In this document: piece by piece, positions 1-64,000 of the stretch
How the letters are laid out: each line of letters begins with the position of its first letter
Numbering within the stretch: position 1 is the stretch's first letter
NCBI GenBank assembly: GCA_038214755.1
Contig: JBBQRQ010000015.1
Span: 1-64,000, forward strand
DNA: 64,000 nt
Direction: 5' to 3'
Source: Verrucomicrobiota bacterium
GTDB lineage: Bacteria; Verrucomicrobiota; Verrucomicrobiia; Limisphaerales; CANJXF01
The notes under the pieces: generated by a model
Seen by the model: only the letters and a program-made list of their open reading frames with translations
Databases searched by the model: none
What the model was told of the DNA's origin: nothing
Translations under genes and position numbers: made by a program

Positions 1-245
1 ATTTGCCCGGCCATGACGCAGCGCGAAATCCCGCGGCTGGAAAAGGCGGAAATCATTTTGGAAAGCTGGCCGACTTTGAGCCAGATGATTTCATCCACCA
101 ATTTCGCGAGGGTTGGATCGGTTTCATTTTCAAAGGCGACAGCAACAAGCCGCTTAACTCCACCGTTGCGGGCTTGCCTGGCCAGTTCCAACGGGAGCGA
201 ACGACTTCCGGCGATGATTCCCAAACTCTCCTGCGATTCGACCAT
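1..245 (-). CDS. lpxI: UDP-2,3-diacylglucosamine diphosphatase LpxI (DUF1009), N-terminal part; runs off window
   Basis: Manual translation from ATG at 245: MVESQESLGIIAGSRSLPLELARQAR...VAVAFENETD...LKVGQLSKMI...CVMAGQ, matching the LpxI N-terminal pattern LGIIAGxxxLP...VMAG. Not in the ORF track because it has no stop in the window. Confidence 0.8.
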   Translation of the reverse strand, partial: MVESQESLGIIAGSRSLPLELARQARNGGVKRLVAVAFENETDPTLAKLVDEIIWLKVGQLSKMISAFSSRGISRCVMAGQ

Positions 246-451
246 GGGCTGGTTGATAGTGGATTGAGGGAGAATTGCCAATCCTGATGAACACAGGCTT
301 AAAGCGGTTGAATGTTTTTCGCACATCACTCAATAGGTGGCCAATCGTTTGCTTACCGCTCCTGAATTGAAAACTTTTCTACCGATTGGCTTGGCGAAAT
401 CGATTCGCGTTTGTGGCGCTGGTCCGAGCCAGATGTTTTTCCCTCCGAATA

Positions 452-823
452 ATGAATAAAACGATTTTTGTCGTGGAGGACGAAACAGATCTGCTTGATC
501 TCATTCGGGAAATTTTGCTCATGGAGAGCTACACCGTGTTAACCGCGAGTTCTTCAAATGAAGCGGCTGAAGTGTGGGAGAAAAATTCTGGGACGATTGA
601 TCTGCTCCTGACGGATCTCAGTTTGCCTGGCGGGATGACGGGTGCCGCGCTGGCGGAAAAACTCCGCGGCCAAAAACCGCTCCTCAAGGTGGTTTACTCC
701 AGCGGTCATCCCTCGGATATGCTTGACACCAAATTCGTGTTGCCGCTGGGGGCAAATTTTTTGCAAAAGCCATTTCATCCTGCCGCTCTCGCGGAGACTA
801 TAGAAAAAGCTTTAAGTTCTTAA
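452..823 (+). CDS. Single-domain response regulator (receiver)
   Basis: IFVVEDE, DLLLTDL, YSSG and FLQKPF receiver motifs; ATG 452 chosen within ORF 386..823. Confidence 0.85.
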   Translation: MNKTIFVVEDETDLLDLIREILLMESYTVLTASSSNEAAEVWEKNSGTIDLLLTDLSLPGGMTGAALAEKLRGQKPLLKVVYSSGHPSDMLDTKFVLPLGANFLQKPFHPAALAETIEKALSS

Positions 824-944
824 CCGCTTCTCCCCATTTCAATTCAATTGGATCTGGCCGGGATTGAGACACGGCTGTCTGCTTTCAAGATGTGCAACGT
901 TCCAACTCGACTTTGGGGGACGGGTTGTTCCTCCTTGAAGCGCG

Positions 945-1889
945 TTATTTCTCTTCCGCCATAAATCCCGCGACGAGAGGTCGATGGTCAGAACCAAGGC
1001 CCCAGTTTGTTGTAGTAACGACGAAAGTTTCCTCGGGCAGCCATTGTTTCTTCATACTTGAGCTGATCAATATGTAGTCGATGCGCGAATAGGTGTCCTC
1101 CTTCCCGTAATAGTGAGTCCAGGTGATATTCCTCGGCGCGAAACGTGGGTTGGGATTTGGTTGATTGTCGCCATTTCTTTCCGCTGGTCGTGTATCGAAC
1201 AAGGCGGTTTTTCCCCGACCTATTACGACTTTGGTTGAGCGCGAATCTTTGACATCGTTAAAATCGCCCAGAACGACCAGATGAATATTTGGTTGAGCGG
1301 CAGTCCGCGCGTCGATCAATTCGCGAAGCTTGATTGCTTCCTGTTCGCGCAAATCCGCCTCGTCCTCTTCGGGAACGGGCCGTCGCGATTTCAAGTGCGC
1401 GGTGATCAAGGTAAAGGAATATTTCGGGTTGATTTGAATATCCACCTCGGCAAATCCGCGGCTGATTTGAAAACGCCGTCCATTCAACAAGAAATTCTCG
1501 TTGGTGTGCGGTCGGCGCGCCGTAATGGGAAACTTGCTCAGGATCGCAACGTGAATATTGGTGTCATGCCCCGTGATGTGTTCCCATTGCGGATAATCGT
1601 GGCCTGCGGATTTTAATAAAGAACGTAAATCCAAAAGCGCGTTGGTATTGCCCATTTCCTGTAGCGCAATCACATCAGGTTTGGCGATGGAGATGCTTTC
1701 TACAATTCTGGCTTTGCTTTCAGAGGACTTGGCGGGGCGCGTTCCAGCGGGCGCATCGAGAAAGTTCTCCACATTATAAGTTGCCACGCGAAAAATTTCG
1801 CCCTCCGCCGAAAACTGGAAGATAAAACAAAGCGAGAAGACTACGCCCACTACGAGAATTTTTTGGCTTCCCTTCACACGCGGCTTCAT
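945..1889 (-). CDS. Exported endonuclease/exonuclease/phosphatase (EEP) family protein
   Basis: ATYNVEN, ALQE, AHLKS, LGDFND, RIDYIL and SDHRP motifs; hydrophobic N-terminus; start uncertain. Confidence 0.85.
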   Translation of the reverse strand: MKPRVKGSQKILVVGVVFSLCFIFQFSAEGEIFRVATYNVENFLDAPAGTRPAKSSESKARIVESISIAKPDVIALQEMGNTNALLDLRSLLKSAGHDYPQWEHITGHDTNIHVAILSKFPITARRPHTNENFLLNGRRFQISRGFAEVDIQINPKYSFTLITAHLKSRRPVPEEDEADLREQEAIKLRELIDARTAAQPNIHLVVLGDFNDVKDSRSTKVVIGRGKTALFDTRPAERNGDNQPNPNPRFAPRNITWTHYYGKEDTYSRIDYILISSSMKKQWLPEETFVVTTTNWGLGSDHRPLVAGFMAEEK

Positions 1890-2153
1890 AGTCATCCCTC
1901 GGCACGAAGTCAAAGGTGAAACAGGCTGGCCAACGACGACGAAACTTTGTTAGACGATTATCTTATTTCTTTGCCTTGGACTGTTGATTACGAGAAAGGA
2001 CCTTCCTGTGGACATCGGCATAATTTTGGACGCCAAATTTTTCAAGATTGTTGTGGTAAAATATTTTTCTTTTGCTAGATTCGCGCACTCTCAAATTTTG
2101 AGAAAGAGGAATATCCCAGAGCGGAAGAGTTTTTAAGCGACAAGTAACCAACT

Positions 2154-2756
2154 GTGACAACCAAGAAATCAACGAAAGTCCAAGCGAAGAAAAAGAAAGC
2201 CGCCCCCGCGCCGCATCGCAGCAAAACCCCCAGCGCCGCCACTTCTGCCTCCATTCTGGGCAAGCGTTCCATCAACCTCACGAAAAACGGCCAGGTCAGA
2301 GTGAAACCCGAATGGAAAAAATATTATGAGAATTTGCTCGAACTGCGCGAGCGATTGCGGCTGCAAATGAGCGGGCTGGCCAAAGAATCCGCGCAGGAAA
2401 TGTCCAACTACAGCCTGCACATGGCCGATTCCGGCACCGATAATTTTGATCGCGATTTTGCGCTCAGCCTCCTCTCCTCCGATCAGGACGCGGTTTACGA
2501 AATCGAAGAGGCGCTGAAGCGGATCGAAAAAAATACCTACGGCACCTGCGAGTTGACTGGAAAATCCATTCCGAAAGTCCGGCTCGATGCGATTCCCTGG
2601 ACGCGTTTCACCGTCGAAGCCCAGGCGCAATTGGAGCGGGATGGCGCGTTGCGGCAGCGGCGATTGGGCGCGCTCGGCACGGTGGACAGCGCCGGCGGAG
2701 TCGAAGTCGAAGAAGAGGAAGAAGGCGAAGACAAACCGGTCAAAGAGAAAGAATAA
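2154..2756 (+). CDS. dksA: DksA/TraR family RNA polymerase-binding protein with degenerate zinc finger
   Basis: Coiled coil with HMADSGTD tip, then [42 protein letters not shown]; Lys/Ala-rich N-terminus. Confidence 0.8.
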
Positions 2757-2760
2757 TTTT

Positions 2761-2928
2761 ATGGCGAGAGAGATCATCACAATCGAATGCACCGAAGCGC
2801 GCAAGTTGGGCAAGGCGCCTTCGCGTTACACCACGACACGAAACAAAAAACTCCAGACCGAAAAGCTGGAGATCAAAAAATATAATCCGTTCCTTCGCAA
2901 ACACACGCTGCACCGCGAGATTAAATAA
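2761..2928 (+). CDS. rpmG: 50S ribosomal protein L33
   Basis: [13 protein letters not shown]...YTTTRNKK...[21 protein letters not shown]. Confidence 0.95.
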
Positions 2929-2933
2929 TTTTT

Positions 2934-3188
2934 ATGCCACGCAAAACTCACACAGACAAACCGGCCCGCGGCAAAAGTGGAACGACCGAAAACCGCACAC
3001 CGCGGCCCAAGCCCAAAATCGATTTCACGTTCGACGCGCTCGATTTCAAGAACGTCACTTTGCTCAAACAATTCGTGACTGATCAGGGCCGCATCCTTCC
3101 CCGCAAATACACCGGCTTGCCTTCTCACTATCAACGTCAGCTCAACCGTTCCATCAAACGCGCACGGCAAATGTTGTTGATGAAATAA
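2934..3188 (+). CDS. rpsR: 30S ribosomal protein S18
   Basis: DFKNVTLLKQFVTDQGRILPRKYTG...QRQLNRSIKRAR. Confidence 0.95.
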   Translation: MPRKTHTDKPARGKSGTTENRTPRPKPKIDFTFDALDFKNVTLLKQFVTDQGRILPRKYTGLPSHYQRQLNRSIKRARQMLLMK

Positions 3189-3208
3189 GTCAGGGAAAGT
3201 TTTTCTCT

Positions 3209-3248
3209 CTCCGCCTTTGAATGTTTCAAAGGCGGAGTTTTTGTTTTC
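3209..3248 (+). terminator. Intrinsic terminator after rpsR
   Basis: CTCCGCCTTTGAA-TGT-TTCAAAGGCGGAG stem followed by a T-rich tract. Confidence 0.85.
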
Positions 3249-3313
3249 TGCCTTCTCCGTCAGTTCGCGAATTTTTTGTTCCTGGATATTTTTCGTGGGG
3301 ATTCAACCGATTT

Positions 3314-3437
3314 TTACCGCAAAGGACGCAAAGGTTTTCGCAGAGGAACGCAGAGGAAAGAAGCTTAATGCCAGATGAATTTCTTTTACGATCTGGCTTT
3401 GCGGCCTCTGCGTGAACCTTTGCGGCCTCTGCGTTAA
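3314..3437. repeat. Palindromic intergenic repeat, family E (ACGCAAAGG/CGCAGAGG arms)
   Basis: Imperfect inverted arms; near-copies at 20756-20872 and 58861-58953. Confidence 0.75.
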
Positions 3438-3561
3438 TCCCGGAACCAAGTCGATCCAATAAATTTCTATGACCCAGAAGGAACCTCGAAGAAGCATTTT
3501 TTGTCCACCAGAAAAAAGGTTCAAATCTTTTTGAATCCGTGCAATCTCTGGCGCGTTCAAC

Positions 3562-4287
3562 ATGACTTATCTCCTTTTGTTTCTGTCCGTCGCTCTCGGA
3601 GTGGTGATCGTTCTTCTGTTCCAGCCGCAGGACAAACGGAAGATCAAGATGCTGATTTCGTTTGCGGGCGCTTACATCTTCACCATCACTGTTCTTCACC
3701 TTTTGCCCGAAGCTTACGGCGCAACCACTCCCGCTCTTTCGGGCAGCGTTGATCCGGGATTCAAAATTGGCCTGTTGGTGCTCGCCGGTTTTTTTGTCCA
3801 GCTACTCCTGGAGTTTTTTTCGCACGGCATCGAACATGGCCACGTGCATCATGAACATTCGGCAAAGGTTCCGTTGGGCATGATGTTTGGCCTGTGCGTT
3901 CACGCCTTGCTCGAAGGACTGCCCCTCGGTGGTCATGTCGGTCACGAACATGCCGGACGAATGCTCCTGGCCGGAATCATCATTCACAACATTCCCGTCT
4001 CGATTGTCCTGCTGACGATGCTGCTGCACAACGGCGTCGCGCGAGACAAGGCTTTAATCTGGATGTTGATCTTCGCTCTGATGTCGCCCCTCGGCGCAGG
4101 CTTGAGCGACTTCGCGGGAAATTTGGAAAAATACAGTCACGAGTTGATGGCCGTTGTCATCGGAATTTTTCTGCACATCTCCACCACCATTCTTTTCGAG
4201 AGCAGCGATGAACACCGGCTCAACCGCTTGAAGATGCTGGCCATTGCGGCGGGCGCGGGCATCGCCATTGTGACGAGCCGACTATAA
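3562..4287 (+). CDS. ZIP family divalent metal (Zn/Fe/Mn) transporter
   Basis: Multiple TM segments, LHLLPEA, His-rich loop HGIEHGHVHHEH, HALLEG, HNIPV. Confidence 0.85.
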   Translation: MTYLLLFLSVALGVVIVLLFQPQDKRKIKMLISFAGAYIFTITVLHLLPEAYGATTPALSGSVDPGFKIGLLVLAGFFVQLLLEFFSHGIEHGHVHHEHSAKVPLGMMFGLCVHALLEGLPLGGHVGHEHAGRMLLAGIIIHNIPVSIVLLTMLLHNGVARDKALIWMLIFALMSPLGAGLSDFAGNLEKYSHELMAVVIGIFLHISTTILFESSDEHRLNRLKMLAIAAGAGIAIVTSRL

Positions 4288-4495
4288 AATATTTGGGTGG
4301 TGCGGTCTTAAATCTTTTATCACTGCCCAAAATTTCGTCAGTGGCTTCCATCCCAACCGGATTAAAATCCATCAGCCTGGCGTTGCGAGGAACGAACTAC
4401 GCTCGTTCATCTTGCGAAATAACGGAACGCCGATCTCCTGATCGGCTCGCGGAAGATAAGGAGTAAACGTCCTTCGAAAAGCCATCGGGCAGAAG

Positions 4496-5542
4496 TTACT
4501 TGAACCGCTCGGGATGTTTCGCGCGGCTGATTGCGGTGTCGTAGCTGATCTGGCACTTGCAATAAAGATCGTAGAGGCTCGTGTCCATCAACTGCATTCC
4601 ATCTTTGGCGCCGGTTTGAATGCTGTTTTCAATCTGATGCAGTTGGTTTTCGCGAATGAGATTTCGAATCGCGGTAGAAGCGACCAGCATTTCATAGGCG
4701 AGAACGCGCTTGGAACGGTCCGCCGACGGAACTAAATCCTGCGCGATGACGGCCTGAAGCGCGTTGGCCAGTTGCAGAACAATTTGGCGCTGCGCGTTTC
4801 CCTCGTAAACGCCGATGATGCGTTCCAAAGCGTGGGCCACATTGGGTGAATGCAGCGTCGCCAAAACGAGGTGGCCGGTTTCGGCGGCGGTGATGGCGGT
4901 GGAAATCGCTTCGTGATCGCGAATTTCTCCTACGACAATCACATCCGGGTCCTGACGCAAGACGTGGATCAACGCGCGATTGAACGAATGCGTATCGGTC
5001 AAAACTTCCTGCTGCACAATGATGGCGCGTTTGTTGTGATGCACAAATTCAATCGGGTCTTCGATCGTGACGATTTTGCAGCGACGCTCTTCGTTAATGA
5101 GGTTGACCAGATAATTGAGCGTCGTGGTTTTGCCGGCGCCGGTCGGACCGGTAATTAAAAGAAGGCCGTTTGGCCGTCGCGCAAACTCATCCAATTTCAC
5201 GGGCAAACCTAATTCTTCCCGCGAGCGGATTTTTTCGCCGCAAAACCGAATGCTCAATTCCGGCGACCCGTTGCGTTGATAAAAAGTGACGCGCATCCGG
5301 CCCGCCACTTCATGGAAAATTGAAACGCAAAGCTCCCATTCCTTTTTGAATTTGTCCGTCTGCTCGTCGTTCATCAACGTGGCCGAGATGTAACGCAACT
5401 CGTCGCTCGTCATGGCATCTTCGTCGGCGAGAATGATCTCTCCATTGACGCGCAGCGCTGCGGGAACTCCCGCGATGAGATGCAAATCAGACGCGCCGAG
5501 GTTACTGGCCTTGATGAGCAGGCAATCGAGTTTAGGACTCAT
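4496..5542 (-). CDS. pilT: PilT-family retraction ATPase
   Basis: ASDLHL, Walker A GPTGAGKTTT, TIEDPIEF, LRQDPDVIVVGEIRD, ETGHLVLATLH and the PilT signature AIRNLIRE. Confidence 0.9.
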   Translation of the reverse strand: MSPKLDCLLIKASNLGASDLHLIAGVPAALRVNGEIILADEDAMTSDELRYISATLMNDEQTDKFKKEWELCVSIFHEVAGRMRVTFYQRNGSPELSIRFCGEKIRSREELGLPVKLDEFARRPNGLLLITGPTGAGKTTTLNYLVNLINEERRCKIVTIEDPIEFVHHNKRAIIVQQEVLTDTHSFNRALIHVLRQDPDVIVVGEIRDHEAISTAITAAETGHLVLATLHSPNVAHALERIIGVYEGNAQRQIVLQLANALQAVIAQDLVPSADRSKRVLAYEMLVASTAIRNLIRENQLHQIENSIQTGAKDGMQLMDTSLYDLYCKCQISYDTAISRAKHPERFK

Positions 5543-6314
5543 GCGAAACGAAAAGTTGTTTGAGACGGCCAAAAGTTTTGGAAAGGAGACCGGTGTTTGA
5601 AATGGTATTCAACGCGGCATGAACTTCGGGACAATGCGGATTCAACTGCCGCGCTTGCACAAAAGAATTCTCCGCCAGAACGATCAGACCCATCGCCAAC
5701 TGACAATGCCCGGACTGGGCCCAGACGACGGCATTGCCCGGATTGAGATTCAACGCTTCTTGCGCATGTTTCAGAGCCAGAGAAAATTTTTTGTAAAAAG
5801 AATAAATACGCGAGGCGAGCCATTGAATGAACCAATCGGCGGGCGCGAGAATGATCGCCTTTTGCAAACAATATTCGGCGCGTTTTTCCGCGCGCGCGAG
5901 CAGGACATCGCCGCGCGCCAGCCAGACGTAAGGGGTATCGCCGCGCTCTTCAATGGACGCATCGGAAAATGCCAGCGCCGCTTTCAAATCGCCCAAACGA
6001 CCGAGCGCCACCGCTTTGGCCGCGAGCAATTCCGGCTCGGTCGGAAATTTTTCCAGCGCTTTATCGGCCCACAATTTTGCTTCGAGAAATTCGCCCAGTT
6101 CAATCAACATGCGAACCTGTCCAGTCCAGGCGGCGGCGTTTTTTGGATTAAACTCCAGCACCTTGGCAAAAGAACGCAGACCTTGCTCGAACTCCGCTGA
6201 GGCAAAAGCTTCCTTCGCCTGCGCCATATAAAAATCCTCATCTTTATGGACCGGCAACTCCGATCCAAACTCCTCGGAGTTTTGTCCAAATTCCAAACTG
6301 TTAAATCGGCTCAT
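5532..6314 (-). CDS. Tetratricopeptide repeat protein
   Basis: Repeated TPR-like helices (FAKVLEFNPKNAAAW, ALNLNPGNAVVW, ARQLNPHCPE); ATGA overlap with the upstream gene. Confidence 0.85.
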   Translation of the reverse strand: MSRFNSLEFGQNSEEFGSELPVHKDEDFYMAQAKEAFASAEFEQGLRSFAKVLEFNPKNAAAWTGQVRMLIELGEFLEAKLWADKALEKFPTEPELLAAKAVALGRLGDLKAALAFSDASIEERGDTPYVWLARGDVLLARAEKRAEYCLQKAIILAPADWFIQWLASRIYSFYKKFSLALKHAQEALNLNPGNAVVWAQSGHCQLAMGLIVLAENSFVQARQLNPHCPEVHAALNTISNTGLLSKTFGRLKQLFVSHES

Positions 6315-7210
6315 GGCAAGATTTGTTTGCGCCAAAACCACGATGCGAACGGCGTTCCCACAAAATTGCTTTGAGCAATCAGCGCTCTGTTTTTCAGAAA
6401 TCCGTCCACTTGCATAATGGCGGCCGTATCGCTCTGAAAGCTCATGGCCAAATCCGGCCAGATGAACCAGTGCTTTTCTGGAATGACCATTTCCGTATTT
6501 TTCGGCATTCGTGCTTCGCGAGCAAAACTCAGATCGTTCACAAAAAAATTTGTTTCGGAAAAACGCAAGATGTCACCCGGCAAACCGAGAATCTGTCCGA
6601 AACTAAATCCCTCCCGCAGGATAATAGTTCCGTGCGCTTGCGCGTTTTGAAAACTCCCTGACCTTTCCGGCACATGATAAGCGATCCAATTTCCGCGACG
6701 CAATTTTTCAAATGAAGCGCGGGTATTAACGACGATCACCTGCGAATGGGTGCGCAGGGGCATGACATTTTTTTGAATTTCGCGTCGAATCGGCCAATAA
6801 ACCAACGCCGAAACCGCCACTAAAATAAAGATGGCAGCAGCGAGACGAGCGACCACCGTCCACTCAGGAATTAAACGGCGCAGCAGAAAAAGAATGCTGG
6901 TGACATGCAACGAGAGCATCAGGCCGAAAGAATAGTTGGCGACGGAATAACCGAGGCAAATCAGAAAGACAAATCCGCAGAGAAAATAACTCACCATCAT
7001 TACAGTGCCAATTCTTGGGAGACCGAGGCGGCGCACGGAATAACCCGGCAGCAGTAACGCGAGAATGGTGTCGCCCGATCCCAGGACTTGCCCAAAGTTT
7101 ATCGGACGCATTATTGCGCGAAGAACCAGTCCGAGCCGAATGCTTCGCACGCGAATCGCGCTAAACCAATTTGCGCGCGGTGGATAGAACTCTGATGGAT
7201 TGCTGTTCAT
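6311..7210 (-). CDS. Membrane protein with C-terminal S26 signal-peptidase-like domain, catalytic residues apparently absent
   Basis: About 4 N-terminal TM segments, then LRRGNWIAY, GQILGLPGD, FFVND and VIPEKHWFIWPD, resembling S26 boxes. Confidence 0.6.
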   Translation of the reverse strand: MNSNPSEFYPPRANWFSAIRVRSIRLGLVLRAIMRPINFGQVLGSGDTILALLLPGYSVRRLGLPRIGTVMMVSYFLCGFVFLICLGYSVANYSFGLMLSLHVTSILFLLRRLIPEWTVVARLAAAIFILVAVSALVYWPIRREIQKNVMPLRTHSQVIVVNTRASFEKLRRGNWIAYHVPERSGSFQNAQAHGTIILREGFSFGQILGLPGDILRFSETNFFVNDLSFAREARMPKNTEMVIPEKHWFIWPDLAMSFQSDTAAIMQVDGFLKNRALIAQSNFVGTPFASWFWRKQILP

Positions 7211-7411
7211 TCAATGTCGTTGCTCCGCGTTGTAGCGCACTTCTTCTTCCGGTTCGTAAAACTCGCTCGTGTTCTGCTGCGATTTTAATTCGCCGACGAT
7301 TTGCTCAAACAGCTTCATCGCTTCGAGACAGCGTTTGCCTTTGTAACCTTGCACGTGCAATTCCACGCTGCCGTCGGGAGCGATGGTGATGTCAAATTCG
7401 CGTTGGGGCAT
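7211..7411 (-). CDS. DUF2997 family small protein
   Basis: ITIAPDGSVELHVQGYKGKRCLEAMKLFEQIVG...TSEFY pattern; next to DUF1257 and Ycf46 genes. Confidence 0.85.
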   Translation of the reverse strand: MPQREFDITIAPDGSVELHVQGYKGKRCLEAMKLFEQIVGELKSQQNTSEFYEPEEEVRYNAEQRH

Positions 7412-7423
7412 AAATTTTTATTT

Positions 7424-7490
7424 GTAGCGGCGTGTCTGTGACCGCCGCTCAAATTATCGTGGTTTGCGGCGCACACACACACGCCGCTAC
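7424..7490. repeat. GTAG-type REP doublet
   Basis: GTAGCGGCGTGT...ACACGCCGCTAC inverted arms between operon genes. Confidence 0.75.
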
Positions 7491-7494
7491 AAAT

Positions 7495-7968
7495 TTAATT
7501 TTCCCAGCGCCGCACTTTCATGCGGATGGAATTATCCTCGGTCGTTTCCTCTTCCACGACGCAGAATTGGCGTTTCTGCATTTCCTCCATGAGTTTTTGA
7601 TAAACGTATTTTTGCACGACGCGTTGGCTCAACTCTTCGCCCATCGTGCGCAGAGACGCTTCGCTGTGTCCCAGGCCTTCCACGCACAGCGACGCTTTTC
7701 CGCGCGCATCACGAGAGAACGTCACCACAACGCCATCGCGAGTGACGGAAATTTTTTGGTCGCGCGCCAGTTGGCCGGTGACGAGTTCGCTTTGTTCGAT
7801 TTCCAGGTTGATTCGCTTCGGCGCGTCGGTGGTTTTTTCAAAGGCGGGCACTTGAAGTGTTTCTTCGACGGCGACGTAACCGAGCGAGGTCGCGGCCGCG
7901 ACTACAGCCGCGCTGAACGCAGGCCACGCCGCAATGACCACCGGAGTTAAAATACAAACGCAGCTCAT
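7495..7968 (-). CDS. DUF1257 (Ycf35-like) protein
   Basis: C-terminal QKYVYQKLMEEMQKRQFCVVEEETTEDNSIRMKVRRW pattern; gene context. Confidence 0.75.
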   Translation of the reverse strand: MSCVCILTPVVIAAWPAFSAAVVAAATSLGYVAVEETLQVPAFEKTTDAPKRINLEIEQSELVTGQLARDQKISVTRDGVVVTFSRDARGKASLCVEGLGHSEASLRTMGEELSQRVVQKYVYQKLMEEMQKRQFCVVEEETTEDNSIRMKVRRWEN

Positions 7969-7969
7969 T

Positions 7970-8239
7970 TTAATTTTTTGCTTTCACTAACTTTGACCGT
8001 GCTCGGATGATTTCGTTACGCGACATTTCTTTAGGTTTGAATTTCTCTTTGGGCTGCTTTCTCCCAGCCAAAAACCGACCCAGGCTCAAACACAACCAGA
8101 ACAATAATCCGAAACCTAAAATGGCTGCGGCGATTTGCCAAAAGCTGCCCACCAGAATGAATCCAACAAACACGGCGACGAACAAACCGCCGGTCTTGCC
8201 GTTGTCTTTGAGCGCGAGGAAAAAACTTTTGAGGTCCAT
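7970..8239 (-). CDS. Small two-TM membrane protein
   Basis: Two hydrophobic stretches and a basic tail; fills the gap between the AAA gene and DUF1257 with 1-4 nt spacing. Confidence 0.6.
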   Translation of the reverse strand: MDLKSFFLALKDNGKTGGLFVAVFVGFILVGSFWQIAAAILGFGLLFWLCLSLGRFLAGRKQPKEKFKPKEMSRNEIIRARSKLVKAKN

Positions 8240-8243
8240 GGGA

Positions 8244-9797
8244 TCAAAACTCCATTCGTCGTCGTTCGTTTTCATTCGGGGAATTTCGCGCGACACTGGC
8301 ATTTCGCGCCCGGCCTTCCGCCCAATTGCGCAAGCGACTGATTTGTTCGTCCATCGTTTTGGACAGAGGAACGGTTTCGCGCACCGCGTGCAAAATATGT
8401 TCGGTGGTCAGTTCGTGTTGAGAGGAAAAAGCGTCATACAAGGCGCTGATAATCGATTCCTCAATTTCCGCGCCGCTGTATTCTTTGCTGCACGCGGCGA
8501 GCGCTTTGAGATCAAAATTTTCCGGGGCGCGCTTGCGTTTGGCTAAATGAATTCGGAAAATTTCTTCGCGCTCAACTTCACTTGGCAAATCGACAAAAAA
8601 GATTTCGTCCAACCGGCCTTTGCGCATCAGTTCGGGCGGAAGTTGCGAAATGTCATTGGCCGTCGCAACCACAAACACCGGCGCGGTTTTATCCGAAAGC
8701 CACGTGAGAAAAGTTCCGAAGACGCGCGCGGTCGTCCCGCCATCAGTTGAGCCAGAGCCTTGCGAACCGGCGAAGGCTTTGTCGATTTCGTCCACCCAGA
8801 GGATCGCGGGCGCAACCGATTCCGCGACAGCGATGGCGCGCCGGACATTCTCTTCAGACGAACCGACAAGGCTGTTGAACATTCGACCCATATCGAAACG
8901 GAGCAGGGGAAGCTGCCACAAAGTTGAGACCGCTTTGGCAGAAAGACTTTTCCCGCAGCCCTGCACGCCGAGCATCAAAATCCCTTTCGGCGCAGGCAAA
9001 CCGAACTCGCGCGCTTGCGCCGTGAATGCGACCGCCCGTTTGTCGAGCCACTCTTTGAGAACGGACAAGCCGCCAACGTTCGAGAAGGTTTCGTCAGTTG
9101 CGAAATAATCCAGCAAACCACTTTTGCGAATGATTTGTTGTTTCTCGGCGAAAACTTCATTCACATCCTCGCCGCTCAAGCGCTCATCTTTGACAATTAT
9201 TTTTGCGAAAACATTTTCTGCCTCGCCCAAGGTGAGGCCGAGCGCGGCTTGCAACAATCGTTCGCGGCCTGTCTCATCCAAATCGATCTTCACCTGCCGA
9301 AATTGTTTCACGTCTTCGATAATTTTATCGAGGAGAGCGCTGAGATCATCTCGCGCCGGCAACGGAAAATTCAGCAGCGTAATTTCTTTTTCCAGTTCCG
9401 TGGGAATTTCCATGGTCGGGGAAACAAGGATGATCGTCTTAAAACTATTCTTCAGATGGATCGCGATTTCCTTCAGTTTGCGAATGATGGCAAAATTATT
9501 TCGGGTCAAAAATGGATGGAAATCTTTGAAAATGAAAATCGCCGGTTCGACTTGTTCGATGACCTGGTCGAGGGCGGTCAGCGGATCTTTGGTCGCGGCG
9601 TTGCGATTTTTTTGCGATTGAATCGAAGTTCCGGCGGGAACAATTCCCGTCGTGAAACTCCATTCAAAAACTTTCTTTTGCCGATGTTGGGCGATCTCCA
9701 CGACCATGTTTTGCACCCGCATTTCCTCACTGGAAACGACGTAAAGAATCGGGTAACGAGCGCGGATAAGCGTTTCAATTTCCTTTTGTAGTTTCAT
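8244..9797 (-). CDS. Ycf46-family AAA+ ATPase
   Basis: Degenerate N-terminal AAA module ([18 protein letters not shown]), then [12 protein letters not shown], Walker A GVQGCGKS, Walker B WVDEIDK and [16 protein letters not shown]. Confidence 0.9.
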
Positions 9798-10231
9798 TTA
9801 TTTTTTGGCCCTGTTTGATAACGGTAGCCGCCGACGTGAGGAGGCGGATTTTGCGACAGATGCTTCCAGTCCGTCCGCCTCCTCACGTCGGCGGCTACGA
9901 GGTCTTCGTCCGTCCGCCGATCCATGTCGCCGGAGCGCGGAGCATTGCTCCGCTCGGTTCGTGATTTGAAAACCCGCAGAGCAATGCTCTGCGCTCCGGC
10001 GACATGGGCACGATGCCCGGCCATTTCCGGTGAAGTTCTCCTCACGTCGGCGGTTATGAGTCCGCACGCTTGGGGCCGAAATTGTGTCGCGCGTTGCCGC
10101 ATCAATTCATTTTCTGGATCAAGCTCGCTCAAAACCGCCGCCATTTCCCGCGTGATGTTGTGGGCGAGAATTTTGCCGTCAGCCAAAATCAGCAACTCGC
10201 CTTCTTCAAATTGTTTTTGGGTTGGCTTCAT
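9794..10231 (-). CDS. Small hypothetical protein whose C-terminal half is REP-derived
   Basis: ATGA overlaps with both neighbours; plausible N-terminal domain ELLILADGKILAHNITREMAAVLSELDP; the C-terminus translates the palindromes. Confidence 0.6.
   Translation of the reverse strand: MKPTQKQFEEGELLILADGKILAHNITREMAAVLSELDPENELMRQRATQFRPQACGLITADVRRTSPEMAGHRAHVAGAQSIALRVFKSRTERSNAPRSGDMDRRTDEDLVAADVRRRTDWKHLSQNPPPHVGGYRYQTGPKNK
9824..9898. repeat. GTAG-type REP doublet, family A
   Basis: 25-bp perfect inverted arms GTAGCCGCCGACGTGAGGAGGCGGA; an extra partial arm near 10038-10056. Confidence 0.9.
9932..9997. repeat. GGAG-type REP doublet, family D
   Basis: GGAGCGCGGAGCATTGCTCCGC...GCAGAGCAATGCTCTGCGCTCC. 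Confidence 0.8.
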
Positions 10232-11100
10232 TCAATCAGATTCAGGTGGAACTCGCGAGCGATTGCCAGGGCGGATTCTGTTTCACTGCGAGAAGTTGTT
10301 CCGCACAGTTCAACATGCTTTCGCGCTTTCCATGCGGGCCAAAAACCGCTGCGCAAGTTGACTTTTATTCCCGGCAAATTTTCAGCGAGCCATTCCGCAA
10401 TTGGTTTCCAACAACACTCAGCGTGTCCCGGCATGACCAAATGTCGCACAATCAATTCGCTGTGTTCGTTTGCCCAAAACAAACTTTCGCGAACGAACTG
10501 ATTGTAGTTCGGAACGAGCGCGAGACGTTGCGCACAGGCGTCGTTGCCGAATTTGTAATCCGCCAGCCAAACATCAAAAATGCCGTCGAGAAATTCGCGC
10601 GCTGCAACGGAACCGTGCGCGTTGGTTTTCCAGATCAGTTTCGTGTCGTCGGGCAGGAGCGAAACGATTTCAAGCGCGTCGGGCAGATGAATCGTTGGCT
10701 CGCCACCCAGGATCATCACCGTGCGCGCGCCGGCGTCGAGTGCGTGGATCGCCCTTTCCGTAATTTCATATTTGTCCAATAGTTCGCCGGCATTTGGATT
10801 CCAACTTTCTTTTCCGGTGATGCAGAAAGAGCAGCGGAGATCACAACCACTCAACGCGATGGCGAAAGTGGGAGTGAGTTCCAGTTCGTCGGAGACTTCG
10901 ACTTGCGCGGAAAAAAATCGGGCGGTCGCACCCGCGTGACAAATTCCGCGCTCGCCCGCCAGACGGTTCACGCCGCAATGATGGGCGCAGAGTTGGCAAT
11001 CGGATAAGCTCGCCCGCGCCAGTCGCGCGCGAAGTTCGGCGACCGTAGCGCGTCCCCGCCCGTGCGTTCGAAAATCATTTGTCACAGCAAGGGTCATCAT
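10228..11100 (-). CDS. Radical SAM protein, PflX-like
   Basis: N-terminal CQLCAHHC...C cluster, CDLRCSFC (CX3CX2C), GGEPT, TNAH, LADYKFGN and IVRHLVMPGH; start taken after the repeat region. Confidence 0.85.
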   Translation of the reverse strand: MMTLAVTNDFRTHGRGRATVAELRARLARASLSDCQLCAHHCGVNRLAGERGICHAGATARFFSAQVEVSDELELTPTFAIALSGCDLRCSFCITGKESWNPNAGELLDKYEITERAIHALDAGARTVMILGGEPTIHLPDALEIVSLLPDDTKLIWKTNAHGSVAAREFLDGIFDVWLADYKFGNDACAQRLALVPNYNQFVRESLFWANEHSELIVRHLVMPGHAECCWKPIAEWLAENLPGIKVNLRSGFWPAWKARKHVELCGTTSRSETESALAIAREFHLNLIE

Positions 11101-11134
11101 TCGAGGCGAGTCATGCGTGCAGAAGTTTGGGTCT

Positions 11135-11536
11135 CGAAATCCGAAATCCGAAATCCAAAAGAAATCCAAAGCGCGAAGGGCGAAAATGGCGCTGAGATGT
11201 AGTGGGGCAGGCTTCCAGCCTGTCTGAGCTGGCATCTTGCCCGCGAACTGGGGCTGGAAGCCCCGATGGCCTACAGGATGTCTGCCCCACTATTTTGGTG
11301 GTATCAAGGGCGGGTTGCTCAAACCATTTCGGAGCGCGGACGTTTTCGTCCGCGCGTTTCAAGACGACAAAAACCTTAACGTTTTCCACCCTCCCGATTC
11401 GCGCGGACGAGAACGTCCGCGCTCCTTTCCATTTGAGCAAAACGCCTTCAAGATGCGTCCGGCCAGAGATCATTTTCGGTAATCGGATTTCGGTCTTCTT
11501 TCGGATTTCGGGGATTGGGATTTCGGACTTTGGATT
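11135..11536. repeat. Nested repeat mosaic: inverted (CGAAATC)n arms enclosing family C (11199-11292) and family D (11331-11425) palindromes
   Basis: CGAAATC tandem at 11135-11170 and its complement at 11483-11536; the inner elements match copies at 55882 and 21717. Confidence 0.8.
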
Positions 11537-11784
11537 CATAGTCGTTCGCGCGAAACAAATCGTTGCCACCATGATTTGATTTCAGGTTTTGGAACGTCCG
11601 CTAAAGATTTGTTGAGTTTCACCGCGACGGCGGGCGGCACGGCGATTTGAGCGGCGTCGTGACGCAACAACTCTTCGACTGACGAAAATTCTTTTGCGTC
11701 AGTTTTCAATTGTTCTCCCTGAGTTTGTTCGGAGGTTGACTCCTGTTTTTGGGTGTGTCGCAATTTAGAAGGTTCGTTGGGCAT
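11536..11784 (-). CDS. Small hypothetical protein, likely partner of the ECF sigma factor
   Basis: Starts 2 nt after the sigma stop; EFSSVEELLRHDA core and C-terminal WWQRF. Confidence 0.65.
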   Translation of the reverse strand: MPNEPSKLRHTQKQESTSEQTQGEQLKTDAKEFSSVEELLRHDAAQIAVPPAVAVKLNKSLADVPKPEIKSWWQRFVSRERL

Positions 11785-11786
11785 GG

Positions 11787-12326
11787 TTACTCCGATGTTT
11801 TAAAATGGATTTGAAAAGTTTTGCGCGCGCGATGCAATTTGCCGCGAACGGCGTCGCTTGTTTGGCCCGTCAATGCGCCAATTTCTTCATAGCTAAGTTT
11901 TTCATCTGCCACGAGCAGCAGGAGCAATCGATATTCTTGCGGCAACGCGTCGAGTGTCTTTTGAATGCGCTCACCCAATTCTTTCGTTTCCAAAATGCGC
12001 AATGGATTCGGTTGAGCGGACACGCCTTCGAGCAGTGCGGCGTCGTCACTGCTTTGGATGTGACGGTTATGCCACGTGCTCGTCAAATTGTGGCAATGGT
12101 TGATCGCGATGCGATAGAGCCAGGTGCGAATGTTCGATTCGTTGCGAAAAGAATTCATCTTTTGAAACGCTTTTAAAAAAACATCGTGAGTGGCATCTTC
12201 CGCGGCGGTAGGATCGCGCAAGAGGCGGAGGGCCAGATAATAAATTGCTTTGGAATGTTCTTGGTAAAACGCCCCGAACTCCGGGAATTCCCAGCGCAGA
12301 GGAGAAGTGGTTGTCTCGGCGTCCAT
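11787..12326 (-). CDS. ECF RNA polymerase sigma-70 factor
   Basis: AEDATHDVFLKAF, TWLYRIAINHC, LSYEEIG and VRGKLHRARK (regions 2 and 4). Confidence 0.92.
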   Translation of the reverse strand: MDAETTTSPLRWEFPEFGAFYQEHSKAIYYLALRLLRDPTAAEDATHDVFLKAFQKMNSFRNESNIRTWLYRIAINHCHNLTSTWHNRHIQSSDDAALLEGVSAQPNPLRILETKELGERIQKTLDALPQEYRLLLLLVADEKLSYEEIGALTGQTSDAVRGKLHRARKTFQIHFKTSE

Positions 12327-12408
12327 GCTCTCGGCAAATAGTTGCACGATGATTGGACAAATCTACCGGAGGATTGTCACGCTTCATTCGACGCCGCCGG
12401 CGTTTTGC

Positions 12409-12477
12409 AAATCACTGGCCTAGGGCGAGTCGGCGTGCAAAAGATATTCAGCGGCGCCCCCATAGCTCGATTGGCTA
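12409..12477 (+). pseudogene. Decayed copy of the tRNA-Arg upstream/promoter region plus tRNA nt 1-22
   Basis: Manual alignment to 19501-19570: 58 of 70 columns identical, including GGCGTGCAAAAGATATTC and CCCATAGCTC. Confidence 0.85.
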
Positions 12478-12526
12478 TTTCGTGCGCTGCTTCGTCCAGC
12501 GTTGTTCGCTCTACGATGTTCCACGT

Positions 12527-14503
12527 TTAAATTTTTCTTGTCTGCTCCTCGGCAAATTCTTTTTGGACCTGTCGCAAATCAGCGAGCATTTCCGCCGCGC
12601 TCGCATACCGTGGCTCACTCTCCGCTTGTCCGGGTTGGCAGAGCGGCCGACACGCTTTACAAATAATTTTATTCAATCCTTTTAAGTCAGACCACGCTTC
12701 ACTTTCAATTAGAGTCGTCCCGGCGTCCGGCCATTCGTTGATCGGATGCCGCCCCGTGCTGATCACAAACAGTAACTTGCCCAAAGCATAGATATCCGCC
12801 GCAACGGTTCCCACGGACTCTCCGCGTGCGACATATTCCTTGGTGAACACTTGGGTCACTTCCTCCCCTGGCTGAGGTATCTGGATAATCAGACCTATGT
12901 CCGCCAGCTTGGCCCGGCTTCGCACGAAAATGACATTTGACGGTTTGATGTCGCGATGCACCAATCCGTGACCGTGAAGAAGGACCAAGGCCTCCGCCAG
13001 ATCGATGCCAATGCGTACGCATTCGCGCGGAAGGAGCCGGTTGTGTTCATTTTGCGCGCATTCAAGCCGGAGATCGCGTGGGTGGTAGGTCGCCGGATTT
13101 TTCTCCCAGGCGGGTGTGAGAGCATCGCCCAGTTCCATCACATAGAAGAAGCTGCCATCTCGCTTTGGCCGACTGATCAATTCAACACGGAGAAGTTCAG
13201 GGGAATGTCCCTCTGATATCGGTTTGTATTGCTTAATACCTCGGAACTCTCGATGACAAGGATCGGCCAGGCCAGAAATGGGCAGAACCTTTTTCAGCGC
13301 CTGCCATTGGCCGATGGAACTGCGGACCAGCCAGACTTCTCCATATGCTCCGCTGCCAAAACGATGGTAAAAATCGTAGTCGGATAACGCCGGCCCGCGA
13401 TAGGATAATATTATTTGATAGAGCAGAGCGCACGGCACCTGCCCGCCTGCAATGACCAGCCAGGGAAACCAATAGTGGGTGAAGTAGTTTAACCAAACGG
13501 CGCCGATGGTGATAGCCAGTCCCGCCGCTGCTGCGATCCCAAGAGCCATGACCCACCTCATTCGAAACAAACCACTGCCGAGTATAATACCTGTTATGAC
13601 CAATACCGAAGCCTCTACCCACGGATTGGCTCTGCGGAGCCAATCGTGGTTAAGCAGATTCAAAAACGAGGTCGCCAAAATTTCCACACCGCCGGCGGAT
13701 TCTCCCGTCCAACGAGTATAAGGAGTGCGGAACTCATCCTTCTCGTCGCCAGGCACCGATGTCTTCGGTTGATTGCCGATGAAGACAAACTTGTCGCGGA
13801 AATAGTTGCTCGGTTGTTCAAACGCATACGGATAGCTCAAACTTACCCATGCGCCTTTGGGGCCGTAGTAACGCAGCCATTGCTCTTGCGGAACTTTGCC
13901 TAAGCCGGGCTTTACCAACTTAGCGGCTGTCCATGGCAAACTGTAAAATTCTGGTCCGGCGGCTATGAACGGCCAATGCTTGCGCACGATCAAATCAAGG
14001 TCTGGATCGAGCCAGGCAACTCCCCAATTGTTATTGGCCGCGCTAAGGAATAGTTCTGCAGGCAGGACGGGTCGCACGCTGTGCAGCGCGGGATGTTCTC
14101 CTCCGACCAACTCCGCCATCAGCACGACTCGAGGCAGACGTTGCATAGCTTTGGCCAATGCATCATCCGCCGCCGGTTCGCCGTGCTGACGAAAGAACGT
14201 GTCCATCACCACCAATGGACAACCTTCATTCGCCAGTTTGTTTAATAGTTTAGCATGCAGCGCCCGGTCCCAGGGTTGGTCCCTGGCTTGTCCGAAATGA
14301 TCAAGCGCTTCATTATCCATCAAGATGAGAACCACTTTATTGGTCGCTGGCCTCGCGCCGAAACGAAACGAGTAGTCGTAACTCGCATTTACCCAAGCGT
14401 CACCTAACGGCGTTCCCCAAAGCAGCAGACCGCAAACGACCGTCAGCACTGCGCCGAGTGCTGGCTTGAAGGCCTGATGTTTGGTGAAGGCTCTGAAATT
14501 CAC
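12527..14503 (-). CDS. CHASE2-domain membrane Ser/Thr protein kinase
   Basis: TM, CHASE2-like region (PWDRALHAKLL, VVMDTFF, GVEILA), 3 TM, then Hanks kinase motifs GSGAYGEVW, ALKK, HRDIKPSN, LADIGL, DIYALG. Confidence 0.88.
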   Translation of the reverse strand: MNFRAFTKHQAFKPALGAVLTVVCGLLLWGTPLGDAWVNASYDYSFRFGARPATNKVVLILMDNEALDHFGQARDQPWDRALHAKLLNKLANEGCPLVVMDTFFRQHGEPAADDALAKAMQRLPRVVLMAELVGGEHPALHSVRPVLPAELFLSAANNNWGVAWLDPDLDLIVRKHWPFIAAGPEFYSLPWTAAKLVKPGLGKVPQEQWLRYYGPKGAWVSLSYPYAFEQPSNYFRDKFVFIGNQPKTSVPGDEKDEFRTPYTRWTGESAGGVEILATSFLNLLNHDWLRRANPWVEASVLVITGIILGSGLFRMRWVMALGIAAAAGLAITIGAVWLNYFTHYWFPWLVIAGGQVPCALLYQIILSYRGPALSDYDFYHRFGSGAYGEVWLVRSSIGQWQALKKVLPISGLADPCHREFRGIKQYKPISEGHSPELLRVELISRPKRDGSFFYVMELGDALTPAWEKNPATYHPRDLRLECAQNEHNRLLPRECVRIGIDLAEALVLLHGHGLVHRDIKPSNVIFVRSRAKLADIGLIIQIPQPGEEVTQVFTKEYVARGESVGTVAADIYALGKLLFVISTGRHPINEWPDAGTTLIESEAWSDLKGLNKIICKACRPLCQPGQAESEPRYASAAEMLADLRQVQKEFAEEQTRKI

Positions 14504-14821
14504 GATTCAGTTAAACGCTATCCAGGCTCGAAAAGTAGAGGAGATGTGGAAAACAAAACAGCATTTTTCCGATCCTTCAATGGAGACTATCCTTTTTTTG
14601 GACGGCGGGGACAGGTCCCCGCTTTGGCTGCACGGTGAAATCAAATCCGGCCTCACCCACTTTTAATCACACCCGTTCGCAACTCTGTCCGATATTTCCC
14701 TTTACGCATCATCCCTTCGCGGTATAGAAATCCGTGTCGGCATCCTTTGAGCAGCCGCAGCGGGAAGAAAATTCCGGGGCGTGCCAAAGGGTCAGGCCAC
14801 ACATCGTTTAAAGATACCTCT

Positions 14822-15568
14822 ATGAAAACACAAATGATTCATCTTTCCGCGCTCCTCGGATTGAGCGTATTGCTGGGCGGCGTTACGGGCTGCCAGTCCA
14901 TCAAACCCAGTGATGACGAACGAGGAGGCGATGGAGTCATCCATATAAAGCAGCACCCGAAGAGCAAGCTGGTTCGGCGCGGGTCGGAGACGCGCTTCGA
15001 AGTCATGGATTCTATTCACTCGTCGCAACGTGTAACCTACCGCTGGTTCTTCAATGGCAACTTGATTGACCGGGAGGCCGCGAAACTACTCGGCTTGAGT
15101 GACATTGATAAGCCCGTTCTGCACGTTAAGGAAGTAGGCCCCGCCAACGTCGGTTTTTATAGCGCGCTGATCGAGACCCGAAATAAAAAGAATCTCATTT
15201 CTTCCACACACAGCGGGATGGCGGAATTAATGATGTTCACCGGGGGTAACTCGCCGACCGTCGTGTACGGCACACCTATCGCCGGTCCTGATGGTAGCGG
15301 AACAAGTTGTCCTGGACCCTACGTGGGCTACGTGTGTTATACGAATGCAAGCAGTCCAACCGGGGGCTGGTATTTCAGAAATGGAGGCAAGGCCTACGAC
15401 GCCAACCCTGAGAGGAACACAGTCGTGCGCTACTTTGGAGTTCCTTATACCAACAGCGCGTGTAATACCAACGTTCCTGCCAGCGCCTATTATCCGTACC
15501 GGTTCACGATTTACTTCCGATCCAATCTACCGACGGGAGCGTACCCTATCACTCTCGATCCGCGGTGA
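14822..15568 (+). CDS. Lipoprotein with immunoglobulin-like domain
   Basis: Lipobox-like VTGC; I-set pattern IKQHPKS...FEV...YRWFFNG...LHVKEV...GFYS; Cys/Tyr/Pro-rich C-terminal domain. Confidence 0.7.
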   Translation: MKTQMIHLSALLGLSVLLGGVTGCQSIKPSDDERGGDGVIHIKQHPKSKLVRRGSETRFEVMDSIHSSQRVTYRWFFNGNLIDREAAKLLGLSDIDKPVLHVKEVGPANVGFYSALIETRNKKNLISSTHSGMAELMMFTGGNSPTVVYGTPIAGPDGSGTSCPGPYVGYVCYTNASSPTGGWYFRNGGKAYDANPERNTVVRYFGVPYTNSACNTNVPASAYYPYRFTIYFRSNLPTGAYPITLDPR

Positions 15569-15596
15569 CCTTGGCGGACGTTCCACGCGGCAATTT

Positions 15597-18500
15597 TCAG
15601 AAGTTGAAGAGTGCTCGCACCAGGAAGGTGCGTCGCCGAGGAAGGTCATTATGAAAAGTAAGAGGTTCGAGGCGATAGTCGCGATCCGCCAAGTTCAACA
15701 CCCCAAAGGTGATTTCCGCATGGCGTCGGGGAAATCGATAGCCTCCGAACGCATTGAATTGCCAAAAGTTATCCCCCGGTTCGTCCGGTGAATAGCCGGA
15801 ATTGCCCTGGCGGTTCCAGTGTGCGCCGAAACGCGCAAAGATTCCGCTGGGGTGGTTCCAGTTGGCATCCAGACTTACCTGATGCAGCACGCTGTCGCGG
15901 ATTACTGGAGGATTGACCAGAGGAAGGAATGGACCTTGGACGGTGTTCAATCGTTGCGCCAGATGGGACTCAGTTACCCGATAGCGGACGCCCAAAGACC
16001 AATCGCGCCCAATCAATTGGTTAGCATTGAGCAGAAGCGATTTTTCGGTGTAGTCCAGATGTTGGTGTGCGCTTGCCGGGCCACGCAACGAGTAGGTAAA
16101 TGTGGCCGGATCGAAATCCAAGTAATAACCTCCAATGATCCGATTAAACTCCGAGTTGATCAATTCACCACTTAGCCCGAAGTAAATGCCGGACTCAAAC
16201 TTCTGTTCGAGCGCCACGCCGACGGTTTCAAAGGGCGCCCCGGGGGTAGGGCCCCCCACCGCACTTTCGGGAACTACATCCCGGTAGGCCTGGGTGAAGC
16301 CCGCCACTTGCGCTGGTTCGAGGCGCAGGCTTTGTTCTAAGGACGCGCCAGCGAGCGAGCGTGTATAGGCTACCCGGATGGTCGTGTCTTTGAGTGGAGA
16401 CCACACCAAGCCCGCTTTCGGAGAGAGCTGGTCTTTGGTCAACGTGCCGCTCGAAAGCGGAGCAAAAAGAAAGTTCTCAGGTAGCTTGATCCAATCGTAG
16501 CTCACGCCGCCTTGCAACCAAAGGTGATCAATGATTTCCCAACGGTGATAGGCATAGATTCCCATTCGCTCCATCCCTGACGAAAAGTCCTGGAGCGAAG
16601 CCGACTGTCCGGGATCCGGGAAGTTCGGCGGCTGGTTGAAGGATACGATCTGATCGCTCTTAACTTGTAGGCTGCCATGTGAGTAACGGACGCCTACGAT
16701 GGTGTCGTGCCCTGGCGCGATCTGTATCAGTTGTTGCAACTCGACGAAATAGGCGGTCAGATTTGCGTGGTAGTCTTCGATCAGAGAAATGGGGGAAGCC
16801 AGCTTGGCGAACGGATCGAAGGCCAACGTCTGCGAGTTGGAATCCACCAGGGAAAAGCGGTCGGGCAACCGGCCCGCCAGCAGCAATGTATGTACGCCCG
16901 GCTGCCACTCGTGGTGGTAACCCAGGCTGAGTGATGGCTCTTGCGCCTCCCTGCTTCGAAAATCTGGGCTAGCCGTTCGCGGACTGTAACGCTGGGCCAA
17001 ATCTCCCCCTCGGCTGTTGAACCAGCCCACCTGAGCGAACACGGAATCCTGTGGCGTAAGCTGTTGCTTCAAGAGCAAGCTAAGGTTCATTTCTGCGAAA
17101 TCATTGTTTGGCCGTTGACCTGGGTCGGTTCGGTAAAATGCTTCAAGCGAATAGCTGCTATTGCCGAAGGTGCCGAACTGCGATCCTTGCTGGACCCAAC
17201 TACCCCGGCTCAGATACTCGGTCGCCGAAATGAACCCCAACCGATCGCGTTGGAAAAGCTTCGAGTATTCCTGCTGCGAAATCGTGGGTGACAATATGCC
17301 CGCGCCAACGGGTGCGAGCAGATTGGCTAACAGGTACTCGCTGGTTTCCGCTGGCTCGAATCGTAGATTTACAAGATTGGGATCCCGCAGTTGGTGATAA
17401 CTGTTCGCCAGAAATAAATGCGCCGAGTAATTGGCATAGTCGCTGTTGACCGCGCGGGCCGCCTCGCGAAAAGCTACATCCGGCATCCCCGCGTCCTGAT
17501 AGATTCGAGCCAGATTCGCGCTGCGCACTGCACGGTCCTGGTCTAATAAAAATTCAGAACGATATATCCTGCGATTATCCGTTAGTTCCTGCGATCTCTC
17601 CAAATCGCGGATAGCGTCGTTGATACGATTTTGTTGCTCGTTGTTCAGGGCGGAATAGAGCCAGCTCGTTGGATCATCAGGGTCTATCTTCGTTGCCAGT
17701 TGAATCTCCTTGGTCGCGCGGGAGTAGTCGCCTTGGTTCGCATACGCCTTACCGAGATAGCTTCGCAGCGTAGCGCGTTGCGGTTCGAGAGCAGCGGCAA
17801 TCAACAAGTCTTCCCGTCCGCCTCTCATATCCCCGCGACGGATGCGACAAAGACCTCTTCCCAACCAGGCATTACCGAGCGCGGAGTCCATCGCTATGGC
17901 TTGATCGAACCAGCCGATAGCTTCAATTATTTTATTTTGCGCGGCGAGAAGAAAGCCTTTCAACGCGAGCGCCTGGGCGTTACGCGGCGAGAGCGCGAGA
18001 CTTTTATTCAAAGCGTCCAGCGCTCGACTGGTCTGACCGAAGCTGAATTCCAACTCGGCCACCCGTGCCCATGCGAAGCCAAACTCCGGCGAAGTAGCAG
18101 CCGCTTGTTGAGCTAAAGATAGCGCGTTCGTCAGCGAAGTTTCGCGTCGAGCCAGTGATTGTTGGTAGTAGGAGTCAGCCAGTAACTCGGTGGCGAGTAA
18201 CTGGGCGCGGTTCTGGAGCAAAGGGGTGAAGGTTGAAGACGCAGGCGGACCCTTCACCGCGGCAATCATTTGGTGAAGTGAGTTAGCGAGACGGAATAGA
18301 CGGTTGGTGGGATTGGACGAAGATATTTTTTTCAACATCGCCTCAGTTTGCTCAACCTGACCCACAGAGAGTAGCAGCGCCGCGTAATAGATTCGTTCAG
18401 CATCCGAGGCAGGTTGCCCACCCTCCGGGTACCTTGCCAACGCCGCCAACAAATCGCCGGTCTGATAGGCCGACAGAGAGTCACCCAGCATCGTTTGTTG

Positions 18501-19184
18501 CTCGCTAGTCAATGGCAGGTCGTGCAAATCGAGTATCGCTGGATAGTAGAAGCACCATTGTAAAAGGTTATTGGCGATGAAGCCCGGCGCGCGTTGCGGC
18601 GCGTTGCCTGGAGTCGCAATTGCTTGCTCGCCATCAGTCAGGACAAGGGTGCCTTGAGGGTTTGCAAGTCTTACCCGGCCCTCAATTACCGAAAGGGTGG
18701 TGCGGTCTGTTGCTGGTTCAACCTCCATGACGAATTCCGTCCCCTCCACGCCGGCCACGGCTCCTCGTGTGATCACTCGGATGCGCCCCGGATTGTCACG
18801 ATGGAAAAAGGAGAGAAGTCCTCTGATGAGTTGCAAACCCGCATGTTCGGTTGGCTGCGCCGCCAGGATTTCAACCTCGGTCAACGCCCCGAATCGGACA
18901 ACGCTCTGCCCGCTTGAACCGGACAAAATTATCGCAGCCCGGCTATTCGGGCCCGTCCGCAGATGGTCGGATGCGTGAAGGACTTGATTGGTTTGCGTGA
19001 GCACCCAGGTGCGTGCGCCTGCCGGGGAAATTTCCACCTTGCCTTGCAATTCCACGATGCGAATTTCGTTCGCGACGGGATTAGCCGCGTCCGCCAGCGC
19101 CAGCGACGGTGCCGTTCCCAACAACAACCCGGCCAGCGCCCCAGCAAATAAAGTACGGCCACCCATTGAAGGTATAAATTCCAT
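15597..19184 (-). CDS. FecR-TPR-outer membrane beta-barrel receptor (NsrA-like architecture)
   Basis: Signal peptide; FecR-like LRTGPNSRA...AGVEGTEF...LSVIEGRV; many TPRs; beta-rich C-terminal half ending FLVRALFNF (terminal Phe beta-signal). Confidence 0.85.
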   Translation of the reverse strand: MEFIPSMGGRTLFAGALAGLLLGTAPSLALADAANPVANEIRIVELQGKVEISPAGARTWVLTQTNQVLHASDHLRTGPNSRAAIILSGSSGQSVVRFGALTEVEILAAQPTEHAGLQLIRGLLSFFHRDNPGRIRVITRGAVAGVEGTEFVMEVEPATDRTTLSVIEGRVRLANPQGTLVLTDGEQAIATPGNAPQRAPGFIANNLLQWCFYYPAILDLHDLPLTSEQQTMLGDSLSAYQTGDLLAALARYPEGGQPASDAERIYYAALLLSVGQVEQTEAMLKKISSSNPTNRLFRLANSLHQMIAAVKGPPASSTFTPLLQNRAQLLATELLADSYYQQSLARRETSLTNALSLAQQAAATSPEFGFAWARVAELEFSFGQTSRALDALNKSLALSPRNAQALALKGFLLAAQNKIIEAIGWFDQAIAMDSALGNAWLGRGLCRIRRGDMRGGREDLLIAAALEPQRATLRSYLGKAYANQGDYSRATKEIQLATKIDPDDPTSWLYSALNNEQQNRINDAIRDLERSQELTDNRRIYRSEFLLDQDRAVRSANLARIYQDAGMPDVAFREAARAVNSDYANYSAHLFLANSYHQLRDPNLVNLRFEPAETSEYLLANLLAPVGAGILSPTISQQEYSKLFQRDRLGFISATEYLSRGSWVQQGSQFGTFGNSSYSLEAFYRTDPGQRPNNDFAEMNLSLLLKQQLTPQDSVFAQVGWFNSRGGDLAQRYSPRTASPDFRSREAQEPSLSLGYHHEWQPGVHTLLLAGRLPDRFSLVDSNSQTLAFDPFAKLASPISLIEDYHANLTAYFVELQQLIQIAPGHDTIVGVRYSHGSLQVKSDQIVSFNQPPNFPDPGQSASLQDFSSGMERMGIYAYHRWEIIDHLWLQGGVSYDWIKLPENFLFAPLSSGTLTKDQLSPKAGLVWSPLKDTTIRVAYTRSLAGASLEQSLRLEPAQVAGFTQAYRDVVPESAVGGPTPGAPFETVGVALEQKFESGIYFGLSGELINSEFNRIIGGYYLDFDPATFTYSLRGPASAHQHLDYTEKSLLLNANQLIGRDWSLGVRYRVTESHLAQRLNTVQGPFLPLVNPPVIRDSVLHQVSLDANWNHPSGIFARFGAHWNRQGNSGYSPDEPGDNFWQFNAFGGYRFPRRHAEITFGVLNLADRDYRLEPLTFHNDLPRRRTFLVRALFNF

Positions 19185-19548
19185 GAAACGATCCTGTCGC
19201 TGGTTGCTGGTAGCGCGGTTCGTAACAAAACAACCTGCGCGACGCAACTGAATAGAAGACGTCGCTGCAAGTTGGAAAACGGCCTGCCTCCCGATTGGGA
19301 GATGTCCAGCGGATTGCAAACACGCGCCCCGGCTCTAAAGTCCAAAGCCGGGGGTCACAGAATCAAACCGCTTGGCCGCCGCGATGCTGGAAGCCCACGC
19401 CCATTGAAAATTGTAGCCGCCGAGCCAGTGCCGTTTGCCGCCGATTGCGTAAGATACTCCCAAGGCTGTCTCAATAAAAATTTGGAGGCGAACAAACCGG
19501 AAATCACTTGCCTCTGACCCGTTGGCGTGCAAAAGATATTCGGCGGTC

Positions 19549-19625
19549 GCACCCATAGCTCAATTGGATAGAGCGGCTGACTACGGATCAGCAGGTTTGA
19601 AGTTCAACTCTTCATGGGTGCACCA
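19549..19625 (+). tRNA. tRNA-Arg(ACG)
   Basis: GCACCCA acceptor, anticodon arm GCTGA-CTACGGA-TCAGC, TTCAACT T-loop, encoded CCA. Confidence 0.97.
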
Positions 19626-19843
19626 CTTCAACGCTTCTTTTGTTTTATCTTTTCTGCCTCCGGCGAAAATCAAATACGTTGTCTTTGGTAACATGAAAAT
19701 AAAACCACGCAGGGGTAGAAACGAATTTCAAGCATTGTGAAAAAGACCCTTTCGTCAGAAAATTTCCAGAAGACATTTGGAAGCGAGTCAACTCAGCCAA
19801 GCCTATTGTCAGGGCTGTTCGGGCGATCCCTTCGAGTTTCCAC

Positions 19844-20689
19844 ATGAAATTAGGCGCGCATTGTTCAACTTCCGGCGGCGTTTGGACGGCGCTCGAACGT
19901 GGCGCGTCCATCAGTTGCGAAGCGATTCAAATCTTCGTCAAAAATAATATGCAATGGTTTGGCAAACCGCATTCGCCAAACGACCTCGCGCTTTACGCAA
20001 ACCAACTCGCGTCGCAGAAATTTTCCTGCGTGTTTGGGCACACCGGCTATTTGATTAATCTCGGCGCGCCCGCTTCAGACAATCGCGACAAGTCCATCAA
20101 GTCGTTGATTCAGGAAATCAATTTCGCGACGGATTTAGGAATTCCATTTTTGGTTTTGCATCCCGGCGCGCATCTGGGTTCCGGCGAAGAAAATTGCGTG
20201 AAGCAAATCGTCGCCGCGCTCGACGAAGTTTTTGCCGCGACAAAAATTTCCCCCGTGAAAATTGCGTTGGAAAATACCGCCGGGCAGGGGAGCTGTCTCG
20301 GTCACAAGGTCGAACATCTCGCCGCCGTTTTCGACCGCGTGAAAAAACCAGAGCGGCTCGGCGTCTGTCTGGACACGGCGCATCTTTTCGCGGCAGGCTA
20401 CGACATTCGCACGGAGAAAGGTTGGAACGCGGCCATCGAGGAAGTCGATTCGCTGATCGGTTTGAAAAAAATTCTCGCGTTTCACCTGAACGATTCCAAA
20501 ACGGATTTAGGTTCGCGCGTGGATCGGCATGCGCACATCGGCGAAGGAAAAATCGGCCAGCAGGCGTTTCGTCACATCGTCAACGACGCGCGTTTCAAAA
20601 ACACGCCGGGCTGTTTGGAAACGCCGAAGTCAAAAGATTTGCACGAAGACGTGATTAACCTGGCCGTGTTGCGCTCGCTCCTGAAATAG
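19844..20689 (+). CDS. nfo: Endonuclease IV (AP endonuclease 2)
   Basis: LGAHCS, HTGYLINL, VLHPG, LENTAGQG, CLDTAHLF, FHLNDSK, DRHAHIG, LETP. Confidence 0.95.
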   Translation: MKLGAHCSTSGGVWTALERGASISCEAIQIFVKNNMQWFGKPHSPNDLALYANQLASQKFSCVFGHTGYLINLGAPASDNRDKSIKSLIQEINFATDLGIPFLVLHPGAHLGSGEENCVKQIVAALDEVFAATKISPVKIALENTAGQGSCLGHKVEHLAAVFDRVKKPERLGVCLDTAHLFAAGYDIRTEKGWNAAIEEVDSLIGLKKILAFHLNDSKTDLGSRVDRHAHIGEGKIGQQAFRHIVNDARFKNTPGCLETPKSKDLHEDVINLAVLRSLLK

Positions 20690-20755
20690 CGGACCGACGA
20701 ACAGAATTCGTTCCTCAATATTTATGGACGGCGGAGTATCGGAGACCACCAGTTT

Positions 20756-20872
20756 TTAACGCAAAGGGCGCAAAGGTTTTCGCAGAGGGGCAACCTTTTC
20801 TCTCGAAGTTTTTTTTCCTTTTGCTACTCCCCTTTGCGACCTCTGCGTGAACCTTCGCGTCCTCTGCGTTTA
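20756..20872. repeat. Palindromic intergenic repeat, family E
   Basis: AACGCAAAGGGCGCAAAGGTTTTCGCAGAGG...CCTCTGCGTGAACCTTCGCGTCCTCTGCGTT between convergent genes. Confidence 0.8.
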
Positions 20873-20907
20873 ATCCGGCGACCTAAAATTTTGTGGGCGG
20901 AATCGGC

Positions 20908-21645
20908 TCACTCGATTTCGATTTGCTTCAGCCACAAATTCCGAAAGGCGACCGGCCCATGATCGCCTTGGAGCATCAATAGTCCCAGCGGTTTTTCGTC
21001 ATTGAAAACGGGCGAGCGGGTTGGGCCGGTCACTTCAACATTTTTGTGAATCAGTTTTCCGTTGTGGACGACTTTGACGAAGCGGGCGTTCTCAATTTTT
21101 TTTCCGGCGACGTCAAAACGTGGCGCGCGGAACACCACATCGAAGGCTTGCCATTCGCCGGCGGGTTTGCTCGCATTCAACAACGGCGCGTGACCCTCAT
21201 AACCCTGCTCATTTTTCCAGCGCTGGTAAAGGCCGCCGCAATCGCCGTATTTCGGATGCTCCACGCCCCAGCTATCGAGGATTTGGATTTCGTAGCGGCC
21301 TTGAAAATACACTCCAGAATTTGAATTGCTCGAAACGCAAAACTCGAGGTGCGCCACACAATCGCCGTGCTGAAAAACACTTTTTAAATCCTGCTCGTGT
21401 CCTTCGATGCCGTTGACCAAAACGCCTTCGCCCGGTTGGATTTCAAACAAATGCGGTTCTGATTTTTTCAGTGAAACAGATTTTGCCGTCATCCAGTTTC
21501 CGGTCGGGGATTGCCAACCGGAGAGGTCATGTCCGTTAAATAAAAAAACTTTTTTTTGTGAAACGGAGCCGGTTTGACAAGCGGTGAGAAAAATAAAGGC
21601 CAACGACGCCAACCCAATCCAACCCGTTCTCTGAATTTTCAACAT
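20908..21645 (-). CDS. DUF1080 (3-keto-disaccharide hydrolase) lipoprotein
   Basis: LTAC lipobox, LFNGHDLSGW, NSGVY, YEIQILDS, LQGDHGPVAFRNLW. Confidence 0.9.
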   Translation of the reverse strand: MLKIQRTGWIGLASLAFIFLTACQTGSVSQKKVFLFNGHDLSGWQSPTGNWMTAKSVSLKKSEPHLFEIQPGEGVLVNGIEGHEQDLKSVFQHGDCVAHLEFCVSSNSNSGVYFQGRYEIQILDSWGVEHPKYGDCGGLYQRWKNEQGYEGHAPLLNASKPAGEWQAFDVVFRAPRFDVAGKKIENARFVKVVHNGKLIHKNVEVTGPTRSPVFNDEKPLGLLMLQGDHGPVAFRNLWLKQIEIE

Positions 21646-21716
21646 GGCGAAAAGATAAGTACGCTGCAGGCAGATGCAAGATCGGCGCATCTTGACGGCG
21701 TGTTCGCAAATGGAAA

Positions 21717-21811
21717 GGAGCGCGGACAGCCTTGTCCGCGTGTTCCTAAACGCACTAGAACCCGAGCGTTTCCGCGCGCCGGATTCACGCGGACAAGGCT
21801 GTCCGCGCTCC
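21717..21811. repeat. GGAG-type REP doublet, family D
   Basis: GGAGCGCGGACAGCCTTGTCCGCGTG / CACGCGGACAAGGCTGTCCGCGCTCC perfect arms; a single arm also at 24825. Confidence 0.9.
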
Positions 21812-22078
21812 TTTCTGTTTCGTTTGGGTTACGCGCCCGTTACACTTCTCTTCGCTGGACTGGAAGAGTCCCGAACCTACAGGCTGGAAGCCTGCGCTAC
21901 GTAGCGCGCGCATCTTTGCGTGCAGGTTACGGCGGCTTCCAGCCGCCAGTTCGAAAGACAATTTCAAGACGCACTCAATGCCAGACACCACCGAATTCCG
22001 AATTGACGCCATCGTTGCGCGGGCTAATTCTGTTCCGAGGTTTCCATGAGTCGTCAAAGGCCACACCCCAATTTTATC

Positions 22079-23401
22079 ATGAATAAAAACTACCTCTTCG
22101 CATTTGCCCTTGTCTCTATTTTAGCCGGCTGCAGCACGGCTCGAAATAATTCGGCGGAACAAAATTTCACCGCTTTGTTCGATGGGAAAACGCTGAACGG
22201 ATGGACTTCGCTCGAAGGAAAAAATTCCGGCTATCTCGTCAAAGATGACGTGCTTATCTGCCCGGCGGTCGGCGGAGGAAATTTATTTTCGGAAAAAGAA
22301 TATTCCGATTTTGTTTTGCGATTGGATTTCAAATTGGCTCCCGGCGCGAACAACGGTGTCGGCATTCGCGCGCCCCTGGGCGGCGGTCAAATCGGCTACA
22401 TCGGAAACGAAATTCAAATCATCGACGACAGTTCTTCCAAATTTGATCATCTAAAAGTTGGCCAGAATTGTGGATCGCTTTATCGAGTTCTTCCGGCCAA
22501 ACGCGGCGCGGTCAAACCGCCCGGCGAATGGAACAGCTACGAAATCACCGCCATCGGCCGCCACATCAAAGTCTTGTTGAACGGAAAAAAAGTGGTCGAT
22601 GGAAATATTAACGACGTGCGCGACCCGGAAATTCTGCGGCGGCATCCCGGCATGTTGCGTCCGAGCGGTCACATCGTTTTGCTCGGGCACAACAGCGAGG
22701 TCCAATTTCGCAACATTCGCCTTCGCGAGATGACGCGCTTTTACGAACGCGACAACGTTCCGCCGACCGGTTTTTCCGCGCTGTTCAATGGCCGTGATCT
22801 AGCCAATTGGAAAGGGCTGGTGGCCGATCCGCCCAAGCGCGCGAAGATGTCGCCCGAAGAACTGGCGCGGGAGCAGAGCAAAGCCAATGAGATGATGCGG
22901 AAGAATTGGACGGTGGAAAAAGGCGAGTTGGTTAATCGCGGAAAAGGTTTTGATAATCTTTGCAGCGAAAAAGATTTTGGCGATTTCGAGTTGTTGGTTG
23001 ATTTCAAAATCCCGCCGAAAGGCGACAGCGGGATTTATCTGCGCGGCTCTCCGCAGGTGCAAATCTGGGAACCGAACAGCGGCGGAGTTGACCCCAAACA
23101 TCTCGGCTCAGGCGGGCTTTACAATAATAAGAAAAATCAAAACTACGCTACGAAATTTGCCGACCGCTATCCGGGCGAGTGGAATCGGTTTCGCATTCTG
23201 ATGGTGGGCGAAAAGGTCCACGTTTTTCTGAACAATGAGTTGGTCGTGAACGATGTGACGATGGAAAATTATTGGGAACGCGACAAACCGATTTATCCGT
23301 TTGGCTCGATTGAATTGCAGGCGCATCACGAGCCGGTCTATTTCAAAAATGTTTACGTCCGGGAAATTCCGCGCGGAGAAATGAAAACAAAATTAAAATA
23401 A
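22079..23401 (+). CDS. Tandem DUF1080-domain lipoprotein
   Basis: LAGC lipobox; two repeats of the LFxGxxLxxW...N/DSGI...QI...GEWN...FRN/FKN pattern. Confidence 0.9.
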   Translation: MNKNYLFAFALVSILAGCSTARNNSAEQNFTALFDGKTLNGWTSLEGKNSGYLVKDDVLICPAVGGGNLFSEKEYSDFVLRLDFKLAPGANNGVGIRAPLGGGQIGYIGNEIQIIDDSSSKFDHLKVGQNCGSLYRVLPAKRGAVKPPGEWNSYEITAIGRHIKVLLNGKKVVDGNINDVRDPEILRRHPGMLRPSGHIVLLGHNSEVQFRNIRLREMTRFYERDNVPPTGFSALFNGRDLANWKGLVADPPKRAKMSPEELAREQSKANEMMRKNWTVEKGELVNRGKGFDNLCSEKDFGDFELLVDFKIPPKGDSGIYLRGSPQVQIWEPNSGGVDPKHLGSGGLYNNKKNQNYATKFADRYPGEWNRFRILMVGEKVHVFLNNELVVNDVTMENYWERDKPIYPFGSIELQAHHEPVYFKNVYVREIPRGEMKTKLK

Positions 23402-23403
23402 CG

Positions 23404-23501
23404 GGAGCGCGGTGTTTACGCCGCTTCGCCTCGAAAGTGTCTCAAGATAACGCGAATCATTTGAGTTCTATTTTATTGAAGCGGCGTGAACGCCGCGCTC
23501 C
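23404..23501. repeat. GGAG-type REP doublet
   Basis: GGAGCGCGGTGTTTACGCCGCTTC...GAAGCGGCGTGAACGCCGCGCTCC. Confidence 0.8.
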
Positions 23502-23532
23502 ATCGCAGGTTCCGAAAGGTTGTAAAAAATTT

Positions 23533-24825
23533 ATGAAAAATCAATTCACTCGCCGGCAGTTTATCGGAAAAAGTTCTGCGGCCGCCGCCGGACTTTTTTT
23601 CATCGGCAAAGCCAGTTCGTTTGGGCGCAATAGAATTTCGCCCAACGAAAAATTAAACATCGGCTGCGTCGGCGTGGAACATCGCGCCGGAGCGGATTTA
23701 AAAGAAGTCTCCAGCCAAAACATTGTCGCGCTCTGCGACATCGATGACGATTACTTAACGAAGGTTGGAAAAAATTATCCGGGCGCAAAAACTTACAACG
23801 ACTTTCGCAAGCTCCTTGAGCAAAAAGATATTGATGCAGTCGTGATTGGAACGCCCGATCACACTCATGCCGTGGCGACGGTTGGAGCTTTGCAAAGTGG
23901 TCGCCATGTTTATTGCGAGAAGCCACTGACCCACACCATTTCCGAAGCGAGAATCGTTTCGCAACTGACGAAGAAACACCGCCGCGTCACGCAAATGGGA
24001 AATCAGATTCATGCCAGTAATAATTATCGGCGCGTGGTGGAATTGGTGAAGAGCGGCGCGATTGGCGAGGTGCGCGAAGTCCATGTTTGGGTCGGCGCAG
24101 TTTACGGCAACACGGGGAAACCAAAGCCAGCGCCCGTTCCAGCGAACTTGCATTACGACCTTTGGCTCGGCCCCATCGAGCCGGTTCGGTACAGCCCGAA
24201 TTACATACCAGTCACCTGGAGAAATTATTGGGTGTTTGGCGGCGGAACCATGACCGATTTTTGTTGTCATCACATGGACCTTTCGCATTGGGCGCTGGAC
24301 TTGCGCTCTCCGCTGACGGTCGAATCGGAAGGCCCGCCGGTGGACGAGATTGAAGTTCCGGTGTGGATGATCGCCACGTTTAATTATCCCGGGCGCGGAG
24401 CAAAACCGCCGGTGAAATTGGTTTGGTATCAAGGTGGAAAACGTCCGCCCTTTCCCGAATGCTCAAAAGAAAGTTGGCCCGACGACGGCACGTTGTTCAT
24501 TGGCGAAAAAGGAAAACTGCAATCCAGTTATGGAAATCATCGCCTGTTGCCGGAACAAGATTTCAGAGATTTCGTCCCGCCGACGCCGTTCATTCCAAAC
24601 TCCATTGGCCATCACGAGGAATGGATCTTAGCTTGCAAAACAGGCGGGCCGACGACCTCCAATTTCGATTACGGTGGAGCGCTCACCGAAGCCGGTTTGC
24701 TCGGCAACGTCGCTTATCGCGTCGGAAAAAAAATCGAGTGGGACACAAAAACTTTGCGCGCGAAAAATTGTCCCGAGGCCGATCAATTTATTCAGCACCA
24801 TTATCGCAAAGGCTGGAAAATCTAG
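23533..24825 (+). CDS. Tat-exported Gfo/Idh/MocA oxidoreductase
   Basis: TRRQFI Tat motif, LNIGCVG, ALCDID, GTPDHTH, HVYCEKP. Confidence 0.92.
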   Translation: MKNQFTRRQFIGKSSAAAAGLFFIGKASSFGRNRISPNEKLNIGCVGVEHRAGADLKEVSSQNIVALCDIDDDYLTKVGKNYPGAKTYNDFRKLLEQKDIDAVVIGTPDHTHAVATVGALQSGRHVYCEKPLTHTISEARIVSQLTKKHRRVTQMGNQIHASNNYRRVVELVKSGAIGEVREVHVWVGAVYGNTGKPKPAPVPANLHYDLWLGPIEPVRYSPNYIPVTWRNYWVFGGGTMTDFCCHHMDLSHWALDLRSPLTVESEGPPVDEIEVPVWMIATFNYPGRGAKPPVKLVWYQGGKRPPFPECSKESWPDDGTLFIGEKGKLQSSYGNHRLLPEQDFRDFVPPTPFIPNSIGHHEEWILACKTGGPTTSNFDYGGALTEAGLLGNVAYRVGKKIEWDTKTLRAKNCPEADQFIQHHYRKGWKI

Positions 24826-24880
24826 GAGCGCGGACAGCCTTGTCTGCGCGTGACTGGGTAGCACCTGGCGGCATCCGAAA

Positions 24881-24972
24881 GTAGGGCAGCGCGTCTCGCC
24901 TGCCTGGGCGCAAGGGGAAACTTTCAAATCTGATTCCCCCTTTACCCAGGCAGGCGAGACGCGCTGCCCTAC
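24881..24972. repeat. GTAG-type REP doublet, family B
   Basis: 28-bp perfect inverted arms GTAGGGCAGCGCGTCTCGCCTGCCTGGG. Confidence 0.9.
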
Positions 24973-25011
24973 TTTGGCTGCGGCTTCGTCGCGCTGGGTG
25001 AATCGGTGGTT

Positions 25012-26121
25012 TCACCTGCATGATCCGGCTAAGTGTTCTAAAATTTTCCGATGCGCGCTGGAGAAAGCGAGCTTCCTCAATTCAGAAACGCGCAACCATT
25101 TTCCTTCTGGAATTTCTGGTGAGCGCAGCCGGGCGCGAAAAACTTCCAGCGTAATCCGATAGCGCGTGATGGAATGTTGGATGGTGAAAAATGGTTTCGC
25201 GCCGCAAGGAGTTTTGAAGATCTCATTCGTTGAAAAAGCCTTTCCATTGGTGACTTCGATGTTGGGGAATTCCCAAAGATGCGCGTTGACCACTTTCGCG
25301 GGACGTTGCCGCACAAAAAAGCGTCCATCATTTTCCAGGACAAACGCCGCGAAATTTCGTTTGGTTGGTGGAACGCGCTTCTCCAAATTCGGGAGTTGGC
25401 CGATGCAATTTTCGCGAAAGGCAAAGCAAGTTTTTCGGAGCGGGCAAATGAGACATCCCGGCTGGCGCGGCGTGCAAATCAGCGCGCCCAGTTCCATCAG
25501 AGCTTGGTTGAAATGTGAGCAAGTAGAGTAGGGCAGGCGTCCCGCCTGCCCGCCTGGGCGAAACCCCGGTAGTCTATTCGCAGTCACGACCAACTCCTCC
25601 GCCAAATTCCAAAGCTGTTCGTTGGTCTTTTTATCGCGCGGATTTCCGGCGATTCCGAAAACGCGGGTGAGAACACGAATAACATTTCCGTCCAGAATTG
25701 GTTTCGGCTGGTGGAAGGCGATGCTGCAAATCGCGCCCGCCGTGTAGCGACCGATTCCGGGCAGCGCGAGTGTGTCATTGAAATTTTCCGGAAATTTTCC
25801 GTCGTGTTTTTCCAAAATCATTTTCGCGGCGCCGTGCAAATTTCGAGCGCGAGTGTAGTAGCCAAGTCCCTCCCAAAGTTTATGAATTTTTTCCGAAGAC
25901 GCTTTTGCCAGAGTTTCAATGGTTGGCAATTCGCACATCCAACACTCCCAAAATGGAATCACCGTTTTGACCTGCGTTTGTTGGAGCATGATTTCGGAAA
26001 TCCAAATGGCGTAGGGGTCGCGCGTTTTGCGCCAGGGCAAATCGCGGGCGTTTCGGGAAAACCATTTAAGCAGCAACTGGACGAGTCGCTGATTTTTGCA
26101 AACAGAATTAACAGACTTCAC
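25012..26121 (-). CDS. mutY: A/G-specific adenine glycosylase MutY, with REP-derived loop
   Basis: RDLPWR, WISEIMLQQTQV, GLGYY, LPGIGRYTA, DGNVIRV, FeS motif CTPRQPGCLICPLRKTC, NUDIX-like C-terminus. Confidence 0.95.
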   Translation of the reverse strand: MKSVNSVCKNQRLVQLLLKWFSRNARDLPWRKTRDPYAIWISEIMLQQTQVKTVIPFWECWMCELPTIETLAKASSEKIHKLWEGLGYYTRARNLHGAAKMILEKHDGKFPENFNDTLALPGIGRYTAGAICSIAFHQPKPILDGNVIRVLTRVFGIAGNPRDKKTNEQLWNLAEELVVTANRLPGFRPGGQAGRLPYSTCSHFNQALMELGALICTPRQPGCLICPLRKTCFAFRENCIGQLPNLEKRVPPTKRNFAAFVLENDGRFFVRQRPAKVVNAHLWEFPNIEVTNGKAFSTNEIFKTPCGAKPFFTIQHSITRYRITLEVFRARLRSPEIPEGKWLRVSELRKLAFSSAHRKILEHLAGSCR

Positions 26122-26204
26122 AAAATTTTCCGCAAGCGATTTGAACTTTTCGATTTTGAATTCTATCCATTCTGCTAGTGCTGTCTAAGGTTCTGTTTGA
26201 AAAT

Positions 26205-26279
26205 GTAGCCGCCGACGTGAGAAGGCGGATTCGCGACGACGATGTGCCAAACCCTCCGCCTCCTCACGTCGGCGGCTAC
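26205..26279. repeat. GTAG-type REP doublet, family A
   Basis: GTAGCCGCCGACGTGAGAAGGCGGA...TCCGCCTCCTCACGTCGGCGGCTAC; 75 bp, like the copy at 9824. Confidence 0.9.
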
Positions 26280-26323
26280 GGCCGTTTTCAAGCAGGCTCT
26301 AAAATTTTTAATTTTATTTTATT

Positions 26324-27286
26324 TTGAAACCGCTGACTTCCCACACCTGCAAATTGACCGAGGCGCAAGCCGCCTCGCTGCAAAAATATTTGCGGGAAAA
26401 TCATTTTGAATTTCGCGAAGTGCCTTACGCAAAATTTGCCGCGGCGAAAGACAAGTTGAACGTTGTTTTTTACGAGAGCGGAAAACTTGTCGTGCAAGGG
26501 AAAGGAACGCAGGAGTTCGTCGAGTTTATTTTGGAGCCGCAGATTTTGGGTGAAGCGAAACTCGGATACGAAGCGGTGTTGAATCCGGAGTTGCTCCTCC
26601 CACGACTGGGCATTGATGAAAGCGGCAAGGGCGATTTTTTTGGACCGTTGTGCGTCGCCGGAGTTTATGTGAACGAAAAAATCATCAGCCGTTGGAAAGA
26701 GGCGGGCATTCGTGATTCCAAAAATATTTCCAGCGACAAAAAGATTTTTGAGTTGGCAAAGTTGATTCGCGAAACGCCGGGTTGTGTTACGGCGGTGGTT
26801 CCGATTGGCAACGAAGCCTACAACCGTCTTTACGCAAAAATGCGGAGTGTGAACACGCTGCTGGCCTGGGGTCACGCGCGAGTAATCGAGAATTTAATGG
26901 GGCAAAAACATCGGATGCAGCCGCCGCCCGTGCGCGCGATCTCCGATCAATTTGCCAGCAGCAAGGATGTGATCGGAAAAGCGTTGATGAATCTGGGCCG
27001 GGAAATCGAATTGGTGCAGCGGCACAAGGCCGAGGAGGATATTGCGGTGGCGGCGGCTTCGATTTTGGCGCGGAATGAATTTGTCACGCGGCTCGCCGGT
27101 TTGGAAAAACAATTCGGAATGAAACTTCCGAAAGGCGCCTCGGCGGCGGTGGACGCGGCGGCGAAAGAATTTTTGGAGAAGCATGGAGCCGAACATTTTC
27201 CCAAGGTAGCGAAGATGCATTTTCGGACGGCGTTGCGGGCCCAAGGTTTGCCAGAGCCGCCGAAAACTGCGTGGAAACGGCGGTAA
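26324..27286 (+). CDS. rnhC: Ribonuclease HIII
   Basis: N-terminal TBP-like domain (FYESGKLVVQGK), GIDESGKGDFFGPL, GIRDSK, VAAASILAR, LPKGAS. Confidence 0.92.
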   Translation: MKPLTSHTCKLTEAQAASLQKYLRENHFEFREVPYAKFAAAKDKLNVVFYESGKLVVQGKGTQEFVEFILEPQILGEAKLGYEAVLNPELLLPRLGIDESGKGDFFGPLCVAGVYVNEKIISRWKEAGIRDSKNISSDKKIFELAKLIRETPGCVTAVVPIGNEAYNRLYAKMRSVNTLLAWGHARVIENLMGQKHRMQPPPVRAISDQFASSKDVIGKALMNLGREIELVQRHKAEEDIAVAAASILARNEFVTRLAGLEKQFGMKLPKGASAAVDAAAKEFLEKHGAEHFPKVAKMHFRTALRAQGLPEPPKTAWKRR

Positions 27287-27330
27287 GTTTTCACCATTAA
27301 GATAACAACAAAAAAATTTTAAAAAGTCGG

Positions 27331-27359
27331 TTGACACTAACTGGTATCTTCCTTAGGTT
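27331..27359 (+). promoter_or_regulatory. Sigma-70 promoter for the tRNA-Thr/tuf cluster
   Basis: TTGACA-17 nt-TAGGTT preceded by an A/T-rich UP-like tract. Confidence 0.7.
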
Positions 27360-27478
27360 CTCGGCCAGTCATCGGGCCGTGAGAGATTAAAATCATTAGC
27401 CTATAAAGCTTTTTGAGTAAAAAGAATTGGGCTAATGGTATTTTTTTCGTCTTTAAAGGTCGGGAGATTTTAGCTTTT

Positions 27479-27554
27479 GCCCATGTAGCTCAGTTGGCAG
27501 AGCACGTCCTTGGTAAGGACGAGGTCATCAGTTCAACCCTGATCATGGGCTCCA
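27479..27554 (+). tRNA. tRNA-Thr(GGT)
   Basis: Anticodon arm CGTCC-TTGGTAA-GGACG; CCA end. Confidence 0.97.
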
Positions 27555-27608
27555 GTTTTTGCAGCCGAATAGCGAACAATAAAAACAAAATAAACTCAGG
27601 AGATAGCA

Positions 27609-28799
27609 ATGGCAAAAGAAGCGTTTCAAAGAACCAAACCCCACGTAAATATCGGAACCATCGGACACGTTGACCACGGCAAATCGACTTTGACCGCCGC
27701 GATTGTCGCCACTCAACATGCCAAAGGATTGGCTCCCGCAATTTCCTACGCGGACATTACCAAAGGCGGCACCGTTCGTGATGAAACCAAGACGGTGACG
27801 ATCGCCGTCTCGCATGTCGAATACGAAAGCCCGACTCGCCATTACGCTCACGTTGATTGTCCAGGTCACGCTGATTATGTGAAGAACATGATTACCGGCG
27901 CGGCGCAAATGGACGGCGCGATTCTCGTGGTTAGCGCAGCGGATGGACCGATGCCGCAAACCCGCGAACATATTTTGCTCGCGCGGCAGGTCGGTGTGCC
28001 CGCCATTGTCGTCTATTTGAACAAGGTGGATCTGGTGGACGATCCCGAATTGCTCGATCTGGTTGAAATGGAGATTCGCGACCTGCTGACCAAGTATCAA
28101 TTTCCTGGAGATAAAACTCCGATCATTCGCGGCAGCGCGACGGCGGCGTTGGAGAAAAAACCCGAAGGCGAAAAGGCCATTCAGGATTTGCTCGAGGCGG
28201 TGGATACGTTTATCCCGCTGCCGACTCGCGAGATCGACAAACCGTTTTTGATGTGCATCGAAGACGTGTTCAATATTGAGGGTCGCGGCACGGTCGTGAC
28301 CGGCCGGGTGGAGCGCGGCGAGTTGGCTAAAATGTCGGAAGTCGAAATCGTCGGCTTGAAAGAGACTCGCAAAACGACGGCAACGGACATCGAAGCGTTT
28401 CGCAAACTTTTGGATAAAGCGACGGCCGGAGACAACGTCGGTGTTCTGCTGCGCGGCACGAAAAAAGAAGAAGTGGAACGCGGAATGGTTTTGGCCAAGC
28501 CCGGATCGATTACGCCGCACACGAAATTCAAAGCGGAAGTTTATGTTTTGTCGAAAGATGAAGGCGGACGTCATACCCCGTTCTTCACAAAATATCGTCC
28601 GCAATTTTATTTTCGCACCAGCGACGTCACTGGCACTTGCACTTTGCCTGCGGGAGTTGAAATGGTCATGCCGGGCGACAATGTCTCGGTGGATATTGAA
28701 TTGATTGCGCCGCTCGCGATGGAAAAAGGTCAACGGTTCGCCATCCGCGAAGGTGGCCGCACCATTGGCGCAGGCCGGGTCAGTGAAGTGATTGCTTAA
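27609..28799 (+). CDS. tuf: Elongation factor Tu
   Basis: [33 protein letters not shown]. Confidence 0.99.
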
Positions 28800-28890
28800 T
28801 TATATTTCCGAGAAAAAGGGAGTTGGGGAAAAAGCCCGACTCCATTTTCGTCTAAAAATTTAGTGCGTCAGAGGAACCACTCGACGTCAT

Positions 28891-28966
28891 ACGGCGGTAG
28901 CTCAATTGGTAGAGTAGCGGTCTCCAAAACCGTTGGTTGGGGGTTCGAGACCCTCCCGCCGTGCCA
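28891..28966 (+). tRNA. tRNA-Trp(CCA)
   Basis: Anticodon arm GCGGT-CTCCAAA-ACCGT; CCA end. Confidence 0.97.
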
Positions 28967-28973
28967 CTCAAGA

Positions 28974-29060
28974 AGTTGAGAGTTGACGGTTGAAAGTTGA
29001 GAGTGGCGGAGAGGACGAAAAATTTGTAATGGACAGGGCGGAGACACTCAACTCTCAACT
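28974..29060. repeat. Inverted heptamer-tandem element (GTTGAGA)n / (TCTCAAC)n
   Basis: GTTGAGAGTTGACGGTTGAAAGTTGAGAGTG...CACTCAACTCTCAACT; similar short tandem tracts near 29238-29272 and 30119-30176. Confidence 0.65.
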
Positions 29061-29078
29061 ACAAAGTATTAACTGTCT

Positions 29079-29168
29079 GGAGAGGTGGCAGAGTGGTCTA
29101 TCGCGGCGGTCTTGAAAACCGCTTTGGTGTAACAGCCAACGGGGGTTCGAATCCCTCCCTCTCCGCCA
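29079..29168 (+). tRNA. tRNA-Ser(TGA)
   Basis: 90 nt with long variable arm; GCGGT-CTTGAAA-ACCGC anticodon arm; GCCA end. Confidence 0.96.
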
Positions 29169-29299
29169 GGCAATTGGTTCAAAGGTTAAGGTTTAAGGTT
29201 CACAGTTGGGGAAGCGTCGAACAGTGCGAAGGTCATTGGATGTTCGGAGTTCGATGTTGGATGTTCGACGTTCAAAAAATAAATCGGTAAGCGAAAAAC

Positions 29300-29557
29300 G
29301 TGAAAGAACAATTGCCAGTCATCATCGGGATTTTTGTCGCAGCGGTGATCTTTATCATCCTGTGGCGCAAAGGCGCGTTTCTGCGCATCTCGAATTACTT
29401 TCGCGAAACCCAGGAAGAATTAAAAAAATGTTCGTGGCCGAGCTGGGAGGAATTGAAAGGTTCCACCGCAGTGGTGGTGGTGGCGATTGCGTTGCTGGGC
29501 GGCTTCACGGTCGTGGTTGATTTTGTTTTCGCGATGATTATTCGCCACATCGTTTAA
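29300..29557 (+). CDS. secE: Preprotein translocase subunit SecE
   Basis: EELKKCSWPSWEEL motif plus TM helix; upstream of nusG. Confidence 0.93.
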   Translation: MKEQLPVIIGIFVAAVIFIILWRKGAFLRISNYFRETQEELKKCSWPSWEELKGSTAVVVVAIALLGGFTVVVDFVFAMIIRHIV

Positions 29558-29569
29558 AAAAGATTTCAC

Positions 29570-30118
29570 ATGCAAAGTCAGTGGTTTGTCATCCATACGT
29601 TGTCTGGCCAGGAGCAGAAGGTCAAAGAGAGCATCGAGAAGCGCCTGAAAAAGGAAGAGATGGGCGAATTCATCAAAGAAGTTTTGGTGCCCGTCGAAAA
29701 AGTGGTCGATGTGCGCGGCGGAAAAAAGACGGTGACGACCCGGAAATTGCATCCCGGCTACGTTTATATCGACATGGTTTTGCTGGATGACAACAAACGA
29801 ATTTTGGATAAGCCGTGGTATTTCATTCAGGAGACGCCGGGCAAAATTGGAATCGTGGGCGGCGAACGTCCGCTTCCGGTGACGCCCTCAGAAATGGCGA
29901 CAATCAAATCGCAGATTTCTGAATCGGAAGATACGGAAAAACCGAAAGTAAATTTTGAAATTGGCGAAACGGTGAAGATCAACGATGGGCCGTTTTTGAA
30001 TTTCAGCGGCGTGATTGAAGAAGTCGAACCGGATCGCGGCAAGCTGAAAGTGACGGTAAATATTTTCGGGCGCAATACGCCGGTGGAATTGGAATATTGG
30101 CAGGTGGAAAAGGCGTGA
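29570..30118 (+). CDS. nusG: Transcription termination/antitermination factor NusG
   Basis: WFVIHTLSGQE, PGYV, KOW GETVKINDGPF, VNIFGRNTPVEL. Confidence 0.97.
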   Translation: MQSQWFVIHTLSGQEQKVKESIEKRLKKEEMGEFIKEVLVPVEKVVDVRGGKKTVTTRKLHPGYVYIDMVLLDDNKRILDKPWYFIQETPGKIGIVGGERPLPVTPSEMATIKSQISESEDTEKPKVNFEIGETVKINDGPFLNFSGVIEEVEPDRGKLKVTVNIFGRNTPVELEYWQVEKA

Positions 30119-30203
30119 TGAGCGTAGAGAGCGTCATGAGCGTAGAGCGTGACGCTCGGACGCTTTGACGCTGAACACGCTAATGACGATTTTATAGAAA
30201 ACT

Positions 30204-30629
30204 ATGGCAAAGAAAGTTACAGGACAAATCAAGTTGCAGATTCCGGCCGGTTCCGCTAACCCCGCTCCGCCCGTCGGCCCCGCCCTCGGTCAGCAAGGCG
30301 TCAACATCATGGCGTTTTGCAAAGAATTTAATGCGACGACCAAAGATCAGGCCGGCATGATTATTCCCGTCGTCATCACGGTTTATCAGGACAAATCTTT
30401 TACCTTCATCACCAAGTCGCCGCCCGCCGCGATTCTTTTGAAAAAAGCCGCGGGCATTGCGTCCGGCTCCAAAACACCGAACAAGGAAAAAGTTGGCAAA
30501 GTCACGCGCAAACAAGTTCTCGATATTGTGAAGTTGAAAATGAAAGACCTCAACGCGACGAACGAAGAAGCGGCGTTTCGTTTGATCGCGGGAACGGCGC
30601 GCAGCATGGGCATTGACATTCAAGGATAA
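30204..30629 (+). CDS. rplK: 50S ribosomal protein L11
   Basis: [27 protein letters not shown]. Confidence 0.98.
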
Positions 30630-30640
30630 AAAACTCAACC

Positions 30641-30672
30641 GCGGGAGAAGCCCAAAACTTCGTTCGCACCGC
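30641..30672 (+). promoter_or_regulatory. Possible L1 autoregulatory mRNA site between rplK and rplA
   Basis: GCGG-GAG-[AAG..CTT]-...-CCGC stem with asymmetric internal loop, resembling L1-binding elements. Confidence 0.4.
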
Positions 30673-30683
30673 AAAAAAATAAA

Positions 30684-31394
30684 ATGGCTAAAGAACCAAG
30701 TAAAAGATTCAAGAAAGCGCTGGAACTAGTCGATAAAACGAAATTTTATCCGCTCAAATCCGCCGTCGAAGTGTTGAACAAATTTCCGAAAGCGAAATTC
30801 AACGAGACCGTGGAAGTCGCTTTCAAACTCGGCGTGGATCCGAAGCAATCCGACCAAATGGTTCGCGGGACTGTTCCGCTGCCGCATGGTTCCGGAAAAA
30901 CCGTCCGCGTTTTGGTTTTCGCTCGCCCGGGAAATTCTGCTGATGCCGCGAAAGCCGCCGGAGCGGAATATGTCGGCTACGAAGATTTGATCAAAAAATG
31001 TGTCGAGGGCTGGAACGATTTCGACATCGCGATTGCCACGCCCGAAGCGATGATCGAAGTCCGCAAGCTCGGAAAAGTTCTGGGGCCGCGCGGCTTGATG
31101 CCGAATCCGAAAACCGGAACCGTCACTGATGACACGGCGAAAGCGGTGAAAGAATTCAAGGCGGGCCGTGTCGAATTCAAAATAGATAAAGCCGGCAACG
31201 TGCATGTCCCGATTGGCAAAGTGAATTTCAAACCGGAAGAAATTGTGGACAACGCGCGCGCGGTCATCGAAGCCGTTGCGAAGGCCAAGCCGTCCAGCGC
31301 CAAAGGAACTTTTATCACCAGTTGCACGCTCTCGGCCACGATGAGCCCGCCGGTGCGGATTGATGTGCGGGAATTTTTGGCGGCGGCAGCTTAA
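30684..31394 (+). CDS. rplA: 50S ribosomal protein L1
   Basis: KFNETVE, VRGTVPLPHGSGK, LGPRGLMPNPKTGTVT. Confidence 0.98.
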   Translation: MAKEPSKRFKKALELVDKTKFYPLKSAVEVLNKFPKAKFNETVEVAFKLGVDPKQSDQMVRGTVPLPHGSGKTVRVLVFARPGNSADAAKAAGAEYVGYEDLIKKCVEGWNDFDIAIATPEAMIEVRKLGKVLGPRGLMPNPKTGTVTDDTAKAVKEFKAGRVEFKIDKAGNVHVPIGKVNFKPEEIVDNARAVIEAVAKAKPSSAKGTFITSCTLSATMSPPVRIDVREFLAAAA

Positions 31395-31411
31395 TTTTAA
31401 AAAAATTTTTT

Positions 31412-31921
31412 ATGCGCGCAGAAAAACAATTTATCAGCAAGGAATACCTCGGCCGCTTGAACGCTTCGCCGTTTTTTGTGGTCGTGGATTACACCGGATT
31501 AAAAGTGGGACCGATGACCGAGCTTCGTAAACGTTTGAACAAAGCCGGCGCGGAAATGCACGTCGTCAAAAATTCTATTTTCAAACTCGCGGCCAAAGAA
31601 GCGGGGGTGCCTGAACTTGGCACTCTCGTCGGCCAATTGGCCGTCGTCACGGGCCAAAAAGATATTTCCGCCGCCTCAAAAGTCATCAAGACGTTCAGTT
31701 CTGAATTCGAGAAACCAAAAATCAAATTTGGGTTTCTAAATAATCAACGTCTCGAAACCAAAGACATCGTTTCACTGGCGGATTTGCCGTCCATTGAAGT
31801 TTTGCGCGGAAAACTTTTGGGCGTGTTCCAGGCGCCGGCGACCAAACTGGTTGCCTTGCTCAACACTCCGGCCACTCAACTTGCCCGCGTCTTGCAAGCG
31901 AAAGCCGCCAAAGCGGAATAA
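31412..31921 (+). CDS. rplJ: 50S ribosomal protein L10
   Basis: VDYTGL, ELRKRL, VVKNSI, LADLPS; position in the operon. Confidence 0.96.
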   Translation: MRAEKQFISKEYLGRLNASPFFVVVDYTGLKVGPMTELRKRLNKAGAEMHVVKNSIFKLAAKEAGVPELGTLVGQLAVVTGQKDISAASKVIKTFSSEFEKPKIKFGFLNNQRLETKDIVSLADLPSIEVLRGKLLGVFQAPATKLVALLNTPATQLARVLQAKAAKAE

Positions 31922-32064
31922 ATTTTTCACAATTTCATTTTTCGTTTTAGCCGACGAAAATGGATTAACACAACAACAACAAAGTAAATCGTCGGTTTGC
32001 TGGCGTGTGAACTGAAACCATCCGCAGCCGCGGGTCGCGACGAGACTGAAAGGCAAAAGTAATT

Positions 32065-32448
32065 ATGGCTGATCTGGCAACATTAGTGGAACAACTCGGC
32101 AAGCTCACGGTGATTGAAACCGCTGACTTGGTGAAACAACTTGAAACAGCCTGGGGCGTGACTGCGGCGGCTCCGATGGCGGCTGCGTCTGCTGGCGGCG
32201 GCGCTGCTGCTGCGGCTCCAGTTGAAGCGAAAGACACCTTTGACGTGATCCTCGTTTCGGCTCCTGCGGACAAAAAGATCGCCGCGATCAAAGCGGTCCG
32301 CGAAATCAAAGCGGGTCTCGGTTTGGCGGAAGCAAAAGCGCTCGTGGAAGGCGCTCCGAAACCGGTCCTGGAAGGCGCGAACAAAGCGGACGCCGACAAC
32401 GCCAAGAAAAAGCTCGAAGAAGCTGGCGCAAAAGTCGAAGTCAAATAA
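32065..32448 (+). CDS. rplL: 50S ribosomal protein L7/L12
   Basis: Ala-rich hinge, [34 protein letters not shown]. Confidence 0.98.
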
Positions 32449-32654
32449 GCTCTGTCGATTTCAGGCCGGTGAAAATTTTCATCGGCCTGAATCCTCAGCC
32501 CAAAAATCGGAAAGAATTTATCCAACAGTTTTCGTTTTTCAAAAAAATAGAGTCGGAAGTAGCGGCGAGTTTTTCTGCGATTGCGGAAACTTGCCTTGTG
32601 TCGTTTCTAAAATAACCGTCCGGCAGAGTTGCCGGGCACTCATTGAGGTCCAAA

Positions 32655-35600
32655 ATGCCATCCAAAGTATCTGAAAGAATTAACTTCGGGAAAATCAAAG
32701 AGGTCATCGCTCCGCCGAACCTCATTGAACTGCAAACCAATTCCTACCGGGATTTTTTGCAGGAAAACACCGCGCCCCGCTCGCGAAAAAATACCGGTTT
32801 GCAAGCGGTCTTCACCGAAGTTTTTCCCATTGAAAGTTACGACGGCAAATGCGTCCTGGATTTTCACAGCTACGACATCGGCGAACCGAAAAACGATTGG
32901 CTCGATTGTTTGCGCGAAGGCATCACCTATGGCGCGCCGCTGCACGTCACCTTTTTGTTGAAGGAAGAAAAAGGGACGAAGGAAGAAAAAGTTTTCATGG
33001 GCGAACTTCCGCTGATGACTCCGCAAGGAACCTTTGTCATCAACGGCGCCGAACGCGTCATCGTCAGCCAATTGCATCGCTCGCCCGGTCTCGCTTTTGA
33101 AGCGACGCAACATCCGAACGGAAAAACGCTCCATTCGTTTCGCATCATTCCAGATCGTGGTTCGTGGTATGAAGCGCAATTCGATACCAGCGACATGCTT
33201 TACGTTTATCTCGACCGCAAAAAACGCCGCCGCAAATTTTTAACGACGACTTTCTTCCGCGCGCTCGGTTACGGAACGGATGCCGACATTCTCAAGCTGT
33301 TTTATGACATTGAAGAATTCACCGTCAAAGAAGCGGAAAAACTGGAAGACATTCAGAACAAAGTTTTGGTCGAAGACGCTGTTGACGAAGATAAGAACAT
33401 CGTGGTCGCGCGCGCCTTCGAGCCGCTTTCCAAAGCGGTCGTCAAACAGATCGCCGAATTGGACGTGAAGAAAATTCGCGTGGTGGACACGACGGTTGAT
33501 GACGGGATCGTCATCAAGTGCATGAAGAAAGATCCCACGAAAAACGAGGAGGAAGCGCTCAAAGATATTTATCGCCGCCTGCGCCCTGGCGATCCGCCAA
33601 CGGCCGCCAACGCCCGCGCCTTGATCAAGCGATTATTTTTCGACGCAAAACGTTACGACCTTGGCCGCGTTGGACGTTACAAAATCAATCAGAAGCTCGG
33701 CATCAAGGGCGGCGACTCGCGCATTTTGACCAAAGAAGATTTGGTTGCAGCGACGAAATATTTGCTCCGCTTGAAAAAAGGCGAAGGCTCGCTCGACGAC
33801 ATCGACCACTTGGGCAGCCGCCGTATTCGCACCGTGGGCGAATTGCTCGCGAACCAATGCCGCGTTGGACTCGCGCGCACCGAACGTCTCGTCAAAGAAC
33901 GCATGACTTTGTTCGATCAAAGTTTGGAAACGATGGCCCCGCAAAAGCTCATCAATCCGAAAGCGTTGTCGGCGGTCATCCGCGATTTCTTCGGACGCTC
34001 GCAGCTTTCGCAGTTCATGGATCAAATTAATCCGCTCGCCGAACTCACCCACAAACGCCGCTTGTCGGCGCTGGGGCCGGGCGGGTTGTCCCGTGATCGC
34101 GCGGGGTTTGAAGTTCGCGACGTTCATCCATCTCACTACGGACGCATTTGCCCGGTGGAAACGCCCGAAGGTCCGAACATCGGTTTGATCGCGTCGCTTG
34201 CAACCTTCGCGCAAGTGAATGATTTCGGTTTTCTCGAAACGCCGTATCGCAAAGTCGAAAAAGGTCGCGTCACCGCGCATCTCGATTATCTCACCGCAGA
34301 TCGCGAGGAACAATTCACTGTCGCGCAAGCTAACTCGCCGATTGATGACAAAGGACATTTCACAACCGAGCGCGTGACCTGCCGTCGCAAAGGCGACTTC
34401 ATCGACGTTGAGCCTAATCAAGTTGATTACATGGATGTGTCGCCCAAGCAGCTTGTGTCGGTCGCCGCGAGTTTGATTCCGTTTCTGGAACACGACGACG
34501 CCAATCGCGCCTTGATGGGTTCGAACATGCAACGCCAGGCCGTGCCGCTCCTCATTACCGAAGCGCCGCTAGTCGCAACAGGTTTGGAAGAACGTGTCGC
34601 GCGGGATTCGCGCGCCGTGGTCATCGCCGAAGAATCGGGCCGAGTCGCGTCGGTCAGCGGCAATCAAATCATCGTCACCGCAGACGGCAAATTGCCGGAA
34701 TCGAAAAAGAAAATTCGACACGATCCCGGCAACGGCATTTACGTTTATTATGTCCGCAAATTCATGCGGTCGAACGCGGCCACCTGCATCAATCAAAAAA
34801 TTCTCGTGGCCAAAGGTGACCACGTAAAAAAAGGACAAGTCATCGCCGACGGTCCTTGCACGCAAGGCGGCGAACTCGCTCTCGGACGAAACGTGTTGTG
34901 CGCGTTCATGCCCTGGAATGGTTACAATTTCGAAGACGCGATTTTGATCAGCGAACGCATCGTCAAAGATGATGTATTCACCTCGATCCACATCGACGAA
35001 TTTGAAGTCAGTGCGCGCGACACCAAACTCGGCCCGGAAGAAATCACGCGCGACATCCCGAACCTTGGCGATGAAGCGTTGAAGAATCTCGGCCTCGACG
35101 GCGTCATTCGCATCGGTGCAGAAGTTAAACCGGGCGATATTCTCGTGGGTAAGATCACACCGAAATCTGAAACGGAACTCGCGCCGGAAGAACGTTTGCT
35201 CCGCGCGATCTTCGGCGAAAAAGCTGCCGACGTGAAAGACACTTCGCTGAAAGTTCCATCGGGAACTTACGGCATCGTCATGGACGTAAAAGTCTCGTCC
35301 AAAAAAGAACGCGATTTTGAACGCGAAGCCAAAGCGGCTCTTGCGCCCGAAGCGAAAAAGCACGCGAAAGAAGTCACCGAAGATCATCGCAAGAAAACAG
35401 ACGAATTGCGCGAACAATTGACCGAAGCGCTGAGCAACATTTTGCTCGGCGAAAAAATTCCTCTCGACGTCGTCAATTCTGAAACCGGCGAAATTATTAT
35501 TCCGGCCAACCGCAAGATTACAAAAACGCTTTTGCGCAAACTTGCTGGTGTTTATGACCGCATCGAAATTGATCCGTCTCCCATTCGCAACAAGATCAAC

Positions 35601-36479
35601 GAAATCATCGGACAATTTAAAAAGAAGTTCGACGATTTGCAGATGCAGCATGACGAAGAAATGGAACGCGCCGAAGCCGGCGAAGAAGTCGATAGCGGCG
35701 TGGTAAAATCGGTCAAAGTTTATGTTGCTTCGAAACGCAAATTATCCGTCGGCGACAAAATGGCCGGACGCCACGGAAACAAAGGCGTCGTGGCTAAAAT
35801 CGTGGCCGAAGAAGATTTGCCTTTCCTCGAAGACGGAACTCCGGTGGACATCGTTTTGAATCCGCTCGGCGTGCCTTCGCGCATGAACGTCGGCCAGGTT
35901 TTGGAAACGCACTTGGGATGGGCCGCAAAACTTCTCGGTTTGAAATTTGCGACGCCGGTTTTCGACGGCATCAAGGAAAAGGAAATTCGCGGCTACCTCA
36001 AGGAAGCCAAACTTCCTGAACACGCCAAAGTGATTTTGCACGATGGACGCAGTGGCGAGCCGTTCGATCAGGAAATTGTCGTTGGTTACATCTACATGAT
36101 GAAGCTCGGCCATCTCGTCGCGGACAAAATTCACGCGCGCGCCGTCGGCCCTTATTCGCTGGTCACGCAGCAGCCGCTGGGCGGCAAAGCCCAATACGGC
36201 GGACAACGTTTCGGCGAAATGGAAGTCTGGGCCATGGAAGCGTACGGCGCGGCCTACACCTTGCAGGAATTGTTGACCGTGAAATCGGACGACGTGCAAG
36301 GCCGCACCCGTATTTACGAAAGCATTGTCAAAGGCGACAACTCGCTCGAAGCCGGCATTCCCGAATCGTTCAACGTTTTGGTGAAAGAAATGCAATCGCT
36401 CGGCATGGATGTGAAAGTAGGTTATTCGAATCCGGTCGAACACACGGCGGCGAATCCAGCGGCTCTGGCGGCGATGTAA
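32655..36479 (+). CDS. rpoB: RNA polymerase beta subunit
   Basis: [49 protein letters not shown]. Confidence 0.99.
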
Positions 36480-36490
36480 TCGCGTGAGAA

Positions 36491-36970
36491 TTGAAACCAC
36501 GGCTCTATCTTGAAACCACAATTCCAAGCTATCTCGGCGCGCGGCCAAGCAAGAACCCGCGATTGGCGGCAGACCAGCAGGCTACAAAAGAATGGTGGGA
36601 AAAGAGGCGGCATGATTACGAGTTATTTATTTCCGACGTTGTTCTGTTTGAAGTTCGTCGTGGTGATGTCGGAATGGCTGCGGTGCGTCTGGCAGCGCTG
36701 GCGGGCATTCCGGGATTGTGGAATTTGCCCGTTGCTGCCCAACTCACGAACCAGCTTCTTGCCGGTGGCATTCTTCCGCCGAAGGCCGGAGTTGACGCGG
36801 CCCACTTGGGTTTGGCCGCTGCGCATGGCATGGATTATCTTCTCACTTGGAATTGTAAACATATTAATAACCCGGCGTTGCGACCACAAATTGAACTGGC
36901 TTGCGGCGAATGTGGTTTGACGTGTCCATTGATTTACACGCCAGCGGAACTGATGAAGATTCAGTTATGA
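36491..36970 (+). CDS. PIN-domain (VapC-like) toxin
   Basis: LYLETTIPSYL, FISDVVLFEV, DAAHLGLAAAHGMDYLLTWNCKHI acidic PIN motifs; TTG start. Confidence 0.88.
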   Translation: MKPRLYLETTIPSYLGARPSKNPRLAADQQATKEWWEKRRHDYELFISDVVLFEVRRGDVGMAAVRLAALAGIPGLWNLPVAAQLTNQLLAGGILPPKAGVDAAHLGLAAAHGMDYLLTWNCKHINNPALRPQIELACGECGLTCPLIYTPAELMKIQL

Positions 36971-37194
36971 AAACGAACGAAATTTTGGATGAGATTTATC
37001 GTGTGCGAGAAGAATTCGCGCGTGAATGCGGTTACGATGTTCATGTGATGTTTGCGCGCATGAATGAAGACGTTAAAAAATTAAAGGCAGAAGGATGGAA
37101 ATTTGTTTCGCCAGAGCCACGAAAATCAGATGAAACAGCGGAAACTTCTTACGCCTTGCGTGAAGAGCCGACGAAGAAAAGCAAAAACCATTGA
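36967..37194 (+). CDS. Small protein, putative antitoxin partner of the PIN gene
   Basis: ATGA overlap with the PIN gene; NEILDEIYRVREEFARECGYDV helical motif. Confidence 0.75.
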   Translation: MKTNEILDEIYRVREEFARECGYDVHVMFARMNEDVKKLKAEGWKFVSPEPRKSDETAETSYALREEPTKKSKNH

Positions 37195-37212
37195 AAGTGA
37201 TTTAACAATTTT

Positions 37213-40200
37213 ATGACTAGCTCAAAAGAATCTGCCCGCGAATTGCTCGGCCTGGAAAAAGTCAATCAGGTCGATTACGTTGCCATCCAAGTCGCATCGC
37301 CGGACATCATCCGCACCTGGTCGAAAGGTGAAGTGAAAAATCCCGAGACGATCAATTACCGCACCTTCAAGCCGGAAAAAGGCGGCTTGTTCTGCGAGCG
37401 CATTTTCGGCCCCGTCAAAGATTGGGAATGTTCCTGCGGAAAATATAAGCGCATCAAACATCGCGGCGTGGTCTGTGATCGTTGCGGCGTGGAAGTCACG
37501 CTCGCGCGTGTCCGCCGCGAACGCATGGGCCACATCGAATTGTCGGTCCCGGTTTCGCACATCTGGTTTTTCAAATGCATGCCGTCCCGGCTTGGTCTCG
37601 TCCTCGACATGACCGCGCGAAATCTCGAGCGCGTGATTTATTACGAGGACTACATGGTGATCGACCCGAAATCGACGCCGCTGAAATTGCACCAGCTTTT
37701 GAGCGAGCACGAATATCGCGAAGCGCAGGAAACTTACGGCGCAGAAGCGTTCGTGGCGAAGATGGGCGCGGAAGCCGTCCGTGAAGGGTTGGCGAATGTT
37801 AATTTGATGAAGCAAGTCGATGCTCTGAACATCGCGATGACGGAAACCAAGAGCAAACAGATCCGCAAAAAAATTGCCAAGCGGATCAAATTACTTTCCG
37901 CATTTCACACCTCCAAGACTCGCCCCGAATGGATGATTCTCACCGTCTTGCCCGTCATCCCCCCTGACTTGCGTCCGCTCGTTCCGCTCGAAGGCGGACG
38001 ATTTGCGACTTCGGATTTGAACGATCTTTATCGTCGCGTCATCAACCGCAATAATCGTTTGAAAAATTTGCTTCAGCTTAAAACGCCGGAAGTCATTATT
38101 CGAAATGAGAAACGTATGTTGCAGGAAGCGGTCGATGCGTTGTTCGACAACGGTCGTCATGGTCGCGCTGTCACGGGCGCGGGAAATCGCGCGCTGAAAT
38201 CTTTGAGCGACATGCTCAAGGGCAAGAGCGGACGGTTCCGTCAAAACTTGCTCGGCAAACGCGTCGATTATTCAGGCCGCTCCGTCATCGTCATCGGACC
38301 TGAATTGAAACTTCATCAATGCGGATTGCCCAAGAAAATGGCCCTTGTATTATTCGAGCCGTTCATCATTCGCCGACTCAAAGAGCTTGGTTACGTTCAC
38401 ACTGTTCGTTCAGCCAAGAAAATGATCGAGCGTCAATCGCCGGAAGTCTGGGACATCCTCGAAGAAGTCACCAAGGGCCATCCGGTATTGCTCAATCGCG
38501 CGCCGACTTTGCATCGTCTTTCGATTCAGGCGTTCGAGCCGATTCTGATCGAAGGCGAAGCGATTCGCATTCATCCGCTCGTTTGCACTGCTTACAACGC
38601 AGACTTCGACGGCGACCAAATGGCCGTGCACGTTCCGCTTTCCGTGGAGGCGCAATTGGAAGCGCGCATGTTGATGCTCGCGCCCAACAATATCTTCAGT
38701 CCGTCGAGCGGCAAACCCATCATGACGCCGACCCAGGACATCACGCTCGGCTGTTATTATCTCACCGCCGAACCGCGCAAGCCCGTGGCGAAAAATGGCC
38801 GCTTGAAACTTTTCGGCAACAAGAGTGAAGTCAATTTCGCCTATGCCGATGGTGCCATTGGAATTCACGAGCGCATCCGTATCGCGAACCCTGACCACGG
38901 CAAGAAAACCGAGTACGGCGATTCCGAGAAAAAAGTCATTGAAACCACCGTGGGCCGCGTTTTCTTCAGCGAAATTTGGCCGGAAGAAATGGGTTTCCCA
39001 AATAAAGTCGTCACCAAAACCGCCCTCGGTGATTTGATTTGGAAATGCTACAAAATTTGCGGACAGGATAAAACCGTTGTCACCCTTGATAAGTTGAAAG
39101 AAGCCGGATTCCGCGAAGCGACTCGCGCCGGTGTGTCCATCGGAATCGATGACATGATCATTCCGAAAGAAAAAGGCCAGGAAATCGAGAACGCGCAAAA
39201 GCAAATTTCCGATGTCGAAAAACAATATCGCAAAGGTGTCATCACGCCCGGCGAACGTTACAACAAAATCATCGACATCTGGACGCATTGCACCGACCAG
39301 ATTGCGAACGTCATGTTGAAGACGCTCGATCACAACCAGGGCAAAGCGGAATTCAATCCCGTTTCGTTGATGGTGGATTCCGGCGCGCGCGGCAATCGTC
39401 AACAGGTTCGTCAGCTCGCCGGTGTTCGCGGCCTCATGGCGAAACCGAGCGGCGACATTATCGAGAAACCGATTCTCTCCAACTTCCGCGAGGGGCTTAC
39501 CGTGCTGGAATATTTTATTTCGACGCACGGAGCGCGCAAAGGTTTGGCCGACACCGCGCTCAAAACGGCCGACTCCGGCTACATGACGCGCAAGCTCGTC
39601 GATGTTTCACAGGACGTGATCATTCGCGAACTGGATTGCGGAACGACGAACGGAATTTGGGTGCAAGCCATTTACGAAGGCGAAGATGAAGTGGTGAAAT
39701 TGAGCGAGCGTCTCGTCGGACGTTTTTCGTGCGACGCGATCGTTGATCCGAGCGACTTGAAAAAAGTTCTCATCAAGACCAACGAAGAAATTGACGAAGC
39801 CAAAGCCAAGCTAGTCGATAACACCGGCATTGAAAAAATCAAAATTCGTTCGGTGCTCACCTGTGAAAGCAAGCAGGGCATTTGCATGAAATGCTATGGA
39901 CGCAATCTCGCCAATGGCGGGTTGGTGAAACTCGGCGAAGCGGTGGGAATCATCGCCGCGCAATCCATCGGTGAACCCGGCACGCAATTGACCATGCGCA
40001 CGTTCCACATCGGCGGGACTGCGGCCGCTGTTTTCAAACAGCCGCAAATCAAATCCAAGGTCGAAGGAATAATTCGTTACAACGAATTGCGTTTGGTGCA
40101 ACTGGAAGATGGCAACAATATTGTCCTGAACAAAAACGGTTCGATTTCAATCCTCGCCGAGGACGGACGCGAACTTGAAGCGCACAATCTGGTCATCGGC

Positions 40201-41340
40201 TCCGTCATCTCGGTGAAGAATGGCGGCAAGGTGAAAAAGGGCGAAGCGTTCGTTCAATGGGATCCTTACAACGTTCCGATCCTCTCGGAGAAAGCTGGCA
40301 AAGTTAAATTCCACGACATCATCGAAGGTGTGACGATGAAACAGGAAATGGACGAAACCACCGGCCAGGAAGCAATGGTCATCATCGAGCACAAGGAAGA
40401 TTTGCATCCGCAAATCGTAATCGTGAGTGAGAAGAATGAACCGTTGGCGAACTATCCGATTCCATCCGGCGCGCACGTGGTGTTGAAAGAAGGCGAACGA
40501 ATTGTCGCTGGAACTTTGATGGCGAAAACGCCCCGCAAAACTTCCAAGACCAAAGACATCACCGGCGGCTTGCCGCGTGTGGCGGAGTTGTTCGAAGCGC
40601 GTCGTCCGAAGGATGCTTCGGAAATTTCCAAGATCGATGGCGTGGTGGATTTCGGCGCGAGTGTTCGCGGCAAACGCTGCATCGTCATCAAAGATCAACA
40701 GACCGACGTGGAAGAGGAACATCTCATTCCCATTGGAAAACATGTCATCGTCTTCAAAGGCGACTTCGTCAAAAAAGGTCAGCAACTTACGGAGGGGCCT
40801 GTCGATCCGCATGAGATTCTCGAAATCTCCGGGCCGCAGGAATTGCAGGAACATTTGGTCAACGAAGTGCAGGAAGTTTATCGCTTGCAAGGCGTGACGA
40901 TTAACGACAAGCACATTGAAATTATCGTGCGCCAGATGTTGCGCAAGATTCGCATCACCGAACCGGGCGACACGCAATTCTTGTGGGGCGAACAGATTGA
41001 TAAAATCGAATTCGACAATGAAAATCAGCGCGTCGAAAAAATGGGCGGCAAACCGGCCGAGGCGCAACCCGTGTTGCTCGGAATCACGAAGGCCTCACTC
41101 GAAACAGAAAGTTTCCTAAGCGCCGCGTCATTCCAGGACACCACTCGCGTCTTGACCGATGCCGCGACCACTTCACGCGTCGATTATTTGCGCGGCTTCA
41201 AAGAAAACGTGATCATGGGTCACATCATTCCGGCGGGCACAGGCTACAGTTACCATCGCAAACTCGAGTTGAAACCATTGGTCGAGCCAATCGAAATCGA
41301 ACCGCCGAACCCGCTTTTGGAAGAGCCGTTGGCAGGTTGA
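37213..41340 (+). CDS. rpoC: RNA polymerase beta' subunit
   Basis: [12 protein letters not shown] catalytic motif, N-terminal Zn ribbon, [16 protein letters not shown]. Confidence 0.99.
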
Positions 41341-41366
41341 GCGGTCAGAACAAATTAGTTTTCCAG

Positions 41367-41396
41367 GAGCATCCGATTCGGATGCTCTTTTTTTTT
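41367..41396 (+). terminator. Intrinsic terminator after rpoC
   Basis: GAGCATCC-GATTC-GGATGCTC followed by T9. Confidence 0.9.
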
Positions 41397-41464
41397 GGTC
41401 AATTCAAGATCATGAATGGGATCGCTCAGTTTAATTCCCACGCTTTGATGATTCTCCTACAGAA

Positions 41465-41554
41465 TCAATCCTCCACCGGAACAACCAGATTCTCCTTGAT
41501 GTAATCTTTTCGTTCCGGCGTGTTTTTGCCCATGTAAAAGTTTACAATATCCGG
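41465..41554 (-). pseudogene. Remnant C of the parE-like gene 3' end
   Basis: DIVNFYMGKNTPERKDYIKENLVVPVED*; 23/28 aa identical to the C-terminus of 50551..52380. Confidence 0.9.
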
Positions 41555-42009
41555 TTTAGTTAACGAGAGCGGCCAACAGTTTTTCGAATTGGGAAATATT
41601 CTTTTTCTCTTCTGGCAAGGGCTGCATGGGCATGTTGTTTTACGAAATGAGTCAAATCTTCCACGGTAACAAGTTGTTCGGACGGCGTTCGTTTTCGGCC
41701 AACCATCCGGCGAATCGGCTGCTGCATGATTGGCTCGACCTCGTGTTGCACGACTAAAACGTAATCTCTCGGAGGGTGAAGCGTCAACGCGAGGTTTCGA
41801 ATGGCGAGCTGGTTCTTGAGCAACGAACCCGGCGAGGTGCGTGGGGGTCGCGCAATGGATGCTACTGCCCACTAATCTGGATCACGCTGTGTCCGCGATT
41901 TTTGAAATTCGATCCGACGGAAATTTCGCCTGACAAAAAACCTCATTAGTTTTCCGTAAAGATTCAGTGACACTTACCTCGAACATAGTAATCTGAAATA
42001 GTAATCTGA

Positions 42010-42216
42010 ACACTGAAGCCATTCATCTATGCACCTCCATCAGTAACAATGTACATTCAAAGGTCCGGCTCGGACCTGCAATTGACATGGTCGCAGGGAA
42101 CGTTGCAGGAGGCGGATGTGATAACCGGGCCATGGACAACAGTCACCAACGCCACTTCGCCCTACACGGTGACGCCGAACGGCGTCCAGAAATTCTATCG
42201 TGTGCTGGTGCAATAA
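42010..42216 (+). pseudogene. Orphan C-terminal tail of a secreted Verrucomicrobia-type protein
   Basis: ...[59 protein letters not shown]; in-frame stop just upstream; no signal peptide or main body. Confidence 0.65.
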
Positions 42217-42223
42217 AGCATTT

Positions 42224-42985
42224 ATGACGAACCGCCGAAAATCCGCCGCGGCTCTAACTGGGGAGCAGGCCTTTACCTTGATTGAACTGCTGGTGGTCAT
42301 TGCCATTATCGCTATTCTGGCGGGACTGCTCTTGCCGGCGCTTTCCAAGGCCAAGATGAAAGCCGCCCAGATTCAAGATTTGAATAACCAAAAACAGTTG
42401 TGTTTGGGAATGTTCATGTATCTCGACAGCAATGCGGATCTTTTTCCGGGATGCGCTTCCCGTAACACCTACGGTTTTCATGTCGAGGATTGGATTTATT
42501 GGCGGGCGAATCAACCGGCGTATCCCATTATAAAAAGTCCCATCGTCGCTTATCTCGGCAGCGTGAATAGTAATCTTTTCCGCTGCCCGCTGGACAAGGA
42601 TGACAGCGAGCGACTAAAACTCGCTGCCAGCGATGGACAAAGCCCTTATTACTCCAGTTATAGTGTGACCAGTTACGGTTTGAATGGCACGACCTGCATC
42701 GGAATGACGGGAATCAATGACGGAACCTGGCATCCCTTTCGCAAGAGCAACATTAAAAATCCGACGTCGAAAATCATGATCGCCGAAGAACAATCTTCTT
42801 ATAAACGAGGCGAAGTCTCTGATCCAGGCGCCAGCATCATCAATGATGGACGGTGGGCTGCGCCTGGCGATGTGCTGACCAGTCGCCACAACGGACGAGG
42901 CAGTGTCGGATATGCCGACGGCCACGTGACCGCGATTAAATGGCGAGTCGGATTAAACCAAACTAATTCGCGACCCGATTATTGA
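42224..42985 (+). CDS. Prepilin-type N-terminal methylation protein with H-X9-DG motif
   Basis: [30 protein letters not shown]-terminal [14 protein letters not shown]. Confidence 0.9.
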
Positions 42986-43016
42986 TTAACTCGGTTTGCT
43001 TCTCCTTTTTCAGCGT

Positions 43017-43415
43017 ATGAAACATCTGGCCTTCATTCTATTTGGTATCTGTCTTCTCTCAGCCTGCAAAAAGAAAGAACCGCCGGCTTCAACCCCCGCG
43101 CCGGGTGAGGCCAAACCAGAAGCCACCGTTCCCGCAACCTCAGCGCAAAATCCAACCCCATCTAAACCATTGCCGCCGCCTCCCCAATTCGTTTCGGCCC
43201 GCGCGGATAACTCCATTCGGCAGAGTATCAGCGGCGAAGTGGACCCGTTTCTGACACAGCAGCTCCGCACGTTCGTCCAGCGGAAACAGCGCCTGCCGGA
43301 AAGTTTTGCAGAATTCGCCATGACAAGGCTTGACAGCATTCCTCGCCCGCCCGATGGGAAAAAATGGGCCATTGATACCGCCGATCTCAGCGTGAAGTCC
43401 GTGTTCGCCAAGTAG
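43017..43415 (+). CDS. Small Pro-rich lipoprotein
   Basis: LSAC lipobox, Pro/Ala linker, C-terminal RLPESFAEF...PRPPDGKKWAID. Confidence 0.75.
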   Translation: MKHLAFILFGICLLSACKKKEPPASTPAPGEAKPEATVPATSAQNPTPSKPLPPPPQFVSARADNSIRQSISGEVDPFLTQQLRTFVQRKQRLPESFAEFAMTRLDSIPRPPDGKKWAIDTADLSVKSVFAK

Positions 43416-43710
43416 TGGCTATCGCCTTACCGATCCCGATCCAGGGTCTTCGTGCCCAAACCGACACTGCTCGCGCGCTTTGCGATTTTGCGATTGGTCA
43501 AAACCACGTCCAGATCGTAGTCGCACCCTCATAGCACAAGTGACCAGTTGCTGCCGGACAAACAACCAAGGTCCTTCTTGGAGGTGTGGACGCGAAATTG
43601 TAAGGCCACGTGAGTTTCGAGGCCGAGCCGACGGAAAGAGATTTGACCCTCACCGGCAGCATCGGGCCAGTTGCCTTCTGCCGCGCGTTGGGCTTTCGAT
43701 TTGCCCGCTT

Positions 43711-44040
43711 TCATTTGGCAGTGATGTGTTCCGATGATGCCACGACTACATGCTGTCTCTCAATTTCGCGGCGGAACGGTTCAGGAACCCGCGCCCAATC
43801 CAACACTTCAACAAGTATGGGAAGGTTACTTTCGATGAGCGCCGCCCGGAGTCGATGAATATTCTTCTCCGGCTGATTCAACTGAGCCGGATGGCGAAGG
43901 ACGAGGTCGAGATCCGAACCTTCGTGCCCATCGCCAGCCACGCGGCTGCCGTAAGCCCACACTTCCGCGTCCGGTATGTGCTGCTCCAAAATGTCGAGCA
44001 GCATTCGCAAATGAGAAGGTGGGAGATCAAGTGTCGGCAT
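43711..44040 (-). CDS. Minimal nucleotidyltransferase (MNT) antitoxin
   Basis: VWAYGSRV...SDLDL (GSx10DxD) and LPILVEVLDW. Confidence 0.9.
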   Translation of the reverse strand: MPTLDLPPSHLRMLLDILEQHIPDAEVWAYGSRVAGDGHEGSDLDLVLRHPAQLNQPEKNIHRLRAALIESNLPILVEVLDWARVPEPFRREIERQHVVVASSEHITAK

Positions 44041-44458
44041 GGCCAAATTTTTCGTGAAGCGTCTTTTCAACGTGGCGCGCGTCAATGATAAAGTCGGGCA
44101 GCAGGACAAGAGTTTCTTCGGCAAAACCTTCGCCGTAATCATGCGCGGTATTGTTGCGATTGTCGCGATAGGCGAACCACCGTTCGACCGCGGCATTATC
44201 CAGCAGATTGTGTTTGGCCGCGTGCCGGAGAACGTCTTTGTAGGTCAACTCATCCACCGCGCGCGGATTGCCCACGTAGGATTTGATGGCTTTGCGCAAA
44301 AGTTTCCCCGCCGTTTCCAAAGTCAGTTCATAACCTTTGACCGTCGCATTGCGGAAAATTTCGTAGTCAATGCTGCCCGCCGGTGCCTGCCGCAATTGGA
44401 CCAGAGATTTCTCCAACGTCTCGATGCAGCGCGAAAGATGTTCAGTCCTGAGATTCAT
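44027..44458 (-). CDS. HEPN toxin, HI0074-like nucleotidyltransferase substrate-binding family
   Basis: YELTLE and RNNTAHDY (RxxxxH); overlaps the MNT gene. Confidence 0.9.
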   Translation of the reverse strand: MNLRTEHLSRCIETLEKSLVQLRQAPAGSIDYEIFRNATVKGYELTLETAGKLLRKAIKSYVGNPRAVDELTYKDVLRHAAKHNLLDNAAVERWFAYRDNRNNTAHDYGEGFAEETLVLLPDFIIDARHVEKTLHEKFGHADT

Positions 44459-44562
44459 GGCCTTCGTGTCACGGAAAATTTAGCGCAGACAGATTGCGGC
44501 GGATAGTTTTTTTCGCGTGTCATGGCGCGAAAAGATGGGACTAAATTCAAATCAGAACAACC

Positions 44563-44773
44563 TCAATCCTCCGCGGGCACGACGAGGTTCTCCATGATGT
44601 AATCTTTTCGTTCCGACCTGTTTTTGCCCATGTAAAAATTGAGAATGTCCGAAGCGCTGGACTTGGGCGCGCGTTCCACGTGGCTCAAGCGCATTTCTTT
44701 TCCGACGAATTGCTTGAACGCGCTGGGATTGATTTCGCCGAGTCGTTTGGAGCGCATGATCTTCGGTTTGCCG
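44563..44773 (-). pseudogene. Remnant B of the parE-like gene 3' end
   Basis: GKPKIMRSKRLGEINPSAFKQFVGKEMRL...KDYIMENLVVPAED*; last 59 aa are 47/59 identical to the intact gene; conserved RFKGLGE has decayed to RSKRLGE. Confidence 0.92.
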
Positions 44774-44977
44774 ACACTTAAGCGTCCGCACGTGCAACGT
44801 GTTGTCTCGAAGGGCCAAAGGGGGCAACACCCAGGCAGCCGGATTAAAGTCCTGAAGGGTCAAAACGATTAAAAAACAGATTGCTGTAACCTTTCGCCCT
44901 TGGGAATCGTAATCCACAGTGAGTCGGTGCGTGGGTGTCCGGCGGAGAAACTGGTAAACAAAAAAAGAAAGCATATT

Positions 44978-45934
44978 ATGAAAGCAATTTGGAAATGCGG
45001 TCTGGCAGCAGGATGTCTCATCAGCGCTTTGGCGCCAAGCTTCGCGGAACCCTTGCAGCGCAACGCCGTCGTGAGCGAAGCGGCTTGGGTGCTGCACGTG
45101 GACGTGGATGCGTTGCGCTCAACCGCCGTCGGCAAGCAAATTCTCACCCAGTTGGAGACGCTGGAGGAACAGGCAAAGTTCCTGGTTTACAAAATGATTT
45201 TGAGCTTTGATCCGCGGCGGGCGCTTCACGGTGTCACCCTCTACGGCACGTCGGCGGCACCGGAAGAAGGAGTGGCTTTGGTTTACGCGGACTTCGATCC
45301 GCCTCATCTGACCAGGCTGGCTGAGATGGCGGAGGATCATCGCTCGACCACCAACCGGCAGCGCGTCGTGCATAACTGGATCGACGCCAAACGGCGTGAG
45401 AAGGAGGGCGGTGAACCTCGCACCTACGCCGCCATTCATGGCAAAGTGGTCATTTTCGGGCAGAAGGAACAACGTGTGGTCGAGACCCTGAATGTGCTGG
45501 ATGGTCTGAAGCCAAGCCTCAAGCCCGGCGCTTTGCTCACAAAACCGGCCTCGGCGGGCGAATCGCTTATTATCGAGGGCGCGGCGAAGAAACTGGATTT
45601 AAAAGGGTCGGAGCCGCACGCCGCCATTCTCAAGCAGGCGAAAAGTATTTCGCTCACGGTCGCGGAAAAGGGAGGGCACGTCGTAGGGACGATGGGTCTC
45701 GATGCCGCAGATGAAGAAGCCGGGAAAAACATGGCGGCACTGGCGCGCGGCTTGGTGGCTCTGCTCGCATTGCAAAAGGACAAGCCGGAAACCGTCAAGT
45801 TTGCGCAGGGCCTTTCAGTGGTCGAAGACGGAGCGCGCACGTTGGTCAAGCTGTCTCTGCCGAGCGAGGAAGTCATTAAAGCCATGCAGGCCAAGGCGGC
45901 CCAAAAGGACCCTGCGAAACAGCCTGCGAACTGA
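44978..45934 (+). CDS. Exported hypothetical protein
   Basis: Signal peptide ending PSFA; long ORF heading a co-oriented five-gene run. Confidence 0.75.
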   Translation: MKAIWKCGLAAGCLISALAPSFAEPLQRNAVVSEAAWVLHVDVDALRSTAVGKQILTQLETLEEQAKFLVYKMILSFDPRRALHGVTLYGTSAAPEEGVALVYADFDPPHLTRLAEMAEDHRSTTNRQRVVHNWIDAKRREKEGGEPRTYAAIHGKVVIFGQKEQRVVETLNVLDGLKPSLKPGALLTKPASAGESLIIEGAAKKLDLKGSEPHAAILKQAKSISLTVAEKGGHVVGTMGLDAADEEAGKNMAALARGLVALLALQKDKPETVKFAQGLSVVEDGARTLVKLSLPSEEVIKAMQAKAAQKDPAKQPAN

Positions 45935-45961
45935 ACAAGCTGCATTCAACGCTTCGCATCC

Positions 45962-46618
45962 ATGAACACCGCCCGCAACGAAGCTTGCGACGAAGAACTG
46001 GCACGGTCTGCCCAATCCGGTGCCACGGCCAGTTTCGAGGAACTGGTGTGGCGCTACGAAGGGCGACTGTTCCGGTTTCTCAAACAGTCCTGTCGGAACG
46101 AAGCCGACGCTGCCGACCTCACGCAGGAGGCGTTCGTGGCAGCATACGCGAACCTGGCGCGATACGATTCGGAGCGATCCTTCGCCACGTGGCTGTTCAC
46201 CATCGCCCGGCGGAAACTCATTGACCATTTCCGCGCCAAGCGACCGGCGGATGAGGCGTCGCTGCCAGAGATGGTGGATGAAGACGATCCTGCTGTGCTG
46301 CTTGAGCGCCGGGACGAACAGCAAGCCTTGTGGAATGTGGCGCGCTCGGTCCTGACGCCGGTGCAATTTGAGGCCCTCTGGCTGAAGTACGTGGAGGAAA
46401 TGAGCGTGGCGCAAATCGCCCGTGTGCTGGGCCGCCTCCAACCGCACGTGAAAGTCATTCTGTTCCGGGCCCGCGCGGCACTGGCTGCCGAATTGGAAAG
46501 GTCGGCACAGCGCGACACGACCAATCAGGCGGGAACTCGATCTCCGGAGTTTCGCCCAAATTCACCAACGAATCTTTCCAGGTTGGCAATCGCCTGGGCA
46601 TCTGACCAACGGCTATGA
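45962..46618 (+). CDS. ECF RNA polymerase sigma-70 factor
   Basis: DEELA, DAADLTQEAFV, FATWLFTIARR, MSVAQIARVL, VKVILFRAR. Confidence 0.92.
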   Translation: MNTARNEACDEELARSAQSGATASFEELVWRYEGRLFRFLKQSCRNEADAADLTQEAFVAAYANLARYDSERSFATWLFTIARRKLIDHFRAKRPADEASLPEMVDEDDPAVLLERRDEQQALWNVARSVLTPVQFEALWLKYVEEMSVAQIARVLGRLQPHVKVILFRARAALAAELERSAQRDTTNQAGTRSPEFRPNSPTNLSRLAIAWASDQRL

Positions 46619-47139
46619 AAACGCTATTCGCGAAATTCAAAATCTCGAGCGCGCTCGATGAGTCCAAATCGCAGACTACGGAACCGGGCGAAGCCGGATC
46701 TCCCGAGGTTCGCAGTTTCGGAGAATCCCTCCGGTCTCTCGACCAGCGACTCAAAGATTCCCGGCCACGCGATGGGGCGCCTGAGGGGCTGCACGGCTCG
46801 GTAATGCGCGCAGTGCGGCAAACCGCCCAAGAGCGGGCGACCCAGGCTGAGCCGAAAGCCGCCTCGTGGTTCCGTCCGGCCTGGCTGGCCGCACCGGCTT
46901 TGGTGCTTTTGGCCCTGGCGACAGTGTGGTGGTTTAACCGAGGCACTGCGCCCGATCAACCCACAGTCGCGGTTGGTCCGGCGCAACCATCTATTGCCGG
47001 CGCTGCAGAGCTTCTGGAGGTCGGCGGTCAGGCGCAGAAGGCGACGGCTGTCGCATTGTCACCTTTGTCGGCGGAAGCGGAGTTTCTGAAACAAGACCTG
47101 CAAAACGTCGCGGAGTTTCTGTTGGCCAGCCTGCCGTAA
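46615..47139 (+). CDS. Single-TM putative anti-sigma factor
   Basis: ATGA overlap with the ECF gene; ISSALD, LHGSVMRAV, one TM helix. Confidence 0.7.
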   Translation: MKTLFAKFKISSALDESKSQTTEPGEAGSPEVRSFGESLRSLDQRLKDSRPRDGAPEGLHGSVMRAVRQTAQERATQAEPKAASWFRPAWLAAPALVLLALATVWWFNRGTAPDQPTVAVGPAQPSIAGAAELLEVGGQAQKATAVALSPLSAEAEFLKQDLQNVAEFLLASLP

Positions 47140-47202
47140 GAAGGCCAATGCGCTTCCGTACTCGATAAGTGTTAGCCGTCAACAGATTCGTTAAATGGTA
47201 AT

Positions 47203-49152
47203 ATGAAGACTTCAATTTTGCTGCTCGGATTTTTGGTCGTGGGCCTCACCTTGCGGGAAAGTGTGAACGCGGCGCCCGCCGGATGGGCCAACGACCTTTC
47301 GCCCATCACCGCAAAGGACTGGAACTTTGCTCGGGCCGCGCACCTGTTGGAACGCGCCGCTTTCGGCGGTACGCCGGAGGAAATTGCGAAGCTCGCTAGG
47401 ATGACGCCAGCCGACGCAGTGAATTGCCTCGTTGATTACCAAAAGATTGATGACCGTTCGTTACCAGCCTTCGAGCATTCCGGCATTTACCCAAACGGGC
47501 ACAAGCTGGCCTCGCTCGGAGAAGTGGCGAAAGACGTGTTCGCGACTGGCAAGGCGTATGGCGTGCCCGCGGCGCGCGAGGGCAAGCTGCCATTTCAGCC
47601 GGCGATCAATGAGTTCTACACGCTGCTGTTCAGCGAGCACGCTGAAATGTTGCGCGCGGGCTTGTGGTGGGCCAACCGGATGCTCGTCACGCCGCGCCCG
47701 GTCCAGGAAAAGCTCACGCTCTTCTGGCACGATCACTTCGCCACCAGCCAGGAAAAGGTCGCGAATCACGAACTGATGCTGGGACAGATCGAGACGCTGC
47801 GCCGGCACGCCAACGGCAACTTCCGCGACCTGCTTGTCGCCTTGGCCCAGGACCCGGCGATGTTGATCTGGCTCGACAACCGCGAGAATGTGAAGGGCCG
47901 GCCAAACGAAAACTTCGCCCGGGAAATCATGGAACTGTTCTGCATGGGTGAAGGGCAGGGCTACTCCGAAAGCGACATCCGCGAATTGGCGCGGGCGTTC
48001 ACCGGCTGGACCCTGCGGCCCATCAAGACCACAAACGATGCCGCCCGGTTCGTCGCGGACCCAAAACTGCACGACGATGGAGTGAAGACTTTCCTCGGTG
48101 AAACCGGACGTTTCAACGGTTACGACGCCATTGACATCATTCTCAAGCAACGCGCCACGCCGCGGTTCATCACGCGCAAGCTCTACCGCGAGTTCGTCCG
48201 CGAAGAGATTACACCCGAACTCAATGAACGACTCGCCCGGCTGCTCGTGGAGTCCCACTATGAACTCAAGCCGGTGCTAAACACGATTTTCCTTTCGCGC
48301 GATTTCTACTCCGCGCCGTCAATCGGCACGCAGGTCAAGCCGCCCATTCAGTTCCTGGTCTCGACGTGGCACAAGCTCGGTCTGCGCGGGGCGCCGGGCA
48401 TTCCGGACTTCACCGAAACCGCCGGTGGGTTGGGACAAGTGCTGTTCTATCCACCCAATGTGGCGGGCTGGCCGGGGGGCCGTTCGTGGATCAACCCAGC
48501 CACGCTGCTTGCGCGCGGCAACTACATCCACACGCTGCTCTTCCCAGACCCGGCTCGCTACGTCCCGCCCGACAAGGTCGTCCTTGAAGGCTATCGTCAA
48601 ATCCCGGAGTTGTTCCCGCAGTATGAAATTCAGCCGCATCTGTGGAATCCCAAGACCGGGCGGATGGAACCAGTCTCAATGCGCGAATACAGAAAATTTC
48701 TCGCCCAGCTTGACGCCGGGCCGATGAAGGCAAAGGGCATTGATGAAGCGCCCATGCTCAGCTCCAACGCGATAATGGCTTCTCCGGGCGAAGGAAAATC
48801 CAAAATGAGCCAGATGGCCGACACCGAATGGTTCAATCTCGCAGTAGGCGTTTACTCTGGAATCGTCGAAGCCTTCAATCGCGTGAAACCTGTCCCGCGC
48901 ATCCCGGCAAAAGTGGATTTCGTGGCGATGGCGCGCTCGGCCCAAGTGGCAACGGTCGAGGAAGCGGTGGATTACTTTTGCCGCCGTTTTCTGAGCGTCA
49001 ACCTGGCTTCGGATCGCCGCGCCTCCATCGTCGAGTTTTTGAGAAGTGAACTGAACTCGGCGCGACTCAACTATGACGATGGATCTCTTTCGATTGCGTT
49101 GCGTCGCGTTGTCCACCTGATTCTCAGCGCGCCGGAATATCAACTTGGATGA
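47203..49152 (+). CDS. DUF1800 family protein
   Basis: AAHLLERAAFG, QEKLTLFWHDHFAT, PAMLIWLDN, PNENFAREIMELF, PPNVAGW, PEYQL. Confidence 0.92.
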   Translation: MKTSILLLGFLVVGLTLRESVNAAPAGWANDLSPITAKDWNFARAAHLLERAAFGGTPEEIAKLARMTPADAVNCLVDYQKIDDRSLPAFEHSGIYPNGHKLASLGEVAKDVFATGKAYGVPAAREGKLPFQPAINEFYTLLFSEHAEMLRAGLWWANRMLVTPRPVQEKLTLFWHDHFATSQEKVANHELMLGQIETLRRHANGNFRDLLVALAQDPAMLIWLDNRENVKGRPNENFAREIMELFCMGEGQGYSESDIRELARAFTGWTLRPIKTTNDAARFVADPKLHDDGVKTFLGETGRFNGYDAIDIILKQRATPRFITRKLYREFVREEITPELNERLARLLVESHYELKPVLNTIFLSRDFYSAPSIGTQVKPPIQFLVSTWHKLGLRGAPGIPDFTETAGGLGQVLFYPPNVAGWPGGRSWINPATLLARGNYIHTLLFPDPARYVPPDKVVLEGYRQIPELFPQYEIQPHLWNPKTGRMEPVSMREYRKFLAQLDAGPMKAKGIDEAPMLSSNAIMASPGEGKSKMSQMADTEWFNLAVGVYSGIVEAFNRVKPVPRIPAKVDFVAMARSAQVATVEEAVDYFCRRFLSVNLASDRRASIVEFLRSELNSARLNYDDGSLSIALRRVVHLILSAPEYQLG

Positions 49153-49186
49153 AGCAGTCCCATACTCGATCACCTCCTTTACAGCC

Positions 49187-50437
49187 ATGAACATCATCAA
49201 CCGTTCCTTCCCAACCAGCCGTCGCGATTTCCTCCGCGCGGGTCTTTATGCAGTGGGTGTTTCCGCTGGGCTTCCGGCTTTCTTCCGCCAGATGAGCCTT
49301 GCCGAAACCGCTAACGCATTGAACGGCGCGCCGGAGAAAAATCCCAACCGCATCCTTGTTGTGCTCGAACTCAGCGGTGGCAATGACGGTTTGAACACCG
49401 TCGTGCCCTACGTTGACGATGCCTATCACCGCGCCCGTCCGAAACTGGCCATCCGGGCGAACAAGGTCTTGAAGCTCGACGATCACTTCGGCCTCCACCC
49501 CGCGTGCGAAGGGTTGGAGCGCTTGTTCAAAGACGGCCAGCTCGCCATCGTGCAGGGTTGCGGCTATCCGAATCCGAACCTCTCGCATTTCACGGCGATG
49601 GAATGGTGGCATACTGCCGTGCCGCGCGGCAACGATCCGCACGGTTGGTTGGGCCGCTTCGCGGACGCCCATTGGCCCAAGCCGGTCGAGAACACCATCG
49701 TCAACATCGCTTCCCGCCAATCTCGCGCCGTCGCCAGTGCGCGCCATTCACCCGTGGTGTTCAACGACCCGAAGAAATTCGGACGCCTCGGCACCGACGC
49801 CCAGCAACGCGTATTCGAGACTTTTGGAAAGCTTTACCCGACCACCAATCCCGCACTGGAGTTTGTGAACGAGATCGCCCGCACCGCAACCGTTGGAGCG
49901 GGCAAGGTGCGCCACGCTTGCGCCGAATACCGCACATTGGTGGATTACGGCAGCGCCAATAACCTGACGCTCGATCTCAAGATGACCGCTGCCATGATCG
50001 CGGCCGGATTGCCCACACGCATTTTCTACCTGAGCCAGGGCGGCTTCGACACCCACGCCGCGCAGGCCGACGGACATCAATTGCTGCTCGTCTATCTATC
50101 CGACGCCTTGCGCGGATTCATGAAGGACATTGAGCGTCTTGGCCGCGCCCATGACGTGGTGGTGATGGTCTTCAGCGAGTTTGGTCGCCGCGTCCGCGAA
50201 AACGCCAGCGGCGGCACCGACCACGGCACGGCCGCGCCGATGTTCGTACTGGGCAAGTCAGTCAAAGGCGGATTCCATGGCACCGCCCCGATCCTCACCG
50301 ACCTCGACGACGGCAACCTAAAAATGACCACCGACTTCCGCTCCGTCTATGCCACCATGCTCGACAGTTGGATGGGCTTTGACGAGACCGCCATTGTCCT
50401 AAAGGGAGATTACCCGGTCTTGCCGGTATTTGCATGA
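49187..50437 (+). CDS. DUF1501 family Tat-exported protein
   Basis: SRRDFL, LSGGNDGLNTVVP, GLHP, SHF, GFDTH, SEFGRR, GTDHG. Confidence 0.92.
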   Translation: MNIINRSFPTSRRDFLRAGLYAVGVSAGLPAFFRQMSLAETANALNGAPEKNPNRILVVLELSGGNDGLNTVVPYVDDAYHRARPKLAIRANKVLKLDDHFGLHPACEGLERLFKDGQLAIVQGCGYPNPNLSHFTAMEWWHTAVPRGNDPHGWLGRFADAHWPKPVENTIVNIASRQSRAVASARHSPVVFNDPKKFGRLGTDAQQRVFETFGKLYPTTNPALEFVNEIARTATVGAGKVRHACAEYRTLVDYGSANNLTLDLKMTAAMIAAGLPTRIFYLSQGGFDTHAAQADGHQLLLVYLSDALRGFMKDIERLGRAHDVVVMVFSEFGRRVRENASGGTDHGTAAPMFVLGKSVKGGFHGTAPILTDLDDGNLKMTTDFRSVYATMLDSWMGFDETAIVLKGDYPVLPVFA

Positions 50438-50550
50438 GGTTGAAACGGAAAACCAGACCTCGTCATTTTTGGCTCTCGCGGACCCCAGGTGCCGAGGAAT
50501 CCAGACCAAAGTCTTCTCCCTCGACTGTCGCATTGTTGGAAACTTTCGCA

Positions 50551-52380
50551 TTACTCCTCCACCGGCACGACCAGATTCTCCATGATGTAATCTTTTCGGT
50601 CCGGCGTGTTTTTGCCCATGTAAAAACTGAGGATGTCGGAGACGTTCGACTTGGGCGCGTGTTCCACCTGGCTTAAACGCATTTCTTTTCCGATGAATTG
50701 TTTGAACTCACTGGGATTGATTTCACCCAATCCCTTGAAGCGAGTGATTTCAGAACTTTTGCCGAGCTTCGTCGAAGCAGCGTCGCGCTCGGCTTCGCTG
50801 TAGCAATAAATCGTTTCCTGCTTATTCCGCACACGAAAGAGTGGCGTTTCCAAAACGTAAAGATGCCCGTCATGCACGAGTTGATCGAAGAAACGAAAAA
50901 AATAAGTGATGAGCAAATTGCGGATGTGCAATCCGTCCACGTCGGCGTCCGTCGCGAGGATGACTTTGTCGTAACGCAACCGTTCCATGTTGTCCTCGAT
51001 GTCGAGGCTGCGCATCAAATTATACATCTCGTCATTTTTATAAACGATGTCGCGCTTGAGGTCCCACACGTTGAGCGGCTTGCCTTTCAAAACAAAAATC
51101 GCCTGCATGTTCACGTCACGGCAACTCACGATGGAACCAGCGGCGCTCTGACCTTCGGTGATAAAAACCATCGAGCCTTTGCCTTTGCCCTTCGCTTTGT
51201 CGAAATGAACTTTGCAATCTTTAAGCTGCGGTATGCGGATGGTGATCGCTTTGGCGCGTTCGCGGGCGAGCTTCTTTACGTCCTGCAATTCCTTGCGGAG
51301 CTGCTGCGTGTCTTCGACTTTCGCGACAATTTTTTGCGCGACATCTTTGTTGCGATTAAAAAAGTGGAGCAGTTCTTCGCGAACTGTGTTCACCAGATCT
51401 GAACGAATTTCTGTGTTGCCCAATTTATTTTTCGTTTGCGATTCGAAGACGGGATCTTTCAACCGAATCGCTACCGCGCCGATCATGCACTCGCGCACGT
51501 CGTCGCCTTCAAATTTTCCCTTGGCATATTCGTTGACCGCTTTGAGCAACCCTTCGCGAAATGCGCTCAAGTGCGTGCCGCCGTCTGCCGTGTATTGCCC
51601 GTTGACGAAGGAGAAAAATGTCTCGCCGTAGCGGGTGTTCGTATGGGTGAAACAAAATTCGAGCGTCTTGCTCGTGTAGTGGAGCGGCGGATAAATCGGC
51701 TCGCTGTTGTCCGCCTTCAAATCTTCCAAAACCAAATCCATCAAGCCAAGGCGCGATTGAAAAGTTTGTCCGTTGAAAATTAATTTGAGGCCGCTGTTAA
51801 GATAACTGTAATGGCGCAACCGCTTCTCGATGATTTCCGAGCGGAAGGTTGAGTTCTTGAAAATCTCAGGGTCCGGCTCGAAACGAACGAACGTCCCATT
51901 CGGCTCTTTTGTTTTCCCTTTGCCTTCTTTTTTGAGTTTGCCCTGCTTGAAGAGCGCTTCGACAAATTCCCCGTCGCGATGGCTACGCACATAAAATTCT
52001 TTGGAGAGCGCATTGACTGCTTTCGTGCCGACGCCATTCAAGCCAACGCTGAATTGAAAAACGTCGTCGTTATATTTTGCGCCCGTGTTAATCTGAGAAA
52101 CGCACTCGATCACTTTGCCCAGTGGAATTCCCCGCCCGTAATCGCGCACCGAAACGATGCTGCCTTCAAGCGTGATCTCAATCTCCTTACCGTGGCCCAT
52201 AATGAATTCGTCGATCGTGTTATCGATCACTTCCTTCATCAGGATGTAGCAGCCATCATCGTGATCCGAGCCGTTGCCGATGCGGCCAATGTACATGCCA
52301 GTGCGCAATCGAATGTGCTCCAGCGAAGAGAGAGTTTTGATTTTGCTTTCGTCGTAAACTTGTTTTGGCTTTTCGGGCAT
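50551..52380 (-). CDS. parE: Type IIA DNA topoisomerase subunit B (topoisomerase IV ParE-like)
   Basis: EHIRLRTGMYIG, EVIDN, DYGRGIP, GLNGVG, FESQTK, TEGQSA, KGKPLN, TDADVDG, RFKGLGE; about 609 aa with no GyrB-type tail. Confidence 0.85.
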   Translation of the reverse strand: MPEKPKQVYDESKIKTLSSLEHIRLRTGMYIGRIGNGSDHDDGCYILMKEVIDNTIDEFIMGHGKEIEITLEGSIVSVRDYGRGIPLGKVIECVSQINTGAKYNDDVFQFSVGLNGVGTKAVNALSKEFYVRSHRDGEFVEALFKQGKLKKEGKGKTKEPNGTFVRFEPDPEIFKNSTFRSEIIEKRLRHYSYLNSGLKLIFNGQTFQSRLGLMDLVLEDLKADNSEPIYPPLHYTSKTLEFCFTHTNTRYGETFFSFVNGQYTADGGTHLSAFREGLLKAVNEYAKGKFEGDDVRECMIGAVAIRLKDPVFESQTKNKLGNTEIRSDLVNTVREELLHFFNRNKDVAQKIVAKVEDTQQLRKELQDVKKLARERAKAITIRIPQLKDCKVHFDKAKGKGKGSMVFITEGQSAAGSIVSCRDVNMQAIFVLKGKPLNVWDLKRDIVYKNDEMYNLMRSLDIEDNMERLRYDKVILATDADVDGLHIRNLLITYFFRFFDQLVHDGHLYVLETPLFRVRNKQETIYCYSEAERDAASTKLGKSSEITRFKGLGEINPSEFKQFIGKEMRLSQVEHAPKSNVSDILSFYMGKNTPDRKDYIMENLVVPVEE

Positions 52381-52559
52381 AAGAAAAAATGGATTAATCA
52401 CGACCGCTTGCAAATGAAGAAATGCGCCCGGCTTCGCAAGAATCCGATTAGCGAACGATGTTGACGCGGCTGGTCTTCCGAGGCTAGGGTTTTTCTCAAC
52501 CCAAGATATTTTGACTTCCCGAAAACACTTAGATGAAGACGCTCTTTGAACTTCTTCGT

Positions 52560-53342
52560 ATGCATGACACTCGTAACGTGCGTCGGTGCCGCGCAACTTC
52601 AAATGGCTTCACTTTGATCGAGCTGTTAGTGGTAATTGCTATCATCGCAATTCTGGCCGCGCTCCTTTTGCCTGCCTTGAGCAGCGCAAAAAACCGCGCC
52701 CAGCGCACAGTCGATCTGAATAACAACCGACAAATTCTTTTGTCCTCTCACATGTATTCCACCGATAATCGGGATTTGATGGCCAATTCCGGGTGGGGAA
52801 CGCTTAGCCCGAGTTGGGCCTACGACGCTAACATCGCCGCCAACAGCGGAACGTCGCCGGCAGGCTTCCCCATTGTTCTTGCCCAACAACTTAATTTTTT
52901 TCGGCGTGGTCAGATCTATCCTTATATTAAAACCGAAAAAGTTTTGCTTTGTCCGGCGGACAAGCTGGACAACAATTTTTATCAACGCGGCATTTTGTTT
53001 ACGAGCTACGTCTGGAACGGCGCGATCAATGGCTACGCGGACAATCGCTCCTACAAGGCGAGTGCCTTCAAGTCCGATCGCGTCTTGATGTGGGAAACGG
53101 ACGAGAAGACGCCTTTCTTTTTTAACGATAGTTCTAGTTTTCCAGATGAGGGAATGTCAGGTCGCCACGGGAAAACCGCCACCATCGGATTATTTGGTGG
53201 CAGCACTGAAAGCTTAAAAACGAATAAATGGTACTCTACGGATTTCGCCGGGCCTGCAGGGCAACGCGGCGCGTCCATTCCGGTGAATCGGTTGCCCAAT
53301 AGAGCGTGGTGCAGCCCGAAGACCGCTAATGGCCTTCGGTAA
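52560..53342 (+). CDS. Prepilin-type N-terminal methylation protein
   Basis: [30 protein letters not shown]-terminal [13 protein letters not shown] (H-X9-GG variant); start uncertain. Confidence 0.88.
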
Positions 53343-53356
53343 TCAATCAGTCGGTC

Positions 53357-53758
53357 ATGAAATTTTTTAAAGGCATTCGTTTTTTTCAAATTTCCTGTAT
53401 TTTGTTCTTGGCTGGAACATTCGTCGCGGGATGTGGCGACAAGAAAGTTGTTATTGAACCGAAGCCGCCGCGCCAGGAAATCAAATCGGGTTCGCCTTCC
53501 GTTGTTTCGCCCTTGAGCGTGTCGCCCGCAGTGGGCTGGAACGAAGTTGAAGTCGCGCTGAAAACACACGATTACGACAAAGCGACCGATGCGCTTCTCG
53601 CCCTTCAGACACAAAAGGGATTGAGCGAGCAACAAGCGGCTGCTGTCCAAAGCCAGATGCAAAAACTACAATCGAATTTGGCCGATGCCATCGCCAATGG
53701 AGATGCAAAAGCCAAAGCGGCCGCCGACAAACTCCGTCGCGCTTCCTTGGCCCGTTGA
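53357..53758 (+). CDS. Small helical lipoprotein
   Basis: VAGC lipobox; follows the prepilin-like gene. Confidence 0.75.
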   Translation: MKFFKGIRFFQISCILFLAGTFVAGCGDKKVVIEPKPPRQEIKSGSPSVVSPLSVSPAVGWNEVEVALKTHDYDKATDALLALQTQKGLSEQQAAAVQSQMQKLQSNLADAIANGDAKAKAAADKLRRASLAR

Positions 53759-53793
53759 GGAATTATTTTTCTTCAGGCAGAAATTGGAAACGC

Positions 53794-55794
53794 TCATTTG
53801 GCCCGAAGTTCCCATTTCTCATCGAAGAATCCTGCATCCACAATTTTCCCCGGCGCTTTCTGAGAGATGGGTTCATCCAGATCGACGATGGCGTAATCCG
53901 GCAACTTTGGGACCTGACGAGCGTTGCTCAAGTTATCATATTCGCGAAATGTAAAACCGCTGTTCAACACAACGTAGCGATTGGGGTTAAGCGGATTTGG
54001 AAAAATATAAATTGGCGCGTGATGTTCGGAGGAGAATTGTTGTTTTCCCACCGAAATGTTTTTCGCGTCCCAGCCAAGGGGCAGCCGGGATAAAATCTTC
54101 GCGAGAAGTTGGTTGCTCTGCGGATCTCCCCACAAAATTAAATTGCTCGACGCGATGTCGTCCGCAGAAATCTCCGAGTCCTTTTTCACGCGCGCTTCTC
54201 CGCGAAATTGACTGCGCCATTGATTGGTCGCGCGACGCATCTCGGCCTCAACCCATTGCCCGACTTTTTCGTTCAACGGTTTACCAGTTGGTCGAACCAT
54301 GACAAACGAATCCATGAATGCGTCATCGATTGGCCCTTGTAACCCGTGCCGCTTGCGAAGGGATTTGTCGTCGTCAGAAAGTAATTTCCACCCCTTTCCA
54401 TATTTTTGAAAACGGGCGCTCCAGGAGCGGTCAGAAAGAACCGCGTTCGCTCCCAGTTCTTTTCCGTCAACGACAACTCTCGGTTTCGCGGAATTATCCA
54501 ATGGACACAGACCGGGCGGCATGGAGAGCGTGAACGCCGAAACATTTTTTGTCGCCACGTTGATTTGATTCGGATTCACAATTTCCGCGTTCACGTCGCC
54601 GCGTTCCCAATGTTGCTCCAATCCATCCACCTTGACCCAAAGCATTTCGTTGTAGCGGAGCGTCCATGTGGTGAAGTGAACTTTATTCGGAACAGGATTT
54701 CGCCCCCGCGCCACGATCGAATCCATGCGCCGGTTAATTTCCTCTTTTGCGCGCGCCTCGTATTTGTGTTCGGTTTTAGGGCCGATGATGTGGGTCAGTT
54801 CCATGCCCTCCGCAGCGAGCGCTTTCGCTATCATGTCGGCGGCTTGTTTTTGTTTATCGATTTCGCCGCTGTAGGCAACCGTGGGACAATGGAAAAGATT
54901 CCTGGCGTAATCGGTTGAGTCGTAGAGATGCCAAAGTTTTTTTTCATACCAGGTGGGAATCAGCGTTTCGCCGTGAAATCCGCCAACGAAATAAAATGTT
55001 TCAGCGAAGCCCGCGCCGGGCGCCGCCGCGGCCCACAGTCCCGCATAATGCGTCGCGAATTGCCAGCAGGCTGCGCCGCCCATCGAAAATCCGCGAACGG
55101 AAATTCGATTTTCATCGATGAGATAATTCTTGCGAACATCGGCCAGCGCTTCGAACAAATCGATTTCGCCGGCAAATTTATTGGCGTTGCAATAGCGACC
55201 GTAGAGGTGAAGAACGAACGTGTTGGGCGGCGTGAATTCGCCGGGCGATTTTTGCCGGCCATTGATGAAGTCGAGTTCCGTTAGAGTTTCACCGCGACCG
55301 TGAAACCAAAAATCCAAACGAAATGGATGCGGAGAATTTGGCCGCCATGAATCGGGAACCACCAAACCGTACGGCTGCAGGGAGCCATCAATTTTGGAAA
55401 CGTAAGCTCGCACGACCAGACCCGTCGCCTTTGTCCAGGGCGCATTTCCTTCGCGCAAATTGGCAGCGCGCTCTTTCCCGTTTTTCAGCAGGGCGTGGGC
55501 GACGGCGACTTCGTTCGATTTATAAAACTCGTCATAGGCCAGTGCCCAATGAACGGCTTTGTGAAAAATTTCCACGTCGGGCAAAAGGAGCAGCGCCGGT
55601 TTAGCCGCGAGCGAAGCACGGAGAGATTCGATTTCATTTTTAAAATCGTTGGCGTCGCGTTCCAACTCAGCGCGGTCGGCGCGGGAAATGGCGATCCCCG
55701 GCGGAGGAATTTGCCGGACTTGATTTGTAGAATTTTCGGCGCGCGCGGCGAGAATGAAAAATACTGAAACGAGAAGGAGAGAATAAAACTTCAT
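53794..55794 (-). CDS. Secreted alpha/beta hydrolase (S9 peptidase/esterase-like)
   Basis: Signal peptide, FHGRG, nucleophile elbow GFSMGG. Confidence 0.8.
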   Translation of the reverse strand: MKFYSLLLVSVFFILAARAENSTNQVRQIPPPGIAISRADRAELERDANDFKNEIESLRASLAAKPALLLLPDVEIFHKAVHWALAYDEFYKSNEVAVAHALLKNGKERAANLREGNAPWTKATGLVVRAYVSKIDGSLQPYGLVVPDSWRPNSPHPFRLDFWFHGRGETLTELDFINGRQKSPGEFTPPNTFVLHLYGRYCNANKFAGEIDLFEALADVRKNYLIDENRISVRGFSMGGAACWQFATHYAGLWAAAAPGAGFAETFYFVGGFHGETLIPTWYEKKLWHLYDSTDYARNLFHCPTVAYSGEIDKQKQAADMIAKALAAEGMELTHIIGPKTEHKYEARAKEEINRRMDSIVARGRNPVPNKVHFTTWTLRYNEMLWVKVDGLEQHWERGDVNAEIVNPNQINVATKNVSAFTLSMPPGLCPLDNSAKPRVVVDGKELGANAVLSDRSWSARFQKYGKGWKLLSDDDKSLRKRHGLQGPIDDAFMDSFVMVRPTGKPLNEKVGQWVEAEMRRATNQWRSQFRGEARVKKDSEISADDIASSNLILWGDPQSNQLLAKILSRLPLGWDAKNISVGKQQFSSEHHAPIYIFPNPLNPNRYVVLNSGFTFREYDNLSNARQVPKLPDYAIVDLDEPISQKAPGKIVDAGFFDEKWELRAK

Positions 55795-55855
55795 CCGGGC
55801 TTTTTGGTCGAAGGCTGGAAAAGAAGCAATCTCCCTTTCCGGGTTTTGTCATCGC

Positions 55856-56013
55856 GCGCGCATCTTAGCACCACCACCAAAGTAGTGGGGCAGACATCTT
55901 GTCTGCCATCGGGGCTTCCAGCCCCAGGATTCGCGGGCAAGATGCCCGCTCAGACAGGCTGGAAGCCTGCTCCACTACACTGATCGGATTGGTGGTGGAG
56001 TCAGGATGCGCCC
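55856..56013. repeat. Composite palindromic element, family C (MITE/REPIN-like)
   Basis: Outer GCGCATC.../...GATGCGC arms; inner GTAG...CTAC unit (55882-55978) with four small hairpins; copies at 61880-62041 and, inverted, at 11199. Confidence 0.85.
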
Positions 56014-56157
56014 GTCGCATTTTATTTTGCGGAAAAATTATTGAATTAACCGACTGATTCTATTTGATGGTCGAGTTTCGCGCGACGCGAGAGGCGAATC
56101 TCTCCATTAGCGCAAAATGGCTTCATCGTTCTGGCGAAGACCGTTTCAACGAGCAAC

Positions 56158-58359
56158 GTGATAAATCTGCGAAATGTCCCAATCAAACGGAAGCTGACCA
56201 CAGTCATTATGTTGACGAGCAGCGTCGCGCTGATTCTCACCTCGGCCGCGTTCATCGGCTATGAACTGATCTCGCTCCGAAAAACGTCGCTCCAAAATGG
56301 CGAGGCGCTGGCGCAGGTCATCGCGGCGACCAGCAGCGCCGCGTTGCGGTTTGATGATGAAACATTCGGCACGGAAATGTTATCGAAGCTGGCGATCGAT
56401 CCGACGATTGTCATGGCGAGCCTTTACGACAACGACGGAAAGATACTGGGACGTTATCCAGCGGAACGACCGGCTGCGGATTTCCCAAAAATACGCGGGG
56501 CGGAAGGGCACGCTTTCAAAGGCGGCGCCGTGCGGATTTTTGTTCCGGTAAAAGAGAAAGGCGAACACCTCGGCACCTTGTTTCTGAAAATGGATTTGGA
56601 GACCATGTTCGAGCGGCTGCGCCTTTACGCGGGCATCACCTGCATTGTGCTGCTCAGTTGCTTTCTCGTCGCGCTGGCCGTCTCCAATTGGCTGCAAAGG
56701 AGTATTTCCGGGCCTGTTCTCGAACTGGCGGAAACGGCGAAAACAGTCTCGCTAAAAAAAGATTATCTGGTCCGGGCGCGCAAATATGGGAGCGATGAGT
56801 TGGGTCTTTTGACCGATGCGTTCAATCACATGCTCACGCAAATTCACGAGCGGGACGTTGCTCTGACGGAAAGCGAAACGCGGATGAGGGCGGTCCTGAA
56901 TTCTGCGGTCAGCGCCGTGGTGGTGATTGATTGCGCCGGCCTCATCATTGATTGGAATTCTCGGGCCGAGCAAATCTTCGGCTGGCCACGTCGGGAAGCG
57001 GTCGGACGATCTTTGGGCGAAACCATCATTCCTTCGCGTTATCGGGAGAGACATCAACGAGGGCTGAATCATTTCTTGGCCACGGGAGAAGGTCCCATCC
57101 TCAATCGTCTGATCGATATCACTGCCTTGCGCCGCGATGGGACCGAGTTCCCCGTGGAATTATCCATCAGCCCGATGAAAACCGGCAATGTCACGACGTT
57201 CTGCGGCTTCATCACCGACATTACGGAGCGCAAGCAAGCCGCCCAAGCGCTTTCATTGCTGGCAGCGATTGTGGAATCTTCTGACGATGCCATTATTGGA
57301 AAAGATTTATCGGGTACCATCGTCAGTTGGAACGCGGGAGCCGAACGGATGTTCGGTTACACTGCCGCCGAGGCCATTGGAAAAAAAAGCGCGATCCTGA
57401 TTCCTCCTGATCGACTCAAAGAAGAATCCATTGCTCTCGCCCACATCCAGGAGGGACGGCTTACCCATTTCGAGTCCGCGCGCGTGCGGAAGGATGGAAA
57501 ATCGCTTCACGTCTCGGTCACCATGTCACCCATCAAAAACGCCGAGGGGAAAATTATCGGCGTCTCCGCCAGTTCGCGGGATATTTCCGACCGCATCCGC
57601 GCCGAGGAAGAGATTCGCGCCTTGAATTTGCGATTGGAGGAACGCGTTTTGCAACGCACCGCGGAGTTGGAGGCCACTAACCGCGAATTGGAAGCATTTA
57701 CGTATTCTGTGTCTCACGATCTGCGCGCGCCGCTCCGGCATATTGATGCGTTCGCCCAGATTCTGGCGGATGAATTGAATGCCGGAATGACTGCGCAAGG
57801 CCGCAAATATATCGAGCGCATCCGGCACGGCGTGCAAAACATGGGTCAACTCGTTGATGATTTATTGAACCTCTCCCGCGTTGGCCGAATGGAAGTTCGC
57901 CACCGAACCATCAAGCTCAATGCCATCGTGGATGTAGTCCTCGCGGAAATGAAACCTGAAGCCGGTGCGCGCCAGATTAAATGGGTCCTGGGCGAGTTGC
58001 CCTCGGCCGTCTGCGATCCAGGATTGGTCAAACAAGTTTTTACAAACTTGATTTCCAACGCGGTCAAATACACCCGGCCACGCGAACAGGCGGTCATCGA
58101 AATCGGAAAACAAACTGAGGAGGGAGCGACGGCGATTTTCGTCCGCGATAATGGAGTCGGGTTCAACATGAAATATGCGGACAAACTTTTTGGAGTTTTT
58201 CATCGGCTCCATCGCGCTGAAGATTTCGAAGGCACGGGCGTGGGCCTGGCCACCGTGCAGCGCATCATTCATCTCCATGAAGGGCGAATCTGGGCCGAAG
58301 CCGAACTGGATAAGGGCGCAACTTTTTATTTTACTTTGCGCGGCATTTCATCAACCTGA
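56158..58359 (+). CDS. Sensor histidine kinase (periplasmic sensor, HAMP, 2xPAS, HisKA, HATPase)
   Basis: Two TMs, HAMP DELGLLTDAFNHM, two PAS (WNSRAE, WNAGAE), SHDLRAPL, NLISNAVKY, DNGVG, GTGVGL. Confidence 0.93.
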   Translation: MINLRNVPIKRKLTTVIMLTSSVALILTSAAFIGYELISLRKTSLQNGEALAQVIAATSSAALRFDDETFGTEMLSKLAIDPTIVMASLYDNDGKILGRYPAERPAADFPKIRGAEGHAFKGGAVRIFVPVKEKGEHLGTLFLKMDLETMFERLRLYAGITCIVLLSCFLVALAVSNWLQRSISGPVLELAETAKTVSLKKDYLVRARKYGSDELGLLTDAFNHMLTQIHERDVALTESETRMRAVLNSAVSAVVVIDCAGLIIDWNSRAEQIFGWPRREAVGRSLGETIIPSRYRERHQRGLNHFLATGEGPILNRLIDITALRRDGTEFPVELSISPMKTGNVTTFCGFITDITERKQAAQALSLLAAIVESSDDAIIGKDLSGTIVSWNAGAERMFGYTAAEAIGKKSAILIPPDRLKEESIALAHIQEGRLTHFESARVRKDGKSLHVSVTMSPIKNAEGKIIGVSASSRDISDRIRAEEEIRALNLRLEERVLQRTAELEATNRELEAFTYSVSHDLRAPLRHIDAFAQILADELNAGMTAQGRKYIERIRHGVQNMGQLVDDLLNLSRVGRMEVRHRTIKLNAIVDVVLAEMKPEAGARQIKWVLGELPSAVCDPGLVKQVFTNLISNAVKYTRPREQAVIEIGKQTEEGATAIFVRDNGVGFNMKYADKLFGVFHRLHRAEDFEGTGVGLATVQRIIHLHEGRIWAEAELDKGATFYFTLRGISST

Positions 58360-58370
58360 CTTTCTTAAAA

Positions 58371-58823
58371 ATGAATTCAGCCATCGAAGTATTGCTCGTG
58401 GAGGACAACCCCGATGATTTGGAATTGGCGCTGTTCGCCCTGAAGAAACACAATTTTGCCAACACCATCCACGTGGCGCGCGACGGGGAGGAAGCCTTGG
58501 ATTTTTTATTTTGTAGGAACGCCTACGCGGGCCGCAGTTTCGATCACCCGCCCAGAGTCGTGCTGCTCGATTTGAAATTGCCGAAGATCGATGGCCTGGA
58601 AGTTTTGCGCGCGATAAAAAACGATCCTCGTACCCAAGCCGTTCCGGTCGTGGTGATGACTTCCTCCAAGCAGCAGCGCGACATGATCGAAGGCTATAAA
58701 TTGGGCGTCAACAGTTACATTCAAAAACCAATCGATTTCGCTGAGTTCCGGGAAATCATTCGCCAGCTTGGCTACTACTGTTTGGCGATCAATCAGCCTC
58801 CACCTCCCGAAGCGTTTCAGTAA
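58371..58823 (+). CDS. Single-domain response regulator
   Basis: LLVEDN, LLDLKLP, MTSS, YIQKP. Confidence 0.93.
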   Translation: MNSAIEVLLVEDNPDDLELALFALKKHNFANTIHVARDGEEALDFLFCRNAYAGRSFDHPPRVVLLDLKLPKIDGLEVLRAIKNDPRTQAVPVVVMTSSKQQRDMIEGYKLGVNSYIQKPIDFAEFREIIRQLGYYCLAINQPPPPEAFQ

Positions 58824-58860
58824 CCACTCCGTCGCGTCGAAGGCGCAATCCAAATGCTCC

Positions 58861-58953
58861 TTTAACGCAGAGGTCGCAAAGGTTTTCGCAGAGGAGCGCA
58901 GAGAAACTGACCTTTGCGTCCTTTGCGAAAACCTCCGCGCCCTCTGCGTTGAA
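58861..58953. repeat. Palindromic intergenic repeat, family E
   Basis: AACGCAGAGGTCGCAAAGGTTTTCGCAGAGG...CCTTTGCGAAAACCTCCGCGCCCTCTGCGTT. Confidence 0.82.
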
Positions 58954-59130
58954 ATGGAGACTTCTCCAAGCAATGGGGAAAGATTCTATCGGAAATGCGC
59001 GATCTTTCAACGGGTCGCGCACAGACACCGAGTTGCCCAAATCGTTTTTCCAATCTCGGTGCCTCTGTGCCTCTGTGGTTCAACTACTTTGTTCGTTTGC
59101 AAATAGTAATCTCCGTTGCTCTCCGTTTTC

Positions 59131-59159
59131 TTGACAAGGCACGGGCGCATTTCTAAATT
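59131..59159 (+). promoter_or_regulatory. Sigma-70 promoter for tRNA-Ala
   Basis: TTGACA-17 nt-TAAATT ending 16 nt before the tRNA. Confidence 0.75.
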
Positions 59160-59175
59160 GCCGGACGATTCAGAT

Positions 59176-59251
59176 GGGGTCTTAGCTCAGTTGGTAGAGC
59201 ACCACAATGGCATTGTGGGGGTCATCGGTTCGAACCCGATAGGCTCCACCA
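59176..59251 (+). tRNA. tRNA-Ala(GGC)
   Basis: G3-U70 acceptor pair, CCACA-ATGGCAT-TGTGG anticodon arm, CCA end. Confidence 0.97.
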
Positions 59252-59507
59252 TTTCTGAAGTCCGCGTGAAGTTTTTCTCCAGCGAGGAATCTTGTGCCTC
59301 GCCTCCTTTTCTTCAACGCTCGCCGCAGAGAGTTTTCCGCGTTACCCCGTTCCCCCTTCCCCGTTCGACTATGGCTTCCCAAAAAAAAGAAGGAACAGTT
59401 TGAATCTAATCAGGGCCAGCGGTGTCTTACTCATTGCATTTGATCCGCGTAACGTGGATAGGTTTTCCCAAACCACACGTAACACGCACAATACCTCGTA
59501 ATCCCGC

Positions 59508-59542
59508 AAGGCTCCCGAGAGGTCGGGAGCCTTTTCTTTTTT
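59508..59542 (+). terminator. Intrinsic terminator with no evident upstream CDS
   Basis: AAGGCTCCCGA-GAGG-TCGGGAGCCTT followed by a T tract. Confidence 0.8.
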
Positions 59543-59595
59543 CCAGGAGAATTTCCAATTCACCAAGCATCTTTTTCTCGTGCTAATCTCAGACT

Positions 59596-60219
59596 GTGAA
59601 GCTGTGGAAAATTCTCATTCTCATTGTCTTGATTGCGGCAGGCATTTTCTTTTTCCGAAGCTGCCGAAAAATTGCTTATACCAATTTTCCGCCCCGCGCG
59701 ACCGGCCATTGGATCGCTTTCGGCGACAGTCTCACCGCCGGATTTGGCGCGTCACCGGGAAGTGATTACCCCACCTGGTTGAGCAAAAAGATTGGACGCC
59801 CTGTTCTGAACATGGGCATTCCAGGTGAGACGACGGAGAATGCGTTGGGGCGCGTGGAGGAAATTATCCGCCTCCAACCGCGAGTGGTCTTGCTCTGCTT
59901 CGGCGGCAACGACGGGTTGCAACAACTGCCGCTGGAAAAAACTTTCGCAAATCTTTCCGCGCTCGTCGATCGATTGCAGGCGGGCGGCAGTTTCGTGGTT
60001 TTGATTGGAGTTCGCAGCGCATCGATCCGAGACCGTTACAACAAGGAATTCAAAAAACTCGCGGCGAAAAAACAGGTTTTGTTTGTGCCGAATATTTTGA
60101 GCGGAGTTTTAGGGAGTCCAAATTTGATGTCGGATTACATCCACCCGAACGATGAAGGCTACAAAGCAATTGCGGACCGATTGGAGAAAATTCTGCGACC
60201 GCTTCTTCCGCAGTTGTGA
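59596..60219 (+). CDS. SGNH/GDSL hydrolase (arylesterase/TesA-like)
   Basis: FGDSLT, NMGIPGET, GGNDG, DYIHPN; N-terminal anchor. Confidence 0.92.
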   Translation: MKLWKILILIVLIAAGIFFFRSCRKIAYTNFPPRATGHWIAFGDSLTAGFGASPGSDYPTWLSKKIGRPVLNMGIPGETTENALGRVEEIIRLQPRVVLLCFGGNDGLQQLPLEKTFANLSALVDRLQAGGSFVVLIGVRSASIRDRYNKEFKKLAAKKQVLFVPNILSGVLGSPNLMSDYIHPNDEGYKAIADRLEKILRPLLPQL

Positions 60220-61716
60220 CTACGCTTTTAATTTTTTCTCCAAAATTTCTCCGATGAGATTCGGGTTTGCTTTGCCTTTGCTTAATTTCATAACTTGCCC
60301 CTTGAGAAAATTCAGCGCCGCCGGTTTGCCCGCGCGAAAATCTTCCGCGCTCTTCGGATTCGCGGCAATGGCATCGTCGCAAAATTTTTCAATCGCGCTG
60401 GTATCACTCACTTGCGCCAGACCTTTTTTCTCCACAATTTTCTCCGGCGCTTCTCCGCTGGAAAACATTTCGCCAAAAACGTCCTGCGCCATTTTGCTGC
60501 TGATCTTTCCGCTGTCCACCAGCGCAACGAGTTCAAGCAAAGCTTCGGGCTTGAATTTGAGAGTCGTCAAGGTTGCGTCCGTAGCAGCCGGCGTGAGGAG
60601 GCTCTGATCAATTTCGAGATTTTCAGTTAGAGCCTCCTTCCGTCGGCTGCTACACTCAGAAAGCTTCGCGCGCAGATTATTGATGACCCAGTTCGCGACG
60701 GCTTTTGGATTTTTCGACTGCTTCGCGATTTGCTCAAAATATTTTCCGAGCGGCACATCATTGACAAAAGTGTCTGCATCAGGCGCGGGCAATTGATAAT
60801 TCGTCATGAACCGCTGTTTCTTGGCGAAAGGAAGTTCAACCACGCGCGCTGAAATTTCTTCCAGCCAGCGCTCCGTCGGCTCAAATGGCATCAAATCCGG
60901 CTCTGGAAAATAGCGATAGTCATGCGCCATTTCCTTGCTGCGCATCGTCTCGGTTACTCCAGCGACATCGTCCCATCGCCGTGTTTCCTGTGACAGTTTT
61001 CCGCCCCTTTTTAATACTTCGATTTGGCGCGGAATCTCGTAATCCAACGCACGACGCGCGCCGCTGAAACTATTCATGTTTTTAATTTCGATCTTGGCGC
61101 CGAGTTCCTTTTGTCCGCGCGGGCGCACGCTGACGTTCACATCGCATCGCACCATTCCTTTTTCCATATCGCAATCGCTGACGCCGCCGTAGATCAAAAT
61201 CTCTTTGAGCGCGTTGAGATATTCGTAAGCCATGTCGGCGCTGGTGATGTCCGGCTCGGAAACAATTTCCAGCAGCGGAACTCCGGCGCGATTGAAATCA
61301 ACGCCGCTGTTTCGCTCGAAGTGAATATTTTTTCCCACGTCTTCTTCCAGATGCGCGCGCGTGATGCGGACGTGGGATACGCTGCCTTGAAATTCAAAAT
61401 CAACGTAGCCGTTCGCGGTGGAAGGTTTGTCGTATTGGGTCACCTGATAATTTTTCGCGGCGTCGGGATAAAAATAATTTTTCCGATCAAACTTTGCGTA
61501 ACGCGAAATCGAACAATTCAAAAGAAAGCCGGTGAGCACCGTCAGTCGCAACGCCTCTTCATTCGCCACCGGCAAAACGCCGGGCATCCCCAGGCAGACC
61601 GGACAGACATTCGTGTTTGGTTCCGCCCCGAACGCGTTGGCGCATCCACACCAAATTTTCGATTTGGTTTTAAGTTGCACATGCGTTTCGAGACCGATGA
61701 CCGTTTCGTATTCCAT
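60220..61716 (-). CDS. gatB: Asp/Glu-tRNA amidotransferase subunit B, with REP-derived insert
   Basis: IGLETHVQL, CLGMPGVLP, FDRKNYFYPD, HLEEDVGK, EIKNMNS, DYRYFPEPDL, GQVMK. Confidence 0.98.
   Translation of the reverse strand: MEYETVIGLETHVQLKTKSKIWCGCANAFGAEPNTNVCPVCLGMPGVLPVANEEALRLTVLTGFLLNCSISRYAKFDRKNYFYPDAAKNYQVTQYDKPSTANGYVDFEFQGSVSHVRITRAHLEEDVGKNIHFERNSGVDFNRAGVPLLEIVSEPDITSADMAYEYLNALKEILIYGGVSDCDMEKGMVRCDVNVSVRPRGQKELGAKIEIKNMNSFSGARRALDYEIPRQIEVLKRGGKLSQETRRWDDVAGVTETMRSKEMAHDYRYFPEPDLMPFEPTERWLEEISARVVELPFAKKQRFMTNYQLPAPDADTFVNDVPLGKYFEQIAKQSKNPKAVANWVINNLRAKLSECSSRRKEALTENLEIDQSLLTPAATDATLTTLKFKPEALLELVALVDSGKISSKMAQDVFGEMFSSGEAPEKIVEKKGLAQVSDTSAIEKFCDDAIAANPKSAEDFRAGKPAALNFLKGQVMKLSKGKANPNLIGEILEKKLKA
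60581..60653. repeat. Family A-like GTAG REP doublet inside gatB
   Basis: GTAGCAGCCGGCGTGAGGAGGCTCT...AGAGCCTCCTTCCGTCGGCTGCTAC. Confidence 0.88.
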
Positions 61717-61879
61717 AAATCACCAAGAGTACTGCCACAGAAAAATACCGATGAATACCGATTTTTGATAGCCGCTTGGTTCGCGATGCTCAAGGCGTCG
61801 GCCTTTCCATCCCAACAGAATTTCCGGCGGCAACGGTGTTTAAGGTGCAAGGGAAAAATTTGATTCTTTCCCAAATGGT

Positions 61880-62041
61880 GGGCGCATCCTGGCACAACCA
61901 CCAAAGTAGTGGGGCAGACATCCTGTCTGCCATCGGGGCTTCCAGCCCCAGGATTCGCGGGGCAAAATGCCCGCTTGAGACAGGCTGGTAGGCCTGCCCT
62001 ACTTTATCGGATTGGATTGGCTGTAGTGTCGAGATGCGCCC
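61880..62041. repeat. Composite palindromic element, family C
   Basis: Near-copy of 55856-56013 (ACCACCAAAGTAGTGGGGCAGACATC...GGGGCTTCCAGCCCCAGGATTCGCGGG). Confidence 0.85.
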
Positions 62042-62107
62042 GCAAATGGGAAACCCGTCTTTGGAAAGATTGACTCTCGAAAAATGTTCTGAACATCATT
62101 CGCCCGC

Positions 62108-62353
62108 ATGAAATCGGACCCATTGACGGCCGCGTTGAGAAGTGTTGCTGAAACCAAACATTTGTTGGAAGCGCTGATCTCTTCGTCCGAAGCGTTTGAC
62201 TATCAGCAAGCGAAAAAAACGCTCGCGATTTTGCAACACAAGGTGAAAGAACTGGCGTGTTTGCAGGCGGAGATGGAGGCGTTCGCGCAAACCCGCGAGC
62301 CGAATATTCAAGTCGTCAATTTTCGCTCCACGCCCCATCAAGCCGCGCAATAA
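62108..62353 (+). CDS. Small helical hypothetical protein
   Basis: 81-aa ATG ORF filling the intergenic space, convergent with and abutting ku. Confidence 0.6.
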   Translation: MKSDPLTAALRSVAETKHLLEALISSSEAFDYQQAKKTLAILQHKVKELACLQAEMEAFAQTREPNIQVVNFRSTPHQAAQ

Positions 62354-63193
62354 CTACGCCGCCTTCCGGAACTTTTTGGCGGCAGGTTTGCCCGACTTTT
62401 TTGTTTTCCCAGCGCCTTTGGTTTGATCGAGACTTTGTTGAAGAATTGAAACCAGGTCCACCACGTTGGTCGCCTTGGCAGACTTCGGTCTCGACTCAGG
62501 AAGTTCTTTGCCGCCGCTTTTTATTTTTTCCTGGATTACTTTCATCAACCCTTCGCGATATTCGTCTTTATATTTTTCCGGCTCCCAGTCGCCGCTCATC
62601 CCCTCGATCAGCGATTCGGCCATGGCCAATTCTTTTTTCCCGGCCTCGACCTTTTTCGGCAGGTTCAATTCTTTGGTGTCGGCCAATTCCTCGGCGAAGT
62701 GCATCAACTCCAAAACCAGCGCGTCATCCAGAGGCTTGACGGCAGCCAAATGCTCGCGGGTTTTAATGGTGACTTTGGCGACTCCCACTTTTCCTGAACG
62801 CTTCAATGCTTCGCGCAAAAGAACGTAGGCTTTGTCGCCGCCTTTTTCCGGCGCGAGAAAATACGGTTGATCAAAAAACATCGGATCGATCTCTTCCAGC
62901 GCCACAAATTCTTTGATGTCCACGGTCTGATTGGACTTGATGTTCACGCGCTCAAAATCTTTGTCGGTGAGAATGACAAATGAATCCTTCTCATACTCGA
63001 AACCTTTGACGATGTGATCCCAGGGAACTTCTTTCGCATCGGCTTCGGCGACGCGTTTGTATTTGACCGCGCTTTGGTCGCTGTCGCGCAACAGGCGAAA
63101 TTTAATTTCATTGGCCGGACGGGTCGCCGAATAAAGTGCTACCGGAATATTGACCAGGCCAAAACTGATCGAACCTTTCCAAATTGCTCGCAT
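62354..63193 (-). CDS. ku: Non-homologous end-joining protein Ku
   Basis: MRAIWKGSISFGLVNIPVALYSA, IVKGFE, FFDQPYFLAP, YKDEY, VVDLVSILQQSL, basic tail. Confidence 0.95.
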   Translation of the reverse strand: MRAIWKGSISFGLVNIPVALYSATRPANEIKFRLLRDSDQSAVKYKRVAEADAKEVPWDHIVKGFEYEKDSFVILTDKDFERVNIKSNQTVDIKEFVALEEIDPMFFDQPYFLAPEKGGDKAYVLLREALKRSGKVGVAKVTIKTREHLAAVKPLDDALVLELMHFAEELADTKELNLPKKVEAGKKELAMAESLIEGMSGDWEPEKYKDEYREGLMKVIQEKIKSGGKELPESRPKSAKATNVVDLVSILQQSLDQTKGAGKTKKSGKPAAKKFRKAA

Positions 63194-63381
63194 GAGAAAA
63201 TTTTTCCTTGACGCAAATGGAAAATCCAATCTGCGGATTTATGAAAAATTTATCCGGCATTGCCTGAGGAGCGCAGCGTTCAAGCCGCGTCAATCTATGG
63301 CGCTGTCATTTGTTTTGAACATTTCTCTTTCTAAGTCGTCTTAGAGAAACTACTCCTGATTCAATACGTGATTGCCCGCCT

Positions 63382-64000
63382 ATGCTCCCAATAACCGATC
63401 TGGAAGAAAAACTTTCAGAAGCATGCCCGGACTTTTCGGAAGATTCCAAACAATCTGCGCCGAATGGCTCTCTCAGTTCGATCGCGAAGCTGACTATTCC
63501 CGCCGAGGTTCTCAACCTTCTTCCTGCGGAGTTCGTCAAACGAAATCGTATCCTGCCTTTTAAAATTCAGGACGCCACGATTCATGTGGCGAGTTGCGAC
63601 CTTGGCAACCAACGAACCATCGAAGACATCCGGCTTATCACCGGTTTGGAGGTGGTGGAATTTGCAGCGTCGCCTGCGGAGTTGGCGGAGAAAATCGCCG
63701 AGTGTTACCAGGTGACGGTCGAGCAAATGGTCGGAAACCTGAACCCGGAGCGAACTACCTCCGCCGAAAGCAAGACGCTGCACGACATCGAAGTCATGGC
63801 CAATGAGCCGACGGTGATTAACCTGGTGAACCTGATTATTTCCACAGCCTTGCGCGAGCGAGCGAGTGACATTCACATGGTTCCGTTTGAAGAGAGGATT
63901 CAACTGAGGTATCGCATCGATGGTTTGTTGCAGGAGAAACCGCCGCCGCCCAAACAGCTTCATGCCGCTCTCGTTTCCCGCATCAAAATCATGGCGGACA
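63382..64000 (+). CDS. GspE/PilB family secretion ATPase, N-terminal part; runs off window
   Basis: Manual translation: ...LLPAEFVKRNRILPF...EPTVINLVNLIISTALRERASDIHMVPFEERIQLRYRIDGLL... Confidence 0.88.
   Translation, partial: MLPITDLEEKLSEACPDFSEDSKQSAPNGSLSSIAKLTIPAEVLNLLPAEFVKRNRILPFKIQDATIHVASCDLGNQRTIEDIRLITGLEVVEFAASPAELAEKIAECYQVTVEQMVGNLNPERTTSAESKTLHDIEVMANEPTVINLVNLIISTALRERASDIHMVPFEERIQLRYRIDGLLQEKPPPPKQLHAALVSRIKIMAD

Follow-up and report, generated by a model that had tools for sequence, protein, structure and literature searches.

The parE locus and its cargo

The 64-kb window (the whole stretch of DNA that was analysed) belongs to a genome designated G000 and contains an intact gene for a parE-like type IIA topoisomerase B subunit of 609 amino acids on the minus strand (50551..52380; Pfam DNA_gyraseB, Toprim and gyraseB_C), with an ATG start codon at 52380 and its stop codon at 50551-50553. 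The NCBIfam gyrB and parE models match this gene with scores under their cut-offs; a distinct gyrB-like gene is located on contig C20, and parC-like genes come next after the parE orthologues of relatives. As originally predicted, the C-terminus of this anchor gene is present three times in the same orientation: besides the intact tail (A), there are two nucleotide matches to the parE end on the same strand, the decayed copy B (44563..44774, about 70 codons and a TGA) and copy C (41465..41551, 28 codons and a TGA). B is 83% identical to the parE end over 212 nt (E 1e-55), and C is 94% identical over 71 nt (E 3e-24) and 82% over 28 amino acids by tblastn. Codon counts reproduce both the predicted numbers of identical residues, 47/59 for B and 23/28 for C (48/60 and 24/29 with the stop), and the predicted bias of the differences towards third positions (16 of 27 in B, 8 of 12 in C). 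An additional, fourth parE tail of 51 nt is found on contig C32.

The inner block of cargo, between parE and B, consists of plus-strand genes: a 344-aa ORF without a family match (44900..45934), an ECF sigma factor (45962..46618), an anti-sigma-like ORF (46615..47139; NCBIfam antisigma, E 1e-6, under the cut-off), a DUF1800 gene (47203..49152) and a DUF1501 gene (49145..50437). Its G+C content (44775-50550) is 59%, compared with 53% for the genome.

The outer block, between B and C, is more heterogeneous. Directly behind B, on the minus strand, is a nucleotidyltransferase substrate-binding/HepT-like (HI0074-like) protein (44027..44458), followed by a minimal, MntA-like nucleotidyltransferase (43711..44031) and the decayed tail of a gene other than parE (43428..43505; blastx 80% over 25 aa), the parent of which, at G000:C4:31513-32697, we take to be deoxyhypusine synthase-like. 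On the plus strand are a lipoprotein-like ORF (42996..43415), labelled from its sequence and without a family match, a protein with a prepilin-type N-terminus and an H-X9-DG C-terminus (42200..42985), and an orphan fragment comprising the last ~50 codons of a gene for a secreted protein (42040..42204), which matches the C-termini of five G000 proteins by blastx (E 1e-10 to 5e-7). In G002, a partial homologue of the lipoprotein-like ORF (76% over 127 nt) adjoins the same prepilin-like gene. Against C, on the minus strand (41560..41797), a small ORF (~41751-41560) overlaps the first ~23 codons of a DUF6036 nucleotidyltransferase gene that is cut at the joint to C; in G003 and G006 this small ORF comes immediately after the parE stop codon, and on G000:C97 it lies upstream of DUF6036-parC. 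A 4-nt overlap at the joint to C is possible, as judged by eye. The outer block is a patchwork of another gene's tail, a secreted-protein tail, and the small ORF with the DUF6036 start, and records more than one event. Between C and the convergent end of rpoC (41340) is a terminator-like hairpin (41365..41389, plus strand), a consensus match only, of a kind found at 4 sites compared with 5.3 in shuffled sequences. The conserved operons parE-parC and rpoC-rpsL are both split in G000. Family scans of the block ORFs agree with the cargo content first described and with the absence of integrases and transposases, no family of either type being matched among the block ORFs scanned with Pfam.

Of three features thought to unite B and C, NFY is indeed peculiar to them in the genus sample; ERKD and Asp-TGA are also found in the congeners G003 and G007, and so are no evidence that B and C are kin. 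The loop of B is of the G-K-P type, as in G003, G004 and G007, and A shares the other type with G006. B, with 12 of 59 residues changed, is of mixed affinity along its length. Tail A is closest to that of G006, as is the parE body, so replacement of A is not demonstrated at the G000 parE; a breakpoint scan of A against its own gene body (60/200 and 2/200 permutations in two trios) likewise suggests that the intact tail is not clearly foreign. B and C have three changes each at conserved residues over their shared last 29 codons. The predicted chronological array with its newest block nearest parE is not demonstrated here, B and C being equally changed and A not clearly foreign; decay is uninformative as a clock at this locus.

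Copies of gene ends in the genome and in relatives

The parE gene is one of approximately 58 anchors, and the arrangement has a mirror form at 5' ends, which does away with the idea of an integron-like array specific to parE. Among 3001 G000 genes of at least 150 aa, same-strand hits comprised 48 copies of a tail downstream (43 genes) and 17 copies of a head upstream (15 genes), versus 6 in all other (mirror) end classes. The distance from gene to copy ranges from 29 to 9012 nt (median 741, n=65), and the cargo between them is often a toxin-antitoxin (TA) pair. No R-M families were found among the scanned G000 cargo ORFs, and no Pfam match to an integrase or transposase among hand-picked ones. 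No junction motif is shared: the most frequent 5-mer is present at 7 of 53 junctions, and random sequences give 5-11.

Over 55 copies, with lengths from 35 to 334 nt (212 nt for B, 87 nt for C), the pooled pS is 0.351 and pN 0.080 (pN/pS 0.23), versus 0.40-0.51 for simulated duplication plus decay, with a minimum of 0.37 in 180 runs; the ratio is below 0.3 in 31 of the 40 copies with pS of at least 0.2. A few copies are 97-100% identical to the gene, and some have high pN. This silent-site bias, stronger than in the simulations of local duplication and decay, supports an origin of the tails from diverged functional alleles.

A uniform density of such scars in the group was rejected: one 20-kb pipeline identified nine in 1.12 Mb of G000, none in 0.4 Mb of G001, one (a 100% identical copy of 64 nt) in 0.2 Mb of G018 and none in 0.2 Mb of G039. 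G001 possesses a purB stub despite its count of zero. Entry of all TA loci through scars is unsupported: none of 66 further TA-like loci, the seeds for which came from scarred loci, is inside a pair of gene and copy, and five are near an end copy, compared with 99 of 1353 control genes. A PIN-type pair located between rpoB and rpoC lacks a scar, and no rpoC stub was found before rpsL on C97.

Stacks of up to three copies at parE are found in genomes throughout the order, among them the two-contig genome G059. As predicted from B and C, the copies begin at different codons: in eight other genomes and two metagenome loci their starts are scattered from about -70 to -860 relative to the stop, and no fixed att site was found. 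The same 3-kb block is behind the intact parE in one of G186 and G191 and behind the second copy in the other. Because of this displacement, and because the parE stub adjoins parC in G007 and G043, the comparison supports an outward push of old parE ends. Decay grows outward in G059, G171, G186 and L164, but not in G191 or G000. The original prediction that parE repeatedly received new tails from related donors, moving old tails outward, thus stands with respect to tail origin (from the silent-site bias) and outward shift (from the relatives), but not for the order of events at the G000 parE.

That the cargo is DNA that follows parE in relatives is supported by the position of the small ORF after the parE stop in G003 and G006. 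No empty rpoC-parE site is present among eight congeners; no continuous DUF1501-parE match was found among the listed best matches of 301 genomes, with two candidates scored for each; and the inner block was not found behind parE in 80 metagenome loci. At purB, the 170 nt that lie behind the stub in G000 are found after the intact gene in G001, and the stub of a pheT head copy retains a flank found on the intact gene of relatives; in a comparison of eight other loci with five congeners each, the flank of a stub was on the intact gene only at purB and pheT. A single-copy empty target exists at the species level for purB (G001) and pheT (G007), and the G000 ORF before pheT is shared with G005 and G006, in line with cargo drawn from DNA adjacent to the donor gene. 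The deoC cargo ORF is 94-95% identical in G000, G005 and G007; its joint lies at about -60 in G005 and G007, and at -141 in G000.

Tract length could be assessed in two genes, both of G007, with other species standing in as proxies. In the 5' part of G007 lysS, 23 of 647 sites depart from the state on which three congeners agree, and over the final 600 nt 71 of 454 sites do so. The stub, of ~175 nt, is nearer to the congeners (0.88-0.91) than to its own gene (0.79). The affinity of G007 parE switches near -790 (0/200 and 9/200 permutations), and its stub is 170 nt. The foreign tract is several times longer than the stub in both genes, which argues against replacement by a single crossover.

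Origin of the copies

The most probable explanation is one-anchor capture of genes from relatives, similar to homology-facilitated illegitimate recombination (HFIR). Linear DNA of a related species would bring part of a core gene plus adjacent donor DNA; the homologous part would recombine with the resident gene at a point that is often hundreds of bases away from the gene end, leaving that gene intact with a donor end; and the other donor end would be joined, with no need for extended homology, at some arbitrary position close to the end of the resident gene. A joint inside the gene would leave the last (or first) 35-860 nt of the resident as a stub beyond the cargo, attached to its old neighbour. 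Repeats at one anchor would stack blocks and move older stubs outward, and finished alleles would then spread through ordinary two-flank recombination, a process that at a later stage could make the intact copy diverge anew and so imitate some of the silent-site signal. The comparisons establish the geometry, the donor-type divergence, joints at variable positions, the retention of the resident flank by the stub and, in two genes of relatives, tracts longer than the stub; we infer entry by transformation, the enzymes involved, and the order in which events took place at the G000 parE. Homology to the anchor was found on one side, with cargo next to the same gene in relatives (parE, pheT and deoC) and foreign tracts in G007 lysS and parE, and the second joint is variable and non-homologous, as seen in the joint positions, at deoC and in the parE starts.

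A circle of gene end and cargo, excised between gene and stub in the donor and entering by one crossover (Campbell-type), has been proposed for rhs C-terminal displacement (Jackson 2009, PMC2935791) and is an unlikely source of these copies. It would account for duplication without loss and make the stub a donor/resident chimera, and it agrees with the shared joint of the G005 and G007 deoC alleles, the mixed affinity of B and the lack of a visible foreign signal in A. However, one crossover cannot replace more than the duplicated length, a limit exceeded at G007 lysS and parE; the need for a prior stub means that spread is explained better than origin; and the cargo stops inside a donor gene at C and deoC.

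Strict long target duplication, in which break repair copies the resident target so that the copies are identical at birth and the outer one decays, is somewhat less likely still. The copy lengths, the lack of a mobility gene and the overlap with start or stop codons fit published cases (Furuta 2010, PMC2853133), and the few near-identical copies, those with high pN and the changed residues of B also speak for it, but the low pooled pN/pS, the presence of cargo behind the same gene in other species and the affinity of the G007 lysS stub to congeners rather than to its own gene oppose it. The sequence comparisons favour a donor-supplied gene end over duplication of a resident target.

Site-specific elements restoring the gene end, with an integrase acting in trans or since deleted, could have accreted in tandem, and islands that restore the 3' ends of protein genes are established; this is very improbable here, as ~58 different anchors at both gene ends share neither a start point nor a junction motif, and the spread of start points already contradicts it for parE. 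A genome-wide search of G000 for recombinases of the tyrosine family gave five matches, the nearest of which are 11.8 and 14.3 kb from any pair, and neither a fixed crossover core nor an adjacent integrase of this family was found. An assembly chimera of co-occurring strains, conceivable for a genome in pieces (175 contigs) of sediment metagenome origin and with contigs of many other organisms mapping onto conserved genes, can practically be dismissed, since single unitigs from the probable source run (probably the same sample as the assembly), each shorter than the whole stretch, cross each junction at an even depth of 19-26 and with 0-1 differences (40854-41599 for rpoC-C, 41583-46760 for B and its two flanks, 50200-51070 for DUF1501-parE), the copies are decayed, and the pattern recurs in other genomes, including the two-contig G059.

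Known systems, consequences and machinery

The pattern already has a published name, 'insertion with long target duplication', of which it is a variant, as it is of the displacement put forward for T6SS and rhs arrays; the literature search, largely of freely available papers, found no account of it in Verrucomicrobiota or, for core genes, on a genome-wide scale. Insertion with long target duplication places an insert between long direct repeats with no mobility gene (Furuta 2010, PMC2853133; earlier Nobusato 2000), mostly in competent species (Furuta, Abe and Kobayashi 2010, PMC2853133), and resembles the present loci in its variable direct repeats, often over a start or stop codon, with the gene left intact. 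Here too the repeats are variable and longer than 30 bp and the inserts shorter than 20 kb, with no mobile element in the scanned cargo; R-M cargo is lacking, and indirect sequence tests argue against both repeats being resident copies. Whereas the described cases concern R-M genes, with repeats ~86-100% alike and a break-induced model, the present ones involve TA pairs and general accessory genes, stacking, ~58 genes in one genome, repeats mostly 75-97% alike with silent-site bias, and evidence that one copy came from a donor.

Sequential displacement of T6SS effector-immunity modules in Vibrio, which has been ascribed to HFIR (Kirchberger 2017, PMC5361080), similarly combines an anchor with an illegitimate joint, shifts older material downstream and builds arrays that are integron-like without an integrase. 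It is described for T6SS loci only, with the effector domain of the anchor exchanged, whereas here any core gene may be the anchor, at both ends, with the protein unchanged and the cargo unrelated. The rhs systems (Jackson 2009, PMC2935791) have series of core fragments, of differing length, after an intact gene and close-homologue donors, but also a circular intermediate and variable toxin-domain tips, in contrast to the two cases here of foreign tracts beyond the stub. The likeness to integrons is confined to a stack growing at one end: cargo orientation is mixed, no shared recombination site was found, and, in contrast to an integron with intI by attI and attC after each cassette, the blocks have no integrase and a comparison of junction sequences gave no repeated motif.

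Chromosomal TA islets likewise consist of small modules that lie between core genes and lack genes of mobile elements (Belot 2026, PMC13617665). The entry of such small accessory genes, chiefly TA pairs, is usually explained indirectly, by mobile-element entry, streamlining or element loss, and two-flank recombination (Belot 2026, PMC13617665), and the terms 'direct repeats' and 'illegitimate' are absent from the main text of that paper. The stubs suggest a direct first-entry route for part of the TA islets. Tentatively, one-anchor capture at gene ends might be a main, enzyme-free route of interspecies gene gain in this lineage (probably Limisphaerales) rather than a rare accident, able to use both ends of nearly all core genes, to place TA pairs into operons, to build ordered stacks at hotspots such as parE across the order, and to break operons over time. 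The stubs would then be a readable record of cross-species recombination tracts; with ~58 loci in G000 alone and many others in relatives, the crossover, joint and donor type are legible from sequence and the mechanism is testable. With a donor-supplied end, 'insertion with long target duplication' would itself become a kind of HFIR. The data also imply that core-gene ends in these taxa are mosaics, which matters for phylogenies built on them.

HFIR takes place in natural transformation, is RecA-dependent and has short microhomology where the illegitimate joint is made. G000 has genes of the ComEC and DprA families, but so do 10 of 14 control genomes, and these genes therefore do not show competence. 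In experiments HFIR is described as rare and as being of the insertion-deletion type (Kirchberger 2017, PMC5361080). Ku/NHEJ was rejected as required joining machinery, as Ku was not found in G043, G059, G175, G186, G191 and G211, all with parE copies. Ku is encoded in G000 (window 62354-63193), and is above the cut-off in 13 of 45 genomes searched.

parE and its tail copies

The gene at 52380-50551 (minus strand) was recognized by profile matches as encoding a parE-like type IIA topoisomerase B subunit, although it reached no cut-off in the NCBIfam model search. From sequence, parE appears a reasonable name, because a distinct gyrB-like gene was found by BLAST on contig C20 of the same genome (G000) and a parC-like gene is the partner of the orthologue in relatives. 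Two BLAST-detected tail copies, B (44563-44774) and C (41465-41551), lie downstream on the same strand, and BLAST and codon counts agree with the original prediction of three same-orientation tails and with the identities it gave. All three junction regions are bridged by unitigs of even depth in the probable source run, which is probably of the same sample, and this speaks against an assembly chimera; the pattern is real, not an artefact. Copy B is clearly decayed, and the outer block (the cargo between B and C) additionally carries stubs of two unrelated genes. An orphan parE tail of 51 nt, also detected by BLAST, stands behind an unrelated gene on contig C32 (33511-33561). G000 breaks two adjacencies that are common among its congeners: rpoC-rpsL (at 41340 in the window), kept in six of the seven congeners examined, with a terminator likewise in its place in G007, and parE-parC. 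Both rpsL and parC are on contig C97. Prepilin/H-X9-DG and Verru_Chthon family hits indicate that the organism probably belongs to the Verrucomicrobiota.

The last 79 residues of ParE were matched in 240 of 301 genomes of the order, and two or more times in 26 of the 240, a hand count that is an upper bound. Same-strand downstream copies were present in seven of 12 stretches fetched from these multi-match genomes, and at three of 80 metagenome loci (51 with at least 1.5 kb downstream) copies were clear. The parE remnants recur in relatives: three or so copies in G059 (a genome of two contigs), G191, G171 and G186, three followed by parC at metagenome locus L164, and one in G007. The copies start anywhere from about -70 to -860, and the density of gene-end copies varies by lineage. 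Pieces of parE also occur away from parE in G005 and G024, loci L040 (G020:C66) and L122 have an in-frame insertion near the ParE C-terminus, and at L294 (G059) the third copy is followed by Vsr and cytosine methylase genes.

Gene-end copies throughout the genome

Each of 3993 genes from a home-made caller was compared against the non-genic part of G000, accepting pairs on the same contig within 15 kb, with a parent of at least 150 aa and a segment with at most four hits. This survey found 48 downstream same-strand tail copies (43 genes), 17 upstream same-strand head copies (15 genes), six hits in every other end class together, and 29 more hits to internal gene pieces; a model confined to parE is thus too narrow. 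A few of the 65 tail and head copies are tandem paralogues. Genes that we take, by sequence recognition, to be lysS, serS, thrS, pheT, purB, accC, mutS and deoC are among the anchors. Another 71 or so end copies lie far from their parents, and some of these are probably fragments of paralogues. At C1:127384-131680, one insert has gene-end copies on both sides, from the tail of the gene upstream and from the head of the gene downstream. Behind a thrS-like gene (L076, C42:20000-29000) stands a larger stack than that of parE, in which a CAP12/TIR protein and two toxin-antitoxin pairs lie among several internal and tail pieces.

Origin of the copies

Ten rows (seven parents) were removed before codon analysis. 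The remaining 55 copies gave pooled pS of 0.351 and pN of 0.080, and third codon positions accounted for 58% of the differences. Simulations in which a gene is duplicated and the copy then decays neutrally gave pN/pS ratios of 0.40-0.51 and about 43% at third positions; decayed ends are trimmed by local alignment, which may bias the observed ratio down somewhat. The silent-site excess that had been anticipated is thus present, and suggests that most divergence arose between working genes of different lineages, with decay coming later.

Comparison with relatives indicates which copy is the old one. The DNA behind the purB stub of G000 is that found after intact purB in the congener G001, the DNA before its pheT head stub is that before intact pheT in G007, and the ORF now adjoining its pheT precedes pheT in G005 and G006. 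A 3-kb sensor-kinase block follows intact parE in one genome, G191, and the second copy in another, G186 (77.6% identity over 3014 nt). Reading on from parE, G007 has a HicA-like pair, the stub, a small ORF and then parC, and G043 has three genes, the stub and then parC. No stub flank was found in a congener at the six other loci compared (lysS, accC, nuoE, aroF, a C27 gene and deoC); the congeners do have their own stubs at three of these, lysS, accC and deoC.

The architecture of insertion accompanied by long target duplication fits the gene-end copies of G000. Integration of a circle, a model proposed for rhs, fails in G007: its intact lysS carries foreign sequence for 600 nt or more and its intact parE changes affinity near -790, each next to a stub of about 170 nt, and one crossover cannot yield foreign tracts longer than the stubs. 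A homologous crossover upstream in the gene and a separate joint near its end could do so, and this favoured mechanism is the one proposed for Vibrio T6SS arrays. The original prediction of repeated tail replacement was largely right in its mechanism, with donor-derived ends, cargo adjoining the same gene in relatives and old ends lying outward, but its scope was too narrow. The tract-length test is equivocal at G000 parE, so the order C, B, A, with the newest block nearest parE, is inferred from geometry, which it fits, and is unproven; part of this stack may have arrived ready-made.

Cargo and other genes

Hand-picked ORFs were scanned in 40 regions spanning most gene/copy pairs, and 21 of the regions contained a toxin-antitoxin-associated family: PIN, ParE, HicAB, HigB, PemK, TumE, HEPN/nucleotidyltransferase, or DUF433/5615, DUF4160/2442, DUF4258 and DUF4926/6883, whose association we presume. 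The converse fails, since most other such loci of G000 have no scar. The small ORF lying against C is, in G003 and G006, what comes immediately after the parE stop; at C its sequence breaks off about 23 codons into the following gene. One deoC cargo ORF is 94-95% identical in three species, with differing joint positions. The inner DUF1501/DUF1800/ECF block, between parE and B, has 59% G+C versus 53% for the genome; no donor was found for it among the best matches listed in genomes of the order or at the 80 metagenome loci. A second prepilin-like and lipoprotein-like pair (52533-53758), upstream of and divergent from parE, resembles that of the outer block. Between rpoB and rpoC, a two-gene module (36491-37194) has no gene-end scar; it is PIN-like through similarity to other G000 proteins, without a Pfam hit of its own.

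The gene-end scar pattern belongs to a known but little-studied kind, and no description of its genome-wide form at core genes was found in the literature searched. A Ku gene lies at 62354-63193 in the window, Ku is present in all six genus members searched, and genes that are presumably LigD-like are on contig C4.
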